Virus record (IMG/VR): IMGVR_UViG_3300048580_000375
Coordinates: 3,304 to 67,303 of that record
Origin: a virus
Length of the DNA stretch: 64,000 nucleotides
Reading direction: 5' to 3' (one strand)
Part shown: piece after piece, positions 1-64,000 of the stretch
Layout: every line of letters starts with the position of its first letter
Numbering within the stretch: position 1 is the first letter of the stretch
The notes under the pieces: model-generated
The model's database searches: none
What the model was told of the DNA's origin: nothing
The model's input: only the letters and a program-made list of their open reading frames with translations
Program-made: the position numbers and the translations under genes

Positions 1-176
1 ATATGACTTAATTTAACTGATTCACTTTTAGTTCTAACAACAAATAAACCATTTTTACAACCATAAGATAATCCATTATTACTAATATTAAAGTTTTTAG
101 CCACCTCAACCCAAGTATGATTTTCATCATAGTATTTTTGTATTTCAACCCAATTATATGTAATATATTTACTCAT
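1..176 (-). CDS. 5' part of a protein running off the window (MSKYITYNWVEIQKYYDENHTWVEVAKNFNIS...), probably an HTH-containing homing endonuclease
   Basis: Open frame from ATG at 176 to the window edge, translated by hand. It has an HTH-like N-terminus and lies directly downstream of tRNA-Lys, like the other endonuclease genes in this array. Confidence 0.5.
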   Translation of the reverse strand, partial: MSKYITYNWVEIQKYYDENHTWVEVAKNFNISNNGLSYGCKNGLFVVRTKSESVKLSH

Positions 177-191
177 ATCTTATTATTTTAG

Positions 192-263
192 TCCTCCCGC
201 CGAGAGTCGAACTCGGCCCCATAGATTAAAAGTCTATTGCCTACACCAGTTTGCTACAAGAGG
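192..263 (-). tRNA. tRNA-Lys(UUU)
   Basis: Acceptor CCTCTTG/CGGGAGG; anticodon arm ATAGA-CTTTTAA-TCTAT; T arm CCGAG-TTCGACT-CTCGG. Confidence 0.9.
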
Positions 264-299
264 TTATTTTTTATATCACCCCCATACCAAGAGAGTGTT

Positions 300-320
300 T
301 TAATTTGGTTTTCGTTTCAT
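300..320 (-). promoter_or_regulatory. Mini-ORF MKRKPN upstream of tRNA-Lys
   Basis: ATG AAA CGA AAA CCA AAT TAA, followed by the hairpin CACTCTC-TTGGTAT-GGGGGTG just before tRNA-Lys(UUU). Confidence 0.5.
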
Positions 321-344
321 CGTCTTAATCTTTTTTTATTCTTT

Positions 345-417
345 GATCCAAATGTCGGATTCGAACCAACTTCCCATCATTACAAGTGACGTGTTTTCCC
401 AATTAAACTAATCTGGA
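345..417 (-). tRNA. tRNA-Thr(UGU)
   Basis: Acceptor TCCAGAT/ATTTGGA; anticodon arm CGTCA-CTTGTAA-TGATG; T arm GTTGG-TTCGAAT-CCGAC. Confidence 0.9.
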
Positions 418-424
418 ATATAAC

Positions 425-459
425 AAAAAACCCTGAACTTTTTAAGGGTTCAGGGTTTT
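425..459 (-). terminator. Attenuator terminator 1
   Basis: AAAACCCTGAAC-CCTTAAAAA-GTTCAGGGTTTTTT ending about 8 nt before tRNA-Thr. Confidence 0.85.
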
Positions 460-485
460 AATATTTATTTTAATATTATTATGTT

Positions 486-590
486 TTACGTTTTAGACAA
501 AACACTTCCTGAACCAAGTGAGATATTATTTCTACCCCCTTTTGTTGTTGCTTTCGCAGTTACCACCATATTTCTGTTCGTGTTTTTCAT
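486..590 (-). CDS. Attenuator leader peptide 1, 34 aa (MKNTNRNMVVTAKATTKGGRNNISLGSGSVLSKT)
   Basis: Short ORF between a promoter and a terminator. It contains ACT GCG AAA GCA ACA ACA AAA and the segment GGTTCAGG (515-508), which is complementary to the 5' arm of the terminator. Confidence 0.75.
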   Translation of the reverse strand: MKNTNRNMVVTAKATTKGGRNNISLGSGSVLSKT

Positions 591-599
591 ATTTGTATT

Positions 600-665
600 A
601 TATAAATAGTATGTTTTTTTCTTTTGTTATACAAAGATATAACTTTTTTTTTAAAATGTCAAACT
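600..665 (-). promoter_or_regulatory. Tandem Bacteroidota sigma70-type promoter and phage TATTTAT motif
   Basis: TTTGAC...TATATCTTTG (-33/-7 consensus TTTG / TAnnTTTG), followed by ACTATTTATA just before the leader ATG. Confidence 0.7.
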
Positions 666-670
666 TTTTT

Positions 671-1000
671 TTAATTTTTTTTCATCCCTTTATGTTTTTT
701 AATCACTTCAATGATTACTTCTACAGGAACATATGGATAAACGGTATCTGTAGGATTATTATTTGATTGAGCATAATCTATAATTAGTTCTTCATATTCA
801 GAAGGAAACCCAATCTCCATTTCGGTAAAATTACTACCAAATTGTCTTGGGTTTGAATATGAAAATTCCCCACCCTGAACTGACATAGAAAATCCATCAT
901 TACATTCTATCCTAGGTCTTGGATTCAAACTAATAGTGGTAGTTTTTTCCAACCACTCTTGAAATTTTACACTTACACTAATTTTCGATAAACTCCTCAT
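671..1000 (-). CDS. Conserved-type phage hypothetical protein
   Basis: 109 aa ORF with a CNDGFSMSVQ...VYPYVP motif pattern. Confidence 0.75.
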   Translation of the reverse strand: MRSLSKISVSVKFQEWLEKTTTISLNPRPRIECNDGFSMSVQGGEFSYSNPRQFGSNFTEMEIGFPSEYEELIIDYAQSNNNPTDTVYPYVPVEVIIEVIKKHKGMKKN

Positions 1001-1328
1001 ATTTTTTTAATAATATTATTAAATCGTTTTCTAACCTATTTTTTAATTCAGTTATATCTTCATAATACCAACCATCTAATTCGTAAATTAAATCGTCATT
1101 TATTGACATGGACATTCTATTTACCCCTGAATTAAATACATATAATTCATCACTATCACTATTACATAACATTATTGTCCAACCACCTAATTGTTGTCGG
1201 TTAGTTAAACTAATATTCCAAGTTAAACCAATATAAGTAAAAAGACGATAAGTTATATTTGAATCATCAACATTTGACACCCAATCATTAGTATATCTTA
1301 ACTTTTTGATTTGTTTTACACTTCTCAT
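978..1328 (-). CDS. Hypothetical protein
   Basis: 116 aa ORF, overlapping and coupled to the next gene. Confidence 0.7.
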   Translation of the reverse strand: MRSVKQIKKLRYTNDWVSNVDDSNITYRLFTYIGLTWNISLTNRQQLGGWTIMLCNSDSDELYVFNSGVNRMSMSINDDLIYELDGWYYEDITELKNRLENDLIILLKKYEEFIEN

Positions 1329-1339
1329 ACTTTGATTTT

Positions 1340-1726
1340 TTAGTAATTTTCATAAAATTTCTCCATTCTTTCCATTACCACATCTAAACTCCAACCACTT
1401 GAACTCTTTTGGTCGTTCCAATGAAAGTAACCCATTTGTATTTTCTCAACACTCCTGGAAATTGACTTGTCGTGTACAAATTCTGGCATACCACCATTAC
1501 CTAAATCCTTGTTGTAGTTACAACGATACTCAACAACTATGTCTTTACCATTGAATTTTTTCGTGTAACGTATTTTAGATTTACCTTTCATTCGTGTCCA
1601 ACCGTGATTAGACATATAAACATCCATTTGTTCGATAACACTATTTTTTGTTACCTCTAAAAAAGCTTGTCTTTCTTCTTCCTGTTTTTTAAGGAAATCG
1701 TAATATTGTTTAACTGTGTTATACAT
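1340..1726 (-). CDS. Hypothetical protein (early-type)
   Basis: 128 aa ORF downstream of a host-type promoter. Confidence 0.75.
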   Translation of the reverse strand: MYNTVKQYYDFLKKQEEERQAFLEVTKNSVIEQMDVYMSNHGWTRMKGKSKIRYTKKFNGKDIVVEYRCNYNKDLGNGGMPEFVHDKSISRSVEKIQMGYFHWNDQKSSSGWSLDVVMERMEKFYENY

Positions 1727-1744
1727 ATCTGTTTTGTTAATTAC

Positions 1745-1780
1745 AATACAAATATACCCCTTTTTTTAATATTTACAAAT
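1745..1780 (-). promoter_or_regulatory. Bacteroidota sigma70-type promoter
   Basis: TTTGTAAAT...GGTATATTTGTAT. Confidence 0.6.
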
Positions 1781-1796
1781 TTTTTTAATTTTTTTT

Positions 1797-1869
1797 GTGG
1801 AATATCTGAAATTCGAATCCAAGCCTTACCCTGTTTAGGGTCTGCACATCCTTATGTGCTTTTATCCCA
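1797..1869 (-). pseudogene. tRNA-like element with aberrant anticodon arm
   Basis: Acceptor TGGGATA/TATTCCA; D arm GCAC..GTGC; TTCGAAT loop; anticodon hairpin ACCCT-AAAC-AGGGT is non-canonical. Confidence 0.6.
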
Positions 1870-1873
1870 TTCG

Positions 1874-1903
1874 TACTACCAACCGGATTTGAACCGACAA
1901 CCT
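1874..1903 (-). tRNA. 3' half of a split tRNA
   Basis: AGGTT-GTCGG-TTCAAAT-CCGGT-TGGTAGT-A; the acceptor strand is the exact complement of ACTACCA at 2651-2657. Confidence 0.75.
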
Positions 1904-2472
1904 TATAATAAATTAAATAAATGTTTATTATGGTACTCCCTATGGCAATTAGAACAAAGTACCTCACACTTATTTAATTCAGGTATTAATTTATCAAACG
2001 ATTTAAGATTACCGCCAGATATCCCAAATTCTTTTTCATTACTATCTTTATGATGTAAATCTAACGCACCTACACATCTATTATAACCACATTTACTACA
2101 CTTACCACCTAAATACTTTAAACATTTAATTTTAATATTCAAACGCCATTGTCTATGCTTTTCATATTGTTTATCACGTAATTCATCTTTTGTTTTAAAT
2201 TTCTTTGGCGTCTTACCGGTATATTTTTTTACCGTACCATATGAAATACCTAATTTTTTAGCGATTTCTTTTTTTGTAATCGATCCGTCATTTAATTCTT
2301 CAATTACTTTAATTAATTCATTAGTTATTTTACTACCCCTATTATTTATAGGGTTGTTTAACCCTTCTTTTTTAAGATGATATGATATTATACCTTTACC
2401 TATATTCAGTTTTTTAGATATATCATCATATGACATATTTTCCCTTCTTAATTTTAAAATTTGATCCCTCAT
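1903..2472 (-). CDS. HNH homing endonuclease with N-terminal HTH
   Basis: GGKCSKCGY...ALDLHH...KCEVLCSNCHREYH motif; HTH-like segments. Confidence 0.9.
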   Translation of the reverse strand: MRDQILKLRRENMSYDDISKKLNIGKGIISYHLKKEGLNNPINNRGSKITNELIKVIEELNDGSITKKEIAKKLGISYGTVKKYTGKTPKKFKTKDELRDKQYEKHRQWRLNIKIKCLKYLGGKCSKCGYNRCVGALDLHHKDSNEKEFGISGGNLKSFDKLIPELNKCEVLCSNCHREYHNKHLFNLL

Positions 2473-2522
2473 ATTTATTTATTTAATAATAAATACATTA
2501 AAAAACTAAAAAGGTTCAATTG

Positions 2523-2594
2523 TTGTGGGTACGAGAATCGAACTCGTATGACAAACGTATAAGATTCGCAGCCTAACCATTAACTGAACCCACA
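2523..2594 (-). tRNA. tRNA-Ile(UAU)
   Basis: Acceptor TGTGGGT/ACCCACA; anticodon arm CGAAT-CTTATAC-GTTTG; T arm ACGAG-TTCGATT-CTCGT. Confidence 0.85.
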
Positions 2595-2607
2595 ATAAAA
2601 ATACTTC

Positions 2608-2657
2608 AAATAATATTCAACCAATTACCCTGCTCTCACCAATTGAGCTATGGTAGT
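2608..2657 (-). tRNA. 5' half of a split tRNA
   Basis: ACTACCA-TA-GCTC-AATTGGTGA-GAGC-A followed by an irregular hairpin; no adjacent T arm. Confidence 0.75.
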
Positions 2658-2667
2658 ATATTATTTG

Positions 2668-2740
2668 TGGGGACGGGTGGTTACGATCCACCTCCTTCAG
2701 TTTTTCAGACTGACGCTTCTACCAAGTTAGCTTCATCCCC
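2668..2740 (-). tRNA. tRNA-Phe(GAA)
   Basis: Acceptor GGGGATG/CGTCCCC; anticodon arm TCAGT-CTGAAAA-ACTGA; atypical T loop ATCGTAA. Confidence 0.9.
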
Positions 2741-2749
2741 TTTTATTTG

Positions 2750-2822
2750 TACTCCCACCCAGATTTGAACTGGGATCCCCACCTTATCAGGGTGGTATCC
2801 TCACCGATTAGACGATGGGAGC
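2750..2822 (-). tRNA. tRNA-Ile(GAU)
   Basis: Acceptor GCTCCCA/TGGGAGT; anticodon arm CCACC-CTGATAA-GGTGG; T arm CCCAG-TTCAAAT-CTGGG. Confidence 0.85.
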
Positions 2823-2832
2823 GTATATTTTG

Positions 2833-2905
2833 TATTCCGTACGGGATTTGAACCCGTAATCTTTTCCTTGAAAGGGAAACGACTTAACCATTTGTCCAAC
2901 GGAAC
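2833..2905 (-). tRNA. tRNA-Glu(UUC)
   Basis: Acceptor GTTCCGT/ACGGAAT; anticodon arm TTTCC-CTTTCAA-GGAAA. Confidence 0.9.
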
Positions 2906-2916
2906 ATTTATTTTAG

Positions 2917-2993
2917 CGGTACCAGTGGAATTCGAATCCACCTGTTTTTCCCGAGTGACAGTCGGGTAGCCACACCTAGCAGCCCCTGATACC
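2917..2993 (-). tRNA. tRNA-Asp(GUC)
   Basis: Acceptor GGTATCA/TGGTACC with G discriminator; anticodon arm CCCGA-CTGTCAC-TCGGG. Confidence 0.9.
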
Positions 2994-3011
2994 ATATTTT
3001 TAAAGAACTAT

Positions 3012-3046
3012 AAAACAAAAAACCCAAACTTATTAGGTTTGGGTTT
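3012..3046 (-). terminator. Attenuator terminator 2
   Basis: AAACCCAAAC-CTAATAA-GTTTGGGTTTTTTGTTTT about 20 nt before tRNA-Asp. Confidence 0.85.
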
Positions 3047-3073
3047 CTCTTAATTTAATCTAACTACACTTTA

Positions 3074-3151
3074 TTAGACACAAAGATATCCCAAACTGAG
3101 GTTTCTATCCTCAATCACGTTAAATTCAAATATGTTAATAATTGTTGTCAT
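3074..3151 (-). CDS. Attenuator leader peptide 2, 25 aa (MTTIINIFEFNVIEDRNLSLGYLCV)
   Basis: ATT ATT AAC ATA TTT GAA TTT AAC GTG ATT GAG GAT, then GTTTGGG (3096-3090) complementary to the terminator 5' arm CCCAAAC. Confidence 0.8.
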   Translation of the reverse strand: MTTIINIFEFNVIEDRNLSLGYLCV

Positions 3152-3171
3152 AATCTTTTTTTTTAATTGTT

Positions 3172-3870
3172 TTACTTTCTTCCTTTAACCCAACCATCTA
3201 ATTGATAAGTTTCAAGGCCTTCTTTTTTAATCTTTTTGTTAGTACCATCTTTGGTTATCCAACACGTACCGAATTGGCTATTTGATTCACCAACACCATT
3301 ACCTTTAGATGATTCAGACATTAGTTTCTTAGTTTCTTCAGAATGTTTTTTATTCTTAAAGGTACCTTCAGAAAAACCAGCATTTGAGAACCCTATTTTA
3401 GTTTTTAAAATCCAATCATCTTTTAATGTTTTATCATTTTCTAATGATATTCTAAAATTTTTACTTATTTCACTTTGAAAATTATCACCAAATTTATTCT
3501 TTAAAAATTCGTTAGTTTTTAATCTACCATTTTTAACACCTTCAGTAAAAAATTTAATTTTATGTTCTTCTGAACTAAAACCCCCATAACCACCTACTTT
3601 TAGATTTATACAATCAATTTTAGCAATTTCGTTTAAATTAACAATTTCACCCTCTCTATTTTTTAGTTCTTCTCTTGTTTTACAAAATTCAAGTATTTCC
3701 CTAATAAAATTTTCTTTACCGTGTTTGTTAATAGAATACCTTAACCTAGTACCACTACCCAAATAACCATCATCTAAATCATCAGTACTATGCATTCCTA
3801 TATAATATTTACCACTTAATATATTTGTGGTTTTATATATGAAATGATACTTTTTTTCTTTTCTCGCCAT
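3172..3870 (-). CDS. GIY-YIG (Seg-like) homing endonuclease with NUMOD3
   Basis: FIYKTTN..GKYYIGMH...YLGSG motif; KHSEETKKLMSES NUMOD3-type motif. Confidence 0.9.
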   Translation of the reverse strand: MARKEKKYHFIYKTTNILSGKYYIGMHSTDDLDDGYLGSGTRLRYSINKHGKENFIREILEFCKTREELKNREGEIVNLNEIAKIDCINLKVGGYGGFSSEEHKIKFFTEGVKNGRLKTNEFLKNKFGDNFQSEISKNFRISLENDKTLKDDWILKTKIGFSNAGFSEGTFKNKKHSEETKKLMSESSKGNGVGESNSQFGTCWITKDGTNKKIKKEGLETYQLDGWVKGRK

Positions 3871-3926
3871 ATCTATCTTTTATAATAAATATGCAGAAAA
3901 ATGTAAAAGTACAAAAAACATTGACT

Positions 3927-4002
3927 TGGTTGCGGAGGATGGATTCGAACCACCGACCTCAAGGTTATGAGCCTTGCGAGCTACCACTGCTACTACTCCA
4001 CA
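3927..4002 (-). tRNA. tRNA-Met(CAU), initiator-like, with encoded CCA
   Basis: Acceptor TGTGGAG/CTCCGCA-ACCA; AGCAGTGGTAGCT D arm; anticodon arm CAAGG-CTCATAA-CCTTG. Confidence 0.9.
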
Positions 4003-4017
4003 ATATATTTTCTTACT

Positions 4018-4082
4018 AATAAATAGTATGTTTTTTTAAATTGTGATACAAATATACTATTTTTTTTCTATTTGTCAAACTT
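4018..4082 (-). promoter_or_regulatory. Tandem host-type promoter and TATTTAT motif upstream of tRNA-Met
   Basis: TTTGACAAAT...TATATTTG...CATACTATTTAT; near copy of the cassette at 600-680. Confidence 0.7.
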
Positions 4083-4093
4083 TTTTTTAATTT

Positions 4094-4537
4094 TTATCCC
4101 CATTGTTGGACTGAAAAAAATATTTTATCGTTCATTTCATCAACCACCTCAGCCATTATCCAACCGTGATTTTCAGGTAATTTACTATCATCACCAATAA
4201 CTTTAAAATATGTCAATCCACCTTCTTCAATTATTCCACCATAAAACAAATCCATTAATTCATCATAAGCTGTTTTTTTAAATCCATAACAACTATCACC
4301 GTCAAGATCTTTGGTTTTTTTGAAGTGTTCAGACCATATTAATATTGGTTGATTCGGATCATTATCATCTATTGAAAAATCAAATTCATCCAAATATTTC
4401 TTTAGTTCTTCAGCTCTTTCATCGATATATCTTGGAATAAATAATTTACCTTTTTTTGGATTTTCATCTTCTTGGATTACCTTATTAATAATGTTGGTTA
4501 ATTCTTGTTCTGTTATTTTAATCTTCTTCATATCCAT
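4094..4537 (-). CDS. Hypothetical protein with KKIKITE N-terminal motif
   Basis: ORF track; TATTTAT motif upstream. Confidence 0.75.
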   Translation of the reverse strand: MDMKKIKITEQELTNIINKVIQEDENPKKGKLFIPRYIDERAEELKKYLDEFDFSIDDNDPNQPILIWSEHFKKTKDLDGDSCYGFKKTAYDELMDLFYGGIIEEGGLTYFKVIGDDSKLPENHGWIMAEVVDEMNDKIFFSVQQWG

Positions 4538-4603
4538 AAATAGTTTATTTTGTTTTATTCTGATACAAAGGTAATATAATTTTTTTATACTTCCAAATGT
4601 TTT

Positions 4604-5551
4604 TTAAATTATTTCAATTTCACTTAAATGTCTGTAATTCAATAACGTATTATAAAAATCTTCTTTATTTTCAAATAACTTTCCTAAATCTCTATCATCT
4701 GGATAATTTAAAACAAATATACGATTTCTTAATTTCCCAGCATTTAATTTCTGATACATCCCATATATTTGTTGGGTGGCGTCAGGATCTAAAGCAATAA
4801 CAATATCAGATTTAGCGTTATCATATATTGCTTTCCATTTAAACTCTGATAATGACTTACCCAATAATAAGAAGTGATTTGGTATTGGTAATCCATCAAA
4901 TACACCTTCAGTTATATATAATGGTTTTTCCCAATCGATTCTATTCTCATTAAATATTAAATCATCTTTATCGGTGTCAGGGTTTAGATATTTTTGTTTA
5001 GCACCAATATATGACCTAGTTGAGAAATAAATAATATTACCTTTCTTATCGTATAATGGAACAACTATTCTTTGCTTATATTTTCCTTCTAAACAAAACC
5101 CAATGTTAAATTCTTTTAATAAATCATCGGTATAACCTCTTGATATAATGTAGTTATAAGGTTGAAGGTGAATATAATTTCTTTTATTTATAATTGAAAA
5201 TGGGATGAATTCTTTTGGGAATTCAGTAATATTTTTATCTTTTTTCGTATATTTTCTCTTATTTATTTGATAATCGTATTCAGGAGCAATTACTTTAAAT
5301 GTATTATAATGCTGTTTATTTCCAAATTTTTTAATAATCCCATCAATTGTTCCTGGAGTTCTTTCACAAGCCCAACAATGGGATAAACCTTCTTCAAGAT
5401 TTATTTCAAGATTTCCTTTCCCATCATATTCAACGTTTTTATCTGCCGAACATAATGGACAATCAACAGTTATTTGTGAGTTTCCGTGATATGTTTTTTT
5501 TATGTTTCCAAAAATTGAAACAACTAAGTCTGTTATAAGAGAATAATCCAT
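4604..5551 (-). CDS. DNA primase (zinc finger plus TOPRIM)
   Basis: CPLC...HCWAC zinc finger; YITEGVFD and ALDPDA TOPRIM motifs; KYLNP. Confidence 0.9.
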   Translation of the reverse strand: MDYSLITDLVVSIFGNIKKTYHGNSQITVDCPLCSADKNVEYDGKGNLEINLEEGLSHCWACERTPGTIDGIIKKFGNKQHYNTFKVIAPEYDYQINKRKYTKKDKNITEFPKEFIPFSIINKRNYIHLQPYNYIISRGYTDDLLKEFNIGFCLEGKYKQRIVVPLYDKKGNIIYFSTRSYIGAKQKYLNPDTDKDDLIFNENRIDWEKPLYITEGVFDGLPIPNHFLLLGKSLSEFKWKAIYDNAKSDIVIALDPDATQQIYGMYQKLNAGKLRNRIFVLNYPDDRDLGKLFENKEDFYNTLLNYRHLSEIEII

Positions 5552-5577
5552 TATTATAAGTATAGGAAAAAGGCATA

Positions 5578-5607
5578 AAAAAATCCCCTTTATTAGGGGA
5601 TTTTTTT
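5578..5607. terminator. Intrinsic terminator
   Basis: AAAAAATCCCCT-TTATT-AGGGGATTTTTTT. Confidence 0.75.
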
Positions 5608-5621
5608 AAAAATGCTTGTTG

Positions 5622-6251
5622 TTACATTAATTCATCTAACATTCCATATCTTCTAGCTGCATCATATAATTTCGGATTTTTAATTTTTAAATCACGTCTA
5701 CTTGTATAATCACCATTTTCAAATTCTTGCCTTATCAATTCAGGTGTCCAAGATGGTTGGAATCTATATGGTATTAATTCATCTAACATACCACGTTTTC
5801 TAGCCGCAAAATATAATTTCGGATTTTTTTTCTCTAAATCACGTCTACTTGTATAATCACCATTTATAAATTCTTGCCTTATCAATTCAGGTGTCCAAGA
5901 TCTTTCTATTCCACTAGGTAATGATTTATTATCATCGAAATAATCCATAGCCCAATCATCCATATAACCAGTCACTTTACCAATTCGCCTATCTAATTGA
6001 TCGTAAACTTGTTTGGTTAAAGTATCGATAAATATTTTATCACTACTTCTATCAGTGTACATAAAAACATCCCCCCCTCTTTCAATTATTTTCATAATAA
6101 GTTCAGCAGAAACTTTAGTTCCCATAGCATATCTTTTAGCTGAAGCAAAATCTGTTATTTTTCTTTTTACAATACCGCCCGGTAAATCTTCATTTTCGTT
6201 AATAACTCGTCTAACGATTCTAACGATGTCTGATTCTGTTAATCTAATCAT
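5622..6251 (-). CDS. Hypothetical protein with RLTESD N-terminus and two 49-aa C-terminal repeats
   Basis: ORF track; SWTPELIRQEF..GMLDEL occurs twice. Confidence 0.8.
   Translation of the reverse strand: MIRLTESDIVRIVRRVINENEDLPGGIVKRKITDFASAKRYAMGTKVSAELIMKIIERGGDVFMYTDRSSDKIFIDTLTKQVYDQLDRRIGKVTGYMDDWAMDYFDDNKSLPSGIERSWTPELIRQEFINGDYTSRRDLEKKNPKLYFAARKRGMLDELIPYRFQPSWTPELIRQEFENGDYTSRRDLKIKNPKLYDAARRYGMLDELM
5627..5901. repeat. 147-bp tandem direct repeat (about 2 copies)
   Basis: ttaattcatctaacat...tcaggtgtccaagat recurs at 5627 and 5774. Confidence 0.85.
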
Positions 6252-6298
6252 TTTTTTTTGTTTTTTTATTTTAATATAAATAGTTTATTTTTTTAATT

Positions 6299-6853
6299 TT
6301 ATTTATTCCACATACCCATAAGATATTCATCATATTCATCTTTAAGTTCTGATATAATATCATCAGTATCATCATATTCATCTGAAATATCCCATTCAAT
6401 CTCATCAAAAATTCTACTCATCCAATCATATACATCACTATAACCACGTTGCGATATTTCATTAGCGTATTTATTAATAAGTTTTTCAAATCTTCCATTG
6501 TTTTCTTTATCATCTAAATTTGATTCTGTTATTTTTTTTAAATAAAGTTCCCTAATAAAAGGAGCAACATCATCAAAAGTAACACCTTCACATTCTTCAT
6601 CTACATAAAGAGGTATATCCATAACATCTTTTAAATATTTAATAAATCTTTCATATGCTGCAGTATCATTCTTTTCGGGTATAACATCGTCATTCCAATA
6701 TAGTAAATCCCCACCATTTTTCCTATTAGTAAATGCAAAGTCAATATATGTTTTAATACATTTCATTGGATTACCCATATCTTCATTTTCTTTGATAACT
6801 CTTTTAACTATTCTCGTAATATCGCTTTCAGTTAATCTTACAATTTTTTTCAT
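6299..6853 (-). CDS. Acidic hypothetical protein with RLTESD N-terminus
   Basis: ORF track; TATTTAT motif upstream. Confidence 0.8.
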   Translation of the reverse strand: MKKIVRLTESDITRIVKRVIKENEDMGNPMKCIKTYIDFAFTNRKNGGDLLYWNDDVIPEKNDTAAYERFIKYLKDVMDIPLYVDEECEGVTFDDVAPFIRELYLKKITESNLDDKENNGRFEKLINKYANEISQRGYSDVYDWMSRIFDEIEWDISDEYDDTDDIISELKDEYDEYLMGMWNK

Positions 6854-6881
6854 TCTTTTATTTTATTTTAATATAAATAGT

Positions 6882-7070
6882 TTATTTTTTAATTTTAAAA
6901 GTTTCAGGATTTCTTTTTTGTTTATTTGCTGTAGCATAATAAACTGATTTACCTTTTTTCTTTCCATATTGTTTTTGGAATGATGACATTGCCGGTTTAT
7001 CATATTCTTTAACCATATCTTCAATAAGATTGATTAATTCTGTTTCTGTAAGTTGTATTTTCTTCCCCAT
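6882..7070 (-). CDS. Small basic hypothetical protein
   Basis: QYGKKKGKSVYYATANK motif; LTETEL N-terminus. Confidence 0.75.
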   Translation of the reverse strand: MGKKIQLTETELINLIEDMVKEYDKPAMSSFQKQYGKKKGKSVYYATANKQKRNPETFKIKK

Positions 7071-7096
7071 TTTTATGTTTTCTTTAATTTAAATTA

Positions 7097-7768
7097 TTAC
7101 CAATAACCACCAGTCATTCTACTTGGACCTGTCTTAAAAGCCACTTTCTTTTCAAACTTATAGTTTTTATCATCCTCATCAGCGTCATAATCAGGGATTG
7201 AGAAAGAATCTCTTACTTCTTGATCCGAATAATCATCAACTTCATCTTGAGTTAAAACCAATTCCTTTTTCTTAAATGTTTCACCATTAGATTTTTCAAT
7301 ATCATAACCTGGAATATCTTTCTTCCAAAAGTCATCAAGTTTAACATTATATGGATATGAATCTAAACTTCTAAGTTCTAACTTTTGTTCAGGTGTTTTC
7401 GGCATTGTTTTTTCAATCTTATTTTCCAAATCATCTATTTTAGATAAGATTTGTTCCATATTACCTAATTTAACCTCTAAACTAGAAATAGTGTCCATAA
7501 TTTTAGTTAAATTATCATCACTATCAACCACCTTTTCTTCAACGTCACCAACTTTATTTACAATATCTGTAACATTTATACCTTGAGTATCTTTACCTGA
7601 TGTTGGTTGTTGTTCTTCAACTGGATTGTCTAAATCAACGACATCAACCATAGTTGTATCATCAGCAGTTTCAAATGGTTGATTACCTTCATCTTCTTTT
7701 AAGTAATACTTATATCCAAGTATATTATTGAATCTTTTTAATTCTTTTTCTAATATCGTTTCTTTCAT
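7097..7768 (-). CDS. Acidic coiled-coil protein, probably virion or scaffold-associated
   Basis: KTPEQKLELRSLDSYPYNVKLDDFW motif; late-type promoter. Confidence 0.7.
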   Translation of the reverse strand: MKETILEKELKRFNNILGYKYYLKEDEGNQPFETADDTTMVDVVDLDNPVEEQQPTSGKDTQGINVTDIVNKVGDVEEKVVDSDDNLTKIMDTISSLEVKLGNMEQILSKIDDLENKIEKTMPKTPEQKLELRSLDSYPYNVKLDDFWKKDIPGYDIEKSNGETFKKKELVLTQDEVDDYSDQEVRDSFSIPDYDADEDDKNYKFEKKVAFKTGPSRMTGGYW

Positions 7769-7794
7769 AGTAATAAATATGCTAGATTTATTAT

Positions 7795-7965
7795 TTATAA
7801 TATTCCGTAAGTAATTTCTCTGATCAATTCTCTACCATCTTCAACAACTAATTTTTTGTCAATTCTTTCTACGAGACCATCTTTAGTTGTGATAACTACT
7901 TTTTCGTTATCTTTTTTTTCTTTGTTTTCAACTTCAATGAAGTCATTAATATTTTGAGTTTCCAT
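7795..7965 (-). CDS. 56-aa hypothetical protein missed by the ORF track
   Basis: METQNINDF...KDGLVERIDKKLVVEDGRELIREITYGIL; TATTTAT motif upstream. Confidence 0.75.
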   Translation of the reverse strand: METQNINDFIEVENKEKKDNEKVVITTKDGLVERIDKKLVVEDGRELIREITYGIL

Positions 7966-7994
7966 AATTATATTTTTATATATAAATAGTTAAA

Positions 7995-10900
7995 TTATTT
8001 AATTTCACCGGCAATTATTGCATCATATATTGATTGTAAATTAGCCAAACCCCTCCTGTATGAATTACCATCTTCATACTCTTGTATCGCCTTTTGTAAT
8101 GTCCAACCAGGTCCAGCCGTTAAATTATAAGCCACATTATACGCATCAGTTAAATCAGTAAAACTATTTAAGGCATCTAACCCTTTCTTACCCGACATAT
8201 TACTATATTTATCTTTATCTTTTAACGATGAAAGAGTTTTAATATTATAATCACCTAAAACTTTTGCAGCTGTATCAGGATCCGTTATTTTACTTGGCGT
8301 ATCTTCTAACCCATACTCCCTATATACCGCTCTACCGGTTATTTGATTAAATCCACCACCTCTATATTTATAACCATCACCATCAGGGCTATCATCAAAA
8401 GTTATATTATTAAAAACTATTGGTTCTATATTCTGAGGTTTATTACCTAAGTAAGTCCCATTTTTTATTTTTCTTCCATAATATACTTTATTATAATACC
8501 TTATAGGATTTTCAGCCATAAATTTAATAGTATCATCACCGGCAGGTAATATTTCATTTATAAATGTTTTATTACCCCCAAAAATTGATTTTATACCTCC
8601 TTCTCCATCAATTTTTTTAGTATATGTCTGTTCTCTAACCGGTTTTAAACCACTTTCTTTTGACGCAACCGCCATTATACCGGCAATCATTTCTACGCTA
8701 GTGTAACCAAGCGTTTTTAATGTATTATATATATTATTTGCATTAGTTTTAGCTGTAGCTGATAAATTTTTATAATAATTATTACTTGGGGTTACGGTAG
8801 ATAAAACATTACTAACACCTTTTTCCAATATTTCTTTTGTTAATGTAGAAACAAATTCACTTACTAATGGGAAGTTTAGACTTGACATTCTAACACCTTC
8901 AAAGTTTGTTACGACATTGTTTGGTTGTATTGAATGGGATACTTTTGTTATTAGATACAAACCACTAAATAGTGGAATATATCTTAAATAAAAATACATT
9001 GTTGGTTGTATCATCATATTACCTAACGATTCAACTTTACAAGTATAACTTCTTCTAGATAAAATAGGATATATGTTATTACCTATTGTTTGAACAGATC
9101 TATTTTGTTTTTGAGATGTTAATTGATCCCAAACAGTAATACTTTCATTTGTCTCCCTAAATTCAGCCTGATCTAAACTAATACCTCTAAACATATTTTG
9201 GTTTTTAATACCCATATCAACAAAAAAAGCAACAGGTTCATTCACCTTATTAGTATCAGTAAGATCATTAAATGGGGATTTAGATGGACTTTCAAATCTT
9301 TCGTTTGAGAAATCAATTTTAACAACATCAGGTATATGGTTTTGATTTTCATATTGATACGACGCATTCTTACCCACATATTGCATAATAAACACAGGTG
9401 ATGTAGATTGAAAATCAAGTGTATTTATTGGTTTAAATAACCCATCAATTAAAGCATTTTTGTTGGAGTTAGCTGTTAAACCACCAAAATTGATATATGA
9501 TGTTAATGGGTGAAAAATCATTTCATTCATTTTAGCCAATTCACCTATAATACTATATAAACTATTTTTTGAATTTACTTTCTCATAGTAATCTTTTAAC
9601 ACCCTAAAATCTAACAATAAATCACCCCCAATATCTCTATTAATTCTATCAACAAAAAAGAAGTGATCGAATAAAAATTCTCTATTATCATTATATTTTA
9701 ATTCATTATTTGAATCCACATCACCTTCTAACCCCCAAGTATATCTAAGCCTATCACCATCTTTCTTATCAATAACCCACTTATCATTTACATTCTTGAA
9801 TGTTTGATATAAAGATTTTTTTAAATCACTAGCTGTTTTTACCGCTACGGCATTAGATCCGGATTCAGGATTATTTTTATCATTTTTAATTATTTTCACC
9901 TCAATTTCGGTAATTTTTCTTTGGAATCCTGTTAAATATTTTTTAATTATAAAAGCCTGATTATAAACATTGTATCTAATACCATTATATGTGACTTGTG
10001 AAAAAATCCCGTCTTTGGTGACATTTGTATCCCACTCATTATTATTTGTCCAATATTTTAACCAAACATCATATAATTTAGACAATCCGTTTGATTTCGC
10101 AACCATTTGTATTTCAACATCAAAAAACTCTTTAATTAAAGAATAAACAACTTTTAATTCTTTTCCATCCATTTTTTTAACAGATTCGCTTACATTACCA
10201 TTATTCCTAAATACGATAGTATTACCATTTTTATTTATGGTAAAAGGAACAATAGCGTTGTCCGAATTAGCATTTTCTGTTTGATATATATCTATATCGT
10301 ATAAAATATGGTTTTCACCTACTCTAGTTAAACCATTTTGTATTGTTTCAGCTATAAATTCTACTAATTCCTTATATACTTCTAAAAAAGCTTTTCTATT
10401 AGCTATATAGATTTCGTCTATATTTTCATACGAATCAGGGTTGTTTGGGGTTGTAAATGGAAAATAATAATTATATTTAGTATTAAATGGATTTTTATAA
10501 TCACCATCACGGCTCATATAAAATCTATTATTAAAAAATAAATAACTTAAAGCGTTTACCATTTTTGTTATGTGTATTCCATTAAATAAAGTAAAATCAC
10601 TAAAATCATCTAAAACACCTGGGAGATATTTTAAAATAGTTTTAATCGTATTTTCAGCGGCTTGTAAATTATATAAAACATTTTCTAATGAAGTTAAAAG
10701 ATTAGTATCATTATTCAAAAGAGTTTTATTATAAACCATTCTTTCATCTTGTTTTTCCATAAATGGAAAAAACATCGCCTTTAACGATATTTCATTTGGG
10801 TATTCAAATTTTTCTTTTCCATATTTAATAAATCCATTATTCCCAACTTTAACCGAACCAGCACCATAATCGGCCGATAAACTTATTACATTATCTTTAA

Positions 10901-12935
10901 TCTCAGGAACAAATCTTAAATTATTTAAGGTATCATATTTTTGTTTTAATTTTTTTATACCTTCAGTTTCCACAATATCGGTGAAATAATTAGATTTATA
11001 ATTTTTAAGGTATCTGAATTTTTGTTTTATATCGCTTTGTATTATACTAACTGTTTTGTCGTAATATATTACTTTATCTTTACTTTCATCTATAATTTGT
11101 AATAACCCTAAAGGTTGATTATTATAATTATTATCTTTACTATCATTTATCCAAGTTAAATTATTTTTTAAAGTAGTTGCGTAAGTTTTTATCCCAGTTT
11201 CACCTAATATTTTATATAGGTTATTAGCATCCATTTCACCAAATTTTTCAACTTGATCTATTTTACCAATACCCCAAGAATTACTTGAAAGTAATAAAGC
11301 ATGTTCAACGATATCATATAAAATATTTTTAATTGAAAATGGTGTTGTTGTCGGTGAATATTGTTGTGAGTGTATTGGGTTAAATAAAATTTGATCCGCT
11401 ATTAATGCCGTGTTCGTATCTGTTTTCCCTGTTGATTCTAATAATCTATTAGTGGTTTTAGTCGCATTTAAATAACTTTCAACAAATTGTCTTTCAGGGT
11501 AATCATTTTTATTTAGTAAGGGTAAATCATCAAAATAACAAATTTCATAGTTATCATTAAATAAAACAGGCCAAGGATAAATTTCTTCTAATTGTTTACT
11601 TTCAACTCTTTTTGGATTACCATCATCCATTATATTTTTTAACTTATTTTTCCTATTAAAAGTATCGGCAGCACTTTGAGTTGTTTCCGTAATTAAATCC
11701 AAAAATAATTCAAAGTTATTACAAATAATCAACATTATATTTCTTATTGTTGGTGTAAAACCTAAAAATTCTTTAAGTTCAGATTTAACTTCATCATCAA
11801 GTTCTTTTGTTATTTCGTTATTTCTATTATTTATTATGTTTTTTGAGTTTTCAAAATATAGTTTATAACTATTAATAATTTCATTTGATATTGGGTTAAT
11901 TGGACTATCGGTAGGGGCTGTATTATCACATTTTAATTGCCCACCGTAATTAGGGAAATTAATAAATAAAGAATCACCATTTATTGTTTTAACCTTTTCG
12001 TTGAAAGTATTATTTAGTACGGTTGTTTTAGTAACTTCATCATATATTCTTTGTATAAGATCAATAAAATTATCTAATGAAGCCTTTTCCCTAAACTTTT
12101 GATTTTCTTGGTTTAGAACCGATACAAACGTATTTAAATCTTTAGATTTGTTAATTAAATCAACTAAAGTAAAAACATTGCTATTAATAATGTTAGTTAT
12201 TTCATCACTCATTTCAGGGTATTTTTTAGCCTGTAACTCAAATTTTTTAATTAACCTATCTTTCCCTGACTTACCATTTATTTCCATTTGAGATGCCACC
12301 AAACCATATTGCACATTTAAGTCAGATAATAACGCATATGTAAATCCAACAAACTCACAAGTTATCTGAAAATTTCCTGTTGAATAGTCAAATCTAGACG
12401 AATATTTTAATAAATGTAATAAGTATTTAACAGCTTTACCATAATAACCTTTAACTTCTAAAACAAACATAGGGTATGGGAAATTAAAAAAAGCCCCATA
12501 CGGTGAATCTTTAGGATCTTCATTTAATGCCTGACCTCTAACATCTGTCATTGTTATTGTTACTCTCGGAACATAAGATGTATCATATGTTATTTGAACT
12601 GAGTTAATACCTAACATTTCTTCACCATTTGGTTTTCCTGAAGCGTCTAATTCAGTCCAATCCGTTGTAAACTTATCTTTATCTTTATTTGGTTTAAGAA
12701 AATTAATTCTAGCCGAAGCAACAGCTTGTGTTTTAACACCATCAGAGTTTGAATTCATTATGTAAGATCTGGGTCTAGTAAAAGCCCTTAGATTACAATA
12801 CATAATCAAATCTTCTTGATTTACCGCATTATTGTTATTAGGATTAGTTCCAAACCCATAGGCGGAATATTCACTACCACCAATATTTTCATTAGGATCG
12901 TATAGGTTTAAATTACCAATTGTTATTACACTCAT
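7995..12935 (-). CDS. Baseplate hub-like structural protein with C-terminal GH19/lysozyme-like domain
   Basis: N-terminal VTITMTDVRG hub-like segment; LGNMMIQPTMYFYL..FSGLYLITKVSHSI; C-terminal ESG...GDGYKYRGGGFNQITGR. Confidence 0.75.
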   Translation of the reverse strand: MSVITIGNLNLYDPNENIGGSEYSAYGFGTNPNNNNAVNQEDLIMYCNLRAFTRPRSYIMNSNSDGVKTQAVASARINFLKPNKDKDKFTTDWTELDASGKPNGEEMLGINSVQITYDTSYVPRVTITMTDVRGQALNEDPKDSPYGAFFNFPYPMFVLEVKGYYGKAVKYLLHLLKYSSRFDYSTGNFQITCEFVGFTYALLSDLNVQYGLVASQMEINGKSGKDRLIKKFELQAKKYPEMSDEITNIINSNVFTLVDLINKSKDLNTFVSVLNQENQKFREKASLDNFIDLIQRIYDEVTKTTVLNNTFNEKVKTINGDSLFINFPNYGGQLKCDNTAPTDSPINPISNEIINSYKLYFENSKNIINNRNNEITKELDDEVKSELKEFLGFTPTIRNIMLIICNNFELFLDLITETTQSAADTFNRKNKLKNIMDDGNPKRVESKQLEEIYPWPVLFNDNYEICYFDDLPLLNKNDYPERQFVESYLNATKTTNRLLESTGKTDTNTALIADQILFNPIHSQQYSPTTTPFSIKNILYDIVEHALLLSSNSWGIGKIDQVEKFGEMDANNLYKILGETGIKTYATTLKNNLTWINDSKDNNYNNQPLGLLQIIDESKDKVIYYDKTVSIIQSDIKQKFRYLKNYKSNYFTDIVETEGIKKLKQKYDTLNNLRFVPEIKDNVISLSADYGAGSVKVGNNGFIKYGKEKFEYPNEISLKAMFFPFMEKQDERMVYNKTLLNNDTNLLTSLENVLYNLQAAENTIKTILKYLPGVLDDFSDFTLFNGIHITKMVNALSYLFFNNRFYMSRDGDYKNPFNTKYNYYFPFTTPNNPDSYENIDEIYIANRKAFLEVYKELVEFIAETIQNGLTRVGENHILYDIDIYQTENANSDNAIVPFTINKNGNTIVFRNNGNVSESVKKMDGKELKVVYSLIKEFFDVEIQMVAKSNGLSKLYDVWLKYWTNNNEWDTNVTKDGIFSQVTYNGIRYNVYNQAFIIKKYLTGFQRKITEIEVKIIKNDKNNPESGSNAVAVKTASDLKKSLYQTFKNVNDKWVIDKKDGDRLRYTWGLEGDVDSNNELKYNDNREFLFDHFFFVDRINRDIGGDLLLDFRVLKDYYEKVNSKNSLYSIIGELAKMNEMIFHPLTSYINFGGLTANSNKNALIDGLFKPINTLDFQSTSPVFIMQYVGKNASYQYENQNHIPDVVKIDFSNERFESPSKSPFNDLTDTNKVNEPVAFFVDMGIKNQNMFRGISLDQAEFRETNESITVWDQLTSQKQNRSVQTIGNNIYPILSRRSYTCKVESLGNMMIQPTMYFYLRYIPLFSGLYLITKVSHSIQPNNVVTNFEGVRMSSLNFPLVSEFVSTLTKEILEKGVSNVLSTVTPSNNYYKNLSATAKTNANNIYNTLKTLGYTSVEMIAGIMAVASKESGLKPVREQTYTKKIDGEGGIKSIFGGNKTFINEILPAGDDTIKFMAENPIRYYNKVYYGRKIKNGTYLGNKPQNIEPIVFNNITFDDSPDGDGYKYRGGGFNQITGRAVYREYGLEDTPSKITDPDTAAKVLGDYNIKTLSSLKDKDKYSNMSGKKGLDALNSFTDLTDAYNVAYNLTAGPGWTLQKAIQEYEDGNSYRRGLANLQSIYDAIIAGEIK

Positions 12936-13243
12936 TAATATCCGTATAAATTAAAATAATTATTTATTGCAGAATTATAATCTAATAAGCTTGCTTGTAA
13001 AGGATATGGGACATTTAATATCGTTTGATCTGGTATGTTAATTTCCAAAGCACCATATTGAGGGTTAGCCATCATTATTAACCAACCATATGTAGGATTA
13101 CCATAAAAATCATTACTAATTTTATCTAACCTAGAACTACCAACACTATAAAAATATTGCTTATCGGTAGATTTCTTTGGTAACTTAACAAATGGTAATG
13201 TCCTATGTTTATTGTTTATAAATGTTTCTTTATATCTATCCAT
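12935..13243 (-). CDS. LysM-like baseplate wedge protein (gp53/P2 X-like)
   Basis: RLDKISNDFYGNPTYGWLIMMANP motif. Confidence 0.75.
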   Translation of the reverse strand: MDRYKETFINNKHRTLPFVKLPKKSTDKQYFYSVGSSRLDKISNDFYGNPTYGWLIMMANPQYGALEINIPDQTILNVPYPLQASLLDYNSAINNYFNLYGY

Positions 13244-13254
13244 ATTTTTTATAT

Positions 13255-16200
13255 TTAAACCCTATCTTGATTCATCATACTTGGAACTTGTTCGACACCA
13301 ATATTATTATTTGTATTAGTATCGACAATTACATCTAATTCTGTTGGTCTAAAATTAGCCTCTTCAATCATTTCCATTTCCTCTTGTTTTCTTTTAGCCT
13401 CAGCGACTTCTTGTTTATTTATATTTTCTAATATTTGATTTAGATATTCTTCCTCATCTTTACTCAATTTAGCTCTACTGTCATATAAATTAGTATTGGC
13501 GAAATAGTTGAATGAAAGAGCGTTTTGTAATTCATTAATTGGACCACCTAAAGAACTTCCACCAATATAACTGAACTGAATATCCACATTAGCTATCATA
13601 GGTTGCACACCAATACCTTCATAATTCATATCCCAAACTAAAGGATCGTAAGTTATATTTATACCATTTATAATAATTTTAGTATGGTAAAAATCACCAA
13701 TTCTTAATATACAAACAGGTGGAGGTCCAAACACAGTATTTGTTACAACACTCGTATCAATAGAATCACCAGCCTTAGCGCATTGTTGTAAAAATGTTAA
13801 TCTACTATTAAACCCTTCAGGTGTTGTCGAATGAAATGCCGGATGAAAGAATTTTAATTTTTCAATTAACTTATCATATAAAAACGGTGAGTTTGATTTT
13901 AATTCTTCAAACATATCACATTCCTTATTAAATGGTTGTAATACACCGGCTCGCAATCGCCTAAATAATGAATTATAGTAATCTAATTTTAATTGTAATT
14001 CATTACTATTTTTACTTGTTTGTTCAGCTAAATTACTAATACTACCATCAGTATAACCTATTTTAATTTGAGCCCCATTAATAACCGCATAACGATATAA
14101 GTAAGATTCTTTAGCGTAAATAGATCTTGGATTATTTTCATCATTAAGTTGATTTTTATTAAGATTATTATTTAAATCCACCGTTGGTGTTTCAACCACA
14201 TTACCAATATCTAAAGTATTACCTTCAGATTTTTTTAAATCGGCATTAAATATTATACTATCAACATTAAATGCAGGATTTTGTTCCTTTATTTTATCTT
14301 TAATATATTTAGCTAAAGTGTTTTTTCTTCTACTTGATAGATTAGCGTTATAACTACTAACATCTTGATTTAAAAATGATGTATTACTTTCAATTGGAAT
14401 TGTGACACTTAATATTTTAGTATCTAAACCCTTATCCGTAATTTCTTTAATTTTTTCACTAATAGCAGTAATTAAATTATTTAAATCAGCCCAACCATTA
14501 GGTAATGTTTCACTAAAGAATGTTCTTGTAGTCCCACTATCACCCCAACTATTATTTTGGTTTTCTACCAAATATTCTAATTCCCTACCTAAATAAGTGG
14601 TATATAAAGCATTTAAATCAGGATCTTCAAAAGTGGCTGAACACCTTATATTTGATGACCTATTATCTATATTAACTAAAGTACAATTACCAGGTAAATC
14701 ATTTTCATAATAAACTTTAGGATTACCACTATAAATTAAATCTAACGTTGTTTTATTTTTATTAATTAATGCGGTTAGATTATTAATTTCATTGCTAGTA
14801 AATTGTTTATATTTTTTTAATAAATCCTCAATTGGGTAATTAATACAATCATCAAAAAAAGCTTCTAATTCACCATCAGCCTTACCATAACCTTGAGTAT
14901 TATAAATACCACTATTAAAATGATTCACAATTGATGGATGATCCACAACAATCTTAAATCCTAAAGATCCGCTTCTTGATGAATTATTATACGTATATAT
15001 CGGTTCAGGCCTACCCACAAATTCATTCGCAGTCCAATTAACGGTAGTATTATCACTAAATGATATATTATACGGTGGAAACCACATAATTCTACCACCA
15101 TTAGGTCCAACTTCACCACAAGGTAAAAATACTTTAGCACCTCTCCAAGCTAAGTTTTCAATTGATAACATATATCTTTTAGCTATTGTTGGGTCCAATG
15201 TTCTTTCACCATATTCATCAATAATTGAGTTTTGTTTAGTTGGAGCTATTATCGGAATACCATTCTTATCTAATGTGGTGTATTTCGTATCAGTCATTAA
15301 ACCCCTACCATAACCTCTATAACCTTTTCTAACTAAATCACTTATTTGATTGTAACCTTTATCTTTTGTCCATACCCTACAAAACTCTTTATTTTCAATC
15401 GGCCATTTAACCGCATTACCTTTAGACATACCCCTTAAACTCCTTGTGGAGTTTCTTACAACATCACCTATAATATCATCTCTATTAGCTAATGTCTGAG
15501 TTGTACATAATATACTATCACCATTAAAACTAAACTCACCTGATATATTTATTGAACCATCCCAATTTTGTCCATCACTTCTAAACGGATCATCACTAGT
15601 TATTCTAGGATTACCAAAATCGGTATTATCTCTTAAAACTACATTAGTTTCCCAATAAATATCATCATATTCACCAGGTTTTATAGCTATTGTACTAATT
15701 CTACCACCTTCACCCGTACCATCAGCATTACTATCATATTCTACAAAATCATCACTTAATTTACCACTTCCCAATCCACTATTATCAGGACTATCATTTA
15801 ATCTTACAGGATCAGTATTATCAACCACGTAATTAGAATCAGGTTCTTTAACAGGTAATCCTAATATACCACTAATTTTTTGTGTTGTAGTATATTTTCT
15901 TTGAGAATCAATATATAAATTAGATTTTGGTTTTGGTACAAGTGCAGAAAATAAATCTAACGTATCAGGATCTCTTAACCATTCAGGTGTAAATTTATTA
16001 TAAGATATAGTGTTATACATCTTAAATAATTGTCCTGTACTTGTATATCTTAATAGTGTTTTATTTCTCGGTAGTTTAGGCGGGATTAACCTATCTGGAT
16101 TAGTATCACATTCAGTTATATCACCACCAAATATATTTCTACCAAATAAAGTATTTATACCGTTTTTAATCGTATTTACTACACTACTACCAATGTTTTC

Positions 16201-17736
16201 TTCAGGTATTGGACTTATACCCGGATCTATACCTGATAACCTTCTTACCACATCAAATGAGGTTAAAAAACCAGGTAATGTTGTTATATCATAACTTAAA
16301 GTAAATGGTGGTACCTGACCCTTTAATAACGCTACACCAGCACCCAATGGATCATTCATAGCGTCAGTTGTATTACCAAACCTACCCTCAAGTTCTTTTG
16401 TTTGAGCTCTATCTAATCTATTCTGTATTGTTTGTTTTAAGAAAATATATCCACCTTTACCTAATTCAGAATCACCTTGAACCGATAATGGTAATCCATC
16501 CGAAGCTAAATCAGTTATTAAATTAAATGTTGCAGGTAATTCTGACCTACCATTAGCATTGAAACCATAACTTAAATCGTTTTTAGTGAATTGTGTTTGT
16601 CCGATAAAAGGGGTTAAAGATTCACCAGCAGAATTAGTTGGATCACCAAGATTTATTAAATAACCATCAAGTGTTCTTTGATTAGGTAATTGAATATCGT
16701 TTTGAATATCAACTTGAGTTCTTTCTTGACTTGAAAACTTATTTATTTGCTCCGAATAGTTATAATTTCCTTGTTCTCCGATTACGAAATAACCATCAAC
16801 AGGATATTCATCACTACCTGTCGTATCCGGAACTTGTCTTATATTATCTAAATTAATATCTTTACCAACATCTTTAGTAGTGTATTTTACATACTTATTA
16901 GCGTCTTTACCTTTATTTGTTAATTCAATTTGATTGTTTGATATTGAATCAACGCCCGGTGTATTATTCACCATTAAATTACTTAAAAATAAAGCCCTAC
17001 CTGTTTGAACTTGTGTTACATAATTAATAAAATAATCTATACTACCAGTATCAGCATTTGATAATTCTTTTATTAAAATATTTTGAAATAATCCGACCCC
17101 ATATCTGTTTATAAACTCAGGTATTTCCAAGTTTTTAGTTAATAAATTAGTTTTAGTTGGCTCAATAAAGTCGTCCAACTTAGAATTAATTACATTTCTT
17201 AAAATATTTGCAACCGCACCATCTGTTTGTAAGTCATCAAATAATGCGTTATATTGTCTTGAACCGGAATTAAGGTATTGTAACGCATCATCTTCAGATA
17301 AGTTTTTAAGTATTTGATTTTTTTGCGTTAAAATATCACCTTTAATTTGTGGGTTCGTAACCCCATTATCATCAATTAAAGTTGTCTTAATTTGATTTAC
17401 GTTATTTCTTGTAGGTAAATCTTCAACTATATCAAATAAATTGTCAATAACATTTCTTCCGTGATAAGCAACTAAATCATTTGGTTGAATATTTTTAGTT
17501 ACTTCGTTTTTTTGCGTTTGTATTTGTGTCTCAATTAAAAGATCACCAACAGGATTTTCCAATCCAGTGGGAACAAGATTTTTAACGTTATTTATATTTA
17601 ATAACGCAGTTTTTCTTATAGCATCATCAAGTATTTGATGATAATCATCCATTTTATCAGGTGATATATCAAAACCTAATAATTTGGCAATTTGTATTTT
17701 TGCTTCGTCTGTTAATTTGATATTAGAGTTACTCAT
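13255..17736 (-). CDS. Large baseplate/tube-initiator protein with OmpA-like insert
   Basis: FPPY..FSDN..W..FVGRPEPIYTY and PPVCILRIGDFY motifs; YNANLSSRR OmpA-like motif. Confidence 0.65.
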   Translation of the reverse strand: MSNSNIKLTDEAKIQIAKLLGFDISPDKMDDYHQILDDAIRKTALLNINNVKNLVPTGLENPVGDLLIETQIQTQKNEVTKNIQPNDLVAYHGRNVIDNLFDIVEDLPTRNNVNQIKTTLIDDNGVTNPQIKGDILTQKNQILKNLSEDDALQYLNSGSRQYNALFDDLQTDGAVANILRNVINSKLDDFIEPTKTNLLTKNLEIPEFINRYGVGLFQNILIKELSNADTGSIDYFINYVTQVQTGRALFLSNLMVNNTPGVDSISNNQIELTNKGKDANKYVKYTTKDVGKDINLDNIRQVPDTTGSDEYPVDGYFVIGEQGNYNYSEQINKFSSQERTQVDIQNDIQLPNQRTLDGYLINLGDPTNSAGESLTPFIGQTQFTKNDLSYGFNANGRSELPATFNLITDLASDGLPLSVQGDSELGKGGYIFLKQTIQNRLDRAQTKELEGRFGNTTDAMNDPLGAGVALLKGQVPPFTLSYDITTLPGFLTSFDVVRRLSGIDPGISPIPEENIGSSVVNTIKNGINTLFGRNIFGGDITECDTNPDRLIPPKLPRNKTLLRYTSTGQLFKMYNTISYNKFTPEWLRDPDTLDLFSALVPKPKSNLYIDSQRKYTTTQKISGILGLPVKEPDSNYVVDNTDPVRLNDSPDNSGLGSGKLSDDFVEYDSNADGTGEGGRISTIAIKPGEYDDIYWETNVVLRDNTDFGNPRITSDDPFRSDGQNWDGSINISGEFSFNGDSILCTTQTLANRDDIIGDVVRNSTRSLRGMSKGNAVKWPIENKEFCRVWTKDKGYNQISDLVRKGYRGYGRGLMTDTKYTTLDKNGIPIIAPTKQNSIIDEYGERTLDPTIAKRYMLSIENLAWRGAKVFLPCGEVGPNGGRIMWFPPYNISFSDNTTVNWTANEFVGRPEPIYTYNNSSRSGSLGFKIVVDHPSIVNHFNSGIYNTQGYGKADGELEAFFDDCINYPIEDLLKKYKQFTSNEINNLTALINKNKTTLDLIYSGNPKVYYENDLPGNCTLVNIDNRSSNIRCSATFEDPDLNALYTTYLGRELEYLVENQNNSWGDSGTTRTFFSETLPNGWADLNNLITAISEKIKEITDKGLDTKILSVTIPIESNTSFLNQDVSSYNANLSSRRKNTLAKYIKDKIKEQNPAFNVDSIIFNADLKKSEGNTLDIGNVVETPTVDLNNNLNKNQLNDENNPRSIYAKESYLYRYAVINGAQIKIGYTDGSISNLAEQTSKNSNELQLKLDYYNSLFRRLRAGVLQPFNKECDMFEELKSNSPFLYDKLIEKLKFFHPAFHSTTPEGFNSRLTFLQQCAKAGDSIDTSVVTNTVFGPPPVCILRIGDFYHTKIIINGINITYDPLVWDMNYEGIGVQPMIANVDIQFSYIGGSSLGGPINELQNALSFNYFANTNLYDSRAKLSKDEEEYLNQILENINKQEVAEAKRKQEEMEMIEEANFRPTELDVIVDTNTNNNIGVEQVPSMMNQDRV

Positions 17737-17763
17737 TTACAATAAATAAATGGTTTTTAATTT

Positions 17764-20007
17764 TTAAACAGTTCCGTTATTTAATTCTAACATATTATTT
17801 GATACTAATTGTAAAATACTATATCTGAATTCAGGGTTATTAATTAAATCTCTTCTCATATCTAAACTAACCCCCATACCTAAATCTAATTTTAAAGTTC
17901 CATTTATATTAACATCTGTTACGCCACCCATACCATTTTTTCTTAAATACGCAGTATCATCTGGAGCTCCTTGAGCAATTGGTCTTAAACCCCTAGGTGT
18001 TGGTTTTGAAATAACTAAACCATTTGGACTGATATCACCATCATTAACTTGCTCTAAGTCGTTGAAAGACATTATATCTTTTCCTCGTTCATTTTCAAAC
18101 CTTAAAAATGATCCCAACCTACCAAAACTATTATTCCAAGCAACCATTAAAACACCACCTAACATTTTACCTAAGCTAGTTAAAGCATCCATCATTGTCG
18201 TGTTTTTATTTGGATCGAACAATCTACCAATCCATTCACCAACACTTTTAATACCTTCAGTTATACTAGTGAGAAAACTATCTAAACCACCACCTTCAAT
18301 CATACCACCAACCACATTACCAACAGTTTCCATAGCCTTAGTTAAGTTTTCAGCAAAATCGGTTCTATCTAAAACAGCGATAAGTTTATCCATTATTGGT
18401 GCAAACCCAGCCTTTAAAATTTCAAATAAATTTTTCATCTTATCAAAGAATGTTAATCTTTGAGTTGCGGCGTCTGCCAATTTTTTTTGTTCACCAATAG
18501 CTTTCTTTAAATTTTCAGGACTTAAATTTTCCAATAATTCCATATTATCCCCAACTAAAATTTCAAACTTACCAGTACCCTTGTTTAATTGAGCCAAATT
18601 TTTAATTGTTTCTCTTTGTTCTTTTTCAAACGCAAATAAATTTTTTACTTGACTTAAAGCTTTTTCTTGTCTTGCTAATGTTAAAGCACTTTCAGTCATT
18701 TCATCAATAGATATACCTGTTGCTTCAGCAACTTTTCTCAACCTATGTAATTCCATTGCAGGTATTTTGAATTCACCTGACGCTTTATCAAACATAGCAA
18801 CACCTTTAGTTGCTTCAATTAAGGATTTTTGTAATCCTTCCATATCATTTCTTGCTTGGTATATTAACTGCATTGGATCACCTAAAGCAGCAAAACTACC
18901 ACCTAATACTTGTAATTGTGCAGATAATTCAACAGCACCTTCCAACTCAAATAACTTTTCAGATAAACCAAATACGGATTCCATACTCATTTTAACTGAC
19001 GTTGCGGTTTGAGCCATTTGAGCTAAGTTTTTAGCCCCATCCTTGAAACTATATTTTTGAGCTGTTTTTAAACTACCTTCAATATTTTTTAATACTTTAG
19101 AAGAGTTTAGACCGAGTTTTTGATTGGTGATGAAAGTTGTTTCAACTAAATCTTTAACATCAGTCATATTATAACCAAAGGCCTCAAAAGAAGCTGCCAT
19201 TCTACCCGCACCATCAGCACCTAAGTCAGTTCCAAGTGCAATTTCAGTCATATCACCCATCATCTTGCTAGATAATACAACACCCCTACCTAAAGCATCG
19301 TTATAAGCTTTCTGACCCGCCAACATATCAGCAATATGAACACCCATTGATTGTGTATGAACAGCAGTTAATGCGGCTTGATGTCTTAAATTCATCATCT
19401 GTTCTGATGTCATACCAACATCAACGGACAATGCTCTAGCCGCTTTATCTAACTTATCGTAATAATTAATGAAGAAGTCTTTAATTTCAGAAAATATACT
19501 ACCAAGTACGCCGGCAACCGGAACCATTCTACCTATAAGTCCAGCCATTGCCTTACCACCAATTACGGATCTACCAATACTATCGGCAGCCGCTTGATTT
19601 TCGGCATACTCTTGTTTTTTTAATTTGATTATTTCTTCTAAATTTTTCTTTCTTTCACCTTCAGCTTTGTCTGCTATTTTTTGTAAATCCCTCATTGAGC
19701 GGTATAAATTATCGTTTTCTTTTTGTATTTTACGATAAGCTTCACCCGCTTTAATATTCTCTTTTAACCCATCAAATGTTAATTTTCTTGTTTTTTGTCT
19801 TAAATCATATTCCTCATTTAATAATTCATTTTCAATTCTTTTTAAGTCATTTAATCTATCTAATAACTCTTTTTGTTTTTCAATTTCTTCAGTACCAGCG
19901 TTTTGAAATGAGTTAGTTCTTTCAATATTAGCGTTGATTTGGGTAACTAAATCATTAATTTCCCTATATATATTTAAACTTTCTTTAGGATCTCCACCTG
20001 TAGCCAT
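17764..20007 (-). CDS. Tape measure-like protein
   Basis: Long helical Ala/Gly/Leu-rich protein between the chaperone and baseplate genes. Confidence 0.75.
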   Translation of the reverse strand: MATGGDPKESLNIYREINDLVTQINANIERTNSFQNAGTEEIEKQKELLDRLNDLKRIENELLNEEYDLRQKTRKLTFDGLKENIKAGEAYRKIQKENDNLYRSMRDLQKIADKAEGERKKNLEEIIKLKKQEYAENQAAADSIGRSVIGGKAMAGLIGRMVPVAGVLGSIFSEIKDFFINYYDKLDKAARALSVDVGMTSEQMMNLRHQAALTAVHTQSMGVHIADMLAGQKAYNDALGRGVVLSSKMMGDMTEIALGTDLGADGAGRMAASFEAFGYNMTDVKDLVETTFITNQKLGLNSSKVLKNIEGSLKTAQKYSFKDGAKNLAQMAQTATSVKMSMESVFGLSEKLFELEGAVELSAQLQVLGGSFAALGDPMQLIYQARNDMEGLQKSLIEATKGVAMFDKASGEFKIPAMELHRLRKVAEATGISIDEMTESALTLARQEKALSQVKNLFAFEKEQRETIKNLAQLNKGTGKFEILVGDNMELLENLSPENLKKAIGEQKKLADAATQRLTFFDKMKNLFEILKAGFAPIMDKLIAVLDRTDFAENLTKAMETVGNVVGGMIEGGGLDSFLTSITEGIKSVGEWIGRLFDPNKNTTMMDALTSLGKMLGGVLMVAWNNSFGRLGSFLRFENERGKDIMSFNDLEQVNDGDISPNGLVISKPTPRGLRPIAQGAPDDTAYLRKNGMGGVTDVNINGTLKLDLGMGVSLDMRRDLINNPEFRYSILQLVSNNMLELNNGTV

Positions 20008-20020
20008 AACTATTTAAGTA

Positions 20021-20644
20021 TTAAGGTTTGTTAATTACATTTAATCTAAATTGATACTTCTTGTATTTGTTTTTATCTACAAGATCATTTATATCCAAAG
20101 CTGTTAAGTATGTCATATCATAAGTATTAGGTGTATATATAACACCTGAACTTGGTGATTTTTTATTATATATAATATCATTATATTTAACTAAATATTT
20201 ATTGTTTGTTAGAATAAAATCAACAGAAAATAAATCCGGATAACCTGTCGTTGTTTTCATTTTAACATTACCTTTAGTAAAAATTTCTTTTATTCTTTGG
20301 TAATCATCCACACTAACTTTAAGATATTGGAATCCTGTGTAATTATCTCTCGTAGTAAAAGATATTGTTATTTTATTAGTTTTATCTTTACCCTCAACAT
20401 CATCACGAGTTTGTCTTGATCTAGGGATATTAAAACCTATTTTATCCGCAGCTTTTTCAACATTTTTATTAGCCAATCTAGCACCACCAATACCTTTATA
20501 TTCTTTAGGTGATCTGATAAATCCTGGTGTTAGTTGTTTACCAACATTAGCAATTTTAGAATCAACTCTACCACCACCATCTCTAGTAATTTTAAAATCA
20601 TCAGCTTCTTTTAATATTTCATTAAATAAATCTATAAGTTTCAT
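20021..20644 (-). CDS. Hypothetical protein (likely start MKLIDL)
   Basis: ORF track; ATG directly after a TATTTAT motif. Confidence 0.7.
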   Translation of the reverse strand: MKLIDLFNEILKEADDFKITRDGGGRVDSKIANVGKQLTPGFIRSPKEYKGIGGARLANKNVEKAADKIGFNIPRSRQTRDDVEGKDKTNKITISFTTRDNYTGFQYLKVSVDDYQRIKEIFTKGNVKMKTTTGYPDLFSVDFILTNNKYLVKYNDIIYNKKSPSSGVIYTPNTYDMTYLTALDINDLVDKNKYKKYQFRLNVINKP

Positions 20645-20677
20645 ATATATAAATATGTTTAAATAAAAAAACCGCAA

Positions 20678-20850
20678 TTATTTATTGCGGTTTTCCATTT
20701 CTTCAAATTGTTTTATAACCCTACCAATTAAATATCTTTTTGTTTTAACAGGCATAGATAAAAAATCATTCCAAGTTATATTCCTATGATGTGATAAAAA
20801 ATCAAATTCATCGTATAGGTTTTCTTCAGTATTAAAAATCAGGCCAGAAG
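20678..20850 (-). CDS. Tail assembly chaperone C-terminal extension (probable frameshift product)
   Basis: GLIFNTEENLYDEF...WNDFLSMPVKTKRYLI; no convincing start of its own; overlaps the end of the upstream chaperone gene. Confidence 0.6.
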
Positions 20851-21617
20851 AAAGAAAGGCTGATTGGTACTGAAGTACGAAAAAATTCTCCACTTGGAGC
20901 CTCAACCTCCAAGCCTAAATCTAAACCAGGTTCTACCCTATTATATTCTTTTCTAATAGCGGAACTATCACCAATTCTCATATTTAATATAAATTGAGCA
21001 ATTCTACCTTTATCTCTATCACCATCAATTTCCATTATCATTCTTTCTAATTTTTTTGTCGATGTTTCATCAACATAAAATTTCATCATTTTCTTTTTCT
21101 TTTCAATTTCCTCATCAATTGATTCAATATCTTTAGTTGTTAATAATCTAAATTTAATGGTGGATTTTGATAGGGGTAATTTCATAGTGTATTCATTATT
21201 ATTATCAGGATCAACCAATTCTTTATATTTTATATTACTTAAATCAACCTCATATTCAAATTCTTCCCCTGTTTTAGGATCAGTCAATTTAACAGGATAT
21301 ATATTACCATAACCACTTGTTCTTAAAAAAATATAAATAGCATCCCTATCACCCGGTAATAATTCATTATGTTTAATATCCTTATCCATTATTTTTCTAT
21401 CCAATAAAACATCTAACGCTTTACCTGATTTAAGTAAATTTGGTGATAATAATATGTTTTCATCAGCCGCGGTTAAATATGATACTTTAACAGATGATTT
21501 TTTATTTGTATAAAATAACCCTTTGCTTGGTAAGGGTATAACGTCATATGGTTCATTACTCTCTTGAGCAGCTCCAATAGCTTTTAATTGATCTAAATTC
21601 TTTATATCTAATTCCAT
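20832..21617 (-). CDS. T4 gp26-like baseplate hub / tail assembly chaperone
   Basis: LPSKGLFY...LTAADENIL...GDRDAIYIFLR..GYG; ends in FFWPDF. Confidence 0.8.
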   Translation of the reverse strand: MELDIKNLDQLKAIGAAQESNEPYDVIPLPSKGLFYTNKKSSVKVSYLTAADENILLSPNLLKSGKALDVLLDRKIMDKDIKHNELLPGDRDAIYIFLRTSGYGNIYPVKLTDPKTGEEFEYEVDLSNIKYKELVDPDNNNEYTMKLPLSKSTIKFRLLTTKDIESIDEEIEKKKKMMKFYVDETSTKKLERMIMEIDGDRDKGRIAQFILNMRIGDSSAIRKEYNRVEPGLDLGLEVEAPSGEFFRTSVPISLSFFWPDF

Positions 21618-21658
21618 ACATTATATATATGAAACTTTTAGTTTTTGTAAATATTTAC

Positions 21659-22480
21659 TTATTTACCGTAATAAGGGTTAGGGTTTAATTTAGATTGCAT
21701 TTTTTGTCTCAACTCTTCAGTTCTACCAGGATAATTAGTTTGAGTTGGTTGTGTTTGATTAGGTGTTTGTTTATTTTGAACCCCTTGAGTTGGTTGTGTT
21801 TGATTAGGCGTCGATTGAGTTTGAGTTGGTTGTATTTGATTTGTTTTTTTATTAAAAAATAAATTACTATCTTTAGATAAACTACTCTCATTTAATTTCA
21901 ACATTTTTTCATTTGCACCTAAAAATTCTTTTAAGAAATACATATACTTATAAGCTTGTTCCACCAAAACACTTTCATTTCTTCTAGGAGATGAAAATAA
22001 CTTTTCTAAATCTTTTATCGAATTTTCAATATTTTTATTTATTGATAATCCGATTCTCTTTAATTTAAGATTTTCTCGGTTATCCCCATTTTTACCTGTA
22101 TAGTATTGAGCTTTAGGTATTTTAATATATTTAGTATTTAGATTTAAAACCTTAGTATTTTGATCTGTAAAATCAGCTAAAAGATATAAATATTCAGAAA
22201 CATCCACGTTTCTACTTGGGTAATTTTCTACAATTTTTTTTATTGAGTTGTCAATAAAATTATATACCGATAATCCAATACTTTTTAATTTAGTTTCATC
22301 ACCTAAATTTTTTATCCCTTGATAACTTGTTCTTTTACCATCACCTGTCACAATATTTTTAATGTTTGACCCAACAGCTTTAATTTGTTTAGTTCCGGCA
22401 GATACTTTAGCACCTAACCTATCAAAAAAACCTTCATTTAATAAGGTATTATATTGTTCTTCTGTTATTTTAATTTTCAT
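21659..22480 (-). CDS. Hypothetical protein with Q/T/P-rich tail
   Basis: ORF track; MKIKITEEQY..LLNE N-terminus. Confidence 0.75.
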   Translation of the reverse strand: MKIKITEEQYNTLLNEGFFDRLGAKVSAGTKQIKAVGSNIKNIVTGDGKRTSYQGIKNLGDETKLKSIGLSVYNFIDNSIKKIVENYPSRNVDVSEYLYLLADFTDQNTKVLNLNTKYIKIPKAQYYTGKNGDNRENLKLKRIGLSINKNIENSIKDLEKLFSSPRRNESVLVEQAYKYMYFLKEFLGANEKMLKLNESSLSKDSNLFFNKKTNQIQPTQTQSTPNQTQPTQGVQNKQTPNQTQPTQTNYPGRTEELRQKMQSKLNPNPYYGK

Positions 22481-22494
22481 AAATTTAATATTTT

Positions 22495-24858
22495 TTATCT
22501 AAAGTAATCACCTCTAATAGAACCACTAACTTTTGTATCGAATCCAACACCGGTTGGTTTTTTATTTGAGGTTTCTTGACTTACAGATTGTTCAGTTTCA
22601 TCTCCTTCAGGTTGATTACCACCACCTTGATTTGATTGATTAGAACCTTGTTGATTACCACCTCGATTATTTACTTGTGGATTTGTACCTTGAGTTGTTT
22701 GTCCCCCTGATTTACCACCACCTTTAACTACACAATCATAAGCTTGAATAAATAAATTCATAGGGGCTTTAGCACTACCATAAGCACCTGTTAAACCAAC
22801 ATCTTCTTTATATGCCATAATAATTCTACTTACTAATGATATCGCTTTAGCTATCGCTTGAACATTTCTACTTCTAGCTATTTTAGGATCTTCAGCTTCT
22901 TTTACTAATTGTTCAAATGGAATTACTTTACCAATAGTTGCTCTATTCTGAATAATTAAATTACCTATTTGCATCATATCCTCTTGAGCCGCCTTTAATG
23001 TATCTTTACCTTGTGAAATTGAAGTATTAACCAATAATTCCATAGGTTTAACTAATGCAGATACATTGGCTTGTTTAAATGCTTTAACCACTTTATTCCA
23101 AGAATTAACCGCATCTGTCTCACCGGCTTGTAAAGCCCCACCTTTAGGTGCGTTTGTTTGTGTTACGTTAGCAGCATTTGCAGTATTCCAAGCCGCACCC
23201 GCTTCTTTTAATTCAATAAACTCCCTAAGTAAATTATGAACAACAGCATCAATACTAGATTTTAATTGTGACTGAGTTAAAGGTTTAGAATTAGGAAATC
23301 TACCTTGTTTTTGTTGTGTTGGTTGTGGTTTATTTGGTTGTGTTGGTTGTGGTGATGTTTTTGTTGGTTTAGTTGGTATTTTAACAACACCTTTATTAAT
23401 CATTTCGTTTAATTGAATAGTAGCCTTAATTAGATTTTTTACACATTCAATATTTATACCTGTTGTACCACCTTGTTGGTTTTGTTTATCGCCACCTTTA
23501 CCATCAGTTTTAATAATACCTGATGATGGGTTTTCTTGGGTTGGTTTTAAATCAACTAATGATTGGTATAAGTCATTTAAAGTTTTAGCTCTTGATTGTT
23601 TTTGTCCTTTAATTCTCATACCCTTTACAAGAGCACCCGCAGCTATTAAACCAATACCTAAAGCACCTACGATTGGAGCTGCGGAACCAGCAGCGGTTTT
23701 AATTAATACTTTCTTTAATATAGGGACAGTAACTTTTTTAGCTATTGTTTCTACAACAGAACCACCCGGAACTGTTACCAAAGTATCACCAATACTTCTA
23801 CCTGTTCCAGCCCAATCACCTTTAAACATTTCACCTAAACTTTTATACCCATCAGGATTGTTTTTAATTTGTTCTAATACTTGTTTAGCAACATCAGGAT
23901 TTCTAAATATACCACCTTGTTCTGTTAAAGCACCAATACCTTTATCTAAATCACCATTACCAACTTTTGTAACAGCATCTAAAAATTGTTGTGGGGTTGA
24001 ATTTGGGTTTAATCCCGTTCCCTCAAACATATTTAACCATTGAGTTAAACCTTGTCCTGGTTGTATAGTTCCAATAGTATTTTTTAAATATTTAACTTTT
24101 TCTTCTTCTGTTGGAACTTCAATGAATCTTTGCCCCCAAACTGAATCCATTAACCAACTTAAACCACCTAAACTAACACCAAGTCCTGATAATAATAAAG
24201 GTAATTTATTTGATTTAAGAGTTTTCATTCTACTCGAATCAAAAGTTCCTGTCTTACCAGCTTGATTTAATTTAGCACTTCTCGGTTCAGCCTCATCTAA
24301 TAATTCATATTCAGTAATTAAATCACCTTCAATATTTTCATGATCCATAACACTAAAAGCCGCAGTTAAATCAGTATCTAAAAACTTTTTAACATACGTT
24401 CTTAAATCACCAATAATAACATTAGCAGCGTCAATAGGTAAAAACTTAGAATCTGTCGGTGATAATTTAGTTGAAGCGACAATTGAATCGTAAGCTTGTG
24501 AAACTAATATTATACACCTTAAAAAAGATACTCTGGACTTATTATTTGGGAATTCAGAATCAATATCACGAATATCCCTATCTAATTGTTGAATTATTTC
24601 ATTACCTTTTTTTGTTAATAAATCTCTGATTTTACCTTCAGCATTAGCAGTTGATTGAGTTTTACCTAATATTTTACCATCAGCTTTATATCTGCCTAAT
24701 TTAGATAGAGCATATTTAGTTGTTTCCCACCAACCTTCATTTAATAATTCTTTGTTTATATCCTCTAATATTAAATCTATTTCTTGTGATTCATTTAATG
24801 GTTTAACACCCATCACTTTTCTATTTCTATTGATTTCTTCAATTAATATTTTACTCAT
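22495..24858 (-). CDS. Large putative internal virion protein with hydrophobic segments
   Basis: 787 aa; LNE motifs; two Gly-rich hydrophobic helices. Confidence 0.65.
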   Translation of the reverse strand: MSKILIEEINRNRKVMGVKPLNESQEIDLILEDINKELLNEGWWETTKYALSKLGRYKADGKILGKTQSTANAEGKIRDLLTKKGNEIIQQLDRDIRDIDSEFPNNKSRVSFLRCIILVSQAYDSIVASTKLSPTDSKFLPIDAANVIIGDLRTYVKKFLDTDLTAAFSVMDHENIEGDLITEYELLDEAEPRSAKLNQAGKTGTFDSSRMKTLKSNKLPLLLSGLGVSLGGLSWLMDSVWGQRFIEVPTEEEKVKYLKNTIGTIQPGQGLTQWLNMFEGTGLNPNSTPQQFLDAVTKVGNGDLDKGIGALTEQGGIFRNPDVAKQVLEQIKNNPDGYKSLGEMFKGDWAGTGRSIGDTLVTVPGGSVVETIAKKVTVPILKKVLIKTAAGSAAPIVGALGIGLIAAGALVKGMRIKGQKQSRAKTLNDLYQSLVDLKPTQENPSSGIIKTDGKGGDKQNQQGGTTGINIECVKNLIKATIQLNEMINKGVVKIPTKPTKTSPQPTQPNKPQPTQQKQGRFPNSKPLTQSQLKSSIDAVVHNLLREFIELKEAGAAWNTANAANVTQTNAPKGGALQAGETDAVNSWNKVVKAFKQANVSALVKPMELLVNTSISQGKDTLKAAQEDMMQIGNLIIQNRATIGKVIPFEQLVKEAEDPKIARSRNVQAIAKAISLVSRIIMAYKEDVGLTGAYGSAKAPMNLFIQAYDCVVKGGGKSGGQTTQGTNPQVNNRGGNQQGSNQSNQGGGNQPEGDETEQSVSQETSNKKPTGVGFDTKVSGSIRGDYFR

Positions 24859-25006
24859 ACATATAAATAGACAATATTTTAAAAATAAAAAAACCCACTA
24901 TATCTTTTTACAGATAAGTGGGTTATTTATAAAACCAACAAAGAATTATAATATATAAATAACTAAAAATTTAAAAAAGTAAAATAATTATCACTTAAAT
25001 TTGGGA

Positions 25007-25267
25007 TTATTTTTCCCACTCATCTTTTATTTTTTTAAATAATTCATCCAATGTTTCAGCATTCCAAACCCTTACAATACTTCCATCAGGGTATTCAAAT
25101 TCAGCTTGAGGGACCCAATTGACTCCTGTTTCTTCAACAGCAACATCCCATCCTTGATATAATTCACTTTCTAACGCTTCGTAAGGGATATTATCATTAT
25201 CTAACATACCTTTCATTTCAATACAGTCTGGACATCCAAACTTTGTCCAAATAAACAATTTTTTCAT
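25007..25267 (-). CDS. Glutaredoxin-like protein
   Basis: CPDC motif and VP cis-proline motif. Confidence 0.85.
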   Translation of the reverse strand: MKKLFIWTKFGCPDCIEMKGMLDNDNIPYEALESELYQGWDVAVEETGVNWVPQAEFEYPDGSIVRVWNAETLDELFKKIKDEWEK

Positions 25268-26115
25268 ACTACCAATTTATTAAATTTATTTAATCTTTCT
25301 TTACTGATTTCAATATATAATTCATTCATATCAAAACCAATATAATTTCTATTATTATTGTAAGATGCTACCCCTGTTGAAGCCACACCGTTAAAAGGAT
25401 CTAAAACTAAATCACCTTCTCTTGTCAGCCATTTAACAAAAAATTCAGGTAATTCAGGATTAAATGGTGCGGGATGCCTTCCTGAACTTTCATCTCTTAC
25501 AGTCGCAGCTGTATTGAATTGAAATAATGTACCAGGAACTTTACCTAACGGATTTACATTAACCTTTTTCTTTTTTGTGTTATCAGTTAAACCATTTTCG
25601 TCAATAACATCATTAGCCATTACTTTATAATCAAATCGTTTAACGGAAGCTTCCGCATATGGTTCTCTTATATCGTCTGTATTACAATAAAAATCTTTAG
25701 GTGATTTTACAAAATGAAAAATATATTCAATCCTATCATTTAATCTTTTCTTACCACCTGTCGGTAAAGCGGCTTTCTTACCCCAAATATATCTATCGTA
25801 TAGTTTGAAATCTGTTTCCCTTACAATACGACAAACTAAATCCATAACATAGATACTTCTTTCACCATTAGATACCTTATCATTTATATTCATAATAAAT
25901 GAACCATCATCAGTTAGTTTATTATAAAAATCTTTGATAACCGGTATAAACCAATCTGCAAAAGTATTCTCATTATATAATTTAACTTTCTTACCATAAT
26001 TTACTGTGTTAGCATAATCAGGTGATGTAACAATAAGATTAATTGACTTATCATCCATTTGTTTGATTAAATCTTCCGTTAATCCTTTATGTATTTTATT
26101 TATTTCCAAACCCAT
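25264..26115 (-). CDS. DNA N4-C/N6-A methyltransferase (beta class)
   Basis: TSPDY catalytic-type motif; HPAPF; VLDPFNG..TG SAM-binding motif. Confidence 0.9.
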   Translation of the reverse strand: MGLEINKIHKGLTEDLIKQMDDKSINLIVTSPDYANTVNYGKKVKLYNENTFADWFIPVIKDFYNKLTDDGSFIMNINDKVSNGERSIYVMDLVCRIVRETDFKLYDRYIWGKKAALPTGGKKRLNDRIEYIFHFVKSPKDFYCNTDDIREPYAEASVKRFDYKVMANDVIDENGLTDNTKKKKVNVNPLGKVPGTLFQFNTAATVRDESSGRHPAPFNPELPEFFVKWLTREGDLVLDPFNGVASTGVASYNNNRNYIGFDMNELYIEISKERLNKFNKLVV

Positions 26116-26386
26116 CTTCTAATTCCCAATCCAAAGGGACTCCATTTTTATGTTCAAATCTTTTTTGTAATTCACCTGTTTTTATATATTTTTTATAAAA
26201 ATCAGGGTTATATAATTCAATTAATTGTTCATTCCAAGATATTTTTTCTATTCTTCTCAACAATTCAATCCAATGTTCTTTAATTAACCCCTTTTTAAAC
26301 TCCCCATTTATTAGTTGAAAGTTAATAACATTAATTAAATGAGATATTGTCATATCCTCAGTTTTTTTAATTTTAGTCGTTTTCAT
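26096..26386 (-). CDS. Hypothetical protein
   Basis: ORF track; overlaps both neighbours. Confidence 0.65.
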   Translation of the reverse strand: MKTTKIKKTEDMTISHLINVINFQLINGEFKKGLIKEHWIELLRRIEKISWNEQLIELYNPDFYKKYIKTGELQKRFEHKNGVPLDWELEDGFGNK

Positions 26387-27050
26387 TCCAAATATTATTA
26401 TATTTTACTTTACTCTTTTCCTTAGTAAAAACAACCCAATAACAATGATATTTCCTTGCGTGCATCTGAACTTTATGCTTACCTGATAATATCCTATTTT
26501 TAGTTGTTTGAATAAACAAATCCTTACAATAGAATCCATGTCTTATACCATAATTAATTACTTCAATATGTGATAAGTATTGCTTTGAAGAACTAATAGT
26601 ATCTTGACATTTTACAATTAGAACACCTTTTTCATTCATTATTCTTGAGAACTCACCTATCGCAGCGTCATAGAATTTCCAAAGTTCTTCAATATTTTTA
26701 AATGAACCAAATCTATTTGATATAATATTTGAACCTAATTTACCTTTAGAACTATTAGGCGTTCCAACAACAAATGGTGGATCGAACATAATACTATTTA
26801 CCGAATTATCAGGTAATGGTAATTTATCGGCAGACGCTTGAATAGTATCTTCCGTTTGTGGGTATAAATCAAACTTATGTTTTGGTTCTGGTATAATTGT
26901 TTTCTTATAAAAATTACCCTTAGAATATGTCGGATCGACATCTATTTGTTTAGATGGGATATACAATTTTAATATATTATCTATAATAATAGATTGTTCA
27001 TCCGATACCGATTTAATAACATCTTTATTTGTTTTAGCGAATTCTATCAT
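26373..27050 (-). CDS. DNA adenine methyltransferase-like protein
   Basis: DPTYSKGNFY and FDPPF motifs. Confidence 0.75.
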   Translation of the reverse strand: MIEFAKTNKDVIKSVSDEQSIIIDNILKLYIPSKQIDVDPTYSKGNFYKKTIIPEPKHKFDLYPQTEDTIQASADKLPLPDNSVNSIMFDPPFVVGTPNSSKGKLGSNIISNRFGSFKNIEELWKFYDAAIGEFSRIMNEKGVLIVKCQDTISSSKQYLSHIEVINYGIRHGFYCKDLFIQTTKNRILSGKHKVQMHARKYHCYWVVFTKEKSKVKYNNIWNEND

Positions 27051-27331
27051 TTGTATAATACCTCCGTGATTGGATCTAAAACACCATAAGTGTCTAACAT
27101 AGTTTTTAATTCCTTAGCTTTATTAATATACCAAACAGATTTTTTAAAATCTTGTTCCAATGATTGATTTGGTTTATCACCCATACGCATTTTATATTTA
27201 AAGGCGTTCATCTCACAAAAAGCAATTGTTTTTTCAACACCCCAAATATCTACCATCATATCAATAACTTCTTTACTAAAAGTATTATAATGGTTTGGGT
27301 GATTCACATGTTCATATTCCTTGTTTTCCAT
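27047..27331 (-). CDS. DUF3310 (SaV-like) protein
   Basis: VNHPNHY...NAFKYKMRMGDK...DFKKSVWY. Confidence 0.85.
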   Translation of the reverse strand: MENKEYEHVNHPNHYNTFSKEVIDMMVDIWGVEKTIAFCEMNAFKYKMRMGDKPNQSLEQDFKKSVWYINKAKELKTMLDTYGVLDPITEVLYK

Positions 27332-27374
27332 ATATACACAAGGTTAATAAAAAAAAACTAAAAAGAAAACCTAG

Positions 27375-28916
27375 TTATAAAACACTAGAAAGTGTGGTTA
27401 ATTTTAATAACGCATCTAATATTGATCTACAATTACCAAAATTTATATTTAAATTAACACCCTTTATTTTATCAAATAAATTAATTAATGATAATATTAT
27501 AGATAACCTAGCCTTTATTTTTTCACTTACAATTTGTAATATTAAACCTTGTATTATTAACCATATATTATCAGCAACTAATTTATATATTTTCTTATAT
27601 ATTTCACTAATAATACTTTTAAACATATCAAATAAAGATTTCGTATATTTTTGTAAAAAACTTTCAAATCCCTCACCCCATTCGATACCACCTACTTCAG
27701 TTAAAATAGCAAATAATAATATTACTTTTGGTGATAATAATAATCTAGAAATATTATTTGGTATTTGATTAATTATACCTGACTTGAAATCAATATTTAG
27801 TGTAGGTAAAGATCCAGGACTCTCATTTATTGGATTACCACCTGTAGATATATTATTACCTAACCCATTAGCATTATTTTGATATGAATTATTTAATACC
27901 CCATCAATATTGTTTAATATACTATTTAATTGATTAATTTCATCATTTATCTGATCATAAGCTTCCAATACTATTTCATTTGTTATTGGTGTTTCTATTG
28001 GTTGGCATAGTATTTGATTTATTTTGTTTGTAAAATCATCTGATAGTGTATCATATTCATTATATTTAGAAATTCTTTCAGATAAAATCTGACTTAAAGG
28101 TTTTCCTTTATTATTTAATAAATCAACCAATATAGCATCTTTTTCTGTTTTATCTTTTCCTATATCATTTAATGTAGGCGCACAAGCGTTTCTTACGTCG
28201 TTTACTAATTTATTTAAAAATTGTAATCTTTTTCGTAATTCTTTATTTGGTTTTTGTGATATACTAAATAAAGATTTAAAGAAATCATTATCAATAATAG
28301 TAAGTGAATTTACATATTCATTCACAAATACACTTACAGGTTGATTTATATATTTGGGATTTATTCTAAAACTTAAAACTTGTGTTGATTGATTAAAACT
28401 TATATTTGTTAATAAATCTTGCCATGATGTCGCACCTGCCGAACCGTTTAACGTATCATAAATAAATCTATTTAATCCACTACTTACTTCATAAGCACCA
28501 CTTACATCATCTAATGGGTTTGTCTTTAATAGAAAAAAATAATCTATACTTGATACCGATAACTCAATATTATTAGTTCCATCTGTATACTCAGGTTTTA
28601 TTACGAAATCATTATTACAAAAAAAAGATTTAAGAATTACTTTTTTTAAACCTTCTTTAAGGTTAGTATTTAACGTTTCTATATCACCTAATACTGAATT
28701 TAAAACTTCTTGAACAGCCTGTTTCTTACCTTTCATAGTTCCAAGTAAGTCCATTAGAAAATCAAATGGATCATCTTTAGGAATTCTTAAAGAAGGTAAT
28801 GAATAGTTAGTTACCTGCAATAACAGTTTTTCTTTTTTTAATTGCTCAATGGTAATTAAAAAATTTTGAACTCTATCAATAATAAGTTTTTTATCTGCTT
28901 GTCCGGTATTAGCCAT
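27375..28916 (-). CDS. Hypothetical protein, probably structural
   Basis: 513 aa ORF, coupled to the upstream gene. Confidence 0.7.
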   Translation of the reverse strand: MANTGQADKKLIIDRVQNFLITIEQLKKEKLLLQVTNYSLPSLRIPKDDPFDFLMDLLGTMKGKKQAVQEVLNSVLGDIETLNTNLKEGLKKVILKSFFCNNDFVIKPEYTDGTNNIELSVSSIDYFFLLKTNPLDDVSGAYEVSSGLNRFIYDTLNGSAGATSWQDLLTNISFNQSTQVLSFRINPKYINQPVSVFVNEYVNSLTIIDNDFFKSLFSISQKPNKELRKRLQFLNKLVNDVRNACAPTLNDIGKDKTEKDAILVDLLNNKGKPLSQILSERISKYNEYDTLSDDFTNKINQILCQPIETPITNEIVLEAYDQINDEINQLNSILNNIDGVLNNSYQNNANGLGNNISTGGNPINESPGSLPTLNIDFKSGIINQIPNNISRLLLSPKVILLFAILTEVGGIEWGEGFESFLQKYTKSLFDMFKSIISEIYKKIYKLVADNIWLIIQGLILQIVSEKIKARLSIILSLINLFDKIKGVNLNINFGNCRSILDALLKLTTLSSVL

Positions 28917-29281
28917 TATTCACCACTAATATTAATTTTACCTTCTTTTATTTCTTTAACCAATTTACGCATTTCAGCCTTTTGCTCTTTTGATATTTGT
29001 TTTGTTGAAGAATCATCATTTTTAATGTTACCCTTCTTATTCATTATATCAGCCATTAATTTTGCTAACTCAAGCTTTTTACCTATTGAAGAATCTATAA
29101 CCTTTAATAATTCATTATTAATTTTACCTACCATAGCTACATCACTATTTTCTTCAACGTTCTTTAAATACTTATTTAATAAACCTAAAGCTTTGTTTCT
29201 CTGATCTACTACTTCACAATATGTTTCTTGGAGTAATGAAGTTAAACTTTCATCATTAAACTCTAATTTTTGTTTTGCCAT
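28916..29281 (-). CDS. Coiled-coil hypothetical protein
   Basis: 121 aa ORF with TATTTAT motif upstream. Confidence 0.7.
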   Translation of the reverse strand: MAKQKLEFNDESLTSLLQETYCEVVDQRNKALGLLNKYLKNVEENSDVAMVGKINNELLKVIDSSIGKKLELAKLMADIMNKKGNIKNDDSSTKQISKEQKAEMRKLVKEIKEGKINISGE

Positions 29282-29332
29282 ATATATAAATATATATAAA
29301 AAATATTACTGGCCTTCTATAGGTACTATTAT

Positions 29333-29432
29333 AATATAGAGAGTTAAATATATTAATACTAGTATATGTTAATAATGATCAATATAGAGAGTTAAATATA
29401 TTAATACTAGAGATATTGTACTGATCAATATA
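29333..29432. repeat. 30-bp direct repeat in the divergent intergenic region
   Basis: aatatagagagttaaatatattaatactag at 29333 and 29381; tgatcaatata at 29376 and 29422. Confidence 0.85.
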
Positions 29433-29496
29433 AAAAAATTTATTTTAAAATAAATAGTTATTGATTTTTTTAATCAAAATAATTATAATTACATAG

Positions 29497-31317
29497 ATGA
29501 TAGAATTAAATGATATTAGTAAAATTAAGGCTCTTGATATATTAAAAAATTATGTAGGTGATAACCCTTATATTTTAGAATTAAAAAAAAAGAGAGAAGA
29601 TAAATCATTCTTACCTATAACTGAAAACCAATCAAAATATATTATAAGTAATCATACTTTTCAAGTAAAAGAAGTAAATAAATTTTTAGATCTAACTAAT
29701 TTTTTTAGGAATTCATTAATGAGAGAATTTAATATTTCAACTCAGATTGAAAAGATATTAATTGAAAAGATATTTGGCGAACAAGAAAAAGTATATCATG
29801 CACAAGTTAAGATCCTTAAAAATAGACCATCTGAAATAATTTGGATACCTAAATCTCAATTAAATGAGGATTTATTTAAAGTAATTCCGGAAGTAAATGT
29901 TAATTGGGATAAATATTCTTCAAGACTTCCTATGAAACATCAGGAAGAAGCTATTATTAAATTACTTCAAAATGATAAGTTTTTATTATTAGATACACCA
30001 GGTTTAGGTAAAACTACATCATCTATTATTGCAGCATTAGAATCAGGATCTCAAAAAATATTAATTATATGTCCTGCATCTCTTAAACTTAATTGGAAAA
30101 AAGAAATATCTATTTATGATAACCCTAATAATGTATCAATCATTCAACGTGAATGGACACCTAATAAATGGACAATTATAAATTATGATATCTTAGATAA
30201 ATTTAATACTATTGAAAAACCTAAAAAAGGGAAAAAACCTAAATTTAAACATCAGGAATATGATAAAGAAGTTGTCAATAATCATATAATTAATGAAAAA
30301 TTTGATTTGATTATTATTGACGAGTCACACTATTTGAAATCAAATAGCAGTAATCGTACAAAACATGTTAAAAAAATCATTAAATCTATTAAAAAAAGAT
30401 GGTTTCTAACTGGTACGCCAATAACAAATAAACCTATAGATATATTTTCATTACTTTCAATGGTGGAACACCCACTTTCAACTAATTATAATTCATTTTT
30501 ATATACGTATTGTAATGCTAAAACAATGATGATAAAAGGTAGAAGAATAATTAAAGCTGATGGTGCTTCGAACTTAGAAGAATTAAATAGAAGGATTAAA
30601 CCTGTTTCGATTAGAAGAAGAAAAGAAGATGTGTTAGATTTACCGGATAAAATTATTTCACCAGTTTATTTACAAATGGAAAGTGATGAACTTATTGAAT
30701 ATGAATTGTCAGTTGAAAGATATATTCAAATGAGAGAAGAACAGGGTAAAAATCTATCTAATAATAAATTAGTTGAATTGGCTGTATTAAGAAGATGGGT
30801 TGCAGAAAATAAATTAAAATATACTAAAGAACTAATAAATAATTCATTAGAGAGTGATAAAAAAGTAATTGTCTTTACAGACTATACTTCAGTTGTTAAT
30901 ACATTGAAAGAAGAATATAAAGATATTTGTACAGTTATTAATGGTGAAACATCACAAAAAGATAGACAAAGGGCGGTTGAAGATTTTCAAAATAATCCTG
31001 ATGTTAAATTATTTATTGGTAATACCGTTGCCGCTGGTGTTGGTTTAACATTAACAGCTGCAGAAGTTGTTATTGTTAACGATTTAAATTTTACACCCGC
31101 AAATGTAGATCAATCATTAGATAGGGCTTATAGGATTGGTCAAACTAAAGATGTAATATGTTATTTCCCATTATTTGATGATACTATTGATACTATCGTA
31201 TATGATGTATTAAATAAAAAAAGGGATATTATTAATATGGCTATTGATGGTGTTATAGATAATAAAGGAGTTATTGAAGAAGTAATAAATAGAATAGATG
31301 AGAAGTATAAAAAATAA
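29497..31317 (+). CDS. SNF2-family (HARP/SMARCAL1-like) helicase
   Basis: DTPGLGKT, DESH, LTGTP, GVGLTLT and DRAYRIGQ motifs. Confidence 0.92.
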   Translation: MIELNDISKIKALDILKNYVGDNPYILELKKKREDKSFLPITENQSKYIISNHTFQVKEVNKFLDLTNFFRNSLMREFNISTQIEKILIEKIFGEQEKVYHAQVKILKNRPSEIIWIPKSQLNEDLFKVIPEVNVNWDKYSSRLPMKHQEEAIIKLLQNDKFLLLDTPGLGKTTSSIIAALESGSQKILIICPASLKLNWKKEISIYDNPNNVSIIQREWTPNKWTIINYDILDKFNTIEKPKKGKKPKFKHQEYDKEVVNNHIINEKFDLIIIDESHYLKSNSSNRTKHVKKIIKSIKKRWFLTGTPITNKPIDIFSLLSMVEHPLSTNYNSFLYTYCNAKTMMIKGRRIIKADGASNLEELNRRIKPVSIRRRKEDVLDLPDKIISPVYLQMESDELIEYELSVERYIQMREEQGKNLSNNKLVELAVLRRWVAENKLKYTKELINNSLESDKKVIVFTDYTSVVNTLKEEYKDICTVINGETSQKDRQRAVEDFQNNPDVKLFIGNTVAAGVGLTLTAAEVVIVNDLNFTPANVDQSLDRAYRIGQTKDVICYFPLFDDTIDTIVYDVLNKKRDIINMAIDGVIDNKGVIEEVINRIDEKYKK

Positions 31318-31465
31318 AATTAGAAATAATTCCCATATAAATTTCGCTAGAAATTGTATGATTGAATTACTTTCAAAGAAAGATGAGCCTACCGGATTTA
31401 GAGAAATAAGTTCATTAGACTTACATAAAATTGAAGAAATATTAAATAGATATAAACCTAGATAA
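31298..31465 (+). CDS. 55-aa hypothetical protein (MRSIKNKIRNN...) missed by the ORF track
   Basis: Open frame overlapping the helicase stop; shares the MRS[ILV]K N-terminus. Confidence 0.6.
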   Translation: MRSIKNKIRNNSHINFARNCMIELLSKKDEPTGFREISSLDLHKIEEILNRYKPR

Positions 31466-31609
31466 TAATTTAATGTTTGTATTTAGTTTTTGATTAAAAA
31501 AAACTAATATTAAATACAATATAGATGGTTTCATTTTTAAAAATGAACTATTTATATATAATAAATTCGAACTCGTTAGAGTTGTAATAAACTTTTAAAA
31601 ATATATATT

Positions 31610-32395
31610 ATGAGCGCAAAAGCACAACCAAAAAACAGCGTATTAGACGCAATCCTTAAGCAGTACGAAAGCAATAAGGTAAAACCAAGAAAAGAAGTAG
31701 ATTTAACTAAGTACTTCACTACAATGTTACCAAAAGGTAAACTTACAGACAAAAAGAAATTTAGAATCATCCCAACAGAACCAGGTCAATCACCATTTGT
31801 AGAAGTGTGGTTTCACAACGTTCAAATTAATGGTGAATGGAAAAAGTTGTATTGTCCTGAAAAAAATGCTGGCGACCCTTGTCCATTTTGTGAGGTTGCA
31901 TCTGAATTAGATAAATCCGATTCAAAAGAAGAAAAAGATTTGGCTAAATCATATAAACCTAAAAAATTCTATATTGTAAAAGGTATTGAAAGAGGTAAAG
32001 AAAATGAAGGTGTTAAGTTTTGGAGATTCTCACACAATTATAAAGGTACTGGTGTATTTGATAAAATGATTGCCGTTTTTTCTGAAAAAGGTGATATTTC
32101 AGACGCTAAAGAAGGTAGAGATTTAATCATCAATATCGGTAAAGATGATAGAGGTAATTCAGTTGTAAGTTCAATCATTCATGATGATAAAGAACCGTTA
32201 GGTACAGAAGAACAAATTACTGAATGGATTTCCGATACTATGACTTGGGAAGATGTTTTTAGTAAGAGAGATTATGACTACTTATCAAAAGTAGTTAGAG
32301 GTGAAAATCCTTATGAAAAGAAAGATACTTCACCAACTTCAGCTACAAACCAAAAAGAAGATGAAGCCACAATGGATGAAGAACAACCATTTTAA
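31610..32395 (+). CDS. T4 gp32-like single-stranded DNA-binding protein
   Basis: H..CP....CPFC zinc site; EGVKFWRF; acidic C-terminal tail ending in PF. Confidence 0.88.
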   Translation: MSAKAQPKNSVLDAILKQYESNKVKPRKEVDLTKYFTTMLPKGKLTDKKKFRIIPTEPGQSPFVEVWFHNVQINGEWKKLYCPEKNAGDPCPFCEVASELDKSDSKEEKDLAKSYKPKKFYIVKGIERGKENEGVKFWRFSHNYKGTGVFDKMIAVFSEKGDISDAKEGRDLIINIGKDDRGNSVVSSIIHDDKEPLGTEEQITEWISDTMTWEDVFSKRDYDYLSKVVRGENPYEKKDTSPTSATNQKEDEATMDEEQPF

Positions 32396-32399
32396 TTTT

Positions 32400-32442
32400 A
32401 ATGAGCTTGGGTATAAAAAAATACCCAAGCTCATTTTTTTTT
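32400..32442 (+). terminator. Intrinsic terminator after SSB
   Basis: AATGAGCTTGGGTAT-AAAAAA-ATACCCAAGCTCATT-TTTTTT. Confidence 0.9.
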
Positions 32443-32482
32443 AAACTATTTAGAAAATAACAAAAAATAATTATTATTAAGT

Positions 32483-32806
32483 ATGTCAAAAATTAAAGTA
32501 TATATGTGTGAATCATATACTACAATAGTAGCGAAAGAATCAATTGAAATTGATTCGGAAATGTACGAAGAAACTAAAGGTATGTCAATTGAAGAATTGG
32601 AAGAATATATCGAAGAAAATTTTAATAAAATGATTCCAACACCTAATAATAACAGTGAATGGATTTCTTCATTAGAAGAAGAATTAAATGAAATGGAAAT
32701 GGTTAATGATAAAATCAAAAACCAAGAATCGTGGTTAGAATTTATACATCCTAATGATTGTGAAGAATGTGACGATGATTTTAATATTAGTGAAGAAGAT
32801 GAATAA
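32483..32806 (+). CDS. Highly acidic hypothetical protein
   Basis: 107 aa, E/D-rich. Confidence 0.75.
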   Translation: MSKIKVYMCESYTTIVAKESIEIDSEMYEETKGMSIEELEEYIEENFNKMIPTPNNNSEWISSLEEELNEMEMVNDKIKNQESWLEFIHPNDCEECDDDFNISEEDE

Positions 32807-32829
32807 ATTAATAAAAAATAAAAATATAA

Positions 32830-33939
32830 ATGGCTGGTAAAATAACAAAAAAAGATGAATCAAAGGGTATTGTTAAACCTAAAATAGTTGATAAAAAATC
32901 AATTAATTTAGATAAATTAAAAGATTTTAAAAATAAAAATGGGTTTAATGAAGATGTAAAAGATAAAGAATTAGATTGGATTCCTATTTCTAAAGCATTT
33001 ACAGAAGCCACTGGATTGGCTGGTATTCCAAAAGGTTATATAACTCTATCAAGAGGATTTTCTAATACAGGTAAATCCACATCTTTAATGGAGGCAATTG
33101 TGTCATCTCAAAAATTAGGTATTCTACCTGTTATTATCGATACTGAGAATAATTTTAGTTGGGAACATGCTAAAGATATGGGTTTACAGTTTGATGAGAT
33201 TATTGACGAAGAAACAGGACAAATTGTAAATTATGATGGTTTTTTTATTTTTATTAATAATGAATATCTAATTGATAATTACGGTAAAAAAAGGGATAAA
33301 AATAGACAGGAAGCGGTTATTGAAGATGTTGCAGATTTTTGTCATGATTTAATAGATAAACAAAGTGCTGGTGAATTACCATATGAAATATTATTTGCTT
33401 GGGATTCAATAGGAACTTTAGATTGCGAACAATGTGTTACATCTAAAAATAGAAATAATATGTGGAACGCAGGAGCGTTAGAAGCTGCATTTAAATCATT
33501 AGTTAATCATAGAATTCCTGCTTCAAGAAAAGAAGGTAAACCATTTACAAATACTATGATTGCGGTTCAAAAGATTTGGATTGATAGTATGGGTGCTGGT
33601 GTTGTAAAACATAAAGGTGGTGAGGCTTTTTTCTATGGAGCTAGATTAATTTTACATTTTGGTGGAATTCAAGCTCACGGAACTGAAAGATTAAAGGCAA
33701 CTAGTTCAGGTAGAGAGTATTCTTTTGCTATTGGTACTAAAATTGAAGTCGTAAAAAATCAAATTAACGGTATTCAATTATTAGGTAAAATAATATCAAC
33801 ACCTCACGGATTTATTAGTTACGCCGACTTAGATGATTATAAACGTAAGAATAAAGATTACTTATTAAGTAAATTAGGTAGTGATGATGGTGAAATTGAA
33901 ATCACATCTGAAGTTGTAAATAGTATTGATTCTGAATAA
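32830..33939 (+). CDS. RecA/UvsX-like recombinase
   Basis: GFSNTGKST Walker A; IDTEN; WDSIG; GGEAFFY; KNQING. Confidence 0.9.
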   Translation: MAGKITKKDESKGIVKPKIVDKKSINLDKLKDFKNKNGFNEDVKDKELDWIPISKAFTEATGLAGIPKGYITLSRGFSNTGKSTSLMEAIVSSQKLGILPVIIDTENNFSWEHAKDMGLQFDEIIDEETGQIVNYDGFFIFINNEYLIDNYGKKRDKNRQEAVIEDVADFCHDLIDKQSAGELPYEILFAWDSIGTLDCEQCVTSKNRNNMWNAGALEAAFKSLVNHRIPASRKEGKPFTNTMIAVQKIWIDSMGAGVVKHKGGEAFFYGARLILHFGGIQAHGTERLKATSSGREYSFAIGTKIEVVKNQINGIQLLGKIISTPHGFISYADLDDYKRKNKDYLLSKLGSDDGEIEITSEVVNSIDSE

Positions 33940-33966
33940 AAAAACCCTGCTAAACAGGGTTTTTTT
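33938..33966. terminator. Bidirectional terminator between convergent genes
   Basis: AAAAAAACCCTG-CTAAA-CAGGGTTTTTT. Confidence 0.85.
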
Positions 33967-34264
33967 ATTCATTTAAAATTTGTTGTTCATTTGGAGTATT
34001 TTCAGGGGTAGATTCAATTTTTTTATCTTTACTAATTTGTGTTGTTGTCCATCCACCATATCCTAACCATGATCCAATAATAATCATAAAATCAGTTGCA
34101 CCTAATGTGCAAGCAATAATAGATTTAGTAATAAAAATTATTGTTAAAATTAACATTACTGAAAATATAAAGAATCTTTCAATTCGTTTAGATGATAAAA
34201 ATGATTTTTTATTTGAGAAGGTATTTAATAATTCACTAAATATCCATTTAATTTTTTCTTTCAT
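33965..34264 (-). CDS. Small membrane protein, holin-like
   Basis: SSKRIERF followed by two predicted transmembrane helices. Confidence 0.55.
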   Translation of the reverse strand: MKEKIKWIFSELLNTFSNKKSFLSSKRIERFFIFSVMLILTIIFITKSIIACTLGATDFMIIIGSWLGYGGWTTTQISKDKKIESTPENTPNEQQILNE

Positions 34265-34330
34265 GTTTACACTTTTTATTTAAATTTATATTATTGTTTT
34301 ACAATAAATACAAGAAAATGAAAATTATTA

Positions 34331-34663
34331 ATGAAATCCATAAAGGATATTAAAAAAGAAATTGGTTATATTGAATTTAAATCTTTGATTAATTCAGACT
34401 CAATATTAATTCCAATTTATTATCTACGAAATACTAAGAATGGTATTAGAGTTGAGACAAAACATCATCAAATAATTGATGAGTTATTAAAATACTCAAA
34501 TTTTCGTGATGAAAAAACATATTATTTTAAAGGTGATCCTATTAACTATAGTATAGTTCAATTTAAAAAAACAAAACAAAAATTTGAATTCGGTGAATTA
34601 AAATATGGGTTTTTAACCGATTTAGTTATTAATAAAAATACATATCAATTTACTTTAATTTAG
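34331..34663 (+). CDS. Hypothetical protein
   Basis: ORF track; MKSIKDIKK N-terminus. Confidence 0.65.
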   Translation: MKSIKDIKKEIGYIEFKSLINSDSILIPIYYLRNTKNGIRVETKHHQIIDELLKYSNFRDEKTYYFKGDPINYSIVQFKKTKQKFEFGELKYGFLTDLVINKNTYQFTLI

Positions 34664-34683
34664 TTATTAATAATATAAATGTT

Positions 34684-35211
34684 ATGAAAATAGGTATTGA
34701 CGTAAATATATTAAGAAACTACATTCCCAGACTAATTGATATGTATTATAAAGAACATGAAAAAAGTCCATTAAATGACGATATAAATCCATATTCGTTA
34801 GAAGATAGTTTTGATGATGATATATTTGATTTTATTGGTGAAAACATATTAGAGATATTTGGATTCGCCAAAGAAAGTGAAAGAGGTGTTATTGGTTTTT
34901 GTGGTCAATTACAAAAAAATTATAATAATCATCAATTTTATATTATATGTAATGGTTTTGAAATTATGATTCCCAGCACACTACATTTTTTATGTAAAAT
35001 GAATTGTGATATTCAAGGGTATATTTTTAGGAAAAACTCTATTGACTTATGGGATGAAGTTGATATGATTATAACGGATAGTCCTTTTATATTGGAAAAT
35101 AAACCTGAAAATAAAAAATCAATTAAGATTAATAAATTTTACAATTTAAAAAGTATAAGTGACTATACAATAAATTCTCTATTAGAAATAGAAGATGAAA
35201 GAATACTTTAA
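34684..35211 (+). CDS. HAD-fold 5'(3')-deoxyribonucleotidase-like protein (degenerate motif I)
   Basis: MKIGIDVN; DMIITDSP; YN near the C-terminus. Confidence 0.6.
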   Translation: MKIGIDVNILRNYIPRLIDMYYKEHEKSPLNDDINPYSLEDSFDDDIFDFIGENILEIFGFAKESERGVIGFCGQLQKNYNNHQFYIICNGFEIMIPSTLHFLCKMNCDIQGYIFRKNSIDLWDEVDMIITDSPFILENKPENKKSIKINKFYNLKSISDYTINSLLEIEDERIL

Positions 35212-35482
35212 AATATTAAACAAAGAATACTTTTTAGATTTAGAAGAAGTAATTAAATGTGTCGAGCAAGGTGAAGGTGAAATAAATATTGGTAAATTCG
35301 ATGTTTTAAGAATGTGGATAGATCAATTTATTAGTTTAACCGATGTTGAAAAAAATGAAGCAACAGGACAAAGTGAAGAATTAAGTGATAGTGGTAAAAT
35401 TTTATGGAATACACTATTACGTCATAACATATTAAAAGAAATAGAAGAAAATAAAGCATATTTTAAACCAAAAACAAAATGA
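35195..35482 (+). CDS. Hypothetical protein
   Basis: ORF track. Confidence 0.7.
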   Translation: MKEYFKILNKEYFLDLEEVIKCVEQGEGEINIGKFDVLRMWIDQFISLTDVEKNEATGQSEELSDSGKILWNTLLRHNILKEIEENKAYFKPKTK

Positions 35483-36552
35483 TTGAAAAATTAAAAGAAA
35501 GTCTAGATAAAATAGAAAATAAAGACTTCCAAATTATGTTCCTTACACCTGATTTAAAAGGAACACCAAGAGCATCAGTAGCTGAAATCTATTATCATGT
35601 TAAAGAATTAATTAAATTAGGTTACAACGCATCAATTCTACATGAAAATAATGAATATACGAAAGTAGGATCTTGGTTAGGTGAAGAATATGATAATTTA
35701 CCACATTCATCAATACAAGAAATTGGTGGGACATTTAAAGTCGGTCCTCAGGATTTTTTAATTATCCCTGAATTGTTCGGTAATGTCATTCAACAAACAC
35801 AAAAACTACCTTGTAAGAGAGTTATTTTAGCACAATCTTACGACTATATTTTAGATATGTTACCTCCAGGAACTAATTGGACTTCATTAGGTGTTAATAC
35901 ATTTATTACCACTTCTGAAACGATTAAACAAGAAATTAATAAGTTGTTTCCAACAACCAATGGATATGTTATAAATCCCCAAATACCTTCTTATTTCAAT
36001 AATAAGAATAGTCTTAAAAAACCTATCATTGCTATTATGTGTAGGGACGATAGAACTACATCAAAAATAGTTAAAACATTTTATTTAAAATACCCTTTAT
36101 ATTCCTTTATCACATTTAGGGATATTAAACAAATTCCAAGAGAAGAATTATCAAACGTATTAAATGATTATTTCTTATCTGTATGGGTAGACGAATATTC
36201 TTCATTTGGAACATTCCCTGTTGAAAGTATTAGATGTGGAACCCCTGTAATTGGTAAAGTCCCAATGATTCAACCTGAATGGATTACTGAAAAAAATGGT
36301 ATTTGGTTATTTGATGAATTACAAATACCTGAAGCTATCGCTATCTTTAGTAAAAACTTTTTTGAAGATATTGAAGATTTAGAATTATTAAATGAAATTA
36401 AAGGTATGGAAAATAAATATACCGAAGAAGAACAATCAAAACAAATTAAAGATGTATACACTAAAATATTTAACGAAAGAAAAGAAGAGTTAAAAATAAA
36501 TATTAGTAGATTATCAGAACCAAATAATTTAGAACAACCAATAGTATTATAA
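35479..36552 (+). CDS. GT-B glycosyltransferase (GT4-like)
   Basis: SSFGTFPVESIRCGTPVIG motif. Confidence 0.8.
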   Translation: MIEKLKESLDKIENKDFQIMFLTPDLKGTPRASVAEIYYHVKELIKLGYNASILHENNEYTKVGSWLGEEYDNLPHSSIQEIGGTFKVGPQDFLIIPELFGNVIQQTQKLPCKRVILAQSYDYILDMLPPGTNWTSLGVNTFITTSETIKQEINKLFPTTNGYVINPQIPSYFNNKNSLKKPIIAIMCRDDRTTSKIVKTFYLKYPLYSFITFRDIKQIPREELSNVLNDYFLSVWVDEYSSFGTFPVESIRCGTPVIGKVPMIQPEWITEKNGIWLFDELQIPEAIAIFSKNFFEDIEDLELLNEIKGMENKYTEEEQSKQIKDVYTKIFNERKEELKINISRLSEPNNLEQPIVL

Positions 36553-36553
36553 T

Positions 36554-37381
36554 ATGGAAAAAAGTAATATAAGTGTAATTATACCAATTCATACGGTTAT
36601 TGAATTAGATCAATATTTACCAAAAGCATTAGAAAGTGTTGAAAAAAACACAGTCCAACCTGACGAAATTTTAATTGTTAGATGCGCTTGCCCTGAAGTA
36701 ACAGAGTTTTTATCAAAATATGATTTCGGTGATATGAAAAAGAAAATCAGAATCGTTGAAACTAAAAAAACAAAAGAGTTTGCTCATATGATAAATTCGG
36801 CAGTTGAAGAAGTTAAAACAGACTATTTCTCAATCTTAGAATTTGATGATGAATACTCATCTATTTGGTTCAAAAGCGCTGTTAAATACATTAAGGCTAA
36901 TTCAGATGTTGATGTATTCTTATCACACGTTATAGATGTGGATCAAAATAATAATTTCATCGGAACAACAAATGAGGTAACATGGTCATTAGGATTTGTT
37001 CAAGGGATGACACCTGAAGAAAGTTACGCTAATTTAGGTTTCTTAGATTTAGAAGCGTTAAAATCTTTCCCTAACTTTCAATTAAGCGGGGCTATTATTA
37101 AAAAATCAACATTTGAAGATATTGGTGGAATTAAAAATAACCTTAAATTATCGTTTATTTATGAGTTCTTATTAAGAATGACATATAATGGTTATAAAGT
37201 TATGACAATCCCTAAATCAGGTTATAAACATATGAATATGAGACCTTATTCTTTATTCTGGAGATATAGAAATGATGATAGATATAAATTATCACAAGAT
37301 GAAGGTAAGTTTTGGATGCAAACAGCAATGAAAGAATACTTCTTCAATTTCGATAGGGAAATTAAGTATGAGGGAAATTAA
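36554..37381 (+). CDS. GT2 glycosyltransferase
   Basis: ISVIIP and LEFDD motifs. Confidence 0.85.
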   Translation: MEKSNISVIIPIHTVIELDQYLPKALESVEKNTVQPDEILIVRCACPEVTEFLSKYDFGDMKKKIRIVETKKTKEFAHMINSAVEEVKTDYFSILEFDDEYSSIWFKSAVKYIKANSDVDVFLSHVIDVDQNNNFIGTTNEVTWSLGFVQGMTPEESYANLGFLDLEALKSFPNFQLSGAIIKKSTFEDIGGIKNNLKLSFIYEFLLRMTYNGYKVMTIPKSGYKHMNMRPYSLFWRYRNDDRYKLSQDEGKFWMQTAMKEYFFNFDREIKYEGN

Positions 37382-37742
37382 AAAATACTTAAAAAATAAA
37401 AAGGGTGTTAAATATAAACCTAATACTAATATAGGTATAGGGACAATTGGATTTAATAATGGAAACGATATAATTCGTTTTCCATTATTAAATTATTCTG
37501 TTATTACTACACCGACAATGTTGGTATATAATAGATATATCCATCAACTAGTTATAGACTCAAATGATAGAAGTTTAGATAACTTTCTTTTAAATAAAAG
37601 AAGTGGTGAAAAATATAGTATTTATATTCATGGCGTTATACTAGAGGGTTGTTTTGTGAAAGAATATAATTATCATGGTTATGATGATAATAATATAGCG
37701 ACTTTTCGTTTTAGTGTGGATACTTGTATTGTAAATTTATAA
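37368..37742 (+). CDS. Hypothetical protein; C-terminus resembles a tail tube protein end
   Basis: ILEGCFVKEYNY..YD.....FRFSVDTC pattern. Confidence 0.5.
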   Translation: MREIKKYLKNKKGVKYKPNTNIGIGTIGFNNGNDIIRFPLLNYSVITTPTMLVYNRYIHQLVIDSNDRSLDNFLLNKRSGEKYSIYIHGVILEGCFVKEYNYHGYDDNNIATFRFSVDTCIVNL

Positions 37743-37770
37743 TAAAATAAGATAAATAAAAAAGAAAATT

Positions 37771-38484
37771 TTGAGTATCACATATTTTGGTGAAAATGAA
37801 GAATACGGAATGTTATTATTTTTAAGTGCTAAGACACAGTATGAAAGAACTGTTATATTTAACGAACACTTAAAATATGCCTTCACTAAGTTAGTTGAAA
37901 GTATAATTAGAACCTATGGTTTATTTGATAAAGATGAAGATTTTGAGGAACAATTTAATGATTCTTTATCCTTTATTATGACAAAGATTGAAAATTTTAA
38001 ACCGGGTAAGATTGGTAAATCAGGAAAACCTGTTAAAGCTTATTCATATTTTGGGACGATAACTAAAAGATATTTAATATCAAAACTTAAAGATAAGTAT
38101 GAAGAAAAATTAAAATCCACTTCATATGAAGATATATCGCAAGAATTAAATGATGATGAAAGGTTTTCATATCATATTGACGAAGAAAAAAATATTCACA
38201 ATAAAGAATTTTTCTACGGTTTAGGTGAGTCTATTAAAAAACAAATAGAAACCACCAATATGAAACAAAATGACATTATTATAGGTAAAACAATTATTGA
38301 ATTATTAGATAGATGGGATACTATATTTGATGATAAAGGGAATCATAAGGGTAGTGTTAAATATAATAAAAACTTAATATTATTATATCTTAGAGAAATA
38401 ACAGGATTACAGCCAAAAGATATACGAAAATCACTTAAACACTTCAAAAAAGCGTATTTTATTTACAAAAAATCTTCTTTCTAA
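37771..38484 (+). CDS. Phage late sigma factor (gp55-like)
   Basis: YF..F.KLVESII...F.PGK..KAYSYFGTITKRYL region-2 motif; TTG start. Confidence 0.8.
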   Translation: MSITYFGENEEYGMLLFLSAKTQYERTVIFNEHLKYAFTKLVESIIRTYGLFDKDEDFEEQFNDSLSFIMTKIENFKPGKIGKSGKPVKAYSYFGTITKRYLISKLKDKYEEKLKSTSYEDISQELNDDERFSYHIDEEKNIHNKEFFYGLGESIKKQIETTNMKQNDIIIGKTIIELLDRWDTIFDDKGNHKGSVKYNKNLILLYLREITGLQPKDIRKSLKHFKKAYFIYKKSSF

Positions 38485-39068
38485 TAGAAATAACTATCGT
38501 CATCCCCAACCCATTTAGAATTATGCTCAACATTTGGAATCCAAACATCAACTTTCCAAGTAAGAGTTTCTCCTGTTGATAGACAAAAATTAGTATCATG
38601 CCATTCAACAACCCTATTATTTGGCATCGCCAATAAATAACCATCATCGGCGAATATTATATGAGCACACTTATAGTCGGTTGGTTCATCTGAATATGGG
38701 TTATCATACCAATCAATCGTAAATTGATATCTACCCCATACTTCTTTTTTTGATTTTAATAAAACTTTACATCTTCTATCCTTCAAATACTGATAAGACA
38801 CTATATTTGATTTCTCAGAAAAACAATTCCATAATTGCTTATGGTGATAAGGGATATCGTTTATTGGTTCTTTATGAAATATTTCAGATAATGGGACTCT
38901 AGATCTTAAAGCACCATAATCAGTCATAATATGAAAAGTTATTATTTTATCTGAATATGACTGTAATCCAAACACATAACAATTATCAAACTTATCGAAG
39001 TCCTTATCGTTTTTAGTTAGCCAAGAACGTCTAACTAACGCTTTAAAAGAAGGTATGTCGTAATTCAT
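38481..39068 (-). CDS. Conserved-type phage hypothetical protein
   Basis: QLWNCFS, GRYQFTIDW and MPNNR motifs. Confidence 0.75.
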   Translation of the reverse strand: MNYDIPSFKALVRRSWLTKNDKDFDKFDNCYVFGLQSYSDKIITFHIMTDYGALRSRVPLSEIFHKEPINDIPYHHKQLWNCFSEKSNIVSYQYLKDRRCKVLLKSKKEVWGRYQFTIDWYDNPYSDEPTDYKCAHIIFADDGYLLAMPNNRVVEWHDTNFCLSTGETLTWKVDVWIPNVEHNSKWVGDDDSYFY

Positions 39069-39069
39069 A

Positions 39070-39438
39070 CTAATTTGATTTTACAAAACTATCCAAAATA
39101 TTAATATATAATTTTTCTCTTATCGGAACTATTAATTTAGTTCCATCATCTGAAAAAGTTATATCAAATTGAGCTTCATATCTACCTTCTCTTTTAGTAT
39201 CATTAGCAGTCCATTTATAAATTATATAATACTCTGTTGTTTGATTTATATTCGCTAAAATAATATTAGCTTCTTTATTGGCGACAATTAATTTATTAGT
39301 ATTTACATCACGCATTGAAAATGTTATTGATGCGTATTCTAATTTATCGTTTAATTTATGATAATCAAACCTACCGTCTTTAATTAAAGCTAAAGTAAGA
39401 ATTGGTAATGTGCTATTTTTTGTTATAAAGAAATCCAT
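39070..39438 (-). CDS. BppU N-terminal-like Ig-fold structural protein
   Basis: FFITKNSTLP...YKWTANDT..GRYEAQF...VP. Confidence 0.7.
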   Translation of the reverse strand: MDFFITKNSTLPILTLALIKDGRFDYHKLNDKLEYASITFSMRDVNTNKLIVANKEANIILANINQTTEYYIIYKWTANDTKREGRYEAQFDITFSDDGTKLIVPIREKLYINILDSFVKSN

Positions 39439-39452
39439 ATATATAAATATTA

Positions 39453-42400
39453 TTAAACTATTTTTAAAAAGCCATTAACGTCTTTATATATAGTTCCTGT
39501 AGATAAAGATAAAATTTGTGTATAATCAGGAATATATTGAATAATTAAATTACTCGGACATAATCCGTTACTTAATGTTAAATTATTTACAAAAGTCGTA
39601 CAACTACAATTTGATATAATATTAGAACCGATAATAAAACTTTGTGTATGTGATTGACAAATATTGTTATTATTTCCACCTAATATACCAGAAAAAGAAC
39701 CGTTTATTAAATTATTGGATCCACCACCAATTATACTATAGCAACCTAAATTTATTTTATTATTATAACCACCACTAATTGTTGATGCAATTTGACATGC
39801 TGTGTTACAAAAACCACCACCTATTGTTGATCTATTACCATCCGCTGTGTTACGAAAACCACCACTAATTGTTGCTGAATTATTTCTTGATAAATTACAA
39901 TAACCTCCAGATACTGTTGAATAAACTCCAGAAACTAAATTACAAAAATCTTTTCTATATGTCGACCCTGCATCTACTCCAGCAATAACTACTGATTGGT
40001 CAATACTTTTCCAAGAAATACCTGATGAGTTAGTAGTTAATACTTGACCTGTTGTTCCTGTACTTCCTGAGGCGTAAATATAACCATTAATATCCAAATT
40101 TTGGGTAAATGTGGTGTTATTTTTATTTGTTATTATATTGGAACCTAACACAAATGAATTATTATGTGTTGATGTATTATTATATCCACCAAGTATAGAC
40201 GAGTTATCACCGGTTATATGATTACCACTACCACCTAAAATATTTGAAAAATTACCGTTAATACTATTAAATCTACCACCGCTAATTGTTGCCGCCCCAT
40301 AAACACTGGATGTTGTATTACAATAACCACCACTAATTGTTGAGTATTGACCTGAAATTGTATTAAATTTACCACCTCCAATAGATGACCAATGATCTAA
40401 AATCGTATTACTTTCCCCTCCATTTATTACTGAACACCCTTGATAATAATAAGTTAAACTTATATTTGTAGGTGTTTTAATTAAATTATTAAAACCTCCA
40501 CCAATAAAATTAGTTGACCCTGAAATTGTGTTATATAAACCTCCACCAATTATTGAGTTTTGTCCGTATAATCTATTAGAATCCCCACCAACAATTGATG
40601 AAAACCCACCTGTTAGTTTATTAAGTGATCCACCCCCAATAGTATTATAACAATTAAAATTATCTATACAAGAAGTATCGTTTGTTCCTTGTATTGTATT
40701 TAAATAACCACCACCTATTGTTGAATATTCACCTGAGTTATTTATAAAATTACTAACACCGTTTATTATTGTAGAATAATCACCAAATACTACATTATTA
40801 GTACCACCAACAACTATTTCTGATTTATCAGGTGTATTACCGGCTATATTATTTATCCCACCACCTATAAATGAATAGTTACCACATGCGGTATTACCAC
40901 TACCAGATCCAATAAATGCGTAATCACCGTAAACCATATTTGATATACCACCGGTGTTACCCCACTTAACCCCTGTTCGTGTTGAAGTCAATACTTGTCC
41001 GGTGGATCCTGAATTATTAAAACTATCAAATAAATATTTTTGTATATCTAAACAATTAACATATGTTGTGTTTGTTCTATCTGAACTTAAACCATTACCT
41101 ATTATAAATGAATTGTCGTGTGTTAATAAATTTGTATTACCACCTAAAATACCACTACAATTTGAAGTTGATTTATTATATACCCCACCTAAAATCACCG
41201 AATCTCTACCTGATACGGTATTATACCAACCACCACCAATAACACCACCTGGTTTTAATATTGTATTGTTGTGACCACCACCAATATATGAGTTAAAATC
41301 TGATGCGATATTAAGGGAACCACCACCTATTGTTGATAAACAACCCGATATTGTGTTTTGACAACCACCACCTATTGTTGAATAACACCCTAAAATTTTA
41401 TTTATATACCCGCCATTAATGACACCATAATCACCCGATATTGTATTATAATATCCACTACCAATATATGAAAATGGTTTTGTTATTATATTAAACCAAC
41501 CACCGGATATTGTTGAACAATTTGCACTTATCGTATTTTTACAACCACCACCTATTGTTGATACGTTAGATAATATTGTATTTGATTCACCTCCTGATAT
41601 AACACCACCACGACCATTTGAAGTATTTGTTTGACCACCACTTATAGTTGAATATATTCCGGATGCGATATTATTTTGTTGTATTCTATTTGTTGTTCCA
41701 ACCACATTTAAATATTCTTGTATAATACCACTACCGGTTAAAGTAATTATTGTTTGATTACTCCCACTAATATTTACCCATTTAACACCTGTTGGTGTTG
41801 ATGAAAGTATTTGTCCTGTCGCTCCTTGACAATTAAAACTATCGAATAAATGGGTTTGGATGTCTAAACAATTAACATAAGTTGTATTTGTTTTATCAGA
41901 AGTTATGTTAGAACCTAAAATAAAAGTATTTGTTTTATTGGTGTAATTATTTTCCCCACCCAATATTCCAGAATTTGAACTAAGTATGGTATTACAATTA
42001 CCACCACCAATTAAAGATTGATTATTTAAAACTAAATTATTAACACCACCATTAATTACTGAATCATCCCCACTTATTGAGTTATTAGAACCACCACCAA
42101 TAAATGAATAATTACCCGATGAAGTATTTTGAATCCCGCCGGTAATTGTGGAATAACAACCTAAATTATAGTTAATAAATCCACCTAATACTGATGAATA
42201 TACCCCTGAAACTAAATTATCGTTATCAACTCTAACACTCGACCCTAATGTTGTACCTGAACTATATAAGTTAGCTGATATTATGATATTAGTATTGTTA
42301 TTTGATGTTGACGCACTAACCCATTTTATACCTGTTGAAGTCGTAGATAAAACGTATCCGGTTAAACCTGTTGAATTGTTAACATCATATATGTGGTTTT

Positions 42401-45080
42401 TTACATCTAAATTATTAACAAATGTAGTATTTGATTTATCAGAAGTAATATTAGAACCAACTATAAATGAATTTGTATGGTTTAAAATTTTATTATTTTC
42501 CCCACCTATTATTGATGAGCTATCACCACTAATACTATTATTTATACCACCACCTATTACTGAAAAAGAACCTAAATTAGATATGTCATTTAAATATCCG
42601 CCACCAATAACTGAACAACACCCATTTGATGTATTATATTTACCACCGGAAATAACACTATCTTTACCGTTAGATGTGTTATGAATACCACCACCTATTA
42701 CTGAACCTGTGTTTAATGTTGTATTTCTTTCACCGCCACCAATAAATGATTTGTAATTACTAACGGTATTATTCCAACCACCACCTATTACACCCCATGA
42801 AGCAATTTGTATCCTGTTACAAAGACCACCAGCTATAGATCCATAATTAGCTGAATTTGTATTACATAATCCACCACCAATAAATGATTGACTACCTGAT
42901 GAGCTATTTAAAAAACCACCACCAACAAATGAATGATTACCCGAAGCGTTATTACTATAACCACCAACAACAACTGAAAAATCACCAAACGCTGAATTAT
43001 TTTGACCACCACCAACAAATTCACCTAGATTAGGGGTACAGCCGGCAATATTATTTAAACCACCGACAACAACTGAATAGTTACCACAAGCGGTATTACC
43101 ACTACCAGATCCAATAAATCCGTAATTACCGATTAAATTATTATTATTACCAACTCCAACGATATTTGAAATCGATGTCCATGTAATACCACTATTTGTC
43201 GAAGTTAAAACGTAATTGGTGTTACCGGTACTCCCATCAAAATCTTTTATTGATTTAGCTGTTAGTTGATTTAATTTTAAATTACTGTAATTTATTATGT
43301 TTATTGTTGATGACGTATAAACACTATTAGTATAACCTAATTTGAATTCTTCATCGACTTCACTCCAAATAAAAGCAGTATCTTCAGTTATACCTCTATC
43401 AATTAAAAAACCGGCATCTTTAGTTGGTATTGTTGTACCTGATGATAAAACAAGTATTGGGTTTGATATGATTAAAGATGATGTATTAATAGTTGTTGCC
43501 GTTCCTGAATATAATAAATTACCATTTATAATTAAATTACCATAAATAGTACCCCCACTTATACTTAATTTTTTATTTAGAAGTTGTGATGATGACCCAA
43601 GAGGGGTGTCGATATTTACCCAATTAATTAAGCCATTTGATTTATTAATACTTAAAATTTGATTTTCAGAGCCGGGACTATTATTACCATCATATAAGTA
43701 ACCTCGAATATTAGTGTTATTAATAAAAACAGTATCATTTCTATTCGCATCACCTGCGTTACCTAAAATAACGACATTACTACAACCACTATCACTATTA
43801 TTATAACCTAAAATATATGAATTAACCCCTGTTGAAGTGTTGTTACAACCTAAAACAATTGAACCCTCACCAGATACTACATTATTATAACCACCAACCA
43901 CAGAGTAGGAACCTAATGCTGAGTTATTACAACCACCAATAACGGAAGATCCGCAATTGGATGTGGTATTACAATTACCACCACCAATTATTGAGTAATT
44001 ACCGTTATTGTAATTATTCGATCCTGCGAAAATACCTGAGTAATTACCATCGGTGATTGTATTATTGGTTCCACCACCAATTATTGAACAAACACCTTTA
44101 TTTTGATCGTCAACATTACCACCTATAAAATTATATTCACCACCGCCAATTAATGATATATTGCCAAAAACAGTGTTATAATTACCACCACCTATAAATG
44201 ATCCTTTATTTATTCCTAATGTATTATATTTACCACCCGAAATGACTTGAAATGAGTCAACACCCCTACCAAGTATCGTATTAAACGCTCCTCCCCCAAT
44301 TGATGAATAAGAACCGGATAATGTGTTATTTAATCCACCATTAATTAATGACAAACAACTTTCACCTTCCGATATTGAATTTTGCTGACCTGAGCCAATA
44401 AAACCCCAATTACCATCTAATAAATTAGATTGACCACCTACAAGAACATTATAGTTATCAATAGTTATAGTGTTATTATCCCCACCACCTATAAATGAAG
44501 AACCTTGAATACCTAATAATCCAGGTCCGCCACCACCTATAATTACGTTACTATTACCGCCTGAATTACCCCAACAAAAACCATCTGATGTAGCGACTAT
44601 AAATTGACCTGTTAAACCTGGTGATCCTACATTATCGTATATATAATCTTTAATGTTTATAGACTCTACAAATGAAGTATTTGTTGTTGTAGCGGTTAAA
44701 TTACTACCTAAAATAACGGAATTAGTTTTATCCGTGTAGTTATTAACGCCACCAATAATAGTAGAACAATTACCAATCGCCGAATTATTAGACCCATTTC
44801 TTACGGTTGAATAACTACCAGTTCCTTGTGTTATGGTATTACCTGTATAATTTGAGAAAAAATTAATATCTATTTTTTCATCTAATATGTTTTTAGTATC
44901 AGATGTATATTGATAAAATGTATCATTTTGAACAACCGGTATAGAATCAACAAAATCATTTATTATGATTTTATTTGATGTATTACTTGATATACTATAT
45001 AGTAATAATAAATCTTCAGACGGTTTTACTTGCCCGCTGTTTATACCTGTTAAATCTTTTAATATTCTTCCTTGTGCCAT
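39453..45080 (-). CDS. Gly-rich repeat fibre/adhesin (beta-roll, S-x-I-G-G-G-x-x-N repeats)
   Basis: 1875 aa; dozens of roughly 15-aa repeats in blocks separated by G.TGQVL.ST..G..W linkers. Confidence 0.8.
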   Translation of the reverse strand: MAQGRILKDLTGINSGQVKPSEDLLLLYSISSNTSNKIIINDFVDSIPVVQNDTFYQYTSDTKNILDEKIDINFFSNYTGNTITQGTGSYSTVRNGSNNSAIGNCSTIIGGVNNYTDKTNSVILGSNLTATTTNTSFVESINIKDYIYDNVGSPGLTGQFIVATSDGFCWGNSGGNSNVIIGGGGPGLLGIQGSSFIGGGDNNTITIDNYNVLVGGQSNLLDGNWGFIGSGQQNSISEGESCLSLINGGLNNTLSGSYSSIGGGAFNTILGRGVDSFQVISGGKYNTLGINKGSFIGGGNYNTVFGNISLIGGGEYNFIGGNVDDQNKGVCSIIGGGTNNTITDGNYSGIFAGSNNYNNGNYSIIGGGNCNTTSNCGSSVIGGCNNSALGSYSVVGGYNNVVSGEGSIVLGCNNTSTGVNSYILGYNNSDSGCSNVVILGNAGDANRNDTVFINNTNIRGYLYDGNNSPGSENQILSINKSNGLINWVNIDTPLGSSSQLLNKKLSISGGTIYGNLIINGNLLYSGTATTINTSSLIISNPILVLSSGTTIPTKDAGFLIDRGITEDTAFIWSEVDEEFKLGYTNSVYTSSTINIINYSNLKLNQLTAKSIKDFDGSTGNTNYVLTSTNSGITWTSISNIVGVGNNNNLIGNYGFIGSGSGNTACGNYSVVVGGLNNIAGCTPNLGEFVGGGQNNSAFGDFSVVVGGYSNNASGNHSFVGGGFLNSSSGSQSFIGGGLCNTNSANYGSIAGGLCNRIQIASWGVIGGGWNNTVSNYKSFIGGGERNTTLNTGSVIGGGIHNTSNGKDSVISGGKYNTSNGCCSVIGGGYLNDISNLGSFSVIGGGINNSISGDSSSIIGGENNKILNHTNSFIVGSNITSDKSNTTFVNNLDVKNHIYDVNNSTGLTGYVLSTTSTGIKWVSASTSNNNTNIIISANLYSSGTTLGSSVRVDNDNLVSGVYSSVLGGFINYNLGCYSTITGGIQNTSSGNYSFIGGGSNNSISGDDSVINGGVNNLVLNNQSLIGGGNCNTILSSNSGILGGENNYTNKTNTFILGSNITSDKTNTTYVNCLDIQTHLFDSFNCQGATGQILSSTPTGVKWVNISGSNQTIITLTGSGIIQEYLNVVGTTNRIQQNNIASGIYSTISGGQTNTSNGRGGVISGGESNTILSNVSTIGGGCKNTISANCSTISGGWFNIITKPFSYIGSGYYNTISGDYGVINGGYINKILGCYSTIGGGCQNTISGCLSTIGGGSLNIASDFNSYIGGGHNNTILKPGGVIGGGWYNTVSGRDSVILGGVYNKSTSNCSGILGGNTNLLTHDNSFIIGNGLSSDRTNTTYVNCLDIQKYLFDSFNNSGSTGQVLTSTRTGVKWGNTGGISNMVYGDYAFIGSGSGNTACGNYSFIGGGINNIAGNTPDKSEIVVGGTNNVVFGDYSTIINGVSNFINNSGEYSTIGGGYLNTIQGTNDTSCIDNFNCYNTIGGGSLNKLTGGFSSIVGGDSNRLYGQNSIIGGGLYNTISGSTNFIGGGFNNLIKTPTNISLTYYYQGCSVINGGESNTILDHWSSIGGGKFNTISGQYSTISGGYCNTTSSVYGAATISGGRFNSINGNFSNILGGSGNHITGDNSSILGGYNNTSTHNNSFVLGSNIITNKNNTTFTQNLDINGYIYASGSTGTTGQVLTTNSSGISWKSIDQSVVIAGVDAGSTYRKDFCNLVSGVYSTVSGGYCNLSRNNSATISGGFRNTADGNRSTIGGGFCNTACQIASTISGGYNNKINLGCYSIIGGGSNNLINGSFSGILGGNNNNICQSHTQSFIIGSNIISNCSCTTFVNNLTLSNGLCPSNLIIQYIPDYTQILSLSTGTIYKDVNGFLKIV

Positions 45081-45097
45081 GTTTATAAATAGTTGTT

Positions 45098-47032
45098 TTA
45101 TATGATTAAATATTCTTCTTCGTTAATATTTGTATTTGGATTATTTTCTTGTATATTTAGATTGTATCCGCTAAAATCATCAGTAATTAAGGGGTTATCG
45201 ATAATTTGAGATACACATGGTAATAATTCACAACCATATTCAGGTAAAACTATTTTCCTACCACCAAAATTACCTTTAAAATTATATCTACATTTATCAA
45301 TATTATAATTATGTCTTATTTCGCCAATATCTAATGGTTTTTCATACATTTTAAATGAACTAATACCACCTAAATATGTTCCAGCAAAATAATTTTGAAT
45401 GAGTAACTCACTATTTGTTCCACCTGTATATTTACCTAAAAATAAATCATATGGTGTAAAATCTTTATAGTTACTAGCATTCCACAATTCCATTACATCT
45501 TCCCAATTCATTTGAATATTATTCCAAATTAAAGGTGTTTCTTTTAAAAGTGAAACTTGACTTTGAAATAAACCTGAACTACCACCACCTAAACTTATTG
45601 TAAATGGAACTCCTTCTTGCTTTGAAGGATCTGTTGGTAATTCATAAGGTATAAACTCCGTAAAACCTGTTACAATCCAATAAGGTCTGCCATTCACATA
45701 TGTCTTTAATGTTCCATTCTTATATTTACCGTAATCTAACTCACAATCTGTTTGATATGGATAATCTCTTTCCCATTTAATAGTTAAATTTACCCAAGTT
45801 GATAATGTATTTGGATTACACTCACCACAAGTATAACCTGTAAACATAGGAATTGGTGCGTATTCTTCAACTATTTTCGGTTCAGTTATTTCGGTATATC
45901 CTGATGTAATAATAACTTCACCACATCTATTAGTTCCTGTGTAAGCGCTTATAATACAGTATGTATTCGTTGTTATTCTCCTATAACCTAATTTAAAATC
46001 AGGTGTCACCCTGAAACCTAATACGTTATCTGTTATTCCTGACCAAATTATCGGTGTGTAATCCCAATTATAATACTCATCACCGCAATTCCTACAACCA
46101 TTAGAACATGAACAAGTCCCATAACCGGGTATTAACATATTATTTTGAATTAAATTGTTTTCTTGAATTTCAATGTATGGATCTAACGAAATATCTGTTG
46201 ATGTTCTTAATTCTTGACTTGTTATTGTTGTTGGGTTTAAAGTTAAACCACTTAAAAAAGTATTAAATGCTAAACTTGTTATACCTGTAAATGAATCATA
46301 AAATTTATTTTCTTGCCTTACACCAAAATATAAGAAGAAGCCTGTATTACCGGTAAAAGTATCGTTTAATGTTAATCCGGTAAAATTAGTAAATAAGTTA
46401 GGATTATATTTAGTATTTAAATTTAATTGAACCGTCCATCCCTTATTAAATCTTTTTTGAATTAATTGATATGGGTATCCGTATAATTTATAAAAACCAT
46501 TAAAATAACCACCACCAAATTCTATATATTGCCCACTAGTATCATTCCATAATTGTAATGGGAAATCATAATTTGTTGTCCCATACGGAAATACTCTCCA
46601 CAATTTAAGATTAGTATTACCACTTACAAATGTTAAAGTTTCACCAGTAAAAGAAAGTGTTGTTGCCGTATATTCACCTAATACTTGATAATCTAAAGGG
46701 TTTTGTCCTATTATATAATTAGAACCGTCTGTTTGAGTTCCAACGTTAATCGATGTTAATCCAATATCATTTAAGGTAAAACCTGATGTGTATTGTTTAG
46801 ACGAGTACGTAGGGGTTTCTATATATTGAATAGCACCATCTATTATATGAATATTTGTGTCGGTTGAATCAAAATCAAAATTAAAAATTAAACCATTATT
46901 TATAATATCTGTTGAATATAAGTAATTTGGTATGTATTGATCGGGCGTTAATTCATAATCCCAATAATCCATAAATGGAAGAACTAGGTCTAAATTATTA
47001 AAATTAGTTTGTCTATTATAGTTATATCCCAT
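45098..47032 (-). CDS. LamG/concanavalin-like virion protein
   Basis: LKTYVNG; YLGGISSFKMYEKPL..EIRHNY. Confidence 0.7.
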   Translation of the reverse strand: MGYNYNRQTNFNNLDLVLPFMDYWDYELTPDQYIPNYLYSTDIINNGLIFNFDFDSTDTNIHIIDGAIQYIETPTYSSKQYTSGFTLNDIGLTSINVGTQTDGSNYIIGQNPLDYQVLGEYTATTLSFTGETLTFVSGNTNLKLWRVFPYGTTNYDFPLQLWNDTSGQYIEFGGGYFNGFYKLYGYPYQLIQKRFNKGWTVQLNLNTKYNPNLFTNFTGLTLNDTFTGNTGFFLYFGVRQENKFYDSFTGITSLAFNTFLSGLTLNPTTITSQELRTSTDISLDPYIEIQENNLIQNNMLIPGYGTCSCSNGCRNCGDEYYNWDYTPIIWSGITDNVLGFRVTPDFKLGYRRITTNTYCIISAYTGTNRCGEVIITSGYTEITEPKIVEEYAPIPMFTGYTCGECNPNTLSTWVNLTIKWERDYPYQTDCELDYGKYKNGTLKTYVNGRPYWIVTGFTEFIPYELPTDPSKQEGVPFTISLGGGSSGLFQSQVSLLKETPLIWNNIQMNWEDVMELWNASNYKDFTPYDLFLGKYTGGTNSELLIQNYFAGTYLGGISSFKMYEKPLDIGEIRHNYNIDKCRYNFKGNFGGRKIVLPEYGCELLPCVSQIIDNPLITDDFSGYNLNIQENNPNTNINEEEYLII

Positions 47033-48117
47033 TATATTAATAAATAAGGTGTTTGGAATGGTCTGTATTTTAATATCGTATTTAAATTTTCGGCTTCATT
47101 AGCCTTTCTTTCTAACATCTTAGGCTGACTAATTCGGTCTAAATAATCCTTTAATTCTGTTATTAGTAATTCTTTTTCTTCTTTAGCTGAACTAGCAAAC
47201 ATTTCATAATCCATTTTAATTTCAGCTCCGGGTGATCCTAAATTTCCACTAAATGTTCCTCTTACATATGCTAACGTTTCTTTACATAATGCAGTAAAAT
47301 ATCTTCTTACCCAATATTTAGCCGGTTCGTTTAAATCTGACCATTGTAATTTACTTAATGGAGTATCACTTGGTAATTTAATAATATCTTTATTTTGTTC
47401 AATACATCTTTGTCTTTCTGTATTTACATCGTAATACCAATACCAAACATAATGACCATCAATTCTTCCGGCATTAGCATCAAATCTACCACCAGGTGTT
47501 GGTAATAAATGTAAGTATTTTGTCCCTTTCGGACCTGCCGTTACTTTATATATTAACTCACTTCTAATAATTCTATTCTTTAAGTTTCTGTCTGCCGCTC
47601 TTAATAATATATCAAATGCTGGCATAACATATAACGCACCTAAACCAATATATTCCGCACCAAAATGAAAGTTCCACACACCTAAAAATGGATCAACAAC
47701 CGATTGATTTAAAGTTGGTGGGGTGATATACATAACTTCATTTATTTCCCTACCCGCCGGTATTTCGTATATTTGTTGATTTCTTTTTAATACAACATAA
47801 TCCTTTTTAATTTCCCAAGGTCCATTAGCTTGTAATCCAACTATTTTAGAATAGGCGTAAGTAAATGATGTTTCGTAATTTAAACTTCTGGTAGTTAACG
47901 CAAAAGTAATATCTGCAACATCTAAGTTTATACCTTCTAACGAACTCCATTGATTTTCAATCAACCAATTTTGTGTGTATTGGGCGTAATCTTCAATGGC
48001 TGTTTGTAATAAATCATCCATTTGTTCATCGGTAAGTTGTATTTTCCTGATGGGAGCACCTAAACGAGATTTAACTTGTTTATATAATGCTAACTTTTCC
48101 TCTAATGTTATTTCCAT
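47032..48117 (-). CDS. Neck / head-completion protein (T4 gp13-like)
   Basis: RLGAPIRKIQLTDEQ; WVRRYFTALCKETL..VRG.F. Confidence 0.8.
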   Translation of the reverse strand: MEITLEEKLALYKQVKSRLGAPIRKIQLTDEQMDDLLQTAIEDYAQYTQNWLIENQWSSLEGINLDVADITFALTTRSLNYETSFTYAYSKIVGLQANGPWEIKKDYVVLKRNQQIYEIPAGREINEVMYITPPTLNQSVVDPFLGVWNFHFGAEYIGLGALYVMPAFDILLRAADRNLKNRIIRSELIYKVTAGPKGTKYLHLLPTPGGRFDANAGRIDGHYVWYWYYDVNTERQRCIEQNKDIIKLPSDTPLSKLQWSDLNEPAKYWVRRYFTALCKETLAYVRGTFSGNLGSPGAEIKMDYEMFASSAKEEKELLITELKDYLDRISQPKMLERKANEAENLNTILKYRPFQTPYLLI

Positions 48118-48497
48118 TCTTGGTTGTTATATTTTAGTATTTTGGGTATAAATTTATTAAATATTTTAGGCGAATATTTTATCATAAAATCTAATTCTTC
48201 CTGAGCAATATCTTCAGATGGGAAAGTAACTGGTTTAACTTTTTCACCTTTATCGTTAAATTTTGATATAAAACAACAAGTCCCATCATAATATTGAGAT
48301 AAAAAATATTTTTTAGGTTTATATTTTTCATCTAAGTTAAATGTATCTTTAAATCTATTAACTACTTTCTTATAATCATTTAATTCATCTTTATTAATGA
48401 AAATAATATAATAGGTTTTTTCACCACCAAAAGTATGGGTTTTATGTAAATCACCAACTTCATTAATAACACCTTTACTAATAATTACTTTTTTCAT
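48108..48497 (-). CDS. Hypothetical protein
   Basis: ORF track. Confidence 0.65.
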   Translation of the reverse strand: MKKVIISKGVINEVGDLHKTHTFGGEKTYYIIFINKDELNDYKKVVNRFKDTFNLDEKYKPKKYFLSQYYDGTCCFISKFNDKGEKVKPVTFPSEDIAQEELDFMIKYSPKIFNKFIPKILKYNNQEWK

Positions 48498-48543
48498 AAT
48501 AATAAATATTTAACTTATCAATTTTATTTACTATATTTTATAT

Positions 48544-49329
48544 ATGATAAATAAAATTGCTTATTTTGGAGATTTACATCTTAGACTTTATAAATACCAC
48601 TACGAATATAAAGATATATTCTTTAATCAATTCATACCGAAATTAAAAGAAATAAAACCAGATAGAATATGTTTCGGAGGTGATTGGGCTCATTCCAAAA
48701 ATCAAGCAACCCCTGAATTATTTGAAATATCTTGTATATTCTTAAATGAACTTACCAAAATAGCTCCTGTTGTTCTTACGTTAGGTAATCACGATTTATT
48801 ATTAAATAATTTAGATAGGTTAGATATTTTAACACCTATATTAAATGCTTTAAGTAATGATAAAATTACGTTCTTAAATAAAACAGGGTGTTATGAAGAT
48901 GAAAATATTGTTTGGTGTGTTTGGGGTATAACTGAAGGTAATACAAAACCTGAAATAATTAGAGAAGAAGGGAAACATTATATTGGATTACAACACGGTC
49001 CTTTAAGAGGTTCTACAACTGACTTAAACTTTATATTTGAGGATGGGTTAGATATTGAGGATTTTAATGATTGTGATGTTGCTTTAAATTCCGATATTCA
49101 TAAAAGAAATGTTATGACAACTGAAAAAGGTATTCCGGTTGTGATGGTGGGTAGTTTGGTACAGCAGTCGCATGGGGAAAAAATAAATAATCACGGATTT
49201 TTAGAATATACGATTGAAGATAAAGGTATAAAGTTTCACGATCTCCACAATGATTATGTTTTTATGAATTATAAAATATCATCAATAGATGATATTGAAA
49301 ATGAAAGTGAAGTACTATTAAATCTATGA
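48544..49329 (+). CDS. Mre11/SbcD (gp47-like) metallophosphoesterase nuclease
   Basis: GDLH, GGDW, GNHD, HG and DIHK motifs. Confidence 0.88.
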   Translation: MINKIAYFGDLHLRLYKYHYEYKDIFFNQFIPKLKEIKPDRICFGGDWAHSKNQATPELFEISCIFLNELTKIAPVVLTLGNHDLLLNNLDRLDILTPILNALSNDKITFLNKTGCYEDENIVWCVWGITEGNTKPEIIREEGKHYIGLQHGPLRGSTTDLNFIFEDGLDIEDFNDCDVALNSDIHKRNVMTTEKGIPVVMVGSLVQQSHGEKINNHGFLEYTIEDKGIKFHDLHNDYVFMNYKISSIDDIENESEVLLNL

Positions 49330-49709
49330 GAACATTAAAAGATAACAATTCATTAATTAAAAAGTGGGAATATAGTGGACTTTTAAAGTATACCCAAAAC
49401 CCTAAAATGATGGCTTATTGTTTAGAATATTCTGCTAAAACATTACTTGATTCAGGTATAAGTGAAAATAACGGTATGATTATCCCAATAATATTTAGGG
49501 TAATAAATAATATAAAACCAACATTTAGACACGATAGTAAAATAATTATTAAAGATATTATGGAAAGATTTCCAAATTTTATGTTGGATAAAAGAAGGGT
49601 TATTGATGATTTAAAATTTTTTACTAGTATGGATTGGGAAGCGGAAATGTGTCAATTATTTGTTGAGGAATATTTAAAGATATATGAGAACAATAAATCA
49701 ATACGTTAG
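49326..49709 (+). CDS. Small protein resembling the N-terminus of a T4-type major capsid protein
   Basis: LIKKWEYSGLL...MAYCLE..AK.LL...IIPIIFRV. Confidence 0.55.
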   Translation: MRTLKDNNSLIKKWEYSGLLKYTQNPKMMAYCLEYSAKTLLDSGISENNGMIIPIIFRVINNIKPTFRHDSKIIIKDIMERFPNFMLDKRRVIDDLKFFTSMDWEAEMCQLFVEEYLKIYENNKSIR

Positions 49710-49944
49710 TAGAAAAAAAACTAAAAAAACTTTTACCGAACAATGGGGGGCGTTATTGAATGGTGTTATAATGCCAACAATACAAAGATTTACCCACAGA
49801 ACATTAGGTGAAGATATAGTGTCAGTTCAACCAATGGAGGCGCCTATTGGTATTCTTAATTACATAGATTTTCAATACGGAGTTGCGTCAGAATCAACAT
49901 TTCCTTTTTGGAAAATTAAAGTTATATTTAATAAAAAAAAATAA
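49684..49944 (+). CDS. Small protein resembling the gp23 Gol-peptide region
   Basis: VIMPTIQRF..TLGEDIVSVQPMEAPIGILNYIDFQY. Confidence 0.7.
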   Translation: MRTINQYVSRKKTKKTFTEQWGALLNGVIMPTIQRFTHRTLGEDIVSVQPMEAPIGILNYIDFQYGVASESTFPFWKIKVIFNKKK

Positions 49945-49945
49945 T

Positions 49946-50518
49946 ATGGATTTAAGGGCAAAAATTGAAAAAAATAAAACACGATTTATTGATAGTGTTA
50001 AAAATTATGGTAATTTCATTACTGATGAATTATACGAATTTTTAGGTGAAGATTTATGGACATCACCAGCATCAACTACATTACAATTACATAATTGTTT
50101 TCCTGGTGGATTAGTTGATCATATATTAAAAGTTACGGCTTATGCTGTCAAGATAAATGATACATTACCTGAAAAACTTAGAGTTGATAAATCATCAATT
50201 ATTAAAGTTTGTTTCCTACATCAAATTGGTAAAATTAAACTATATTTATTAAATGATACTGATTGGGAAATTAAAAGAGGTATCTTATATAAGTTTAATG
50301 AAGAACTACCGTCTATGAAAATAAGTGAGAGGGGTTTATTCTATTGTAATCAATATGGTGTGAAATTATCAGATGTTGAGTTCCAAGCGATAATGAATTT
50401 TGAAAAAACTGATGAAGATAGACAATCAAGATGGTATAGTGATATATTATCGATAATATTAAAACAAGCTATTGAACTCGCTATTTTTGAAGAAAAACAA
50501 TCAAATGAGAAGTCTTAA
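49946..50518 (+). CDS. HD-domain-like hydrolase
   Basis: PAS...HNCFPGGLVDH...FLHQIGK; likely ATG start at 49946. Confidence 0.75.
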   Translation: MDLRAKIEKNKTRFIDSVKNYGNFITDELYEFLGEDLWTSPASTTLQLHNCFPGGLVDHILKVTAYAVKINDTLPEKLRVDKSSIIKVCFLHQIGKIKLYLLNDTDWEIKRGILYKFNEELPSMKISERGLFYCNQYGVKLSDVEFQAIMNFEKTDEDRQSRWYSDILSIILKQAIELAIFEEKQSNEKS

Positions 50519-50936
50519 AGAAATAGTAGCATATAGAAGTTTTAACAATAATAAGTTTAACCTCATTCTCACACCGAGACAATGGGGTTTAACTACGTTA
50601 TTAATTAGTTATATAAATCAAATACCAAATGGTAAATCAATATTATTTGGTGTGAGTAATCCTACTATGGTTATAGAAACTAACAGAAGAATAACACACT
50701 CTAATTGTAGAATTCAAATCATTCACGAATCAAGTTTAATTGGATATGGATTTGATTATATTATATGTGATAATTTTTTTAATGATAGTTGGATTCAAAA
50801 ATTAGTGTTAATAGCACCAGTTTTAAACCCAAATGGTAAGATAATATTAGCGGATAGTGGTAGGTGTTTAGGGTATCAAATGGAATATTTTAGAAACTAC
50901 AATAAAATAATAAAAACAAGTTTAGATAATGGATGA
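50505..50936 (+). CDS. Truncated, degenerate terminase-like P-loop ATPase fragment
   Basis: FNLILTPRQWGLTT (Walker A-like, K to L); GYGFDYIICDNF (Walker B-like); GKIILADS. Confidence 0.6.
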   Translation: MRSLKEIVAYRSFNNNKFNLILTPRQWGLTTLLISYINQIPNGKSILFGVSNPTMVIETNRRITHSNCRIQIIHESSLIGYGFDYIICDNFFNDSWIQKLVLIAPVLNPNGKIILADSGRCLGYQMEYFRNYNKIIKTSLDNG

Positions 50937-51603
50937 TGTAAGAAAAAAGATGATGGGTTTGGTTACGGCTTTCTTTATGGGTTTAAATGAGGCAGATAAA
51001 CAAATCTTAAAATCTCAATTAAACACTGTTGATGAATCACAACTAGGTCATCACCAAATGAATATTAAAAGCCCGTTTTTAAATGGGATAAATCAAGGTA
51101 AGATAACTGAAGAACAAAGACAACATTTTTATAAGGTATTACACCTTGCAGAACAAAAATGGAGAACATCAAAAGGATTTGATGATCCTGAAAAAATGAG
51201 AACATTGATGGAAAAAAGGGGAATGAATGGTGTATTAGAAAGTATTAGTTGTGAGCCAATAGATATGGGGCTTAGTAATGAATTTTACTACCCTGTAAGA
51301 ACAAATGCTGAACAATTTGAAATTGAAAAGATTGCTGAGAATATGTTGGTATATGACAATGAAATTAAATTTAGGTGTCCTATGTTTAATAATAGGAGAA
51401 TATTTGAAAATATAAGAGGTGAGGGTAATGTATTAAGGGAATTAATGAATACAACACAAGTTGAATGGGATAAAAAAGAATTTGACAATGTGGGTGTTAA
51501 ATACACTTATAATACATATGATTATAATGTAAGTTATAAGAATACAATAAAAGAAAATGATGACTATTTTTTAGTTGTGTTTAATAAAAATAATATAATA
51601 TAA
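50929..51603 (+). CDS. Hypothetical protein
   Basis: ORF track. Confidence 0.7.
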   Translation: MDDVRKKMMGLVTAFFMGLNEADKQILKSQLNTVDESQLGHHQMNIKSPFLNGINQGKITEEQRQHFYKVLHLAEQKWRTSKGFDDPEKMRTLMEKRGMNGVLESISCEPIDMGLSNEFYYPVRTNAEQFEIEKIAENMLVYDNEIKFRCPMFNNRRIFENIRGEGNVLRELMNTTQVEWDKKEFDNVGVKYTYNTYDYNVSYKNTIKENDDYFLVVFNKNNII

Positions 51604-51604
51604 T

Positions 51605-51796
51605 ATGGAAAACGGATTTATAATAATAAAGAAAGAAACTCTTCAGGAGTTAGTTAAAAATTTCTATAAGGTGTGTAGTCTAGCGGATGAATGTAATATT
51701 TACGAACATGATTATTTAGATGAGTCAATGCAAGAAATGAAGTCTTGGGTGGATGATAAATTTGGTAGAACTATTAAAGAAGAGACTTATGAATAA
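51605..51796 (+). CDS. Hypothetical protein
   Basis: ORF track. Confidence 0.65.
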   Translation: MENGFIIIKKETLQELVKNFYKVCSLADECNIYEHDYLDESMQEMKSWVDDKFGRTIKEETYE

Positions 51797-52334
51797 TAAT
51801 ATGGAAAATATATTTTTAAAATGTGAATGTCATTCTCACGGACTTGAAGTCGAAGTTGATAGAAACTCTGAAAACCCAAATAATTCAGAGTTTATGTTTA
51901 GTATTTGGGAGTATGGTAAAAAAACCAAACCATCATTTAAACAAAGATGGGATTATTTTTGGACTGGTAATAATGATATGATTAACGATCACGTTATTAT
52001 GGATCTAAAAAAAGCGTCTGAATTATCAAAATATTTGGTATCTAATATTGATAAAATTAATGTGGATATTAAAAAACATAACTCTTCTAATGGTTTAATT
52101 AGGGATTTAATTAAAAAATCTGAAGAAAATTTAGAGAAGATTTTAAAAAGAAAACCTAAAAAAGTTGTACCGACAAAACAACAAGTGGAAAAGGATATTA
52201 TGGTTAAATCGGAAAAAATTAAAACCGGTAATGATAATAAAATTGAAAAAATTGGTGAATTAATTATTCCTACAAATGGTGCTGGTTTTCAAGGGGGTGA
52301 ATCAGGTGATGGTTTAAGTGGATTTAGGGGTTAG
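51789..52334 (+). CDS. Hypothetical protein (CECHSH motif)
   Basis: ORF track; start uncertain (51753, 51789 or 51801). Confidence 0.65.
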   Translation: MNNNMENIFLKCECHSHGLEVEVDRNSENPNNSEFMFSIWEYGKKTKPSFKQRWDYFWTGNNDMINDHVIMDLKKASELSKYLVSNIDKINVDIKKHNSSNGLIRDLIKKSEENLEKILKRKPKKVVPTKQQVEKDIMVKSEKIKTGNDNKIEKIGELIIPTNGAGFQGGESGDGLSGFRG

Positions 52335-52385
52335 AAATTAAACCTTAATCTTTATTTTTAGTAGAATATTTACGATACTTAGTCT

Positions 52386-53945
52386 ATGATTAAAAATGGT
52401 CTAAGTATCGTTTGTTCTATGCGAGAACACGATAAAGAGTTTGAAGAACACGTTAAAAAAACTATCGGATTAAAGGATTATGAGTTATTGTTTTACATAA
52501 ATCCAGGAACACATTCACTTACAGAATTATATAATAAAGGATTAAATGAATCCAAGAACAAATACGTTCTTTTCTGTCATAATGATATTAAATACCTTAA
52601 ATCGGGTTGGGGTAAAAGATACATTGAACAACTTGAAAATAAAGATTATGGTATTATAGGACACGCTGGAACCACAAAATTAACTGAAAGTGGAAGATGG
52701 TGGGATGATATGAATTTGATGGTAGGTCAAGTATGGCATCAACACAATGATGAACAATCAGGTAAAACTATGAAATGGGAATCAAAATATTCGGGTAATT
52801 TTGGTTATGAGGTAATTAATACTATTAATTTGGATGGCTTAGCTTTCTGTGTTAATAAAGAAAAAATTAAAGAAAGATTTGATGAAAACATAAAAGGGTT
52901 TCACTTTTATGATTTAGATTTTACATTGGCGAATCATATCGCTGGTGTTGAAATTGGTGTTATTTTTGATAACCCTATTTTACATAAATCAATTGGGATG
53001 ACAGACGAACAATGGGAAACTACGAGACAACAATTTGTTGATAAGTGGATTAATGTCGGTATCCCATTAGAAATTAAACCAATTAACGTATTTCATGATA
53101 AACACGTAAATAAACCCTTACCTAAAGAACCTAAATTAGCAATAATTATCCCAAGTAAAAACAACTACGATTTATTAGAAAGGTGTGTTAAATCTATTCA
53201 AGAAACGAAGTTTTCTAATTATAAAATTTATATTGCTGACACTGGTTCATTAAAAGTTACGGTTGATAAAATCAAAGAAAATTTATTAAATGATAAAGTG
53301 GTGTTAAACCAGTATGGTTACTATAACTTTAGTAAGATTAATAACGATATGGTAAATAATTTTATCGATAAGGATAGTGAGTTAGTATTATTTTGTAACG
53401 ATGATGTCTATATTAAAGAAGGTGATCCAATTACAAGAATGACTACGATTTACGTTAATAATAAACATGATATTGGGACGATAGGTTTAAGATTACATTT
53501 CGGTGAAAGAAGTGGTGATAAGGTAAATAAAGTTCAACATGGCGGTGTAATTGCTTTTACTAATGGACAAGAAATAAGAATAACACATCAAGGGTTAGGT
53601 AGTTATTGGGGTTATGAACCAAGTGTGAAAAGAGATGTGTTTGGTAATACGTTTGCTTTTGCTATGACACCTATGAATGTTTGGAAGAAAGTCGGTGGGT
53701 TAAATGAAATATTTGAAGAATGTTTTGAGGATGTGGAATTTAATTTAAAATGTATATTAAATGGAAAAACCAATTACTTTATTGGTGATGAATACGCAAT
53801 TCACGATGAATCATCATCAAGAAATAAATCACAAGAAAAATTACAAAAAGAATCTTTGGATTACCAAAAGATTGTAAAAATAATAAGTGGTTATATGTGG
53901 AATGAAAGACTACAAAAATTAATAAAATTTATAAACAAACAATAA
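52386..53945 (+). CDS. Two-domain GT-A glycosyltransferase
   Basis: LFCHNDI..FHFYDLD N-terminal domain; AIIIP, FCNDD and EDVE GT2 domain. Confidence 0.85.
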   Translation: MIKNGLSIVCSMREHDKEFEEHVKKTIGLKDYELLFYINPGTHSLTELYNKGLNESKNKYVLFCHNDIKYLKSGWGKRYIEQLENKDYGIIGHAGTTKLTESGRWWDDMNLMVGQVWHQHNDEQSGKTMKWESKYSGNFGYEVINTINLDGLAFCVNKEKIKERFDENIKGFHFYDLDFTLANHIAGVEIGVIFDNPILHKSIGMTDEQWETTRQQFVDKWINVGIPLEIKPINVFHDKHVNKPLPKEPKLAIIIPSKNNYDLLERCVKSIQETKFSNYKIYIADTGSLKVTVDKIKENLLNDKVVLNQYGYYNFSKINNDMVNNFIDKDSELVLFCNDDVYIKEGDPITRMTTIYVNNKHDIGTIGLRLHFGERSGDKVNKVQHGGVIAFTNGQEIRITHQGLGSYWGYEPSVKRDVFGNTFAFAMTPMNVWKKVGGLNEIFEECFEDVEFNLKCILNGKTNYFIGDEYAIHDESSSRNKSQEKLQKESLDYQKIVKIISGYMWNERLQKLIKFINKQ

Positions 53946-54721
53946 TGACTAAATTAGGTATAGCATATAATATTTTTGATGACTCAATAGAGTTGTTAGA
54001 AAAATCAATTTTATCTGTTAGAAATGTCGCTGATTACATCACAGTAATATATCAAGACATTTCTAATATGGGTAATGAATCTGAAGTAAATTTAAAAGAA
54101 TTACTAACCGAATATAAAAATAAAGGTTTAATAGATTCTTTTTATTTATATAAACCACAATTAAACGCACCTATTCCACATATTAATGAAATAAATAAAA
54201 GGAATATGGGTTTATATGTTTGTCAAGGTGAAGGTTGTACTCATTTTATGTCAATGGATTCTGATGAATTCTATAAAGAAGATGAGTTAAGGAAAGTATT
54301 AAACGTAATGGTTGAAGGTGATTATGATTCATCTGCTTGTCAATTACAAACTTATTGGAAGAGCGGTAAATGGGTTTTAAATCCACCTGAAGAATATTAT
54401 GTTAGTTTAATATATAAAATTAGATCTGGTGTGGATTTTGTATTGGGACACGTATTTCCTGTTTTAGTTGATCCAACAAGAAGAATGAATCCTGGTAATT
54501 GTAAAATATTTACAAGGGATGAAATAGAAATGCATCACGCATCATATGTTAGAAATGACATAGCTAAAAAATTATTTAATAGTTCATCTATAAGTAGTTT
54601 TGGTGATATTATTGAAGATTTAATTAATTACTTTAATAATTGGAAAGAAGGTGATAAAGCATTTATGCCTGATAGAAATAAATATGATCTTAAAAAAGTG
54701 GAAAATTTGTTTAATATATGA
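53945..54721 (+). CDS. GT2-like glycosyltransferase
   Basis: KRN.GL and MDSDEFY motifs. Confidence 0.75.
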   Translation: MTKLGIAYNIFDDSIELLEKSILSVRNVADYITVIYQDISNMGNESEVNLKELLTEYKNKGLIDSFYLYKPQLNAPIPHINEINKRNMGLYVCQGEGCTHFMSMDSDEFYKEDELRKVLNVMVEGDYDSSACQLQTYWKSGKWVLNPPEEYYVSLIYKIRSGVDFVLGHVFPVLVDPTRRMNPGNCKIFTRDEIEMHHASYVRNDIAKKLFNSSSISSFGDIIEDLINYFNNWKEGDKAFMPDRNKYDLKKVENLFNI

Positions 54722-55452
54722 AAATAGCTGTTTGTTTACACCTTTTCTATACCGATATGTGGGAAGAAATAACACATTATTTGGATAATATTAATCATCC
54801 ATATAAATTATATGTTAGTTTAGTAGATAGTTATTATGATGAAAGTATTATGGATAAAATTCACTCGTATAAACCAGATATGGCTACAATTGTTGTGGTT
54901 GAAAACAAAGGTGTTGATATTGGTGGATTTTTAAATGTCTATCCGTTAGTTGATGAAGATACTGATTTAATATTAAAAATACACGGTAAGAAAAGTATTG
55001 GATTACCTAATAAACCATCAGATATGGTTAAAGTTTATGGTATGGAAAGTGCAATACAAAAAGGTAGAGAATGGTTTGAAAGAAATATGAATGGTATTCT
55101 AAAAAACTCAGATTTTGTAGATAGTATAATTGATAGATTTAAAACCGATGAAACTTGTGGTTTAATTGGACATAATTTAGAGACTTACGTTGGACCTAAC
55201 GACTTTTTAGTAAAAGAATTAATTAAAATGTTTGGGTTAAATCCTAATGTATATGGATCACCATTTATAGATGGGACTATGTTTTGGGTTAGAAACGATT
55301 TATTTAAAAAATATTTAACCGAAGATGGTGTTAGAAATATATTAAAAATGATACCAAAAGGTTATCAAAACGAACCATCAATTAACCATTCACTTGAAAG
55401 GATTTTTGGTTATATTATAAAAAATGAAAATAAAGAAGTTATTGTTTTATGA
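54718..55452 (+). CDS. Rhamnan synthesis F (RgpF)-like protein
   Basis: AVCLHLFY, NKGVDIGGF, KIHGKKS, GTMFW and HSLER motifs. Confidence 0.85.
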   Translation: MKIAVCLHLFYTDMWEEITHYLDNINHPYKLYVSLVDSYYDESIMDKIHSYKPDMATIVVVENKGVDIGGFLNVYPLVDEDTDLILKIHGKKSIGLPNKPSDMVKVYGMESAIQKGREWFERNMNGILKNSDFVDSIIDRFKTDETCGLIGHNLETYVGPNDFLVKELIKMFGLNPNVYGSPFIDGTMFWVRNDLFKKYLTEDGVRNILKMIPKGYQNEPSINHSLERIFGYIIKNENKEVIVL

Positions 55453-56114
55453 TATTAAATGAATATTTTGATAAAGCATTTTGTATAAATCTTGACAGAA
55501 GAAATGATAGGTGGGAAGAAGTTCAACCAATCTTTATAAAGGAAAATATTGAAATTGAAAGATTTAGTGCTTGTGATGGTAATAAAGAGTTTAATTTACC
55601 GATAGTTGAAGGTGGTCCGGCATCAAATGCTGAGTTGGGTGGGACTAAATCACATATGGATGTTATTATAAGAGCGAAAGAATTGGGATTAAAGAATGTT
55701 TTAGTTTTTGAAGATGATGTTGATTTAATACCAAATATAAATGAAGAGTTTTCTAAAGTTTTAGAACAGATACCTGATGATTGGGATATGATTTATTTTG
55801 GTGGTAATCATGTTGGTGGTTTATTACAAATTAGTCCTAATATATGTAGAGCTGGTAGAACTTATGCTTTACAAATGTATGCGGTAAATGAAAAGTTTTA
55901 TGATTTGGCTATAAAATATTATTCAGATAAAATTAAATGGGTTTTAAGTGGTAGACAACCATTAAAACCATCGGTAGCTGCGGATTATTTCATTGCGGAT
56001 TTACACCAAATAATAAATTGTTATGTAATTAAACCACACTTCTCTTGGCAAAGAAAAAGTTATTCTGATTTAGCGGAGCAAGTGGTTGATTATAATTTTT
56101 TAAAAAATAAATAA
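55449..56114 (+). CDS. GT25 glycosyltransferase
   Basis: INLDRRNDRW, SH, VFEDD and WDMIYFG motifs. Confidence 0.88.
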   Translation: MILNEYFDKAFCINLDRRNDRWEEVQPIFIKENIEIERFSACDGNKEFNLPIVEGGPASNAELGGTKSHMDVIIRAKELGLKNVLVFEDDVDLIPNINEEFSKVLEQIPDDWDMIYFGGNHVGGLLQISPNICRAGRTYALQMYAVNEKFYDLAIKYYSDKIKWVLSGRQPLKPSVAADYFIADLHQIINCYVIKPHFSWQRKSYSDLAEQVVDYNFLKNK

Positions 56115-56117
56115 AAT

Positions 56118-56867
56118 ATGAAAATAGATGAATTAGCTTTAAAACACGGCACTGATAAATCCAGTTTGGATCACTATTACACCCAATTTTATCAAAAATA
56201 CTTTGATAAGTATGTTAGTAACCCTAAAAAAATATTAGAGTTAGGTATTTACACAACAACAAAAAGTACTGATTTAGAAACATCGGGTGCATCATTAAAA
56301 ACATGGTCTGAATATTACCCTGAATCAGATATCTATGGTTTAGATTTAAGCGACTACTCGATATTAGATAATACTTATAAAAATATACACACCTTACCTT
56401 GTAATACTGAAATTAGAAAAAATGATGATGTATATAAATTACAAAATCCGTGGCTAAGAGAAATATATACAAACCCTAAACACCAATTAATTGGTGGTGG
56501 TGTAGGTTTAGAAGATATTGAAAAAAAATTCGGTAGTGATTTTGATATTATAATTGATGATGGTCCACATACAATGTCAGGACAACAAATATTTTTAGGG
56601 TATATGTTTAAGCATTTAAAATCGGGTGGAATATTTGTTATTGAAGATTTGTGTACTTCAGATATTAATAAATGGGGGTCGACATATAATAGTTATCCAT
56701 TTACCGAAAAAAATACTTTATGGGTGATTAATTATTATATTAAACATAAAAAAATAGTCACAGATTTTATGTTAGAAAATGAGATTAAGTATTTGGAAGA
56801 TAACATTTCTGAAATGTATTTAGAAACCGCTAATAATTCTGAAATTGTTTTTATAGTTAAAAAATGA
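56118..56867 (+). CDS. Class I SAM-dependent (sugar O-)methyltransferase
   Basis: GTDK, ILELG, FDIIIDDGPH and GGIFVIED motifs. Confidence 0.85.
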   Translation: MKIDELALKHGTDKSSLDHYYTQFYQKYFDKYVSNPKKILELGIYTTTKSTDLETSGASLKTWSEYYPESDIYGLDLSDYSILDNTYKNIHTLPCNTEIRKNDDVYKLQNPWLREIYTNPKHQLIGGGVGLEDIEKKFGSDFDIIIDDGPHTMSGQQIFLGYMFKHLKSGGIFVIEDLCTSDINKWGSTYNSYPFTEKNTLWVINYYIKHKKIVTDFMLENEIKYLEDNISEMYLETANNSEIVFIVKK

Positions 56868-57637
56868 TAACGTGTGAATTAATGGGTGGTTTAGGAAATC
56901 AATTATTCCAAATCGCAACAACAACAGCACTTGCTTTACGAAATAACGATAACGCTTGTTTCGATATTGATGGTCATAAAATAGGGTTACAAGGAAGAGA
57001 TGCTATAAATTATAAGGAAAATATTTTTAGGAATTTATTAAACCAAAAAATAGAAACAAATAATGTTTTCGAACAAAATGGGTTTCATTATGAAAATATA
57101 CCTTATTCTAAGAATCTTAAATTAAGTGGTTATTTCCAGAGTGAAAAATATTTCATTGATTATAGGGATGAAATATTAGAATTATTAAGTCCTGGTGAAA
57201 AGATAGAAAAATATATTGAACAAAAATTTGGGGAAATATTGAAGAAAAAAACTTGTTCACTCCATGTTAGACATGGTGATTATTTACAATTATCTAATTA
57301 TCACCCACCATGTTCGGTTAAATATTATACAGAGGCAATTAAAATGTTTGATGATGATACTTTATTTATTATTTTTTCTGACGATATTTCTTGGTGTAAG
57401 TCTGTATTTAGAGGAGATAATTTTTTCTTTATAGAAAATGAAGAGGATTATATTGACTTATATATTATGAGCAAATGTTTAGATAATATAATGGCGAATA
57501 GCTCATTTAGTTGGTGGGGGAGTTGGTTAAATAAAAACGAAAATAAACGTGTAATTGTTCCGAGTAAATGGTTCGGTAAAGGATATTTTGATTGGAATAT
57601 AAATGATGTTTATACAAATAAAATGATAAAATTATGA
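56864..57637 (+). CDS. GT11 alpha-1,2-fucosyltransferase
   Basis: GGLGNQLFQ, GYFQSEKYF, HVRHGDY and NSSFSWW motifs. Confidence 0.92.
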   Translation: MITCELMGGLGNQLFQIATTTALALRNNDNACFDIDGHKIGLQGRDAINYKENIFRNLLNQKIETNNVFEQNGFHYENIPYSKNLKLSGYFQSEKYFIDYRDEILELLSPGEKIEKYIEQKFGEILKKKTCSLHVRHGDYLQLSNYHPPCSVKYYTEAIKMFDDDTLFIIFSDDISWCKSVFRGDNFFFIENEEDYIDLYIMSKCLDNIMANSSFSWWGSWLNKNENKRVIVPSKWFGKGYFDWNINDVYTNKMIKL

Positions 57638-58326
57638 TGAATTTTAGTTTTGGAATATGTAAGGGTATTAATTCACCCTTTTTGAAAGAAATAATTTATT
57701 CTATACGACAACAAAATATAGATAATTATGAAATAATAATTGTAGGGGAAAAACATACAGAATTTGGTGATGATATTATTAATATAGATTTCGATGAAAG
57801 TATTAAACCAGGTTGGATAACTAAAAAGAAAAATTTAATAACTAAGAATGCTAAGTATGAAAATATAGTTTATCTTCACGATTATGTTTATTTTAAACAT
57901 GACTGGTATAAAGGTCAAATCCTTAAAGGGTGTGATATTAAAATTAGAATGGATAAGATAAAAAACAATAATGGTGATAGATTTAGAGATTGGTGTATTT
58001 GGCCTAATAATGATAATGTTATTGATAATATTATAGGTAGAAGTATAATGATACCTTACGATATGACACATTTATCAAAATATATGTATATTAATGGAAC
58101 TTATTGGATTGCTAACAAAAAAATAATGACAGAATTCCCGTTAAATGAAGATTTAGTTTGGGGTGAAAGTGAGGATGTTGAATGGTCAAAAAGAGTTAGG
58201 GAAAAATATAGTTTTGAAATGAATGACTTTTCCGAAGTAAGATTATTAAAACAACATTCAAACCACGATTTTAGTGAATGTAATAATGATATTATAAAAA
58301 TATTAAAAGAATATGAAAAAAATTAA
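57634..58326 (+). CDS. GT2-like glycosyltransferase
   Basis: KKN, YLHDY and EDVEW motifs. Confidence 0.75.
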   Translation: MMNFSFGICKGINSPFLKEIIYSIRQQNIDNYEIIIVGEKHTEFGDDIINIDFDESIKPGWITKKKNLITKNAKYENIVYLHDYVYFKHDWYKGQILKGCDIKIRMDKIKNNNGDRFRDWCIWPNNDNVIDNIIGRSIMIPYDMTHLSKYMYINGTYWIANKKIMTEFPLNEDLVWGESEDVEWSKRVREKYSFEMNDFSEVRLLKQHSNHDFSECNNDIIKILKEYEKN

Positions 58327-59122
58327 AATATTTGACGATATATTTTCCCATAATCCTTATAGTTGTTTAAATTGTGTGTCGGATTATATTATTTGGGACG
58401 TAAACCCTGAAAAAATAAATGATGGGGATATTATTTTTTTTACTGACATTTCTTTAGAAAAGGTGTTAGAATATAAAGGTAGAAACGTAAAAAAGTATGC
58501 TTGGTTATTAGAATCTCCGGCAATTATTAATCAAGATAAAATATTAGAATTAGAAAATGAATTTGATAATATATTCACATTTAGAAATGACTTATTAAAA
58601 CTATCTAATAAATATAAATTATTATTACATTGGTGTTGTTGGATAAAAAATCAAGATAAACAGATTTATAGTAAAACAAAATCATTATCCATAATAGCCT
58701 CTGGGAAGAGGCAAACGGAAGGACATATTTTAAGACATAGTATTATTTCTTTATTCGGTAATAAAATGGATATTTTTGGTCGGGGGTATAATTTTATTGA
58801 AGATAAATTAGAAGGATTAAAAGACTATAAATTTCATATTGTCGTTGAAAATATAAAAGAAGATTATTATTTTAGTGAAAAACTATTAGATTGTTTTGCT
58901 ACTGGAACAATACCGATATATTGGGGGTGTCCTTCTATCGGTGATTTTTTCAATGAAAAAGGTATTTTAATTTTTAATAATATGGATGGTTTATATAATA
59001 TTTTAAAAAAAATAAATGATGAAAAATATGAAGAACTTTTACCTTACGCTATTGAAAATTTTAAAATATTACAAAAATATAAAACCCCAGAAGATTATTT
59101 AATAAATTATAATATACTATGA
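58313..59122 (+). CDS. GT10-like fucosyltransferase
   Basis: YKFHIVVEN...YFSEKLLD..TIPIYWG. Confidence 0.85.
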   Translation: MKKIKIFDDIFSHNPYSCLNCVSDYIIWDVNPEKINDGDIIFFTDISLEKVLEYKGRNVKKYAWLLESPAIINQDKILELENEFDNIFTFRNDLLKLSNKYKLLLHWCCWIKNQDKQIYSKTKSLSIIASGKRQTEGHILRHSIISLFGNKMDIFGRGYNFIEDKLEGLKDYKFHIVVENIKEDYYFSEKLLDCFATGTIPIYWGCPSIGDFFNEKGILIFNNMDGLYNILKKINDEKYEELLPYAIENFKILQKYKTPEDYLINYNIL

Positions 59123-60474
59123 TTAAACTAATACTTTTTGATTTGGATGGTGTTCTTGTAGATGCCAAAAATATACATTACGAAACCTTAAATAATGCCC
59201 TACCCTTAGAATATAGGATAGGTTGGGAAGAGCATTTAAGTATTTATGATGGTTTAAAAACCATTCAAAAACTAGAGTTATTAACACATAATAAAGGTTT
59301 ATCTAAAGATAAATATAACGATATATGGGTGAGTAAACAAAAATTTACACAAGAAAAATTAGAAAATTTAGAAGTATCTTCAGTATTAAAGAATACTATA
59401 AAACAATTATCTTTAAATGGGTATAAATTAGGGGTAGCTTCAAATAGCATACGTAAAACAGTAAATTTAGTATTATCTAAATTAGATATAATACAATATT
59501 TTGACACTATATTATCTAATGAAGATATTTTTAATAGTAAACCACACCCTGAAATTTATTGGAAGTCAATGTCTATGTTAAATATATTACCAGAAGATAC
59601 TTTAATTATTGAAGATTCCCCATATGGTTTGTTAGCCGCTAACAGAAGTAATGCTAATATTTATAGAGTTAAAAATCCTAAAGATATAAATTACGATAAT
59701 ATTATAAATGAAATTAAAAAAATAGAAAATAGAAATATGATGCCAAAATGGAAAGATAAAAAATTAAATGTTTTAATACCTATGGCCGGTGCTGGGTCAA
59801 GATTTGCTGATGCTGGATATACTTTTCCTAAACCATTAATAGAAGTAAATGGGAAACCAATGATACAAGTGGTTGTTGAAAATCTTAATATTGATGCAAA
59901 TTACATATATGTTGTTCAAAAAGAACATAGAAAAAAATATAATTTAGATACTTTATTAAATTTAATAACACCGGATTGTAAAATAGTTGAGGTAGAAGGT
60001 ATTACTGAAGGTGCTGCTTGTACGGCATTATTGGCTAAAGAATTTATAGACAATGATAAACCTCTATTTTTTGCCAATTCGGATCAATTCGTTGAATGGG
60101 ATTCTACTGAATTTATGTATAAAATGAATGAATCGAATGTTGATGGTGGTATAATAATATTTAAGTCTACACACCCTAAATGGTCATTTGCTAGGTTAAA
60201 TGATGATGGACTTATAAGTGAAGTCGCTGAAAAAAATCCAATTTCCGATAATGCGACGGTAGGTTTTTATTATTGGAAATATGGTAAAGATTTTGTGAAA
60301 TACGCAGAACAAATGATTATTAATAACATTAGAGTTAATAATGAATTTTATGTTTGTCCAGTTTTCAATGAAGCTATAAACGATGGTAAGAAAATATTAC
60401 CATTTAATGCAAAAAATATGTATGGTTTAGGGACACCTGAAGATTTGAATAATTTTTTATTAAATCATAAATAA
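59119..60474 (+). CDS. HAD phosphatase fused to a nucleotidyltransferase
   Basis: FDLDGVL, KPHPE and EDS motifs; PMAGAGSRF..PKPLI and GLGTPEDL motifs. Confidence 0.9.
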   Translation: MIKLILFDLDGVLVDAKNIHYETLNNALPLEYRIGWEEHLSIYDGLKTIQKLELLTHNKGLSKDKYNDIWVSKQKFTQEKLENLEVSSVLKNTIKQLSLNGYKLGVASNSIRKTVNLVLSKLDIIQYFDTILSNEDIFNSKPHPEIYWKSMSMLNILPEDTLIIEDSPYGLLAANRSNANIYRVKNPKDINYDNIINEIKKIENRNMMPKWKDKKLNVLIPMAGAGSRFADAGYTFPKPLIEVNGKPMIQVVVENLNIDANYIYVVQKEHRKKYNLDTLLNLITPDCKIVEVEGITEGAACTALLAKEFIDNDKPLFFANSDQFVEWDSTEFMYKMNESNVDGGIIIFKSTHPKWSFARLNDDGLISEVAEKNPISDNATVGFYYWKYGKDFVKYAEQMIINNIRVNNEFYVCPVFNEAINDGKKILPFNAKNMYGLGTPEDLNNFLLNHK

Positions 60475-60477
60475 TTT

Positions 60478-61251
60478 GTGAAAGTTGCGTTATTAATATC
60501 TGGACATATGAGGTATTTTAAAGAAACTATACCATCATTAAAAAGATCTATTTTAGATGTTTTAAATCCTGACATATATATTCATACATGGGATGAAGGT
60601 GATAGAAGTATGTGGAATAATACTTTAGGTGGTGAAATAAATAACAAATATTTCGATAATTTAGGTATAAATATTAAAAAATTTGTTATAGATAAATGGG
60701 GTGACTATGAAGGTCTATTTAATCAAAGGATAATTACTGAATTCCCTAATAGTTTCGCTGTTTACCCTAGACCAGTCAGAGTATTATCTATGTTCTATAA
60801 AATACAAAAATGTTATGAATTAATGACGGAAGATTATGATTTTATTATTAGAATTAGACCTGACCTAATATATCCTAATATTATTGATCCTAACATAAAC
60901 ATAAATCACCTATATATGCCTAATAGTCATAACTTCCCAACGATAGAAATTACTGATATGAATTTTGATTTTAATATAGGTGATACACTATTAAGTGGAA
61001 TTATTGGACAATCTAGTTATTATACCGTAGAACCTGGAGATTGTGCAGGTTATTTAGATCAATTCGCTATGGGTGGTAAAGAAGTGATGAAAAAATATTG
61101 TAGTATTTACGATAACATTAATGAATATTATAATAATGGTTGTATTTTTTCTCCTGAAATATTTTTAAAATACCATTTAGATAAAAATAGTGTTACACCA
61201 ATAAGAAGTGATTTTAGGATTTTTATTTTAAGAAATAGACTTTACCATTAA
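60478..61251 (+). CDS. Putative glycosyltransferase-like protein
   Basis: KVALLISGHMR, HTW, RIRPD and DQFA motifs; GTG start. Confidence 0.65.
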   Translation: MKVALLISGHMRYFKETIPSLKRSILDVLNPDIYIHTWDEGDRSMWNNTLGGEINNKYFDNLGINIKKFVIDKWGDYEGLFNQRIITEFPNSFAVYPRPVRVLSMFYKIQKCYELMTEDYDFIIRIRPDLIYPNIIDPNININHLYMPNSHNFPTIEITDMNFDFNIGDTLLSGIIGQSSYYTVEPGDCAGYLDQFAMGGKEVMKKYCSIYDNINEYYNNGCIFSPEIFLKYHLDKNSVTPIRSDFRIFILRNRLYH

Positions 61252-61275
61252 AAAAAATTAAATATATATTAAAAT

Positions 61276-62037
61276 ATGATACACGTTATAACTTATGGTG
61301 ATGATAGATTTATTAAATCTAGAGAAAGGGCGGTTAAATCTATTGAAAATTTTGTTGATTCCACCAAAATATATACAGATAAAGATTTAGAAAAATTTAA
61401 AATAAAATACCCTAAAATTTTATATCATAACGCCAGAGGTGGCGGGTTTTGGTTGTATAAATCACTTTTTTTAAAAGAAACATTTAGTAATTGTAATGAA
61501 GGTGATATGATTATATGGATGGATTCCGGAACAGATTTTATAGGGGATAAAGATGATATTACTACGTTATTAAATATTGCGACGAATAATGGTGGATTTT
61601 GTTTATTTAAACAAGTAAATATAAATAAAGTTTGGACTAAACGAGATTGTTTTGTTTATATGGGTTGTGATTCGGAAGATTACTATAATGCCTTACAATG
61701 TGACGCAGCCATTCAAGTGTATGTTAAAAACGATAGAACTGATAAATTTATAGATGAATTATTAAAATATTGTGAGGATTATAGGATTATAACTGATTCA
61801 CCAAACGAATGTGGATTACCTAACTTAATGGGTTTTAAAGATCATAGACACGATCAATCAATACTTACTAACTTATGTGTAAAACATAAAATAAATAGGT
61901 TTAAACAACCCACCGAGTATGGCTATGGTTATATTGATTGGGATGGTGATAGTGAAATAATTAATTTAAATGATTATGAAAGACAAGAATCTCATAAATA
62001 TAAAGTAATATTTAATCATCATAGAGAACGAAGATAA
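61276..62037 (+). CDS. Putative glycosyltransferase-like protein
   Basis: RGGGFWLYK, WMDSG and DHRHDQS motifs. Confidence 0.65.
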   Translation: MIHVITYGDDRFIKSRERAVKSIENFVDSTKIYTDKDLEKFKIKYPKILYHNARGGGFWLYKSLFLKETFSNCNEGDMIIWMDSGTDFIGDKDDITTLLNIATNNGGFCLFKQVNINKVWTKRDCFVYMGCDSEDYYNALQCDAAIQVYVKNDRTDKFIDELLKYCEDYRIITDSPNECGLPNLMGFKDHRHDQSILTNLCVKHKINRFKQPTEYGYGYIDWDGDSEIINLNDYERQESHKYKVIFNHHRERR

Positions 62038-62095
62038 TGAACAATTTTTTGAATGCGAGTAATTATAAAATATTGGGGGTAGTTAATTAAAAATT

Positions 62096-62848
62096 ATGAT
62101 TAAAGTTAATTACTATTTAGTGTCCTATGATAGGCTGTACGATAGAGTAATAGATAATTTAGATAATAATGAATTAGAAACCATTTATTGTTATGCTATA
62201 CAGAAAAAAATAAAAAAAAATATAACCGATAAAATTAAAACTATTAATGAATGGGATTTAGAATGGAATGATTACCAGTACCAAACAAAACAATATTATG
62301 AGTATGGTGCAATAGTTCATCTTTTAAAAAACCCTGATTTAATAAAAAATTGCACACATATAGGGTTATTACATTATGATATTATATTTAATAAAAATTG
62401 TTTAAAAGATGTAAAAACAAATTTATGTGATAATAAAGACGTGATACATTATCAATGTATTAGACCGAATAATCAATTACTTTTTACTAAACATCAATTA
62501 AATATGATTTGTAAATTTCTTTCTAATAAACTACACATTTCCATAGATCCTGATTATATTTGGACTAATGGTTGGGTGAGTGAAGCGTTGAGTGTAACAC
62601 CTAAAGAAATTTTCTTAAAGTTTGGACAATTTCTGTTTGATAATAAAACAGAAATTGAAAATATGTTAATAAATAATATGTGGGGATTAATGCAAACCAC
62701 AAACCACAGGATTTGTGGTTTTGTTGAGAGAATGTGGGGTATATATTTAATGTCTTTAAATATGAAGATGGAAAAATTAAATATTATTCATGATAGAGAT
62801 TTTTATGAACATCAACACGAAACTGAAATAAATTGGATTACAAATTAA
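62096..62848 (+). CDS. Putative glycan-modifying protein
   Basis: YYE, GLLHYD and ER motifs; located in the glycan cluster. Confidence 0.55.
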   Translation: MIKVNYYLVSYDRLYDRVIDNLDNNELETIYCYAIQKKIKKNITDKIKTINEWDLEWNDYQYQTKQYYEYGAIVHLLKNPDLIKNCTHIGLLHYDIIFNKNCLKDVKTNLCDNKDVIHYQCIRPNNQLLFTKHQLNMICKFLSNKLHISIDPDYIWTNGWVSEALSVTPKEIFLKFGQFLFDNKTEIENMLINNMWGLMQTTNHRICGFVERMWGIYLMSLNMKMEKLNIIHDRDFYEHQHETEINWITN

Positions 62849-62852
62849 AGAA

Positions 62853-63413
62853 ATGAAAATTAAAGAAAAAATATTATCGATAACTAATAACGATTTGGAT
62901 GGGTTAGACACCACCTATATTAATAATTACACTTTAACTGGAAATAGACAATATTTTCATGGTAAATCTGGTGATGAACATTATAGATTACTAATGAAAA
63001 TATCTTCATTCTTTGAAAATAAAATTCTTTTTGATGTGGGGACTAATATCTGTATGTCTGCCATAGCATTACAAAATAATAAAAATACTAACAAAATTAA
63101 AAGTTTTGATGTAGAAAAAATTTTAATCGAAAACCCTAAAATAGATAATATAGAATTTATTTTAGGGGATTCAATAGAAGATAATGATTTTATAAACACC
63201 CCTTTTATTTTTTTAGATACTTATCATGATGGTATTTACGAAAAAATTGTATATGAACATATAAAAAACAAAAATTGGAAAGGGATTTTAATGTTAGATG
63301 ATATTCATTTGAATGAGGCTATGATTAATTATTGGAATTCATTTACCGAAGAAAAATATGATTTAACTAACATAGGTCATTGGAGTGGTACGGGTATGGT
63401 AATTTTTGAATGA
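62853..63413 (+). CDS. Class I SAM-dependent methyltransferase
   Basis: DVGT, FLDTYHDG and LDDI motifs. Confidence 0.8.
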   Translation: MKIKEKILSITNNDLDGLDTTYINNYTLTGNRQYFHGKSGDEHYRLLMKISSFFENKILFDVGTNICMSAIALQNNKNTNKIKSFDVEKILIENPKIDNIEFILGDSIEDNDFINTPFIFLDTYHDGIYEKIVYEHIKNKNWKGILMLDDIHLNEAMINYWNSFTEEKYDLTNIGHWSGTGMVIFE

Positions 63414-63838
63414 TGATTCTAATATCGCATAGAGGTAATATAAATGGTGTTAATAGTAATTTAGAAAATAACCCACAATACATAAATGAAGCACTAAAAA
63501 ATTATAATGTAGAGGTAGATGTTTGGTGGGTTGATAATGGGTTATATTTAGGTCACGATTCACCACAATATCTTATAACTGAGGAATATTTATGTAACGA
63601 TAAAATATGGTCTCACGCTAAGAATTTAGATGCTTTGATTATAATGTTAAAAAACCCTAAAATTCATTGTTTTTGGCATGAAAATGATAAAGTAACTTTA
63701 ACATCTAAAAATTATTTATGGACATTTCCTGGTGTTAAAGGTATTAAAAATAATATTTCCGTTCTTCCAGAAATCTATAATGATAATACTATAAATTCTA
63801 TTGGTATTTGCTCCGATTATATTAGTAAATACATTTAA
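63410..63838 (+). CDS. PLC-like phosphodiesterase-fold protein
   Basis: SHRGN, EN, EVDVW, GHD and GICSD motifs. Confidence 0.7.
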   Translation: MMILISHRGNINGVNSNLENNPQYINEALKNYNVEVDVWWVDNGLYLGHDSPQYLITEEYLCNDKIWSHAKNLDALIIMLKNPKIHCFWHENDKVTLTSKNYLWTFPGVKGIKNNISVLPEIYNDNTINSIGICSDYISKYI

Positions 63839-63875
63839 TTGGTTTTACTATTTCCAACCCCTTATCGGATTTTAA

Positions 63876-63950
63876 AAATTAGGGTGGGAACCAAAAGTTA
63901 AATGCGATGAATTGGTTAAAATTATGATCGATAATTATATGATTACTTAA
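63876..63950 (+). pseudogene. C-terminal remnant of a GDP-mannose 4,6-dehydratase / NDP-sugar epimerase
   Basis: KLGWEPKVKCDELVKIMIDNYMIT*, preceded in frame by TAA and lacking a start. Confidence 0.6.
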
Positions 63951-64000
63951 CCATATTGTAGATAGCGTCAACTAAATCTTTGTTTGATTTAATGTCTTTT
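63943..64000 (-). CDS. 3' end of a gene entering from beyond the window
   Basis: ...KDIKSNKDLVDAIYNMVK*. Confidence 0.5.
   Translation of the reverse strand, partial: KDIKSNKDLVDAIYNMVK

What the first reader, a model, noticed from the sequence alone, without database searches (positions are those of the whole stretch)
192..665. Second attenuator with the same design in front of tRNA-Thr(UGU) and tRNA-Lys(UUU)
Seen: a promoter is followed by a 34-aa leader (590-486) with GTG GTA ACT GCG AAA GCA ACA ACA AAA GGG GGT AGA (V-V-T-A-K-A-T-T-K-G-G-R). Next come GGTTCAGG (515-508), complementary to the terminator 5' arm CCTGAACC (454-447), then the terminator and tRNA-Thr(UGU), whose cognate codon is the tandem ACA ACA, then tRNA-Lys(UUU), cognate to AAA. 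The antiterminator/terminator pair has a different sequence from that of attenuator 2 but the same logic, which is covariation-like support. Both leaders share R-N..S-L-G near the antiterminator and a GTCTAA near the end. Inference: this is a reusable attenuator module whose codon window is tuned to each tRNA operon.
Basis: partly seen in the sequence, partly recalled or inferred. Interest (0 to 1): 0.9.

Follow-up and report, generated by a model that had tools for sequence, protein, structure and literature searches.

The report
Codon-matched attenuator gating phage tRNA genes
A lake phage places a 34-codon test gene, written in the codons that its next ten tRNA genes read, and a switchable transcription stop in front of those genes, so it probably makes them only when ribosomes read those codons slowly.

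Summary
The parts in order are a promoter (663-632), a 34-codon ORF (590-486), GGTTCAGG (515-508) complementary to the terminator 5' arm (454-447), a terminator (458-428 plus U-run), tRNA-Thr(UGU) and tRNA-Lys(UUU).

The 3.3 kb to the left carries Lys(CUU), Asn, Arg(UCU), Val, Ala, Met and two Gly tRNAs. Leader residues 1-22 use only the eight amino acids of these tRNAs.

Relatives without homing-endonuclease insertions keep the ORF, the terminator and a compact ten-tRNA operon with no promoter in between.

I found the same design in 13 distinct modules from 7 phage records with different tRNA sets:
- 12 of 13 leaders match their own set best.
- 0 of 100,000 shuffled pairings reach the observed score.
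- 4 of 4 blind predictions held.

A homologous leader family shows compensatory changes in the antiterminator helix.

My best reading, at about 0.75, is ribosome-mediated leader-peptide attenuation applied to tRNA genes. The mechanism is inferred; there are no expression data.

Eight literature searches found no description of it. This scan had already noted the design on leader B of this genome and on other phage DNA (phiCbK-like, crAss-like and lake phages). I re-checked phiCbK myself.

The parts
632..663 (-). Promoter P1. It has TTTGACA, then 17-20 nt, then TATCTTTG. It fits both the sigma-70 scan and the Bacteroidota -33/-7 pattern TTG..TAnnTTTG.
   Evidence: TTGACA-17-TATCTT, 10 of 12. 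(the pattern occurs only 9 times on this strand in 64 kb); near-identical copy in front of tRNA-Met at 4086-4051. The Bacteroidota consensus itself is recalled, not taken from a call.
597..618 (-). Second conserved motif, AAAAACATACTATTTAT(ATAAT), 7-9 nt before the ATG. It may be a second, phage-type promoter or a 5'-UTR element.
   Evidence: exact copy at 4019-4035; 2-mismatch copies at 6276-6292 and 6873-6889 upstream of ordinary genes. Its function was not tested.
486..590 (-). Leader ORF, 34 codons plus TAA.
   Evidence: It is conserved as a 36-codon ORF in L003 and L004.
525..587 (-). Codon window, codons 2-22. Every codon is read by a tRNA of the operon downstream: Lys AAA, Asn AAC/AAT, Thr ACG/ACT/ACA, Arg AGA, Met ATG, Val GTG/GTA, Ala GCG/GCA, Gly GGG/GGT.
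508..515 (-). Antiterminator 5' strand (segment 2), GGTTCAGG, inside the ORF 21-29 nt before the end of the stop codon.
   Evidence: In the MFE of the transcript truncated before the terminator 3' arm, this segment pairs with 454-447.
425..458 (-). Intrinsic terminator: hairpin at 458-428 and U-run to 425. Its 5' arm (458-447) is shared with the antiterminator.
   Evidence: (dG -14.4). Rfam Thr_leader hits only this hairpin, at 23 bits against a 55-bit threshold.
345..417 (-). tRNA-Thr(UGU), first gated gene. It starts 7 nt after the U-run.
191..263 (-). tRNA-Lys(UUU), second gated gene. The operon continues left of the window with Lys(CUU), Asn, Arg(UCU), Val, Ala, Met, Gly(GCC) and Gly(UCC), interrupted in this record by endonuclease genes.
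   Evidence: The compact form is seen in L003 and L004.

Best explanation
This is a ribosome-mediated (leader-peptide) transcription attenuator that gates a phage tRNA operon.

Proposed sequence of events:
1. Transcription starts at P1/P2.
2. The 34-codon leader is translated.
3. Its first 22 codons are a sampler of the codons read by the tRNAs encoded downstream: Thr, Lys, Asn, Arg-AGA, Val, Ala, Met and Gly.
4. If any of these is decoded slowly, the ribosome lags in the window. GGUUCAGG (515-508) stays free and pairs with the terminator's 5' arm as that arm emerges. The terminator cannot form and RNA polymerase runs on into the tRNA genes.
5. If the window is read quickly, ribosomes run over or sit next to segment 2 while the terminator is made, and transcription stops 7 nt before tRNA-Thr.

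The result would be negative feedback: the phage makes this tRNA set when the cell's supply of it is short.

Shown: the anatomy, the codon/tRNA match, its conservation and its co-variation with tRNA content, the absence of a bypass promoter in this lineage, and two alternative pairings with compensatory changes in a homologous family.

Inferred: translation of the ORF, the direction of the switch, and the physiological signal.
For: ANATOMY.
- The order is promoter, ORF, segment 2, terminator, tRNA-Thr.

PREDICTION MET.
- Downstream of Thr and Lys(UUU) lie Lys(CUU), Asn, Arg(UCU), Val, Ala, Met, Gly(GCC) and Gly(UCC).
- Residues 1-22 of the leader use only these eight amino acids.
- 9 of 10 tRNA species have a cognate codon in the leader.

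RARITY.
- 22 of 22 windows: 0 of 18,531 in long ORFs.

CONSERVATION.
- L003 and L004 keep the ORF (36 codons; the length difference is 6 nt).
- 24 of 24 and 23 of 24 leading residues are in the set, despite many substitutions.
- GGG GGT becomes GGT GGG, which keeps one codon for each Gly tRNA.
- A natural variant, Ile23 to Thr, also stays in the set.

NO BYPASS.
- In L003 no -33/-7 promoter-like site lies between the terminator (6598-6628) and the last tRNA (8056).

SISTER MODULES.
- Leaders B and C match operons Asp-Glu-Ile-Phe-Ile and Pro-Gln-Tyr-Trp-Ser-His-Ser-Leu-Leu-Cys-Arg.
- Together the three operons partition the 20 amino acids.

SWAP.
- Distant relative G001 (primase 34% identical) has a homologous module with the same MKN.N..M start and the same CCTGAAC terminator.
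- Its window reads NVSIWNQQFSNCSYPRISH and it stands before Ser Gln Met Tyr Phe Asn His Arg(ACG) Ser Pro Ile Cys Trp.

BLIND TEST.
- At 4 of 4 newly found terminator-to-tRNA junctions the upstream ORF matched: Phe/Asn/His, Lys x3, Cys/Val/Leu and Phe/Glu/Ala.

STATISTICS.
- 13 modules were scored. The own set ranks first for 12 of 13 leaders under strict wobble and 11 of 13 under loose wobble.
- The summed z is 41.8. Shuffled pairings give mean 2.4, maximum 29.5, and 0 of 100,000 reach the observed value.
- 90 of 97 tRNA species are sampled by their own leader.

SWITCH.
- The best leader/5'-arm duplex beats shuffles at p<=0.061 in 9 of 13 modules. Fisher combined p is 5e-8.
- The truncated-transcript MFE pairs the 5' arm with the ORF's 3' part in 12 of 13 modules. 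The full-length MFE holds the terminator in 13 of 13.
- In 21 distinct sequences of the G001 leader family, antiterminator pairs 13:96 and 14:95 switch AU/GC to GC/AU in 5 sequences with no broken cell. In the same 5 sequences the terminator pair 96:102 is lost.

NEGATIVE CONTROL.
- The T5 tRNA region has 0 terminator-to-tRNA junctions.

PEPTIDE NOT CONSTRAINED AS A PROTEIN.
- Variable sites by codon position are 8/12/11.
Against: - No expression evidence. The one RNA-library contig over 392-652 (depth 2.9) starts upstream of the -7 box and may be DNA.
- For this module alone the antiterminator match is not significant (61 of 1000 shuffles). Two of 13 modules (G006-b, G008-b) show no significant match.
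- The stop codon lies after segment 2, not before it as I recall for trpL. A ribosome footprint placed at the stop removes the antiterminator from the MFE in only 2 of 13 modules and weakens it in 2 more. The OFF state therefore needs timing, steric blocking or trailing ribosomes, none of which I could test.
- There is no Shine-Dalgarno sequence, and only about 9 nt separate the second motif from the ATG. That is acceptable for Bacteroidota by recalled knowledge but was not tested.
- In G001-like phages a good promoter-like site follows the terminator, so there the attenuator can only add to a basal level.
- The compensatory changes probably reflect one or two events in related sequences.
- The 13 modules were partly found by eye, and their tRNA sets were delimited by me.
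- Leader B's whole-length z is only 1.0.
Confidence: 0.75

Rival explanations
1. The leader is translated and acts in cis, but the logic differs from the classical one. For example, efficient translation might promote read-through (feed-forward) because segment 2 is freed behind a ribosome that has reached the stop. Or the ORF might mainly load ribosomes to shield the untranslated tRNA transcript from Rho, with the codon match serving as a quality gate.
For: - The stop codon lies 21-29 nt after segment 2.
- A ribosome modelled at the stop leaves the antiterminator in the MFE in most modules; it is fully removed in 2 of 13.
- No upstream segment competes with segment 2 in module A, so an untranslated leader would read through.
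Against: - A ribosome stalled in the window also leaves segment 2 free. The only state that hides it is a ribosome passing over it, that is, fast translation.
- The stop lies 28 nt before the terminator stem, so a terminating ribosome cannot melt the terminator.
- Negative feedback explains why the window samples nearly every tRNA of the operon (90 of 97). Feed-forward does not.
Confidence: 0.12
2. This is an ordinary small phage gene with its own terminator. The tRNAs are made by leaky read-through, and the codon match is a by-product of base composition or chance.
For: - The phage is AT-rich (about 0.25-0.31 GC), so Lys, Asn, Ile and Phe are common anyway.
- Gene callers list the G001-type leader as a hypothetical protein.
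- Leader B's enrichment is modest: 93 of 52,432 windows reach 9 of 12.
Against: - 0 of 100,000 shuffled leader/operon pairings reach the observed match.
- Rare residues (Cys, Trp, His, Tyr, Pro) appear exactly where their tRNAs follow.
- 4 of 4 blind predictions held.
- The same holds in GC-rich phiCbK.
- Leader peptides share no physico-chemical character, and second codon positions vary as much as third.
- The terminator 5' arm co-varies with the ORF segment rather than with its own 3' arm.
Confidence: 0.07
3. This is a translation-independent RNA switch. The codon-like string would bind tRNA anticodons directly, as a multi-specifier analogue of a T-box, and so stabilise the antiterminator.
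For: - The string is in the 5' leader next to an antiterminator/terminator pair.
- There is no Shine-Dalgarno sequence.
Against: - The string is always an ATG-to-stop frame. Within-ORF length differences are multiples of 3 in the two families examined (6 nt; gaps of 3 and 9 columns), while spacer indels are not.
- There is no T-box or other Rfam match at E<=1 in 1-6000 except tRNAs, weak terminator-only hits and antisense tRNA look-alikes.
- Twenty or more adjacent specifiers have no precedent and no conserved scaffold is visible.
Confidence: 0.04

Closest known systems
Multivalent leader-peptide attenuators of enterobacterial amino-acid operons (thrL sensing Thr and Ile; ilvL of ilvGMEDA sensing Ile, Val and Leu). 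Recalled knowledge.
   Same: Both have a short translated leader with codons for several amino acids, an intrinsic terminator, an alternative antiterminator that uses the terminator's 5' arm, and a decision set by how fast the ribosome reads the leader.
   Different: - The regulated genes here are tRNA genes, not biosynthetic enzymes. The sensed molecule and the product are the same kind of molecule.
- The window samples 8 amino acids (up to 12-13 in relatives) rather than 1-3.
- The stop codon lies after segment 2.
- It is phage-encoded, and present in several copies per genome, each tuned to its operon.
- The Rfam Thr_leader model scores 23 bits against a 55-bit threshold.
pheST (phenylalanyl-tRNA synthetase) attenuator of E. 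coli. Recalled knowledge.
   Same: Leader-peptide attenuation applied to a gene of the translation apparatus, read out through the supply of charged tRNA.
   Different: It controls a synthetase, uses a single amino acid, and is cellular. No sequence relation was sought or found.
T-box riboswitches
   Same: A terminator/antiterminator decision in a 5' leader that reports on tRNA status.
   Different: T-boxes bind one uncharged tRNA directly, without translation, and control synthetase or amino-acid genes. There is no T-box match here, and the element is an ORF.
Anabaena trn operon, a 26-gene tRNA array that is silent until translation is impaired
   Same: An accessory tRNA array switched on by translational stress.
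   Different: Control there is by a protein repressor, TrcR (abstract of PMC10272220). PMC8421152 contains none of the words attenuat, leader peptide, terminator or small ORF.

Membership tests
Ribosome-mediated leader-peptide transcription attenuators | Short ORF with a start codon in the 5' leader, between the promoter and the regulated genes | tested here: met
   ORF 590-486 lies after promoter 663-632. It is kept open in L003 and L004, and the length difference is 6 nt.
Ribosome-mediated leader-peptide transcription attenuators | Leader enriched in codons whose decoding reports on the regulated function | tested here: met
   22 of 22 leading codons are in the operon's tRNA set. 9 of 10 tRNA species are sampled. 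The own set ranks first of 13.
Ribosome-mediated leader-peptide transcription attenuators | Intrinsic terminator between leader and regulated genes, with no promoter after it | tested here: met
   Hairpin at 458-428 with dG -14.4 plus T6, 7 nt before tRNA-Thr. No promoter-like site lies inside the operon in L003. This is not met in G001-like relatives.
Ribosome-mediated leader-peptide transcription attenuators | Mutually exclusive antiterminator that uses the terminator 5' arm and a segment placed so that the ribosome controls it | tested here: inconclusive
   - An 8-bp match at 515-508 with 454-447 is present and forms in the truncated-transcript MFE.
- Alone it has p=0.061.
- Across 13 modules Fisher p is 5e-8.
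- Compensatory changes occur in the homologous G001 family.
- Ribosome control of it is only partly reproduced by footprint masks.
Ribosome-mediated leader-peptide transcription attenuators | Read-through rises when the cognate charged tRNA is scarce and depends on leader translation | not testable with these tools
   This needs reporters, Term-seq or Ribo-seq. The only RNA-library contig is ambiguous.
Ribosome-mediated leader-peptide transcription attenuators | Regulated genes are amino-acid biosynthesis, transport or synthetase genes (all described members, by recall) | tested here: not met
   The gated genes are tRNAs. This is the respect in which it is a new variant.
Rfam RF00506 Thr_leader | Score at or above the 55-bit gathering threshold | tested here: not met
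   23 bits at 422-476. The 118-position model is spanned by 55 nt, that is, the terminator hairpin only.
T-box riboswitch | Match to the T-box covariance model (specifier loop, T-box sequence) | tested here: not met
   No T-box hit at E<=1 in window 1-6000.

The most novel reading that the evidence does not exclude
Phage tRNA arrays may be organised into regulons, each guarded by a multi-codon probe ORF that works as a tRNA-pool sensor. Shortage, or cleavage by host anticodon nucleases, of any one of up to 13 tRNA species would stall the probe's ribosome and switch on exactly the replacement set. The device would be ancient or repeatedly evolved, since it occurs from Bacteroidota jumbo phages to Caulobacter phage phiCbK. 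It would amount to a general counter-measure to host tRNA depletion and a natural, programmable codon sensor.
Probability: 0.35. Interest if true: 0.95.

Novelty: new variant of a known kind. Interest (0 to 1): 0.86.

Why it matters
- Why phages carry tRNA genes, and how they control them, is a fifty-year-old question. A leader that test-translates the very codons its operon serves would show that at least these phages meter tRNA supply by direct feedback. It would also point to tRNA shortage during infection as the selective force.
- It extends leader-peptide attenuation from metabolic genes to the decoding apparatus itself.
- It shows that a leader can report on a dozen tRNAs at once.
- It offers ready-made, swappable codon-specific sensors for synthetic biology.
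- The design is also present in cultured phiCbK, which has a tractable host, so the idea can be tested directly.

Tried and rejected
- Rfam. The only non-tRNA hits near the element were Thr_leader at 23 and 22.5 bits (threshold 55). They cover just the two terminators, so I rejected membership.
- DNA search of cultured phages. 0 of 267 records cover 80% of the query; there is no close relative.
- Nearest cultured primase relative, Flavobacterium phage immuto (30% identity). It has 3-4 tRNAs, and I saw no leader/terminator module before them.
- T5. My recollection that its small ORFs might be attenuators found no support: 0 terminator-to-tRNA junctions by my scan.
- RNA evidence. Two metatranscriptome runs hold about 5% of the sampled words. 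One contig spans 392-652 but may be DNA. Parts without cover say nothing.
- A simple model in which a ribosome at the stop codon hides segment 2 is not supported by footprint masks.
- I looked for a link between Ser/Val at leader codon 11 and presence of a Val tRNA in the G001 family. It is inconsistent: L145 has Ser although Val(UAC) follows. Those loci are also cut at 2.5 kb.
- Alignment A4 misplaced segment 2 of the three G000-type rows. I dropped those 3 of 24 rows and counted pairs on the remaining 21 (A5).
- In one search near-identical copies of modules (L003-L007, L015, L016, L019, L021, L023, L025, L030, L032, L033, L035, L044) were left out as duplicates. phiCbK modules were not added.
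- The tRNA sets were delimited by hand:
  - Each set runs to the next module or to the end of the cluster.
  - The G001-1 set includes Cys and Trp 5-6 kb downstream.
  - The G001-2 set includes a Thr(UGU) seen only by Infernal.
  - The odd 86-nt Thr-like gene of G000 was left out.
- Supplementary files of papers were not opened. Those of the phiCbK genome paper might list the small ORFs.
Full report
WHAT IS THERE.

The window is bases 3304-67303 of a 67,303-base IMG/VR virus record estimated about 20% complete. It is AT-rich (0.25-0.31 GC). All features discussed lie on the minus strand.

Reading 5' to 3':
- A promoter-like site TTGACA-17-TATCTT at 662-634 (10 of 12). It also fits the pattern TTG-N18-23-TAnnTTTG, which occurs only 9 times on this strand in 64 kb. 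That this is the Bacteroidota -33/-7 consensus is my recollection, not a tool result.
- A second motif at 618-602 that recurs before tRNA-Met and before two ordinary genes.
- The ORF 590-486, MKNTNRNMVVTAKATTKGGRNNISLGSGSVLSKT.
- GGTTCAGG at 515-508.
- The stop codon at 488-486.
- A hairpin at 458-428 (dG -14.4) followed by six U.
- Seven nucleotides later, tRNA-Thr(UGU) at 417-345, then tRNA-Lys(UUU) at 263-191.

The whole leader folds better than all 200 shuffles (z -3.2).

THE EXPLICIT PREDICTION.

The record continues 3,303 bases to the left of the window. ARAGORN finds there, on the same strand and in this order: Lys(CUU), Asn(GUU), Arg(UCU), Val(UAC), Ala(UGC), Met(CAU), Gly(GCC), an odd 86-nt Thr-like gene, and Gly(UCC). 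They are separated by an endonuclease-like ORF, one further ORF and a GIY-YIG-like gene.

So Val, Ala, Gly and Arg are all present, as predicted. More than that, the first 22 residues of the leader use only M, K, N, T, R, V, A and G. These are exactly the amino acids of the tRNAs that follow, and the codons fit the anticodons (AGA for UCU; GGG and GGT for UCC and GCC).

Such a run is found in 0 of 18,531 windows of the record's long ORFs and in 4 of 37,774 windows of all open six-frame segments. I did not map those four.

RELATIVES OF THE SAME LINEAGE.

The gene just upstream (671-1000) recovers three IMG/VR contigs at 64-77% identity.
- L003 and L004 carry the module and a compact operon without endonuclease insertions: Thr, Lys, Lys, Asn, Arg, Val, Ala, Met, Gly, Gly in 1.4 kb. 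No promoter-like site lies between the terminator and the last tRNA.
- Their leaders are 36 codons long and differ from the window's at many positions. Even so, 24 of 24 and 23 of 24 leading residues stay in the set.
- L002 has lost the leader, the terminator and eight tRNAs together.
- In freshwater metagenome contigs a variant turns Ile23 into Thr, again inside the set.

THREE OPERONS, THREE LEADERS.

- In these relatives leader B (MTTIINIFEFNVIED...) follows tRNA-Met directly and precedes Asp, Glu, Ile, Phe, Ile. In the window a GIY-YIG gene is inserted between them.
- A third leader lies beyond the end of the window's record. It reads MKTLINISLSSLYLLQSLCQSCVSVLPLHQYWL... and precedes Pro, Gln, Tyr, Trp, Ser, His, Ser, Leu, Leu, Cys, Arg(ACG).
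- Under strict wobble, 28 of the 44 codons after the start of leader C are read by those tRNAs. In the peptide as printed, 24 of the 26 codons 8-33 are in the set.
- The one Cys-to-Arg change in L004 is CGC, which Arg(ACG) reads.
- The three operons partition all twenty amino acids.
- Each terminator has a different sequence, and each has its own upstream complement: GGTTCAGG/CCTGAACC, GTTTGGG/CCCAAAC and GGATTTAG/CTAAATCC.

THE DESIGN TRAVELS WITH THE tRNA SET.

A 309-kb relative, G001 (primase 34% identical), has a module homologous to the window's, with the same MKN.N..M start and the same CCTGAAC terminator. Its window reads NVSIWNQQFSNCSYPRISH and it precedes Ser, Gln, Met, Tyr, Phe, Asn, His, Arg(ACG), Ser, Pro, Ile, Cys, Trp. 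All 13 species are sampled.

A 17-mer that precedes the first tRNA in several modules led to further phage contigs carrying the same design and other sets:
- L017/G006
- L020/G009
- L031/G007, where KKHSSKSFKFWSHS precedes Lys, Arg, Trp, Ser, His, Phe, Ser, Trp, Lys, Ser
- L037/G008

I then fetched whole tRNA clusters of four records and listed terminators before reading any ORF. The four new terminator-to-tRNA junctions each had an upstream ORF enriched in the predicted residues:
- Phe/Asn/His
- Lys x3
- Cys/Val/Leu
- Phe/Glu/Ala

STATISTICS OVER 13 DISTINCT MODULES.
- The own tRNA set gives the highest z-score of 13 sets for 12 leaders under strict wobble and for 11 under loose wobble.
- The summed z is 41.8. 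Shuffled pairings give mean 2.4, sd 5.4 and maximum 29.5, and 0 of 100,000 reach the observed value.
- 90 of 97 tRNA species have at least one cognate codon in their own leader.

Caveats: some modules are homologous, nine were first seen by eye, and I set the operon limits.

The T5 tRNA region shows no terminator-to-tRNA junction. GC-rich phiCbK shows two clear modules at terminators annotated by its depositors.

THE SWITCH.

- The best duplex between leader and terminator 5' arm lies inside the last 4-43 nt of the ORF in 12 of 13 modules (G006-c is the exception). It beats 1000 dinucleotide shuffles at p<=0.061 in 9 of 13. Fisher combined p is 5e-8.
- For the window's module alone p is 0.061. 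Two modules show nothing.
- Folding the transcript up to the terminator loop pairs the 5' arm with that ORF segment in 12 of 13 modules. Folding the full leader gives the terminator in 13 of 13.
- The leader family of G001 gave 30 loci and 21 distinct sequences. In 5 of them two adjacent antiterminator pairs change on both sides (AU to GC and GC to AU) with no broken cell. 0 of 500 shuffles reach the covariation score, and slid controls are lower.
- In the same 5 sequences the top terminator pair is lost and the next becomes U-G. The 5' arm therefore tracked the ORF segment, not its own 3' arm. This is probably one or two events, so it is supportive rather than decisive.

IS THE ORF READ AS CODONS?

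- The string always runs from ATG to a stop 20-45 nt before the terminator.
- Within-ORF length differences are multiples of three (6 nt between G000 and L003; gaps of 3 and 9 columns in A5). Spacer gaps are not.
- Variable sites in the G001 family are spread 8/12/11 over the three codon positions. That is not what a conserved protein shows.
- Of the ten minority residues at codons 10-28, seven (S, S, N, S, Q, N, I) belong to the following tRNAs.
- The peptides of different modules share no common character beyond a Lys/Thr/Asn-rich start.

MECHANISM AND ITS WEAK POINT.

I commit to negative feedback by ribosome-mediated attenuation. Slow decoding of any window codon holds the ribosome upstream of 515-508. 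The antiterminator forms, and the tRNA operon is transcribed.

Two things are unlike the textbook cases:
- No upstream segment competes with segment 2 in module A, so an untranslated leader should read through.
- The stop codon lies after segment 2. A footprint at the stop removes the antiterminator from the MFE in only 2 of 13 modules and weakens it in 2 more.

The OFF state must therefore rest on one of three things: ribosomes passing over segment 2 while the 5' arm emerges, a terminating ribosome sitting between the two strands, or a trailing ribosome. Segment 2 lies 15-43 nt before the stop, where a second ribosome would sit. That is inference.

In G001-like phages a promoter-like site follows the terminator, so there the device can only add to a basal level. 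In the window's lineage it is the only route.

HOST AND CONTEXT.

- The promoter type points to a Bacteroidota host.
- The nearest cultured primase is from Flavobacterium phage immuto.
- The 17-mer also lies 128-161 nt before 16S rRNA in 11 of 80 bacterial hits, from Leeuwenhoekiella, Flavobacteriaceae and Winogradskyella.
- Lake and freshwater metagenomes hold the stretch.

KNOWN OR NEW.

Eight full-text searches returned no paper describing leader-peptide attenuation of tRNA genes.
- For PMC3082878, PMC4810235 and PMC3556154 I read only the passages around my search terms. The phiCbK genome paper has no occurrence of 'attenuat'.
- The nearest idea in print is the Anabaena trn array, induced by translational stress and controlled by the repressor TrcR (abstract). 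PMC8421152 has no occurrence of attenuat, leader peptide, terminator or small ORF.
- Subscription journals, including the 1980s T5 literature, are outside the library.

Notes of this scan report the same design for leader B of this genome and for other phages. They are not independent evidence. I re-tested leader B and phiCbK here.

VERDICT.

This is a new variant of a known mechanism. It is widespread, the inferred steps are clearly marked, and a cultured system exists in which to test it.

Noticed in passing
L003 11884-11900; L002 10260-10276; L014 16247-16231 (minus); not in window module A: The 17-mer AGTTATTTGACATATTG sits about 12-30 nt before the first tRNA after several leader terminators. 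It also lies 128-161 nt upstream of 16S rRNA in 11 of 80 bacterial hits (Leeuwenhoekiella, Flavobacteriaceae, Winogradskyella). It looks like an rrn-leader element; by recollection only, it could be a boxA-like antitermination or processing signal borrowed by the phages.
   Followed up: partly
window 6276-6292 and 6873-6889 (minus): The motif AAAAATAAACTATTTAT(AT), close to the second motif of the tRNA promoters (618-602, 4035-4019), precedes two ordinary genes by about 17-23 nt. It may be a phage-specific promoter class.
   Followed up: no
window 3172-3870, 1903-2472; L001 about 2940-3478 and 1170-1815 (minus): GIY-YIG, HNH and other endonuclease-like genes are inserted inside the tRNA operons of this record and are absent from L003 and L004. 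A metagenome contig joins 3178 to 3929, that is, it lacks the GIY-YIG gene.
   Followed up: partly
L001 1081-1160 and 1927-2000 (minus strand spacers before tRNA-Gly(GCC) and tRNA-Met): A repeated inverted pair, TTTCACTTAGAATAAAA ... TTATTAGTGAAA, brackets the spacer in front of two tRNAs. It also appears before tRNA-Gly in L002. Its function is unknown.
   Followed up: no
L001 909-994 (minus): An 86-nt tRNA called Thr(UGU), 52 bits in Rfam, that ARAGORN did not call in L003 or L004. It would be a second Thr(UGU), or a tRNA of another identity.
   Followed up: no
L001 595-908; L002 6537-6791: A stretch of about 250-310 nt between the two Gly tRNAs is also present in L002. It has no Rfam match.
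   Followed up: partly
window 320-300 (minus): The mini-ORF MKRKPN between tRNA-Thr and tRNA-Lys is kept as MKRKQ plus a hairpin in L003 and L004. It is the subject of another note of this scan.
   Followed up: no
window 3096-3074 (minus); L003 4080-4113: The 3' end of leader B (GGGATATCTTTGTGTC) resembles the -7 box of the P1 promoters. The promoter pattern scan picks it up, with an over-long spacer.
   Followed up: no
L003 6382-6420; L002 9979-10020 and equivalents: A hairpin-forming insert of about 38 nt lies between P1 and the second motif in most modules of the relatives. It is absent from the window's module A.
   Followed up: no
L041 488-559; L047 10905-11057: tRNAs with anticodon CUA (called Pyl by ARAGORN, that is, amber suppressor-like) occur in two of the phage contigs found through the 17-mer.
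   Followed up: no

Follow-up and report, generated by a model that had tools for sequence, protein, structure and literature searches.

Homing endonucleases are known to persist in conserved genes in three ways. They reside in self-splicing introns or inteins, they occupy the space between genes, or they divide a gene into two parts that still work. Intronless homing and the splitting of genes by free-standing homing endonuclease genes are known from SegF of T4 and from MobE, and mobE splits nrdA in phage Aeh1. In the archaeal split and permuted tRNA genes (Nanoarchaeum, Caldivirga), halves with complementary acceptor strands are encoded apart. Synthetic Cleave-and-Rescue (ClvR) gene drives combine a nuclease, which destroys a needed gene, with a tightly linked divergent copy, which rescues. 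In the T4 tRNA cluster, SegB is described as a free-standing GIY-YIG homing endonuclease, which cuts the tRNA genes of relatives lacking segB and spreads along with the neighbouring tRNA genes (accessible text of PMC2330249 and PMC13096335). According to the same text, the end of the segB ORF abuts a tRNA, the gene is expressed from a tRNA precursor, and SegB is widely associated with tRNAs (PMC2330249; PMC13096335). The Discussion of PMC2330249 refers to MobE of Aeh1. In the tRNA arrays of mycobacteriophages and mycobacteria, the available part of PMC5966550 describes HNH genes as the most widespread coding sequences and implicates them in the diversity of the tRNA repertoire.

The window analysed here is the whole 64,000-nt stretch of the virus record IMGVR_UViG_3300048580_000375 (positions 3,304 to 67,303). 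One of its tRNA genes is broken into two halves, between which lie a second, intact tRNA and an endonuclease gene. Judged from the sequence, this unit is probably a free-standing HNH homing-endonuclease cassette, which entered a tRNA-Ile(UAU) gene by intronless homing and carries a linked replacement tRNA; its cleavage activity is predicted. The features of the locus, in the order of transcription, are as follows.

2740..2667, minus strand: tRNA-Phe(GAA), the upstream neighbour (ARAGORN; 2 mismatches to the related assembly L009)
2657..2629, minus strand: 5' half (29 nt) of the disrupted tRNA-Ile(UAU), 'type A', with the acceptor strand, U8/A9, the complete D arm and positions 26-28
2628..2595, minus strand: left spacer of the insert (34 nt), which holds a GTT hairpin
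2594..2522, minus strand: nested intact tRNA-Ile(UAU), 'type B' (ARAGORN and Rfam)
2521..2473, minus strand: spacer from the nested tRNA to the HNH start codon (49 nt; read by eye)
2472..1903, minus strand: ORF of the free-standing HNH endonuclease (189 aa), with two N-terminal HTH domains and a C-terminal nuclease motif
1904..1874, minus strand: 3' half (31 nt) of the disrupted tRNA-Ile(UAU), with position 43, the variable loop, the T arm, the acceptor strand and the discriminator A
1868..1798, minus strand: downstream neighbour, a conserved tRNA-like RNA that has no 7-nt anticodon loop

The original prediction had described a 5' and a 3' half with a perfect 7-bp acceptor stem, and this was confirmed. 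Read directly, the two acceptor strands form Watson-Crick pairs at 7 of 7 positions, and the same gene is uninterrupted in the related phages L004 and L005. The 5' half is composed of ACTACCA, TA, the D arm GCTC/AATTGGTGA/GAGC and AGG, and the 3' half of AAGGTT, the T arm GTCGG/TTCAAAT/CCGGT, TGGTAGT and A. The separation of about 700 nt with a tRNA-Ile(UAU) and an HNH ORF also held, since the insert is 724 nt long and contains both. The HNH stop codon, said to abut the 3' half, in fact overlaps it, as the TAA (1905..1903) shares the first 2 bases of this half. On the other hand, the 5' half had been drawn too long, to about 2608. The segment 2628..2608 is insert DNA, and it includes the GTT hairpin from which a link to an Asn(GUU) anticodon had been considered. 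This link was dropped, because the interrupted gene is tRNA-Ile(UAU) and the hairpin lies outside the tRNA. The broken and the nested tRNA have the same anticodon (UAU) and thus read the same codon, a point absent from the prediction. tRNA positions 29-42, with the anticodon, are absent from both halves. The halves therefore do not add up to a whole tRNA, as those of a split tRNA gene would, and no decoding tRNA can be made from them. ARAGORN with its intron options did not call the split gene. When the halves were joined at 186 junction combinations per locus, between 38 and 159 of these yielded a tRNA call whatever the junction, so this procedure was uninformative.

Uninterrupted alleles, the search for which had been suggested as a check, were found in L004, in L005 and in a lake sample. 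In L004 (2891-2965) and L005 (1862-1788), both halves are joined in one 75-nt tRNA-Ile(UAU) with the same synteny. The 5' half is identical at 29/29 positions to L004 (2891-2919) and to L005, and the 3' half at 31/31 to L004 (2934-2964) and at 30/31 to L005. Compared with the intact allele, 14 nt of the anticodon arm, exactly ATGCTTATACCATC (tRNA positions 29-42), are swapped for the 724 nt of the insert, which contains a sequence-divergent second tRNA-Ile(UAU) and the HNH gene. In a contig from a lake RNA library, which may also hold DNA, exactly these 14 letters link 1904 to 2629. The split unit itself recurs in the independent assemblies L009, L010 and L011, and 15 DNA runs contain at least 0.88 of its sampled words; an assembly artefact is thereby excluded. 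It is thus extremely improbable that the unit is a chance product or an assembly chimera, whether of halves from unrelated decayed tRNAs or of an artefactual join. A weak alternative tRNA-like alignment at 1949..1874 could be cited for it, in which the 3' half is paired with ATTGCCA inside the ORF. Its score, 22.3 bits, is below the gathering score of 29 and comes from the true 3' half, so the candidate was rejected. Decayed unrelated tRNAs in relatives had been named beforehand as the finding that would speak against the unit. Instead, both halves correspond base for base to the ends of a single intact gene in L004 and L005, and the unit was recovered in L009, in two other assemblies and in many runs.

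The distribution of the unit is that of a mobile element. Across the halves and the insert, the window and L009 differ by 1 mismatch in about 783-790 nt, whereas the flanks are 66-76% identical (76% for the tRNA block from Asp to Phe, about 60% for the downstream block). The downstream flank of L009 is 98% identical to the cassette-less L004 and only 66% identical to the window. A third background is given by L011, where the cassette stands beside an L005-type 3' half (G>A variant at 1898). In one run (X3), the 784-nt unit forms its own contig (1875-2658), and its loose ends run into another intact allele. Intact allele and cassette co-occur in lake runs. Thus one site is polymorphic for presence and absence, and the element is far more conserved than its flanks in different backgrounds. 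A near-identical unit in diverged backgrounds, together with co-occurring intact alleles, is the signature of a free-standing homing endonuclease. The result agrees with the first of the two alternatives in the original prediction, a tRNA and HNH cassette recently inserted into a tRNA gene. Ordinary recombination between co-infecting phages could likewise have produced the tract of identity. A blastn search of a phage database returned generic tRNA and HNH similarity only and no close relative.

The nested type B tRNA scored 47.8 bits in Rfam against the gathering score of 29, and it has the 7-nt loop CUUAUAC, U8, G18G19, G53-C61 and the T-loop UUCGAUU of a canonical tRNA. When types A and B were aligned, the anticodon loop CTTATAC was common to both, while every stem differed, and the two are unrelated in sequence. 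Type B was absent from other viral contigs in two exact-match scans, exact matching being a weak test. It is known solely from identical cassette copies and therefore has no covariation support; its stems contain several G-U pairs. The AGG preceding the left spacer and the first bases of the spacer form AGGGTAATTGGT, 12 nt that recur in the post-anticodon region of another tRNA-Ile ('type C') in the relative L007, and this type C tRNA occupies the slot that holds the split tRNA in the window. The match is a lead on the origin of the spacer, not a proof. By eye, the spacer 2521..2473 showed neither a Shine-Dalgarno sequence nor a TAnnTTTG motif, and a sigma-70 promoter scan found sites no more numerous than in shuffled sequence. 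An RNA-library contig covers 2226-2443 of the HNH ORF and not the tRNA, which is no proof of transcription.

The HNH protein matched PHROG 2255 (E 4.9e-24) and PHROG 3106 (E 1.7e-20), both named 'HNH endonuclease', and its N-terminal HTH domains matched Pfam HTH families. In the C-terminal metal and catalytic motif, CxxC..HH..N-CxxCH..H, the residues C125, C128, H140, H141, N175, C176, H177 and H181 are invariant in 9 homologues. This pattern points to the HNH (beta-beta-alpha-metal) nuclease domain of a homing endonuclease. The match to Pfam HNH (PF01844) stayed below threshold (E 0.19). Foldseek with an AF2 model gave no match at E<=0.001; paired-domain-like HTH proteins ranked first (E 0.077), and HNH proteins (Cap5, Gme) followed at about E 0.6-0.9. 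A sequence search of the PDB gave weak HTH matches only.

A scan for half-tRNAs yielded 17 orphan-orphan rows in 142 sources. The layout of tRNA half, whole tRNA, related HNH gene and tRNA half was found in four further lineages (L003, which equals L064, and L116, L014 and L023), whose HNH proteins are 42-54% identical to that of the window. The split tRNAs of L003, L116 and L023 have the anticodon CAU and may be either Met or lysidine-type Ile2 tRNAs. In L116 and L023, the halves sum to a whole tRNA with no base lost, which could hint at RNA-level removal or at a use for the halves. The nested tRNA of L014 is Arg(UCU), not Ile, and another intact Ile(UAU) gene lies about 95 nt past its 3' half. 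Two other homologues are broken, by an in-frame TGA in L003 and by a frameshift in L016, which fits the usual life cycle of homing endonucleases. Separately, intron-like inserts were observed in tRNAs at other loci, of 250 nt in L017 and of 510 nt in L032, and L003 has an Rfam group I intron (84 bits) elsewhere in its locus.

A different explanation is that the two halves function as a tRNA-like clamp. They would pair in the primary transcript as an acceptor/D/T module, and RNase P and the 3'-end enzymes would treat the 784-nt unit as a giant 'tRNA', so that the ends of the endonuclease mRNA are defined, the mRNA is stabilised, or a two-piece tRNA mimic is released. In the RNAfold prediction for the 793-nt RNA (1870-2662), the halves form a long-range acceptor stem of 8 bp as well as their D and T hairpins, in the MFE as in the centroid structure; the z-score against 20 shuffles is -3.25. 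The ORFs of L003 and L116 end in a TAA of the split tRNA's own anticodon loop, and in the available text of the SegB paper (PMC2330249) the Discussion suggests that expression is held down by processing of a tRNA at the segB stop codon. The halves are also intact in every copy found. However, all window-type copies are within 4 bases of each other, so the intact halves reflect youth rather than selection. In addition, a decoding product is impossible because positions 29-42 are missing, and processing of the nested tRNA would sever the clamp into separate pieces. We therefore consider the clamp unlikely. Passive scarring is to be judged quite unlikely as well. It assumes that ordinary or illegitimate recombination during co-infection of phages rearranged the tRNA array and that the HNH gene is a passenger without a role in insertion or spread. 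The array tRNAs are indeed mosaic among relatives even where no nuclease is present: the Phe and Ile(GAU) genes of L004 are different ones, L009, X3 and X8 have other sequence in place of 161 letters between 2740 and 2905, and L007 has a third allele without HNH. A passenger does not account for the recurrence of the layout with related HNH genes in five lineages and on different tRNAs, for the 5' junction 2-3 nt into the anticodon stem (positions 28-29) in 4 of the 5, or for the sharp identity boundaries that hug the cassette.

The insert could also be a self-splicing (group I or II) or other intron with an ORF, of which the nested tRNA would be a part. Group I introns do occur in phage and bacterial tRNA genes, as given in the accessible text of PMC3984707, and the inserts of L017 and L032 and the group I intron of L003 show that intron-like elements occur at such loci. 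In the window, the nested tRNA and the ORF fill all of the insert but 34 + 49 nt = 83 nt, and splicing could not give a tRNA from exons that lack 14 nt with the anticodon. The group I and II families (RF00028, RF00029) had no Rfam match at E<=10 in 1-5000 or in 1860-2670 alone, in line with the earlier remark that the insert contains no intron core. The intron reading is very improbable and was rejected, since no intron family matched and the halves are without an anticodon.

The homing cassette with its replacement tRNA would operate as follows. The endonuclease would be made by read-through of the tRNA operon. It would recognise the intact type A tRNA DNA around the 5' strand of the anticodon stem and nick or cut it, in the genome of a co-infecting relative without the cassette. 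The gene targeted is most likely tRNA-Ile(UAU), the site being judged from the position of the insertion. The break would be repaired from the cassette-bearing genome and the 724-nt insert copied in, a step whose population pattern is seen in the assemblies. Homology arms would be provided by both halves of the split tRNA and by the adjacent genes for tRNA-Phe and the tRNA-like RNA. tRNA-Phe(GAA) probably belongs to an upstream tract of homology or co-conversion. The tRNA-like RNA appears to serve as the downstream homology; it is kept beside intact and interrupted alleles alike (fold z-score -3.3 to -3.75), and its counterpart in L007 scored 22.7 bits as an Rfam tRNA. Carriers have lost 14 nt of the anticodon arm, by which the presumed site would be destroyed and the carrier made immune. 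The insertion kills the tRNA, with no ribozyme to splice it, and the divergent tRNA-Ile(UAU) of the cassette, presumably functional and resistant to cleavage, would keep AUA decoding. In the 44 ORFs of at least 150 aa, 3.94% of all codons and 43% of those for Ile are AUA. We propose that the cost to carriers is little because AUA decoding is kept. The two halves would then be remnants of recent origin that also act as homology arms, not working RNA.

Among the described systems, SegB is similar in that a free-standing endonuclease gene is embedded in a phage tRNA operon. Cutting of and spreading with tRNA genes, an ORF end abutting a tRNA, expression from a tRNA precursor and a wide association with tRNAs are further likenesses; for the present cassette, the cutting, the spreading and the expression are predicted. 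SegB differs as a GIY-YIG enzyme. The cassette ORF shows HTH and HNH domains only, with two HTH domains, and the window has its GIY-YIG gene elsewhere, in the ORF 3172-3870. In the available text, segB lies between tRNA genes and SegB recognises a T-psi-C motif near tRNA 3' ends (PMC2330249; PMC13096335). In contrast, the present cassette interrupts a tRNA gene at its anticodon stem, of which two halves remain, and brings a substitute with the same anticodon. With intronless-homing genes it shares the lack of an intron, the presence/absence polymorphism with marker exclusion around the insertion, and a host gene that can be split. The split nrdA halves of Aeh1 still give a working enzyme, whereas the gene split by the cassette is dead, and a second gene carried in the cassette would take over its function. 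Archaeal tRNA halves are separately transcribed and joined into working tRNAs; the present halves lack the anticodon arm and flank a selfish cassette in one transcript. The ClvR drives act in trans on a distant locus and spread by killing non-carriers, while the present element would copy itself into the cut site and its tRNA is probably beneficial, not essential. The likeness to ClvR is an analogy by logic and not a family relationship. The anticodon-loop group I introns with endonuclease ORFs, as far as the accessible text of PMC3984707 goes, are likewise mobile elements interrupting a tRNA near the anticodon. Here there is no ribozyme core and no rescue by splicing, and neutrality would come from the spare gene. 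No nested or split tRNA architecture and no replacement with the same anticodon are described in the available part of PMC5966550 on mycobacteriophage and mycobacterial arrays. In a literature search that reached a minority of subscription journals, no account turned up of an endonuclease cassette that sits within a tRNA gene and brings a replacement tRNA.

The type C tRNA-Ile is an observation in its own right. It is a 77-nt non-cloverleaf class, widespread in phages, in which the D-loop sequence is located after the anticodon hairpin, and strong covariation supports the non-cloverleaf core. tRNA finders fail to detect it, it has no annotation in crAss-like phages, and no description was found in the literature, again with most subscription journals outside the search. 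According to the accessible text of PMC11551756, all known bacterial tRNAs are cloverleaves; type C bears on this statement and on the annotation of tRNAs in phage genomes.

The locus suggests a fourth way for homing endonucleases to survive in a conserved gene, which is to break the gene and bring a substitute. We tentatively extend this to phage tRNA arrays in general, a proposal with somewhat less than an even chance. The arrays would host natural 'cut-and-replace' HNH elements that home into the anticodon stem and are made harmless by a cleavage-resistant substitute tRNA rather than by splicing. These elements would be concentrated on AUA decoders (Ile-UAU, and CAU tRNAs, maybe of the lysidine-type Ile2) and would drive a rapid turnover of tRNA alleles, including the spread of type C. 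The locus is also a source of natural endonucleases whose recognition site may be the anticodon-stem DNA of tRNA genes. If true, break-and-substitute would explain the mosaic tRNA arrays of phages, adjacent tRNAs with the same anticodon and unrelated sequences, and the orphan tRNA halves in these arrays.

The split tRNA lies on the minus strand of the window, which makes up most of a 67.3-kb IMG/VR virus record (completeness about 20% by CheckV estimate) and has a G+C content of 28%. It belongs to a tight tRNA operon at 2993..1798 (-), in which Asp, Glu, Ile(GAU) and Phe tRNAs are followed by the split unit and then by a tRNA-like RNA. The features, in the direction of the minus strand, are as follows.

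Upstream of the GIY-YIG gene: tRNA-Met
3172-3870, minus: Seg-like GIY-YIG homing-endonuclease gene between tRNA-Met and tRNA-Asp (PHROG 314, E 2.5e-40)
3049..3017, minus: terminator-like hairpin upstream of the operon
2657..2629, minus: 5' half (acceptor strand ACTACCA, UA, full D arm, AGG)
34 nt: spacer 1, between the 5' half and the nested tRNA
2594..2522, minus: nested tRNA-Ile(UAU), type B (ARAGORN; Rfam 47.8 bits, gathering score 29)
49 nt: spacer 2, between the nested tRNA and the ORF
2472..1903, minus: HNH ORF of 189 aa, its TAA stop sharing two bases with the 3' half
1904..1874, minus: 3' half (AAGGUU, T arm, UGGUAGU, A)
1798-1868, minus: conserved tRNA-like RNA with acceptor, D and T arms, adjoining the split-unit slot

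The original prediction of a tRNA split around an intact tRNA-Ile(UAU) and an HNH gene was borne out. The acceptor strands of the two halves pair at 7/7 positions, and a viral-contig scan with the 5' half uncovered L004 and L005, two relatives in which the halves are contiguous as one 75-nt gene, called tRNA-Ile(UAU) by ARAGORN. These uninterrupted alleles occupy the same slot as in the window, between tRNA-Phe and that tRNA-like RNA. Therefore, the interrupted gene (type A) is a tRNA-Ile(UAU) and not the Asn (GTT) tRNA that had been proposed. Exactly ATGCTTATACCATC (positions 29-42) of the intact gene is missing from the window; this stretch is the whole anticodon loop and most of the anticodon stem, and a 724-nt insert stands in its place. 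The nested tRNA has the anticodon loop of the interrupted one, and its stems are unrelated. In a third relative, L007, the slot is filled by another tRNA-Ile class (type C) without endonuclease. The junction at window 2620-2631 (-) reads AGGGTAATTGGT, identical to L007:3976-3987, the stretch directly after the anticodon hairpin of this type C allele. The match may mark an older type A x type C recombination at the AGG microhomology; alternatively, it may be due to chance.

An intron reading was rejected. No intron family was matched by Rfam at E<=10, either in window 1-5000 or in 1860-2670 searched alone. The anticodon is absent from both halves, and all but 83 nt of the insert belong to the nested tRNA or the ORF. 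A weak tRNA-like match at 1949..1874 (22.3 bits) was also rejected because its score derives from the true 3' half. Another explanation is that the two halves may act in the RNA as a clamp with a role in processing. In the predicted fold of a 793-nt RNA, the halves pair with each other in the MFE structure as well as in the centroid. The intactness of the halves says nothing on selection, because all copies are nearly identical.

The 189-aa protein contains two HTH domains (Pfam), and its C-terminal 100 residues are called an HNH endonuclease by PHROGs (E 4.9e-24); the Pfam HNH model scored below threshold (E 0.19). Twelve residues (C125, C128, H140, H141, K147, E165, C169, C173, N175, C176, H177 and H181) are invariant in nine homologues. 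A PDB search with an AF2 model (pLDDT 82.9) gave nothing at E<=0.001; the best rows, all above that value, were paired-domain-like bipartite HTH proteins and, more weakly, HNH nucleases.

Three metagenome contigs encode the identical nuclease protein (100%). One of them, L010, is the window's own phage (99.9% identity), and L009 has a different phage background. Between the window and L009, halves and insert differ by one base. Identity falls to 76% in the tRNA block upstream, and the genes downstream either share about 60% identity or differ in content. The downstream flank of L009 is 98% identical to the cassette-less L004, 94% to L007 and 66% to the window; for the flank on the upstream side, identity is 87% with L005 and 74% with the window. 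In another carrier, L011, the cassette adjoins an L005-type 3' half. In fifteen lake or freshwater metagenome DNA runs, at least 0.88 of the sampled cassette words were present. The unit forms a contig of its own (784 nt, 1875-2658) in run X3, where other contigs lead from the 5' half to a variant of the intact allele. X18 is an RNA library, possibly with some DNA; one of its contigs joins 1904 to 2629 via exactly the 14 missing letters, and all RNA evidence here consists of contigs. In X8, the cassette is on a 1504-nt contig in an L009-like background. Since cassette and intact alleles are both found in these lake or freshwater runs, carriers and non-carriers appear to co-occur.

The whole tRNA array is mosaic, gene by gene. 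The Ile-GAU, Glu and Phe neighbours are replaced by unrelated same-anticodon alleles among close relatives (window 2740-2905 (-); L004:2730-2882), and 161 letters between 2740 and 2905 of the window are replaced in L009, X3 and X8. The slot of the GIY-YIG gene is a gap of only about 200 nt in L004 and L009, so this second endonuclease is also present or absent among relatives. The tRNA-like RNA is carried by L004, L005, L007 and L009, and its T-stem changes preserve pairing. Its 'anticodon' hairpin has a loop of only 4-6 nt (ACCCU-AAAC-AGGGU), its Rfam tRNA score is 22.7 bits and its fold z-score is about -3.3 to -3.75. It is reminiscent of the small stable RNAs ending the T4 tRNA cluster (PMC2330249). 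By eye, TAnnTTTG motifs lie shortly upstream of ORF starts in the window (~1745-1760 and ~3085-3095 (-)) and upstream of the HNH gene in L116 and L003, and no Shine-Dalgarno sequence was seen at these starts. TAnnTTTG is the Bacteroidota -7 promoter type; the motifs would suggest a Bacteroidota host.

Nuclease homologues lie in tRNA arrays in most loci collected, with a tRNA within 300 nt in about 10 of 15 distinct locus groups by our reading. A script pairing an orphan T arm and acceptor strand, at 7/7, with an orphan acceptor strand and D arm up to 3 kb upstream returned 17 rows among 142 sources. Eight of these segments were compared with the window protein by tblastn, and four contain a relative of it.

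L003 (= L064): split tRNA CAU; nested type C, UAU; HNH 44% identical to window
L116: split tRNA CAU; nested type C, UAU; HNH 44% identical
L014: split tRNA Ile(UAU), CTTATAA loop retained in the 5' half; nested Arg(UCU); HNH 54% identical
L023: split tRNA CAU, where two orphan 5' halves lie in tandem and the 3' part has an 84-nt repeat; nested CAU; HNH 42% identical

No relative was detected by tblastn in L136, L034, L032 and L017, which contain other HNH types or intron-like inserts. The 5' junction is 2-3 nt inside the anticodon stem in the window, L003, L116 and L023. L116 and L023 retain every base of the split tRNA, and in L003 and L116 the ORF stops in a TAA supplied by the anticodon loop of the split tRNA itself. 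L014 has another intact Ile(UAU) about 95 nt past the 3' half. The nuclease gene has an in-frame TGA in L003 and a frameshift in L016. C4-G69 and C5-G68 mark lysidine-type tRNA-Ile2. C4 and C5 are present in all split CAU tRNAs of L003, L116 and L023, which is a lead only towards such an identity.

Other arrangements were observed beside these loci. The closest full-length nuclease relative (L002:3770-5130 (= L012, L013)) is 37% identical, has N-terminal HTH domains as well, and terminates within an 87-nt tRNA(UAC). Within the next 500 nt come another tRNA-Val(UAC), unrelated to the first, and an additional, chimeric tRNA-Ile(GAU) copy. Here again, same-anticodon tRNAs of differing sequence lie beside the nuclease. 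In L025, another HNH homologue is preceded, at a distance of about 50 nt, by an orphan 5' half (1531-1560; acceptor strand and D arm); only 60 nt of the contig follow the ORF, and any 3' half would fall beyond the contig end. A conserved element of about 185 nt (L023:2648-2830), matching no Rfam family at E<=10, separates the orphan 5' halves from an intact tRNA-Met, and similar sequence precedes tRNA-Met at the start of L021. An Rfam group I intron is located at L003:7883-8178 (84.2 bits). ORF-less inserts of 175-430 nt, intron-like by eye and without Rfam match, interrupt tRNA genes at L017:3533-3782 and L032:6143-6652.

The motif UAGAAAGGNUANUUGGU is common to the L007 allele, a gene in L016 and the genes nested in L003 and L116.

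L007:3941-4017: type C
L016:3196-3272 and 5128-5204: type C
L003:3878-3954: type C
L116:9690-9766, minus: type C

A viral-contig scan for UAGAAAGGNUANUUGGU gave at least 116 stretches, where about 100 chance matches are expected for 15 fixed bases by our own estimate. Across the loci collected, 87 of 120 matches have a T-loop-like UUCRA nearby. Deduplication left 52 sequences, and 50 remained (alignment A3) after L060 and L090, without tRNA shape, were dropped. All 50 distinct phage sequences among the matches listed are 76-77 nt long, with the anticodon loop CU-UAU-A in 39 and CU-GAU-A in 11 by our count. From this alignment, type C is proposed to be a tRNA-Ile class with a non-cloverleaf core. 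The proposed structure comprises a 7-bp acceptor stem, UAU, a 3-bp helix (columns 11-13 with 37-39) enclosing a 4-bp anticodon hairpin and an invariant UAGAAA, then the D-loop-like UARUUGGU, placed after the anticodon hairpin, and a normal T arm. In the alignment 97.9% of cells pair vs 65.4% in shuffles, and the covariation score is 0.847 vs 0.213. Pair 11-39 is CG in 35 sequences, AU in 13, UA in 2 and never unpaired; this covariation is unbiased because column 39 was left free in the search pattern. A covariance model derived from this alignment gave 84-94 bits for type C and at most 27 bits for canonical tRNAs, and it found no type C gene in the window or its whole record. ARAGORN misses type C genes, Rfam scores them at 27.8 and 32.4 bits, and in two GenBank crAss-like records no annotated feature covers the match.

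According to PMC2330249, T4 SegB is a GIY-YIG endonuclease within a tRNA cluster; it cleaves relatives' tRNA genes at the T-psi-C motif, and neighbouring tRNAs spread along with it. PMC13096335 describes SegB homologues as widely linked to tRNAs and able to amplify them, and PMC5966550 describes HNH genes as common in mycobacterial tRNA arrays. The literature searched, as available in part, contained no account of a cassette that sits inside a tRNA gene and brings a substitute tRNA; therefore, the cassette is classed as a probable new form of free-standing homing endonuclease. In a crude set of 44 ORFs of at least 150 aa, AUA accounts for 3.94% of codons and 43% of Ile codons. With this codon usage, a phage plausibly gains from encoding its own AUA decoder, and selection would then favour cassettes that replace the decoder they destroy.

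What the first reader, a model, noticed from the sequence alone, without database searches (positions are those of the whole stretch)
2523..3151. Leader-peptide attenuator whose codons match the tRNAs it gates (Ile/Phe/Glu/Asp operon)
Seen in sequence (minus strand): a 25-codon ORF (3151-3074) has the core ATT ATT AAC ATA TTT GAA TTT AAC GTG ATT GAG GAT (I-I-N-I-F-E-F-N-V-I-E-D). It is followed by GTTTGGG (3096-3090) and then the intrinsic terminator AAACCCAAAC/GTTTGGGTTTTTT (3046-3012). GTTTGGG can pair with the terminator's 5' arm CCCAAAC, giving a mutually exclusive antiterminator. Directly after the terminator come tRNA-Asp(GUC), Glu(UUC), Ile(GAU), Phe(GAA) and Ile(UAU), and every one of these reads a codon in that 12-codon window (9 of 12 codons, including ATA for the rare UAU tRNA). 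Established: this is the geometry of trp/his/thr-type ribosome-mediated attenuation, known for amino-acid biosynthesis operons, and host anticodon nucleases (PrrC, PARIS AriB, retron PtuAB) deplete tRNAs during infection. Inference: the phage senses loss of specific charged tRNAs through ribosome stalling and only then transcribes replacement tRNAs, a feedback-controlled tRNA rescue or anti-defence circuit. I am not aware of this being described for phage tRNA arrays.
Basis: partly seen in the sequence, partly recalled or inferred. Interest (0 to 1): 0.95.

Follow-up and report, generated by a model that had tools for sequence, protein, structure and literature searches.

The report
Leader-peptide attenuator gating phage tRNA genes
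A lake phage places a tiny test gene and a switchable transcription stop in front of each block of its tRNA genes, spelled in the codons that block reads, so it probably makes those tRNAs only when ribosomes decode those codons slowly, a control I could not find described for tRNA genes.

Summary
On the minus strand, a 25-codon ORF (3151-3074), GTTTGGG (3096-3090) and a 13-bp terminator (3049-3017) sit 23 nt before tRNA-Asp/Glu/Ile/Phe/Ile, with no promoter in between.

This leader alone is weak evidence:
- 9 of 17 control codons belong to its own block (P 0.02).
- 14 of 218 short ORFs score as well.
- The 7-nt antiterminator is reached in 191 of 5000 shuffles.

The context makes the case. The phage and three relatives carry three units of the same design. 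Leaders 2 and 3 are the top outliers among all short ORFs, at 20/24 and 26/34 own-block codons. Each leader ORF holds a 7-9 nt copy of its own terminator's 3' arm.

A second lineage (G001) partitions its tRNAs differently. Its leaders match its own blocks, as I predicted for two of them before reading them. In a 6x6 matrix every leader is most enriched for its own block. phiCbK shows a similar layout.

Best reading (0.72): ribosome-mediated attenuation that senses decoding capacity for the block's own codons. Nothing here shows translation or read-through. The anti-defence role is untested.

Earlier notes of this scan report the same design on other DNA, including close relatives. Eight literature searches found no published account.

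The parts
4049..4079 (-). Promoter of unit 1: TTTGACA, 16-nt spacer, TATATTTG. It fits both a sigma-70-like and a Bacteroidota-like (TTTG / TAnnTTTG) reading.
   Evidence: One search lists 4078-4051 as TTGACA-16-TATATT (11 of 12). The same design precedes units 2 and 3. Function is inferred.
3927..4002 (-). tRNA-Met(CAU), lying between the promoter and the leader and therefore not gated by the terminator.
   Evidence: ARAGORN and Rfam at 54.3 bits. Relatives carry one of two different tRNA-Met genes at this place.
3172..3870 (-). GIY-YIG (SegE-like) homing endonuclease gene, inserted between tRNA-Met and the leader. It is not part of the switch.
   Evidence: Pfam: SegE_GIY-YIG 26.2 bits (cut-off 25); GIY-YIG and NUMOD3 fall just under their cut-offs. 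The Met-to-Asp gap is 933 nt here and 198-199 nt in L001 and L002.
3074..3151 (-). Leader ORF 1: 25 codons plus stop, MTTIINIFEFNVIEDRNLSLGYLCV.
   Evidence: It is 96-97% identical in L001-L003. Only 3 of its 78 columns vary among 4 genomes.
3107..3142 (-). Control-codon core ATT ATT AAC ATA TTT GAA TTT AAC GTG ATT GAG GAT. Nine of the 12 codons are read by the five downstream tRNAs.
3094..3116 (-). Hairpin GAUUGAGG / CCUCAGUU (regions 1:2). Its 5' arm lies in control codons and its 3' arm overlaps the antiterminator segment.
   Evidence: It appears in the MFE folds. The A-to-G change in relatives keeps the pair as U-G and lengthens the antiterminator.
3090..3096 (-). Antiterminator segment GTTTGGG, a copy of the terminator's 3' arm that can pair with CCCAAAC.
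   Evidence: Against the other units' terminators it pairs for at most 3 nt.
3017..3049 (-). Intrinsic terminator: a 13-bp stem, a 7-nt loop and a T-run.
   Evidence: It is invariant in 4 genomes apart from the length of the T-run.
2522..2993 (-). Gated tRNA block 1: Asp(GUC), Glu(UUC), Ile(GAU), Phe(GAA), a 72-nt gap, then Ile(UAU).
   Evidence: Only 23 nt separate the T-run from tRNA-Asp, and no promoter motif lies there.
191..662 (-). Sister unit 2 in the same window: promoter 662-630; leader ORF 590-486 (MKNTNRNMVVTAKATTKGGRNN...); GGTTCAGG 515-508; terminator 459-427; tRNA-Thr 417-345; tRNA-Lys 263-191. The block continues beyond the window.

Best explanation
The region is a ribosome-mediated, leader-peptide transcription attenuator placed in front of a block of phage tRNA genes. 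It is one of three such units in this phage clade.

Proposed mechanism:
- Transcription starts at the promoter at about 4079-4049. It passes tRNA-Met and, in this strain, an inserted homing endonuclease gene, then enters the 25-codon leader.
- If Ile, Phe, Glu and Asp codons are decoded quickly, the ribosome moves onto the distal leader and covers GUUUGGG. The 13-bp terminator then forms, and transcription stops 23 nt before tRNA-Asp.
- If decoding of those codons is slow because charged cognate tRNA is scarce, the ribosome stays upstream. GUUUGGG then pairs with CCCAAAC of the terminator's 5' arm, the terminator cannot nucleate, and RNA polymerase reads into tRNA-Asp, Glu, Ile, Phe and Ile.
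- The result is a closed loop: each tRNA block is made on demand for its own codons.

Shown here: the anatomy, its conservation, the codon-to-block match in six leaders from two lineages, and the unit-specific antiterminator complementarity.

Inferred: that the leader is translated, the direction of the switch, and the physiological trigger. Candidate triggers are loss of host tRNA, nuclease defence, or simply the demand of phage codon usage.
For: (1) Layout. The terminator lies 23 nt before the first tRNA with no promoter motif between them, so five conserved tRNA genes can only be transcribed through it.

(2) Three paralogous units. Own-block codons in the control region, which runs up to the antiterminator segment:
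- leader 1: 9/17 (P 0.019)
- leader 2: 20/24 (P 2e-6)
- leader 3: 25-26/34 (P 1e-8 to 1e-9)
- 3x3 table: chi-square 62.7, P 8e-13

Blind ranking of short ATG ORFs:
- Leader 2 ranks first of 218 (16/17; the next ORF scores 12).
- Leader 3 ranks first of 84 in L002 (16/17; the next scores 11).
- The other two reading frames of the same stretches score lower and contain stop codons.

(3) Every tRNA species of the block is sampled: 5/5, 9/9 and 10-11/11 (P 0.059, 8e-4, and 7e-4 to 3e-5).

(4) Each leader ORF carries a 7-9 nt complement to its own terminator's 5' arm. Shuffles reach it in 191, 84, 18, 104 and 58 of 5000 trials. In the cross-matrix leader 1 pairs 7 nt with its own terminator and at most 3 nt with the others.

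(5) Evolution.
- Leader unit 1 is 94-96% identical to three relatives. The neighbouring primase gene is 87-89% identical (72-76% at third positions), and the tRNA genes behind the leader are 78-89% identical.
- This holds although the upstream tRNA-Met is of two types and a homing endonuclease gene is inserted here.
- Leader 2 differs from L001 at 12 of 24 control codons, yet both keep 20 of 24 in the block set (the 12 counted by eye).
- In L001, leader 3 has Cys replaced by Arg(CGC), which stays inside the block-3 set.

(6) Second lineage G001 (ClpP 66% identical, tRNAs partitioned differently).
- From leader a I predicted Leu and Arg tRNAs further downstream and found them. A relaxed tRNA search afterwards also found tRNA-Ala(UGC), matching leader a's GCG codon. 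I stated the expected composition of leaders b and c before reading them.
- Own-block codons are 18/22, 12/24 and 16/25 (P 2e-5, 5e-4, 5e-6).
- In the 6x6 matrix all 6 leaders are most enriched for their own block, at 2.0-3.0x.

(7) Constrained folds of the nascent RNA. For leader 1 the antiterminator persists with the ribosome A-site at codons 2-15 and is gone at codons 17-26. The boundaries are 22/23 for leader 2 and 32/33 for leader 3, at or near the last own-block codon.

(8) Phage genes lack Shine-Dalgarno sequences (2 of 57), so the leader's A-rich start context is normal for this phage.
Against: - Leader 1 alone is not exceptional: 14 of 218 short ORFs match set B1 as well, the coverage P is 0.059 and the antiterminator P about 0.04.
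- Seven of its 17 control codons belong to block 2.
- Its first 7 codons are nearly the same as those of leader 3 (ATG ACA ACA ATT ATT AAC ATA against ATG AAA ACA TTA ATT AAC ATA). Part of the Ile match may therefore be an inherited N-terminal motif.
- Full-length MFE folds keep the terminator (13 pairs) at all 25 ribosome positions for leader 1. The switch appears only in a truncated, co-transcriptional model with a footprint I assumed. There the antiterminator also forms with no ribosome at all, unlike the trp paradigm.
- For leader 3 the antiterminator is free again when the ribosome sits at the stop codon.
- There is no expression evidence. The RNA-run contigs did not cover the leader.
- Only 3 variable columns exist in leader 1 among 4 genomes, so there is no real covariation test for this unit.
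- The design is not universal. L003 has lost leader 2 together with eight tRNAs.
- Six of the more distant loci show a promoter-like sequence directly before the tRNAs with no convincing leader ORF.
- G001 has a conserved element of about 90 nt with a TAnnTTTG-like box between terminator and first tRNA. It could be a bypass promoter.
Confidence: 0.72

Rival explanations
1. The leader is translated and senses decoding, but the output is not the proposed antiterminator switch. Stalling could instead change processing or stability of the tRNA precursor, act through Rho or transcription-translation uncoupling, or work with the opposite sign, with fast translation promoting read-through.
For: Full-length MFE folds never lose the terminator for leader 1, and the no-ribosome nascent fold already shows the antiterminator. 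For leader 3 a ribosome at the stop codon leaves the antiterminator free. The codon-to-block match shows sensing but not the output.
Against: Each of the leaders carries a 7-9 nt complement to its own terminator's 5' arm. These are specific to the unit and positioned just beyond the control codons. A model without an antiterminator does not need this feature. The stop codons lie 22-26 nt before the terminator stems, too far for direct masking.
Confidence: 0.12
2. The hairpin is an ordinary, partly leaky terminator that ends the upstream unit (tRNA-Met, and here the homing endonuclease gene). The 25-codon ORF and GTTTGGG are chance features of an AT-rich spacer.
For: Leader 1's statistics alone are weak: 14 of 218 short ORFs do as well, and the 7-mer is reached in 191 of 5000 shuffles. 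No RNA evidence exists.
Against: The spacer is more conserved than the tRNA genes and the neighbouring coding DNA. Two sister units and three units of a second lineage repeat the design with P from 5e-4 to 1e-9. The block has no other promoter.
Confidence: 0.06
3. An RNA-only switch. The leader RNA binds a factor directly, such as an uncharged tRNA (as T-boxes do), a protein or a metabolite, and the ORF is not translated.
For: A conserved hairpin and alternative pairings exist. Translation is not shown.
Against: No T-box or other Rfam family matches, even at E up to 1. The signal is frame-specific at the codon level. Leader 2 changes half its codons yet keeps its amino-acid set, which fits decoding and not RNA recognition. 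Five to eleven different tRNAs would have to be sensed by 80-130 nt.
Confidence: 0.05

Closest known systems
Multivalent leader-peptide attenuators of enterobacterial amino-acid operons (thr: Thr/Ile; ilvGMEDA: Ile/Val/Leu), with trp, his, leu and phe as the single-amino-acid forms. Recalled textbook knowledge, not read here.
   Same: A short translated leader rich in the sensed codons, an intrinsic terminator before the regulated genes, a segment in the distal leader that can pair with the terminator's 5' arm, and sampling of several amino acids in one leader.
   Different: - The regulated genes are tRNA genes, not biosynthetic enzymes, so the product fed back is the decoder itself.
- The leaders sample 5 to 11 tRNA species.
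- Three units divide nearly the whole code among them.
- The system is phage-borne, in a probable Bacteroidota host without Shine-Dalgarno sequences.
- There is no sequence relationship: Rfam Thr_leader scores 22.5 bits against a gathering score of 55.
pheM leader of the pheST (phenylalanyl-tRNA synthetase) operon of E. coli (recalled)
   Same: Attenuation by a leader peptide controls a component of the translation machinery in response to charged-tRNA supply.
   Different: It controls a synthetase, senses one amino acid, and is bacterial. No tRNA gene is gated.
T-box riboswitches of Firmicutes (recalled)
   Same: A terminator/antiterminator decision in a leader that reports the state of a specific tRNA.
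   Different: T-boxes bind uncharged tRNA directly, need a leader of about 200 nt or more with a specifier loop and the T-box sequence, and regulate synthetase and amino-acid genes. No Rfam match was found here.
Long tRNA gene array of Anabaena 7120, silent until translation is impaired (PMC8421152; abstract start in the listing and 'find' passages)
   Same: An accessory tRNA array whose expression responds to translational stress. Homing endonuclease genes sit in such arrays.
   Different: It is bacterial. The words attenuat-, leader and terminator do not occur in the main text (0 occurrences each), so no leader-peptide mechanism is described there.
Phage T4 tRNA cluster with the SegB homing endonuclease (known to me only from the passage of PMC8421152 that cites it, and from recall)
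   Same: A phage tRNA cluster carrying a GIY-YIG-type homing endonuclease gene, as at 3172-3870 here.
   Different: I know of no leader-peptide control there. I did not read the T4 papers.

Membership tests
Ribosome-mediated (leader-peptide) transcription attenuators | A short ORF with a start codon in the transcribed leader, upstream of the regulated genes | tested here: met
   A 25-codon ATG ORF lies at 3151-3074, downstream of the promoter at 4079-4049. It is present in 4 of 4 genomes of the clade.
Ribosome-mediated (leader-peptide) transcription attenuators | The leader is enriched in codons whose decoding is the regulatory signal | tested here: met
   Leader 1 has 9/17 own-block codons (P 0.019), weak alone. 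Leaders 2 and 3 have 20/24 and 26/34. Six of 6 leaders are most enriched for their own block.
Ribosome-mediated (leader-peptide) transcription attenuators | An intrinsic terminator between the leader ORF and the regulated genes, with no promoter after it | tested here: met
   A 13-bp stem plus T-run at 3049-3017. Only 23 nt lie between it and tRNA-Asp, without a promoter motif.
Ribosome-mediated (leader-peptide) transcription attenuators | An antiterminator pairing that is mutually exclusive with the terminator | tested here: met
   GUUUGGG pairs with CCCAAAC in the fold without the 3' arm. The match is specific to this unit. Shuffles reach it in 191 of 5000 trials. This is a computational result only.
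Ribosome-mediated (leader-peptide) transcription attenuators | An anti-antiterminator (1:2) pairing that overlaps the control codons, so that without stalling the terminator forms | tested here: inconclusive
   The hairpin GAUUGAGG/CCUCAGUU and a long-range helix cover the segment in the full-length MFE. In the truncated RNA the antiterminator forms even without a ribosome.
Ribosome-mediated (leader-peptide) transcription attenuators | The leader is translated, and read-through rises when the cognate charged tRNA is limiting | not testable with these tools
   The RNA-run contigs did not cover the leader. No host is in culture.
Ribosome-mediated (leader-peptide) transcription attenuators | The regulated genes encode amino-acid biosynthesis or synthetase functions (the scope of the known family) | tested here: not met
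   The gated genes are five tRNA genes. The element works like the family but lies outside its known targets.
Rfam leader families (Thr_leader RF00506 and others) | A match at or above the gathering score | tested here: not met
   Thr_leader scores 22.5 bits at 3013-3074 and 23 bits at 422-476. The gathering score is 55 and the E-values are 0.4-0.5. Both matches lie on the terminators.
T-box riboswitch | A covariance-model match, a specifier loop and the T-box sequence | tested here: not met
   No T-box match was found at E up to 1 in 1-4300.

The most novel reading that the evidence does not exclude
Large phages of several host phyla run a set of closed-loop decoding sensors. The genetic code is divided among a few tRNA operons. 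Each operon is switched on by ribosome stalling at exactly the codons it serves. This lets the phage replace the host tRNA pool block by block when the host pool is degraded or cut by anticodon nucleases. On this reading the system is a dedicated counter-defence and takeover circuit, not mere housekeeping.
Probability: 0.3. Interest if true: 0.95.

Novelty: new variant of a known kind. Interest (0 to 1): 0.85.

Why it matters
Why phages carry tRNA genes, and how they control them, is an open question. Current ideas are codon-usage compensation, replacement of degraded host tRNAs, and escape from anticodon nucleases.

A leader-peptide attenuator in front of each tRNA block would mean that the phage measures decoding speed for defined codon sets and answers with the matching tRNAs. 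This is the first feedback control of tRNA genes by their own codons that I could find. It extends classical attenuation from amino-acid supply to decoder supply.

It gives clear and inexpensive experiments: start-codon, codon-swap and arm mutants, and defined in vitro translation systems. It also gives a sequence rule, that leader composition predicts block content, which can be tested on thousands of phage genomes. I saw a similar layout in cultured phiCbK, which offers a tractable system.

Tried and rejected
**More relatives of leader 1.**
- Two pattern scans of viral contigs found only the three contigs already held. One pattern was a back-translation of the leader, the other the antiterminator-terminator geometry.
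- One scan of metagenome contigs, anchored on tRNA-Asp, found 2 records. One is identical to the window over the stretch read. The other has the length of the contig behind L003.
- A real covariation test of unit 1 was therefore not possible.

**Closest cultured phage.**
- blastn of 2300-4200 matched only tRNA and homing-endonuclease pieces: 298 records, none covering 80%.
- tblastn with a 606-aa helicase gave 1470 records, all under 60% identity.
- The host is therefore inferred only from the promoter form and the lack of Shine-Dalgarno sequences.

**Expression.**
- I laid contigs of two RNA runs and two DNA runs on 2450-4100.
- The RNA contigs lay on the endonuclease gene and on tRNA-Met-like sequence, with many differences, and did not cover the leader. 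Nothing follows from this.
- The DNA runs showed the A-to-G variant at 3097, already seen in the relatives.

**ClpP-anchored search.**
- 80 loci were kept. Of the 77 more distant ones most had no tRNA within 4 kb.
- Six loci (L047, L056, L063, L064, L080, L092) showed a promoter-like sequence directly before the tRNAs and no convincing leader ORF.
- L057, L072 and L074 gave no clear unit.

**Other checks.**
- I recalled, without a source, that E. coli tRNA-Phe genes might have attenuator-like leaders. The MG1655 pheV upstream region shows a promoter-like sequence directly before the tRNA and no leader ORF or terminator by eye. The idea was dropped, and a search for pheV/pheU plus attenuat- gave nothing relevant.
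- Codon choice in four-fold boxes favours A/G endings in leader 3 (12 of 13, P 0.001) but not clearly in leaders 1 and 2.
- The 215-nt spacer between the two tRNA-Gly genes of L002 has no Rfam match and an unremarkable fold, z -1.7.
- In phiCbK, gp083 (45 aa) has 25 residues from its block's amino acids but also 16 Ala/Thr. I made no statistical test there.

**Literature.** I saw listings and abstract starts only, plus 'find' passages of PMC8421152 and PMC3082878. Subscription-only and older papers are outside that library.
Full report
**What is there.**
- A 25-codon ATG ORF lies at 3151-3074 (MTTIINIFEFNVIEDRNLSLGYLCV).
- GTTTGGG lies at 3096-3090.
- A 13-bp intrinsic terminator lies at 3049-3017.
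- Starting 23 nt after the T-run come tRNA-Asp(GUC), Glu(UUC), Ile(GAU), Phe(GAA) and Ile(UAU).
- tRNA-Asp is atypical but passes the Rfam tRNA model at 34.9 bits in a narrow search. It shows compensatory changes in its anticodon and T stems among relatives.
- Nine of the 12 core codons are read by these five tRNAs, and each tRNA is sampled at least once.

**Surroundings.**
- The window is 64 kb of a 67.3-kb virus contig with 25-31% G+C. The contig carries 17 tRNA genes.
- Upstream of the leader lies a GIY-YIG (SegE-like) homing endonuclease gene at 3172-3870. Further upstream are tRNA-Met (4002-3927) and a promoter (TTTGACA, 16 nt, TATATTTG).
- Three IMG/VR relatives have primase proteins 88-91% identical (L001-L003). 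In L001 and L002, tRNA-Met is followed after 198-199 nt by tRNA-Asp, and that spacer is the leader ORF plus terminator. L003 shows the same leader and terminator, without the endonuclease gene, behind a tRNA-Met-like sequence that ARAGORN did not call.
- The endonuclease gene is therefore an insertion, and the unit reads: promoter, tRNA-Met, leader, terminator, five tRNAs.
- No promoter motif fits in the 23 nt between terminator and tRNA-Asp. The block can be transcribed only through the terminator.

**How strong is this leader alone?** Not very.
- Codons of the five tRNAs make up 26.6% of codons in long ORFs.
- I defined the control region by structure, as codon 2 up to the antiterminator segment. 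It holds 9 of 17 own-block codons (P 0.019), and 7 of the 17 belong to block 2.
- In a blind ranking of all 218 short ATG ORFs of the contig, 14 reach at least 9 of 17.
- Sampling all five tRNAs has P 0.059.
- A 7-nt complement to the terminator's 5' arm is reached in 191 of 5000 shuffles. The 8-nt version of the relatives is reached in 84 of 5000.

**Sister units.** I looked for the same pattern elsewhere and found two more units, each with promoter, leader ORF, a 22-26 nt gap, terminator and tRNA block.
- Unit 2 is in this window. Its leader is at 590-486 (MKNTNRNMVVTAKATTKGGRNN...) and its terminator at 459-427. Behind it come Thr, Lys, Lys, Asn, Arg, Val, Ala, Met, Gly, Thr and Gly.
- Unit 3 lies beyond the contig end but is present in L001-L003. 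Its leader is MKTLINISLSSLYLLQSLCQSCVSVLPLHQYWLVLGF.... Behind it come Pro, Gln, (Tyr), Trp, Ser, His, Ser, Leu, Leu, Cys and Arg.
- Own-block codons are 20 of 24 (P 2e-6) and 25-26 of 34 (P 1e-8 to 1e-9).
- The 3x3 table gives chi-square 62.7, P 8e-13.
- The other two reading frames of the same stretches score lower and contain stop codons.
- Blind ranking puts leader 2 first of 218 (16/17; next 12) and leader 3 first of 84 in L002 (16/17; next 11).
- All 9 of 9 and 10-11 of 11 tRNA species are sampled (P 8e-4, and 7e-4 to 3e-5).
- Each leader holds a copy of its own terminator's 3' arm: GGTTCAGG in unit 2 (GGTTTAGGG with one G-U pair in L001 and L002) and GGATTTAG in unit 3. Shuffles reach these in 18, 104 and 58 of 5000 trials.
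- In a cross-matrix, leader 1 pairs 7 nt with its own terminator and at most 3 nt with the others.

**Evolution.**
- Leader unit 1 is 94-96% identical to the three relatives, and its ORF 96-97%. The primase gene is 87-89% identical (72-76% at third positions). The tRNA genes behind the leader are 78-89% identical.
- Only 3 of 78 ORF columns vary. One change is synonymous. The other two lie in the hairpin's loop and 3' arm. The A-to-G change keeps the hairpin pair as U-G and lengthens the antiterminator to 8 bp.
- Mosaic recombination occurs here: the 147-aa gene is 97% identical to L001. High identity alone is therefore suggestive, not proof of constraint.
- Leader 2 is more informative. It differs from L001 at 12 of 24 control codons (my count), yet both keep 20 of 24 in the block set.
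- In L001, leader 3 has Cys replaced by Arg(CGC), and that codon is also served by block 3.

**A second lineage, used as a prospective test.**
- A ClpP-anchored search gave 77 more distant loci. One of them, L028, showed a leader (MKNLNTLNRTTLALGNDDRGNLCVKFRI) before Asn, Gly, Gly, Asp and Thr.
- Its Leu and Arg codons predicted further tRNAs. The whole record (G001, 27 Rfam tRNA matches) indeed continues with Leu(UAA), Arg(UCU) and Leu(UAG). A relaxed search afterwards found tRNA-Ala(UGC) there too, matching leader a's GCG codon.
- Two more terminators precede blocks that are partitioned differently from this phage's.
- Before reading those leaders I noted what they should be rich in. Leader b (MRTSINHISSFVEQHEVCFSFGMRC) precedes Val, Glu, Phe, Phe, His, Ser and Met. 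Leader c (MKPINKNMISKRQPQISICWYPRITHSSVIGESNIS) precedes Pro, Ile, Cys, Trp, Tyr, Gln, Arg, Met and Ser.
- Own-block counts are 18/22, 12/24 and 16/25 (P 2e-5, 5e-4, 5e-6).
- In the 6x6 matrix each of the 6 leaders is most enriched for its own block, at 2.0-3.0x.
- Ile-rich and Leu-free leader c goes with the block that holds tRNA-Ile. Leu-rich leaders go with the blocks that hold tRNA-Leu.
- Each G001 leader also carries a 7-9 nt complement to its terminator.
- In cultured Caulobacter phage phiCbK the public annotation places predicted terminators directly before tRNA blocks. Small ORFs before two of them contain runs of the block's amino acids, for example QFVRQIQVVRNI before Phe, Val, Ile, Ile, Val, Gln, Gln. 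I did not test this statistically.

**Mechanism.**
- In the nascent RNA without the 3' arm, the terminator's 5' arm pairs with the in-ORF segment.
- I modelled a ribosome as covering A-site -15 to +13 nt, which is my assumption. For leader 1 the pairing persists for A-site codons 2-15, weakens at codon 16 and is gone at codons 17-26. The boundaries are 22/23 for leader 2 and 32/33 for leader 3, at or near the last own-block codon.
- A ribosome held on the control codons therefore leaves the antiterminator free. A ribosome that has moved on covers it.
- The models have limits. The full-length MFE keeps the terminator at every ribosome position for leader 1. The antiterminator also forms with no ribosome. 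For leader 3 it is free again at the stop codon.
- Phage genes lack Shine-Dalgarno sequences (2 of 57), so the A-rich start context of the leader is typical.

**Comparison with what is known.**
- The unit works like the multivalent leader-peptide attenuators of amino-acid operons (recalled). It gates tRNA genes instead, and it has no sequence relationship to Rfam leader families (Thr_leader 22.5 bits against 55; no T-box match).
- Eight full-text searches found no account of leader-peptide attenuation of tRNA genes (listings and abstract starts only).
- The Anabaena tRNA-array paper does not use the words attenuat-, leader or terminator.
- Earlier notes of this scan describe the same design in close relatives and in other lineages. 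I reached the three-unit picture before reading them, and I count them as leads, not evidence.

**Verdict.** The attenuator reading is supported by comparative evidence, with confidence 0.72. Translation, conditional read-through and the anti-defence role remain untested.

Noticed in passing
window 3172-3870 (-): A GIY-YIG/NUMOD3 homing endonuclease gene is inserted between tRNA-Met and the leader. It is absent from L001-L003. It has its own CATATTTATTAT motif before the ATG. Its stop codon lies in sequence shared with the uninterrupted spacer.
   Followed up: partly
window 3927-4002 (-); L001 11555-11629; L002 11126-11199: The ungated tRNA-Met before leader 1 comes in two unrelated sequence types among relatives. 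The L002 copy starts with C opposite A72, and both have two G-C pairs at the foot of the anticodon stem. These are initiator-like traits by recall. If it is an initiator tRNA, it is placed ahead of the attenuator.
   Followed up: no
window 2595-2666 and 1874-1949 (-): A 72-nt gap after tRNA-Phe looks like a tRNA 5' half. A weak Rfam tRNA match (22.3 bits, below gathering) lies just beyond the HNH/HTH endonuclease gene at 1903-2472. This fits a tRNA gene split by an insertion, as a first-reader note also says.
   Followed up: partly
L003 13860-13990 compared with L002 13540-14890: In L003 the unit-2 promoter is joined directly to the spacer before tRNA-Gly. Leader 2, its terminator and eight tRNA genes (Thr to Met) are missing. 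This is a natural deletion variant without the attenuator.
   Followed up: partly
leaders in window 3151-3131 and 590-570; L002 18879-18902; L095 (reverse strand) 457, 4352, 8649: All six leaders begin with a similar motif, M-[K/R/T]-x-(x)-[I/L/T]-N. Leaders 1 and 3 share ACA..ATT AAC ATA. The units therefore look like diverged duplicates of one ancestral leader.
   Followed up: partly
window, upstream of many genes (for example 3885-3874 and 613-603): A (C)TATTTAT(A) motif sits close before the start codons of many genes and of leaders 2 and 3. It resembles a phage-specific (late-type) promoter box. Only 2 of 57 genes have a Shine-Dalgarno-like 4-mer.
   Followed up: partly
L002 14962-15176; L003 14063-14317: A conserved spacer of about 215-255 nt lies between tRNA-Gly(GCC/ACC) and tRNA-Gly(UCC). 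It has no Rfam match and an unremarkable fold (z -1.7). On the window's contig ARAGORN calls an 86-nt 'tRNA-Thr' inside it.
   Followed up: partly
L095 reverse strand 600-700, 4500-4595, 8820-8912: In lineage G001 a conserved element of about 90 nt, with a TAnnTTTG-like box and GTTC(A/T)TTGAAAT, lies between each terminator and the first tRNA. It could be a second promoter or a processing signal, and it would complicate the attenuator reading there.
   Followed up: no
L095 reverse strand 8059-8163 and 8444-8560: Two long tRNA-like genes match the Rfam tRNA model at 34-35 bits. ARAGORN calls them only when introns are allowed. Their anticodons are unclear.
   Followed up: no
L002 19085-19111; L001 19567-19592: A conserved TTTGACA lies 17 nt before tRNA-Pro, just after the unit-3 terminator, with no recognisable -10 or -7 box.
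   Followed up: no
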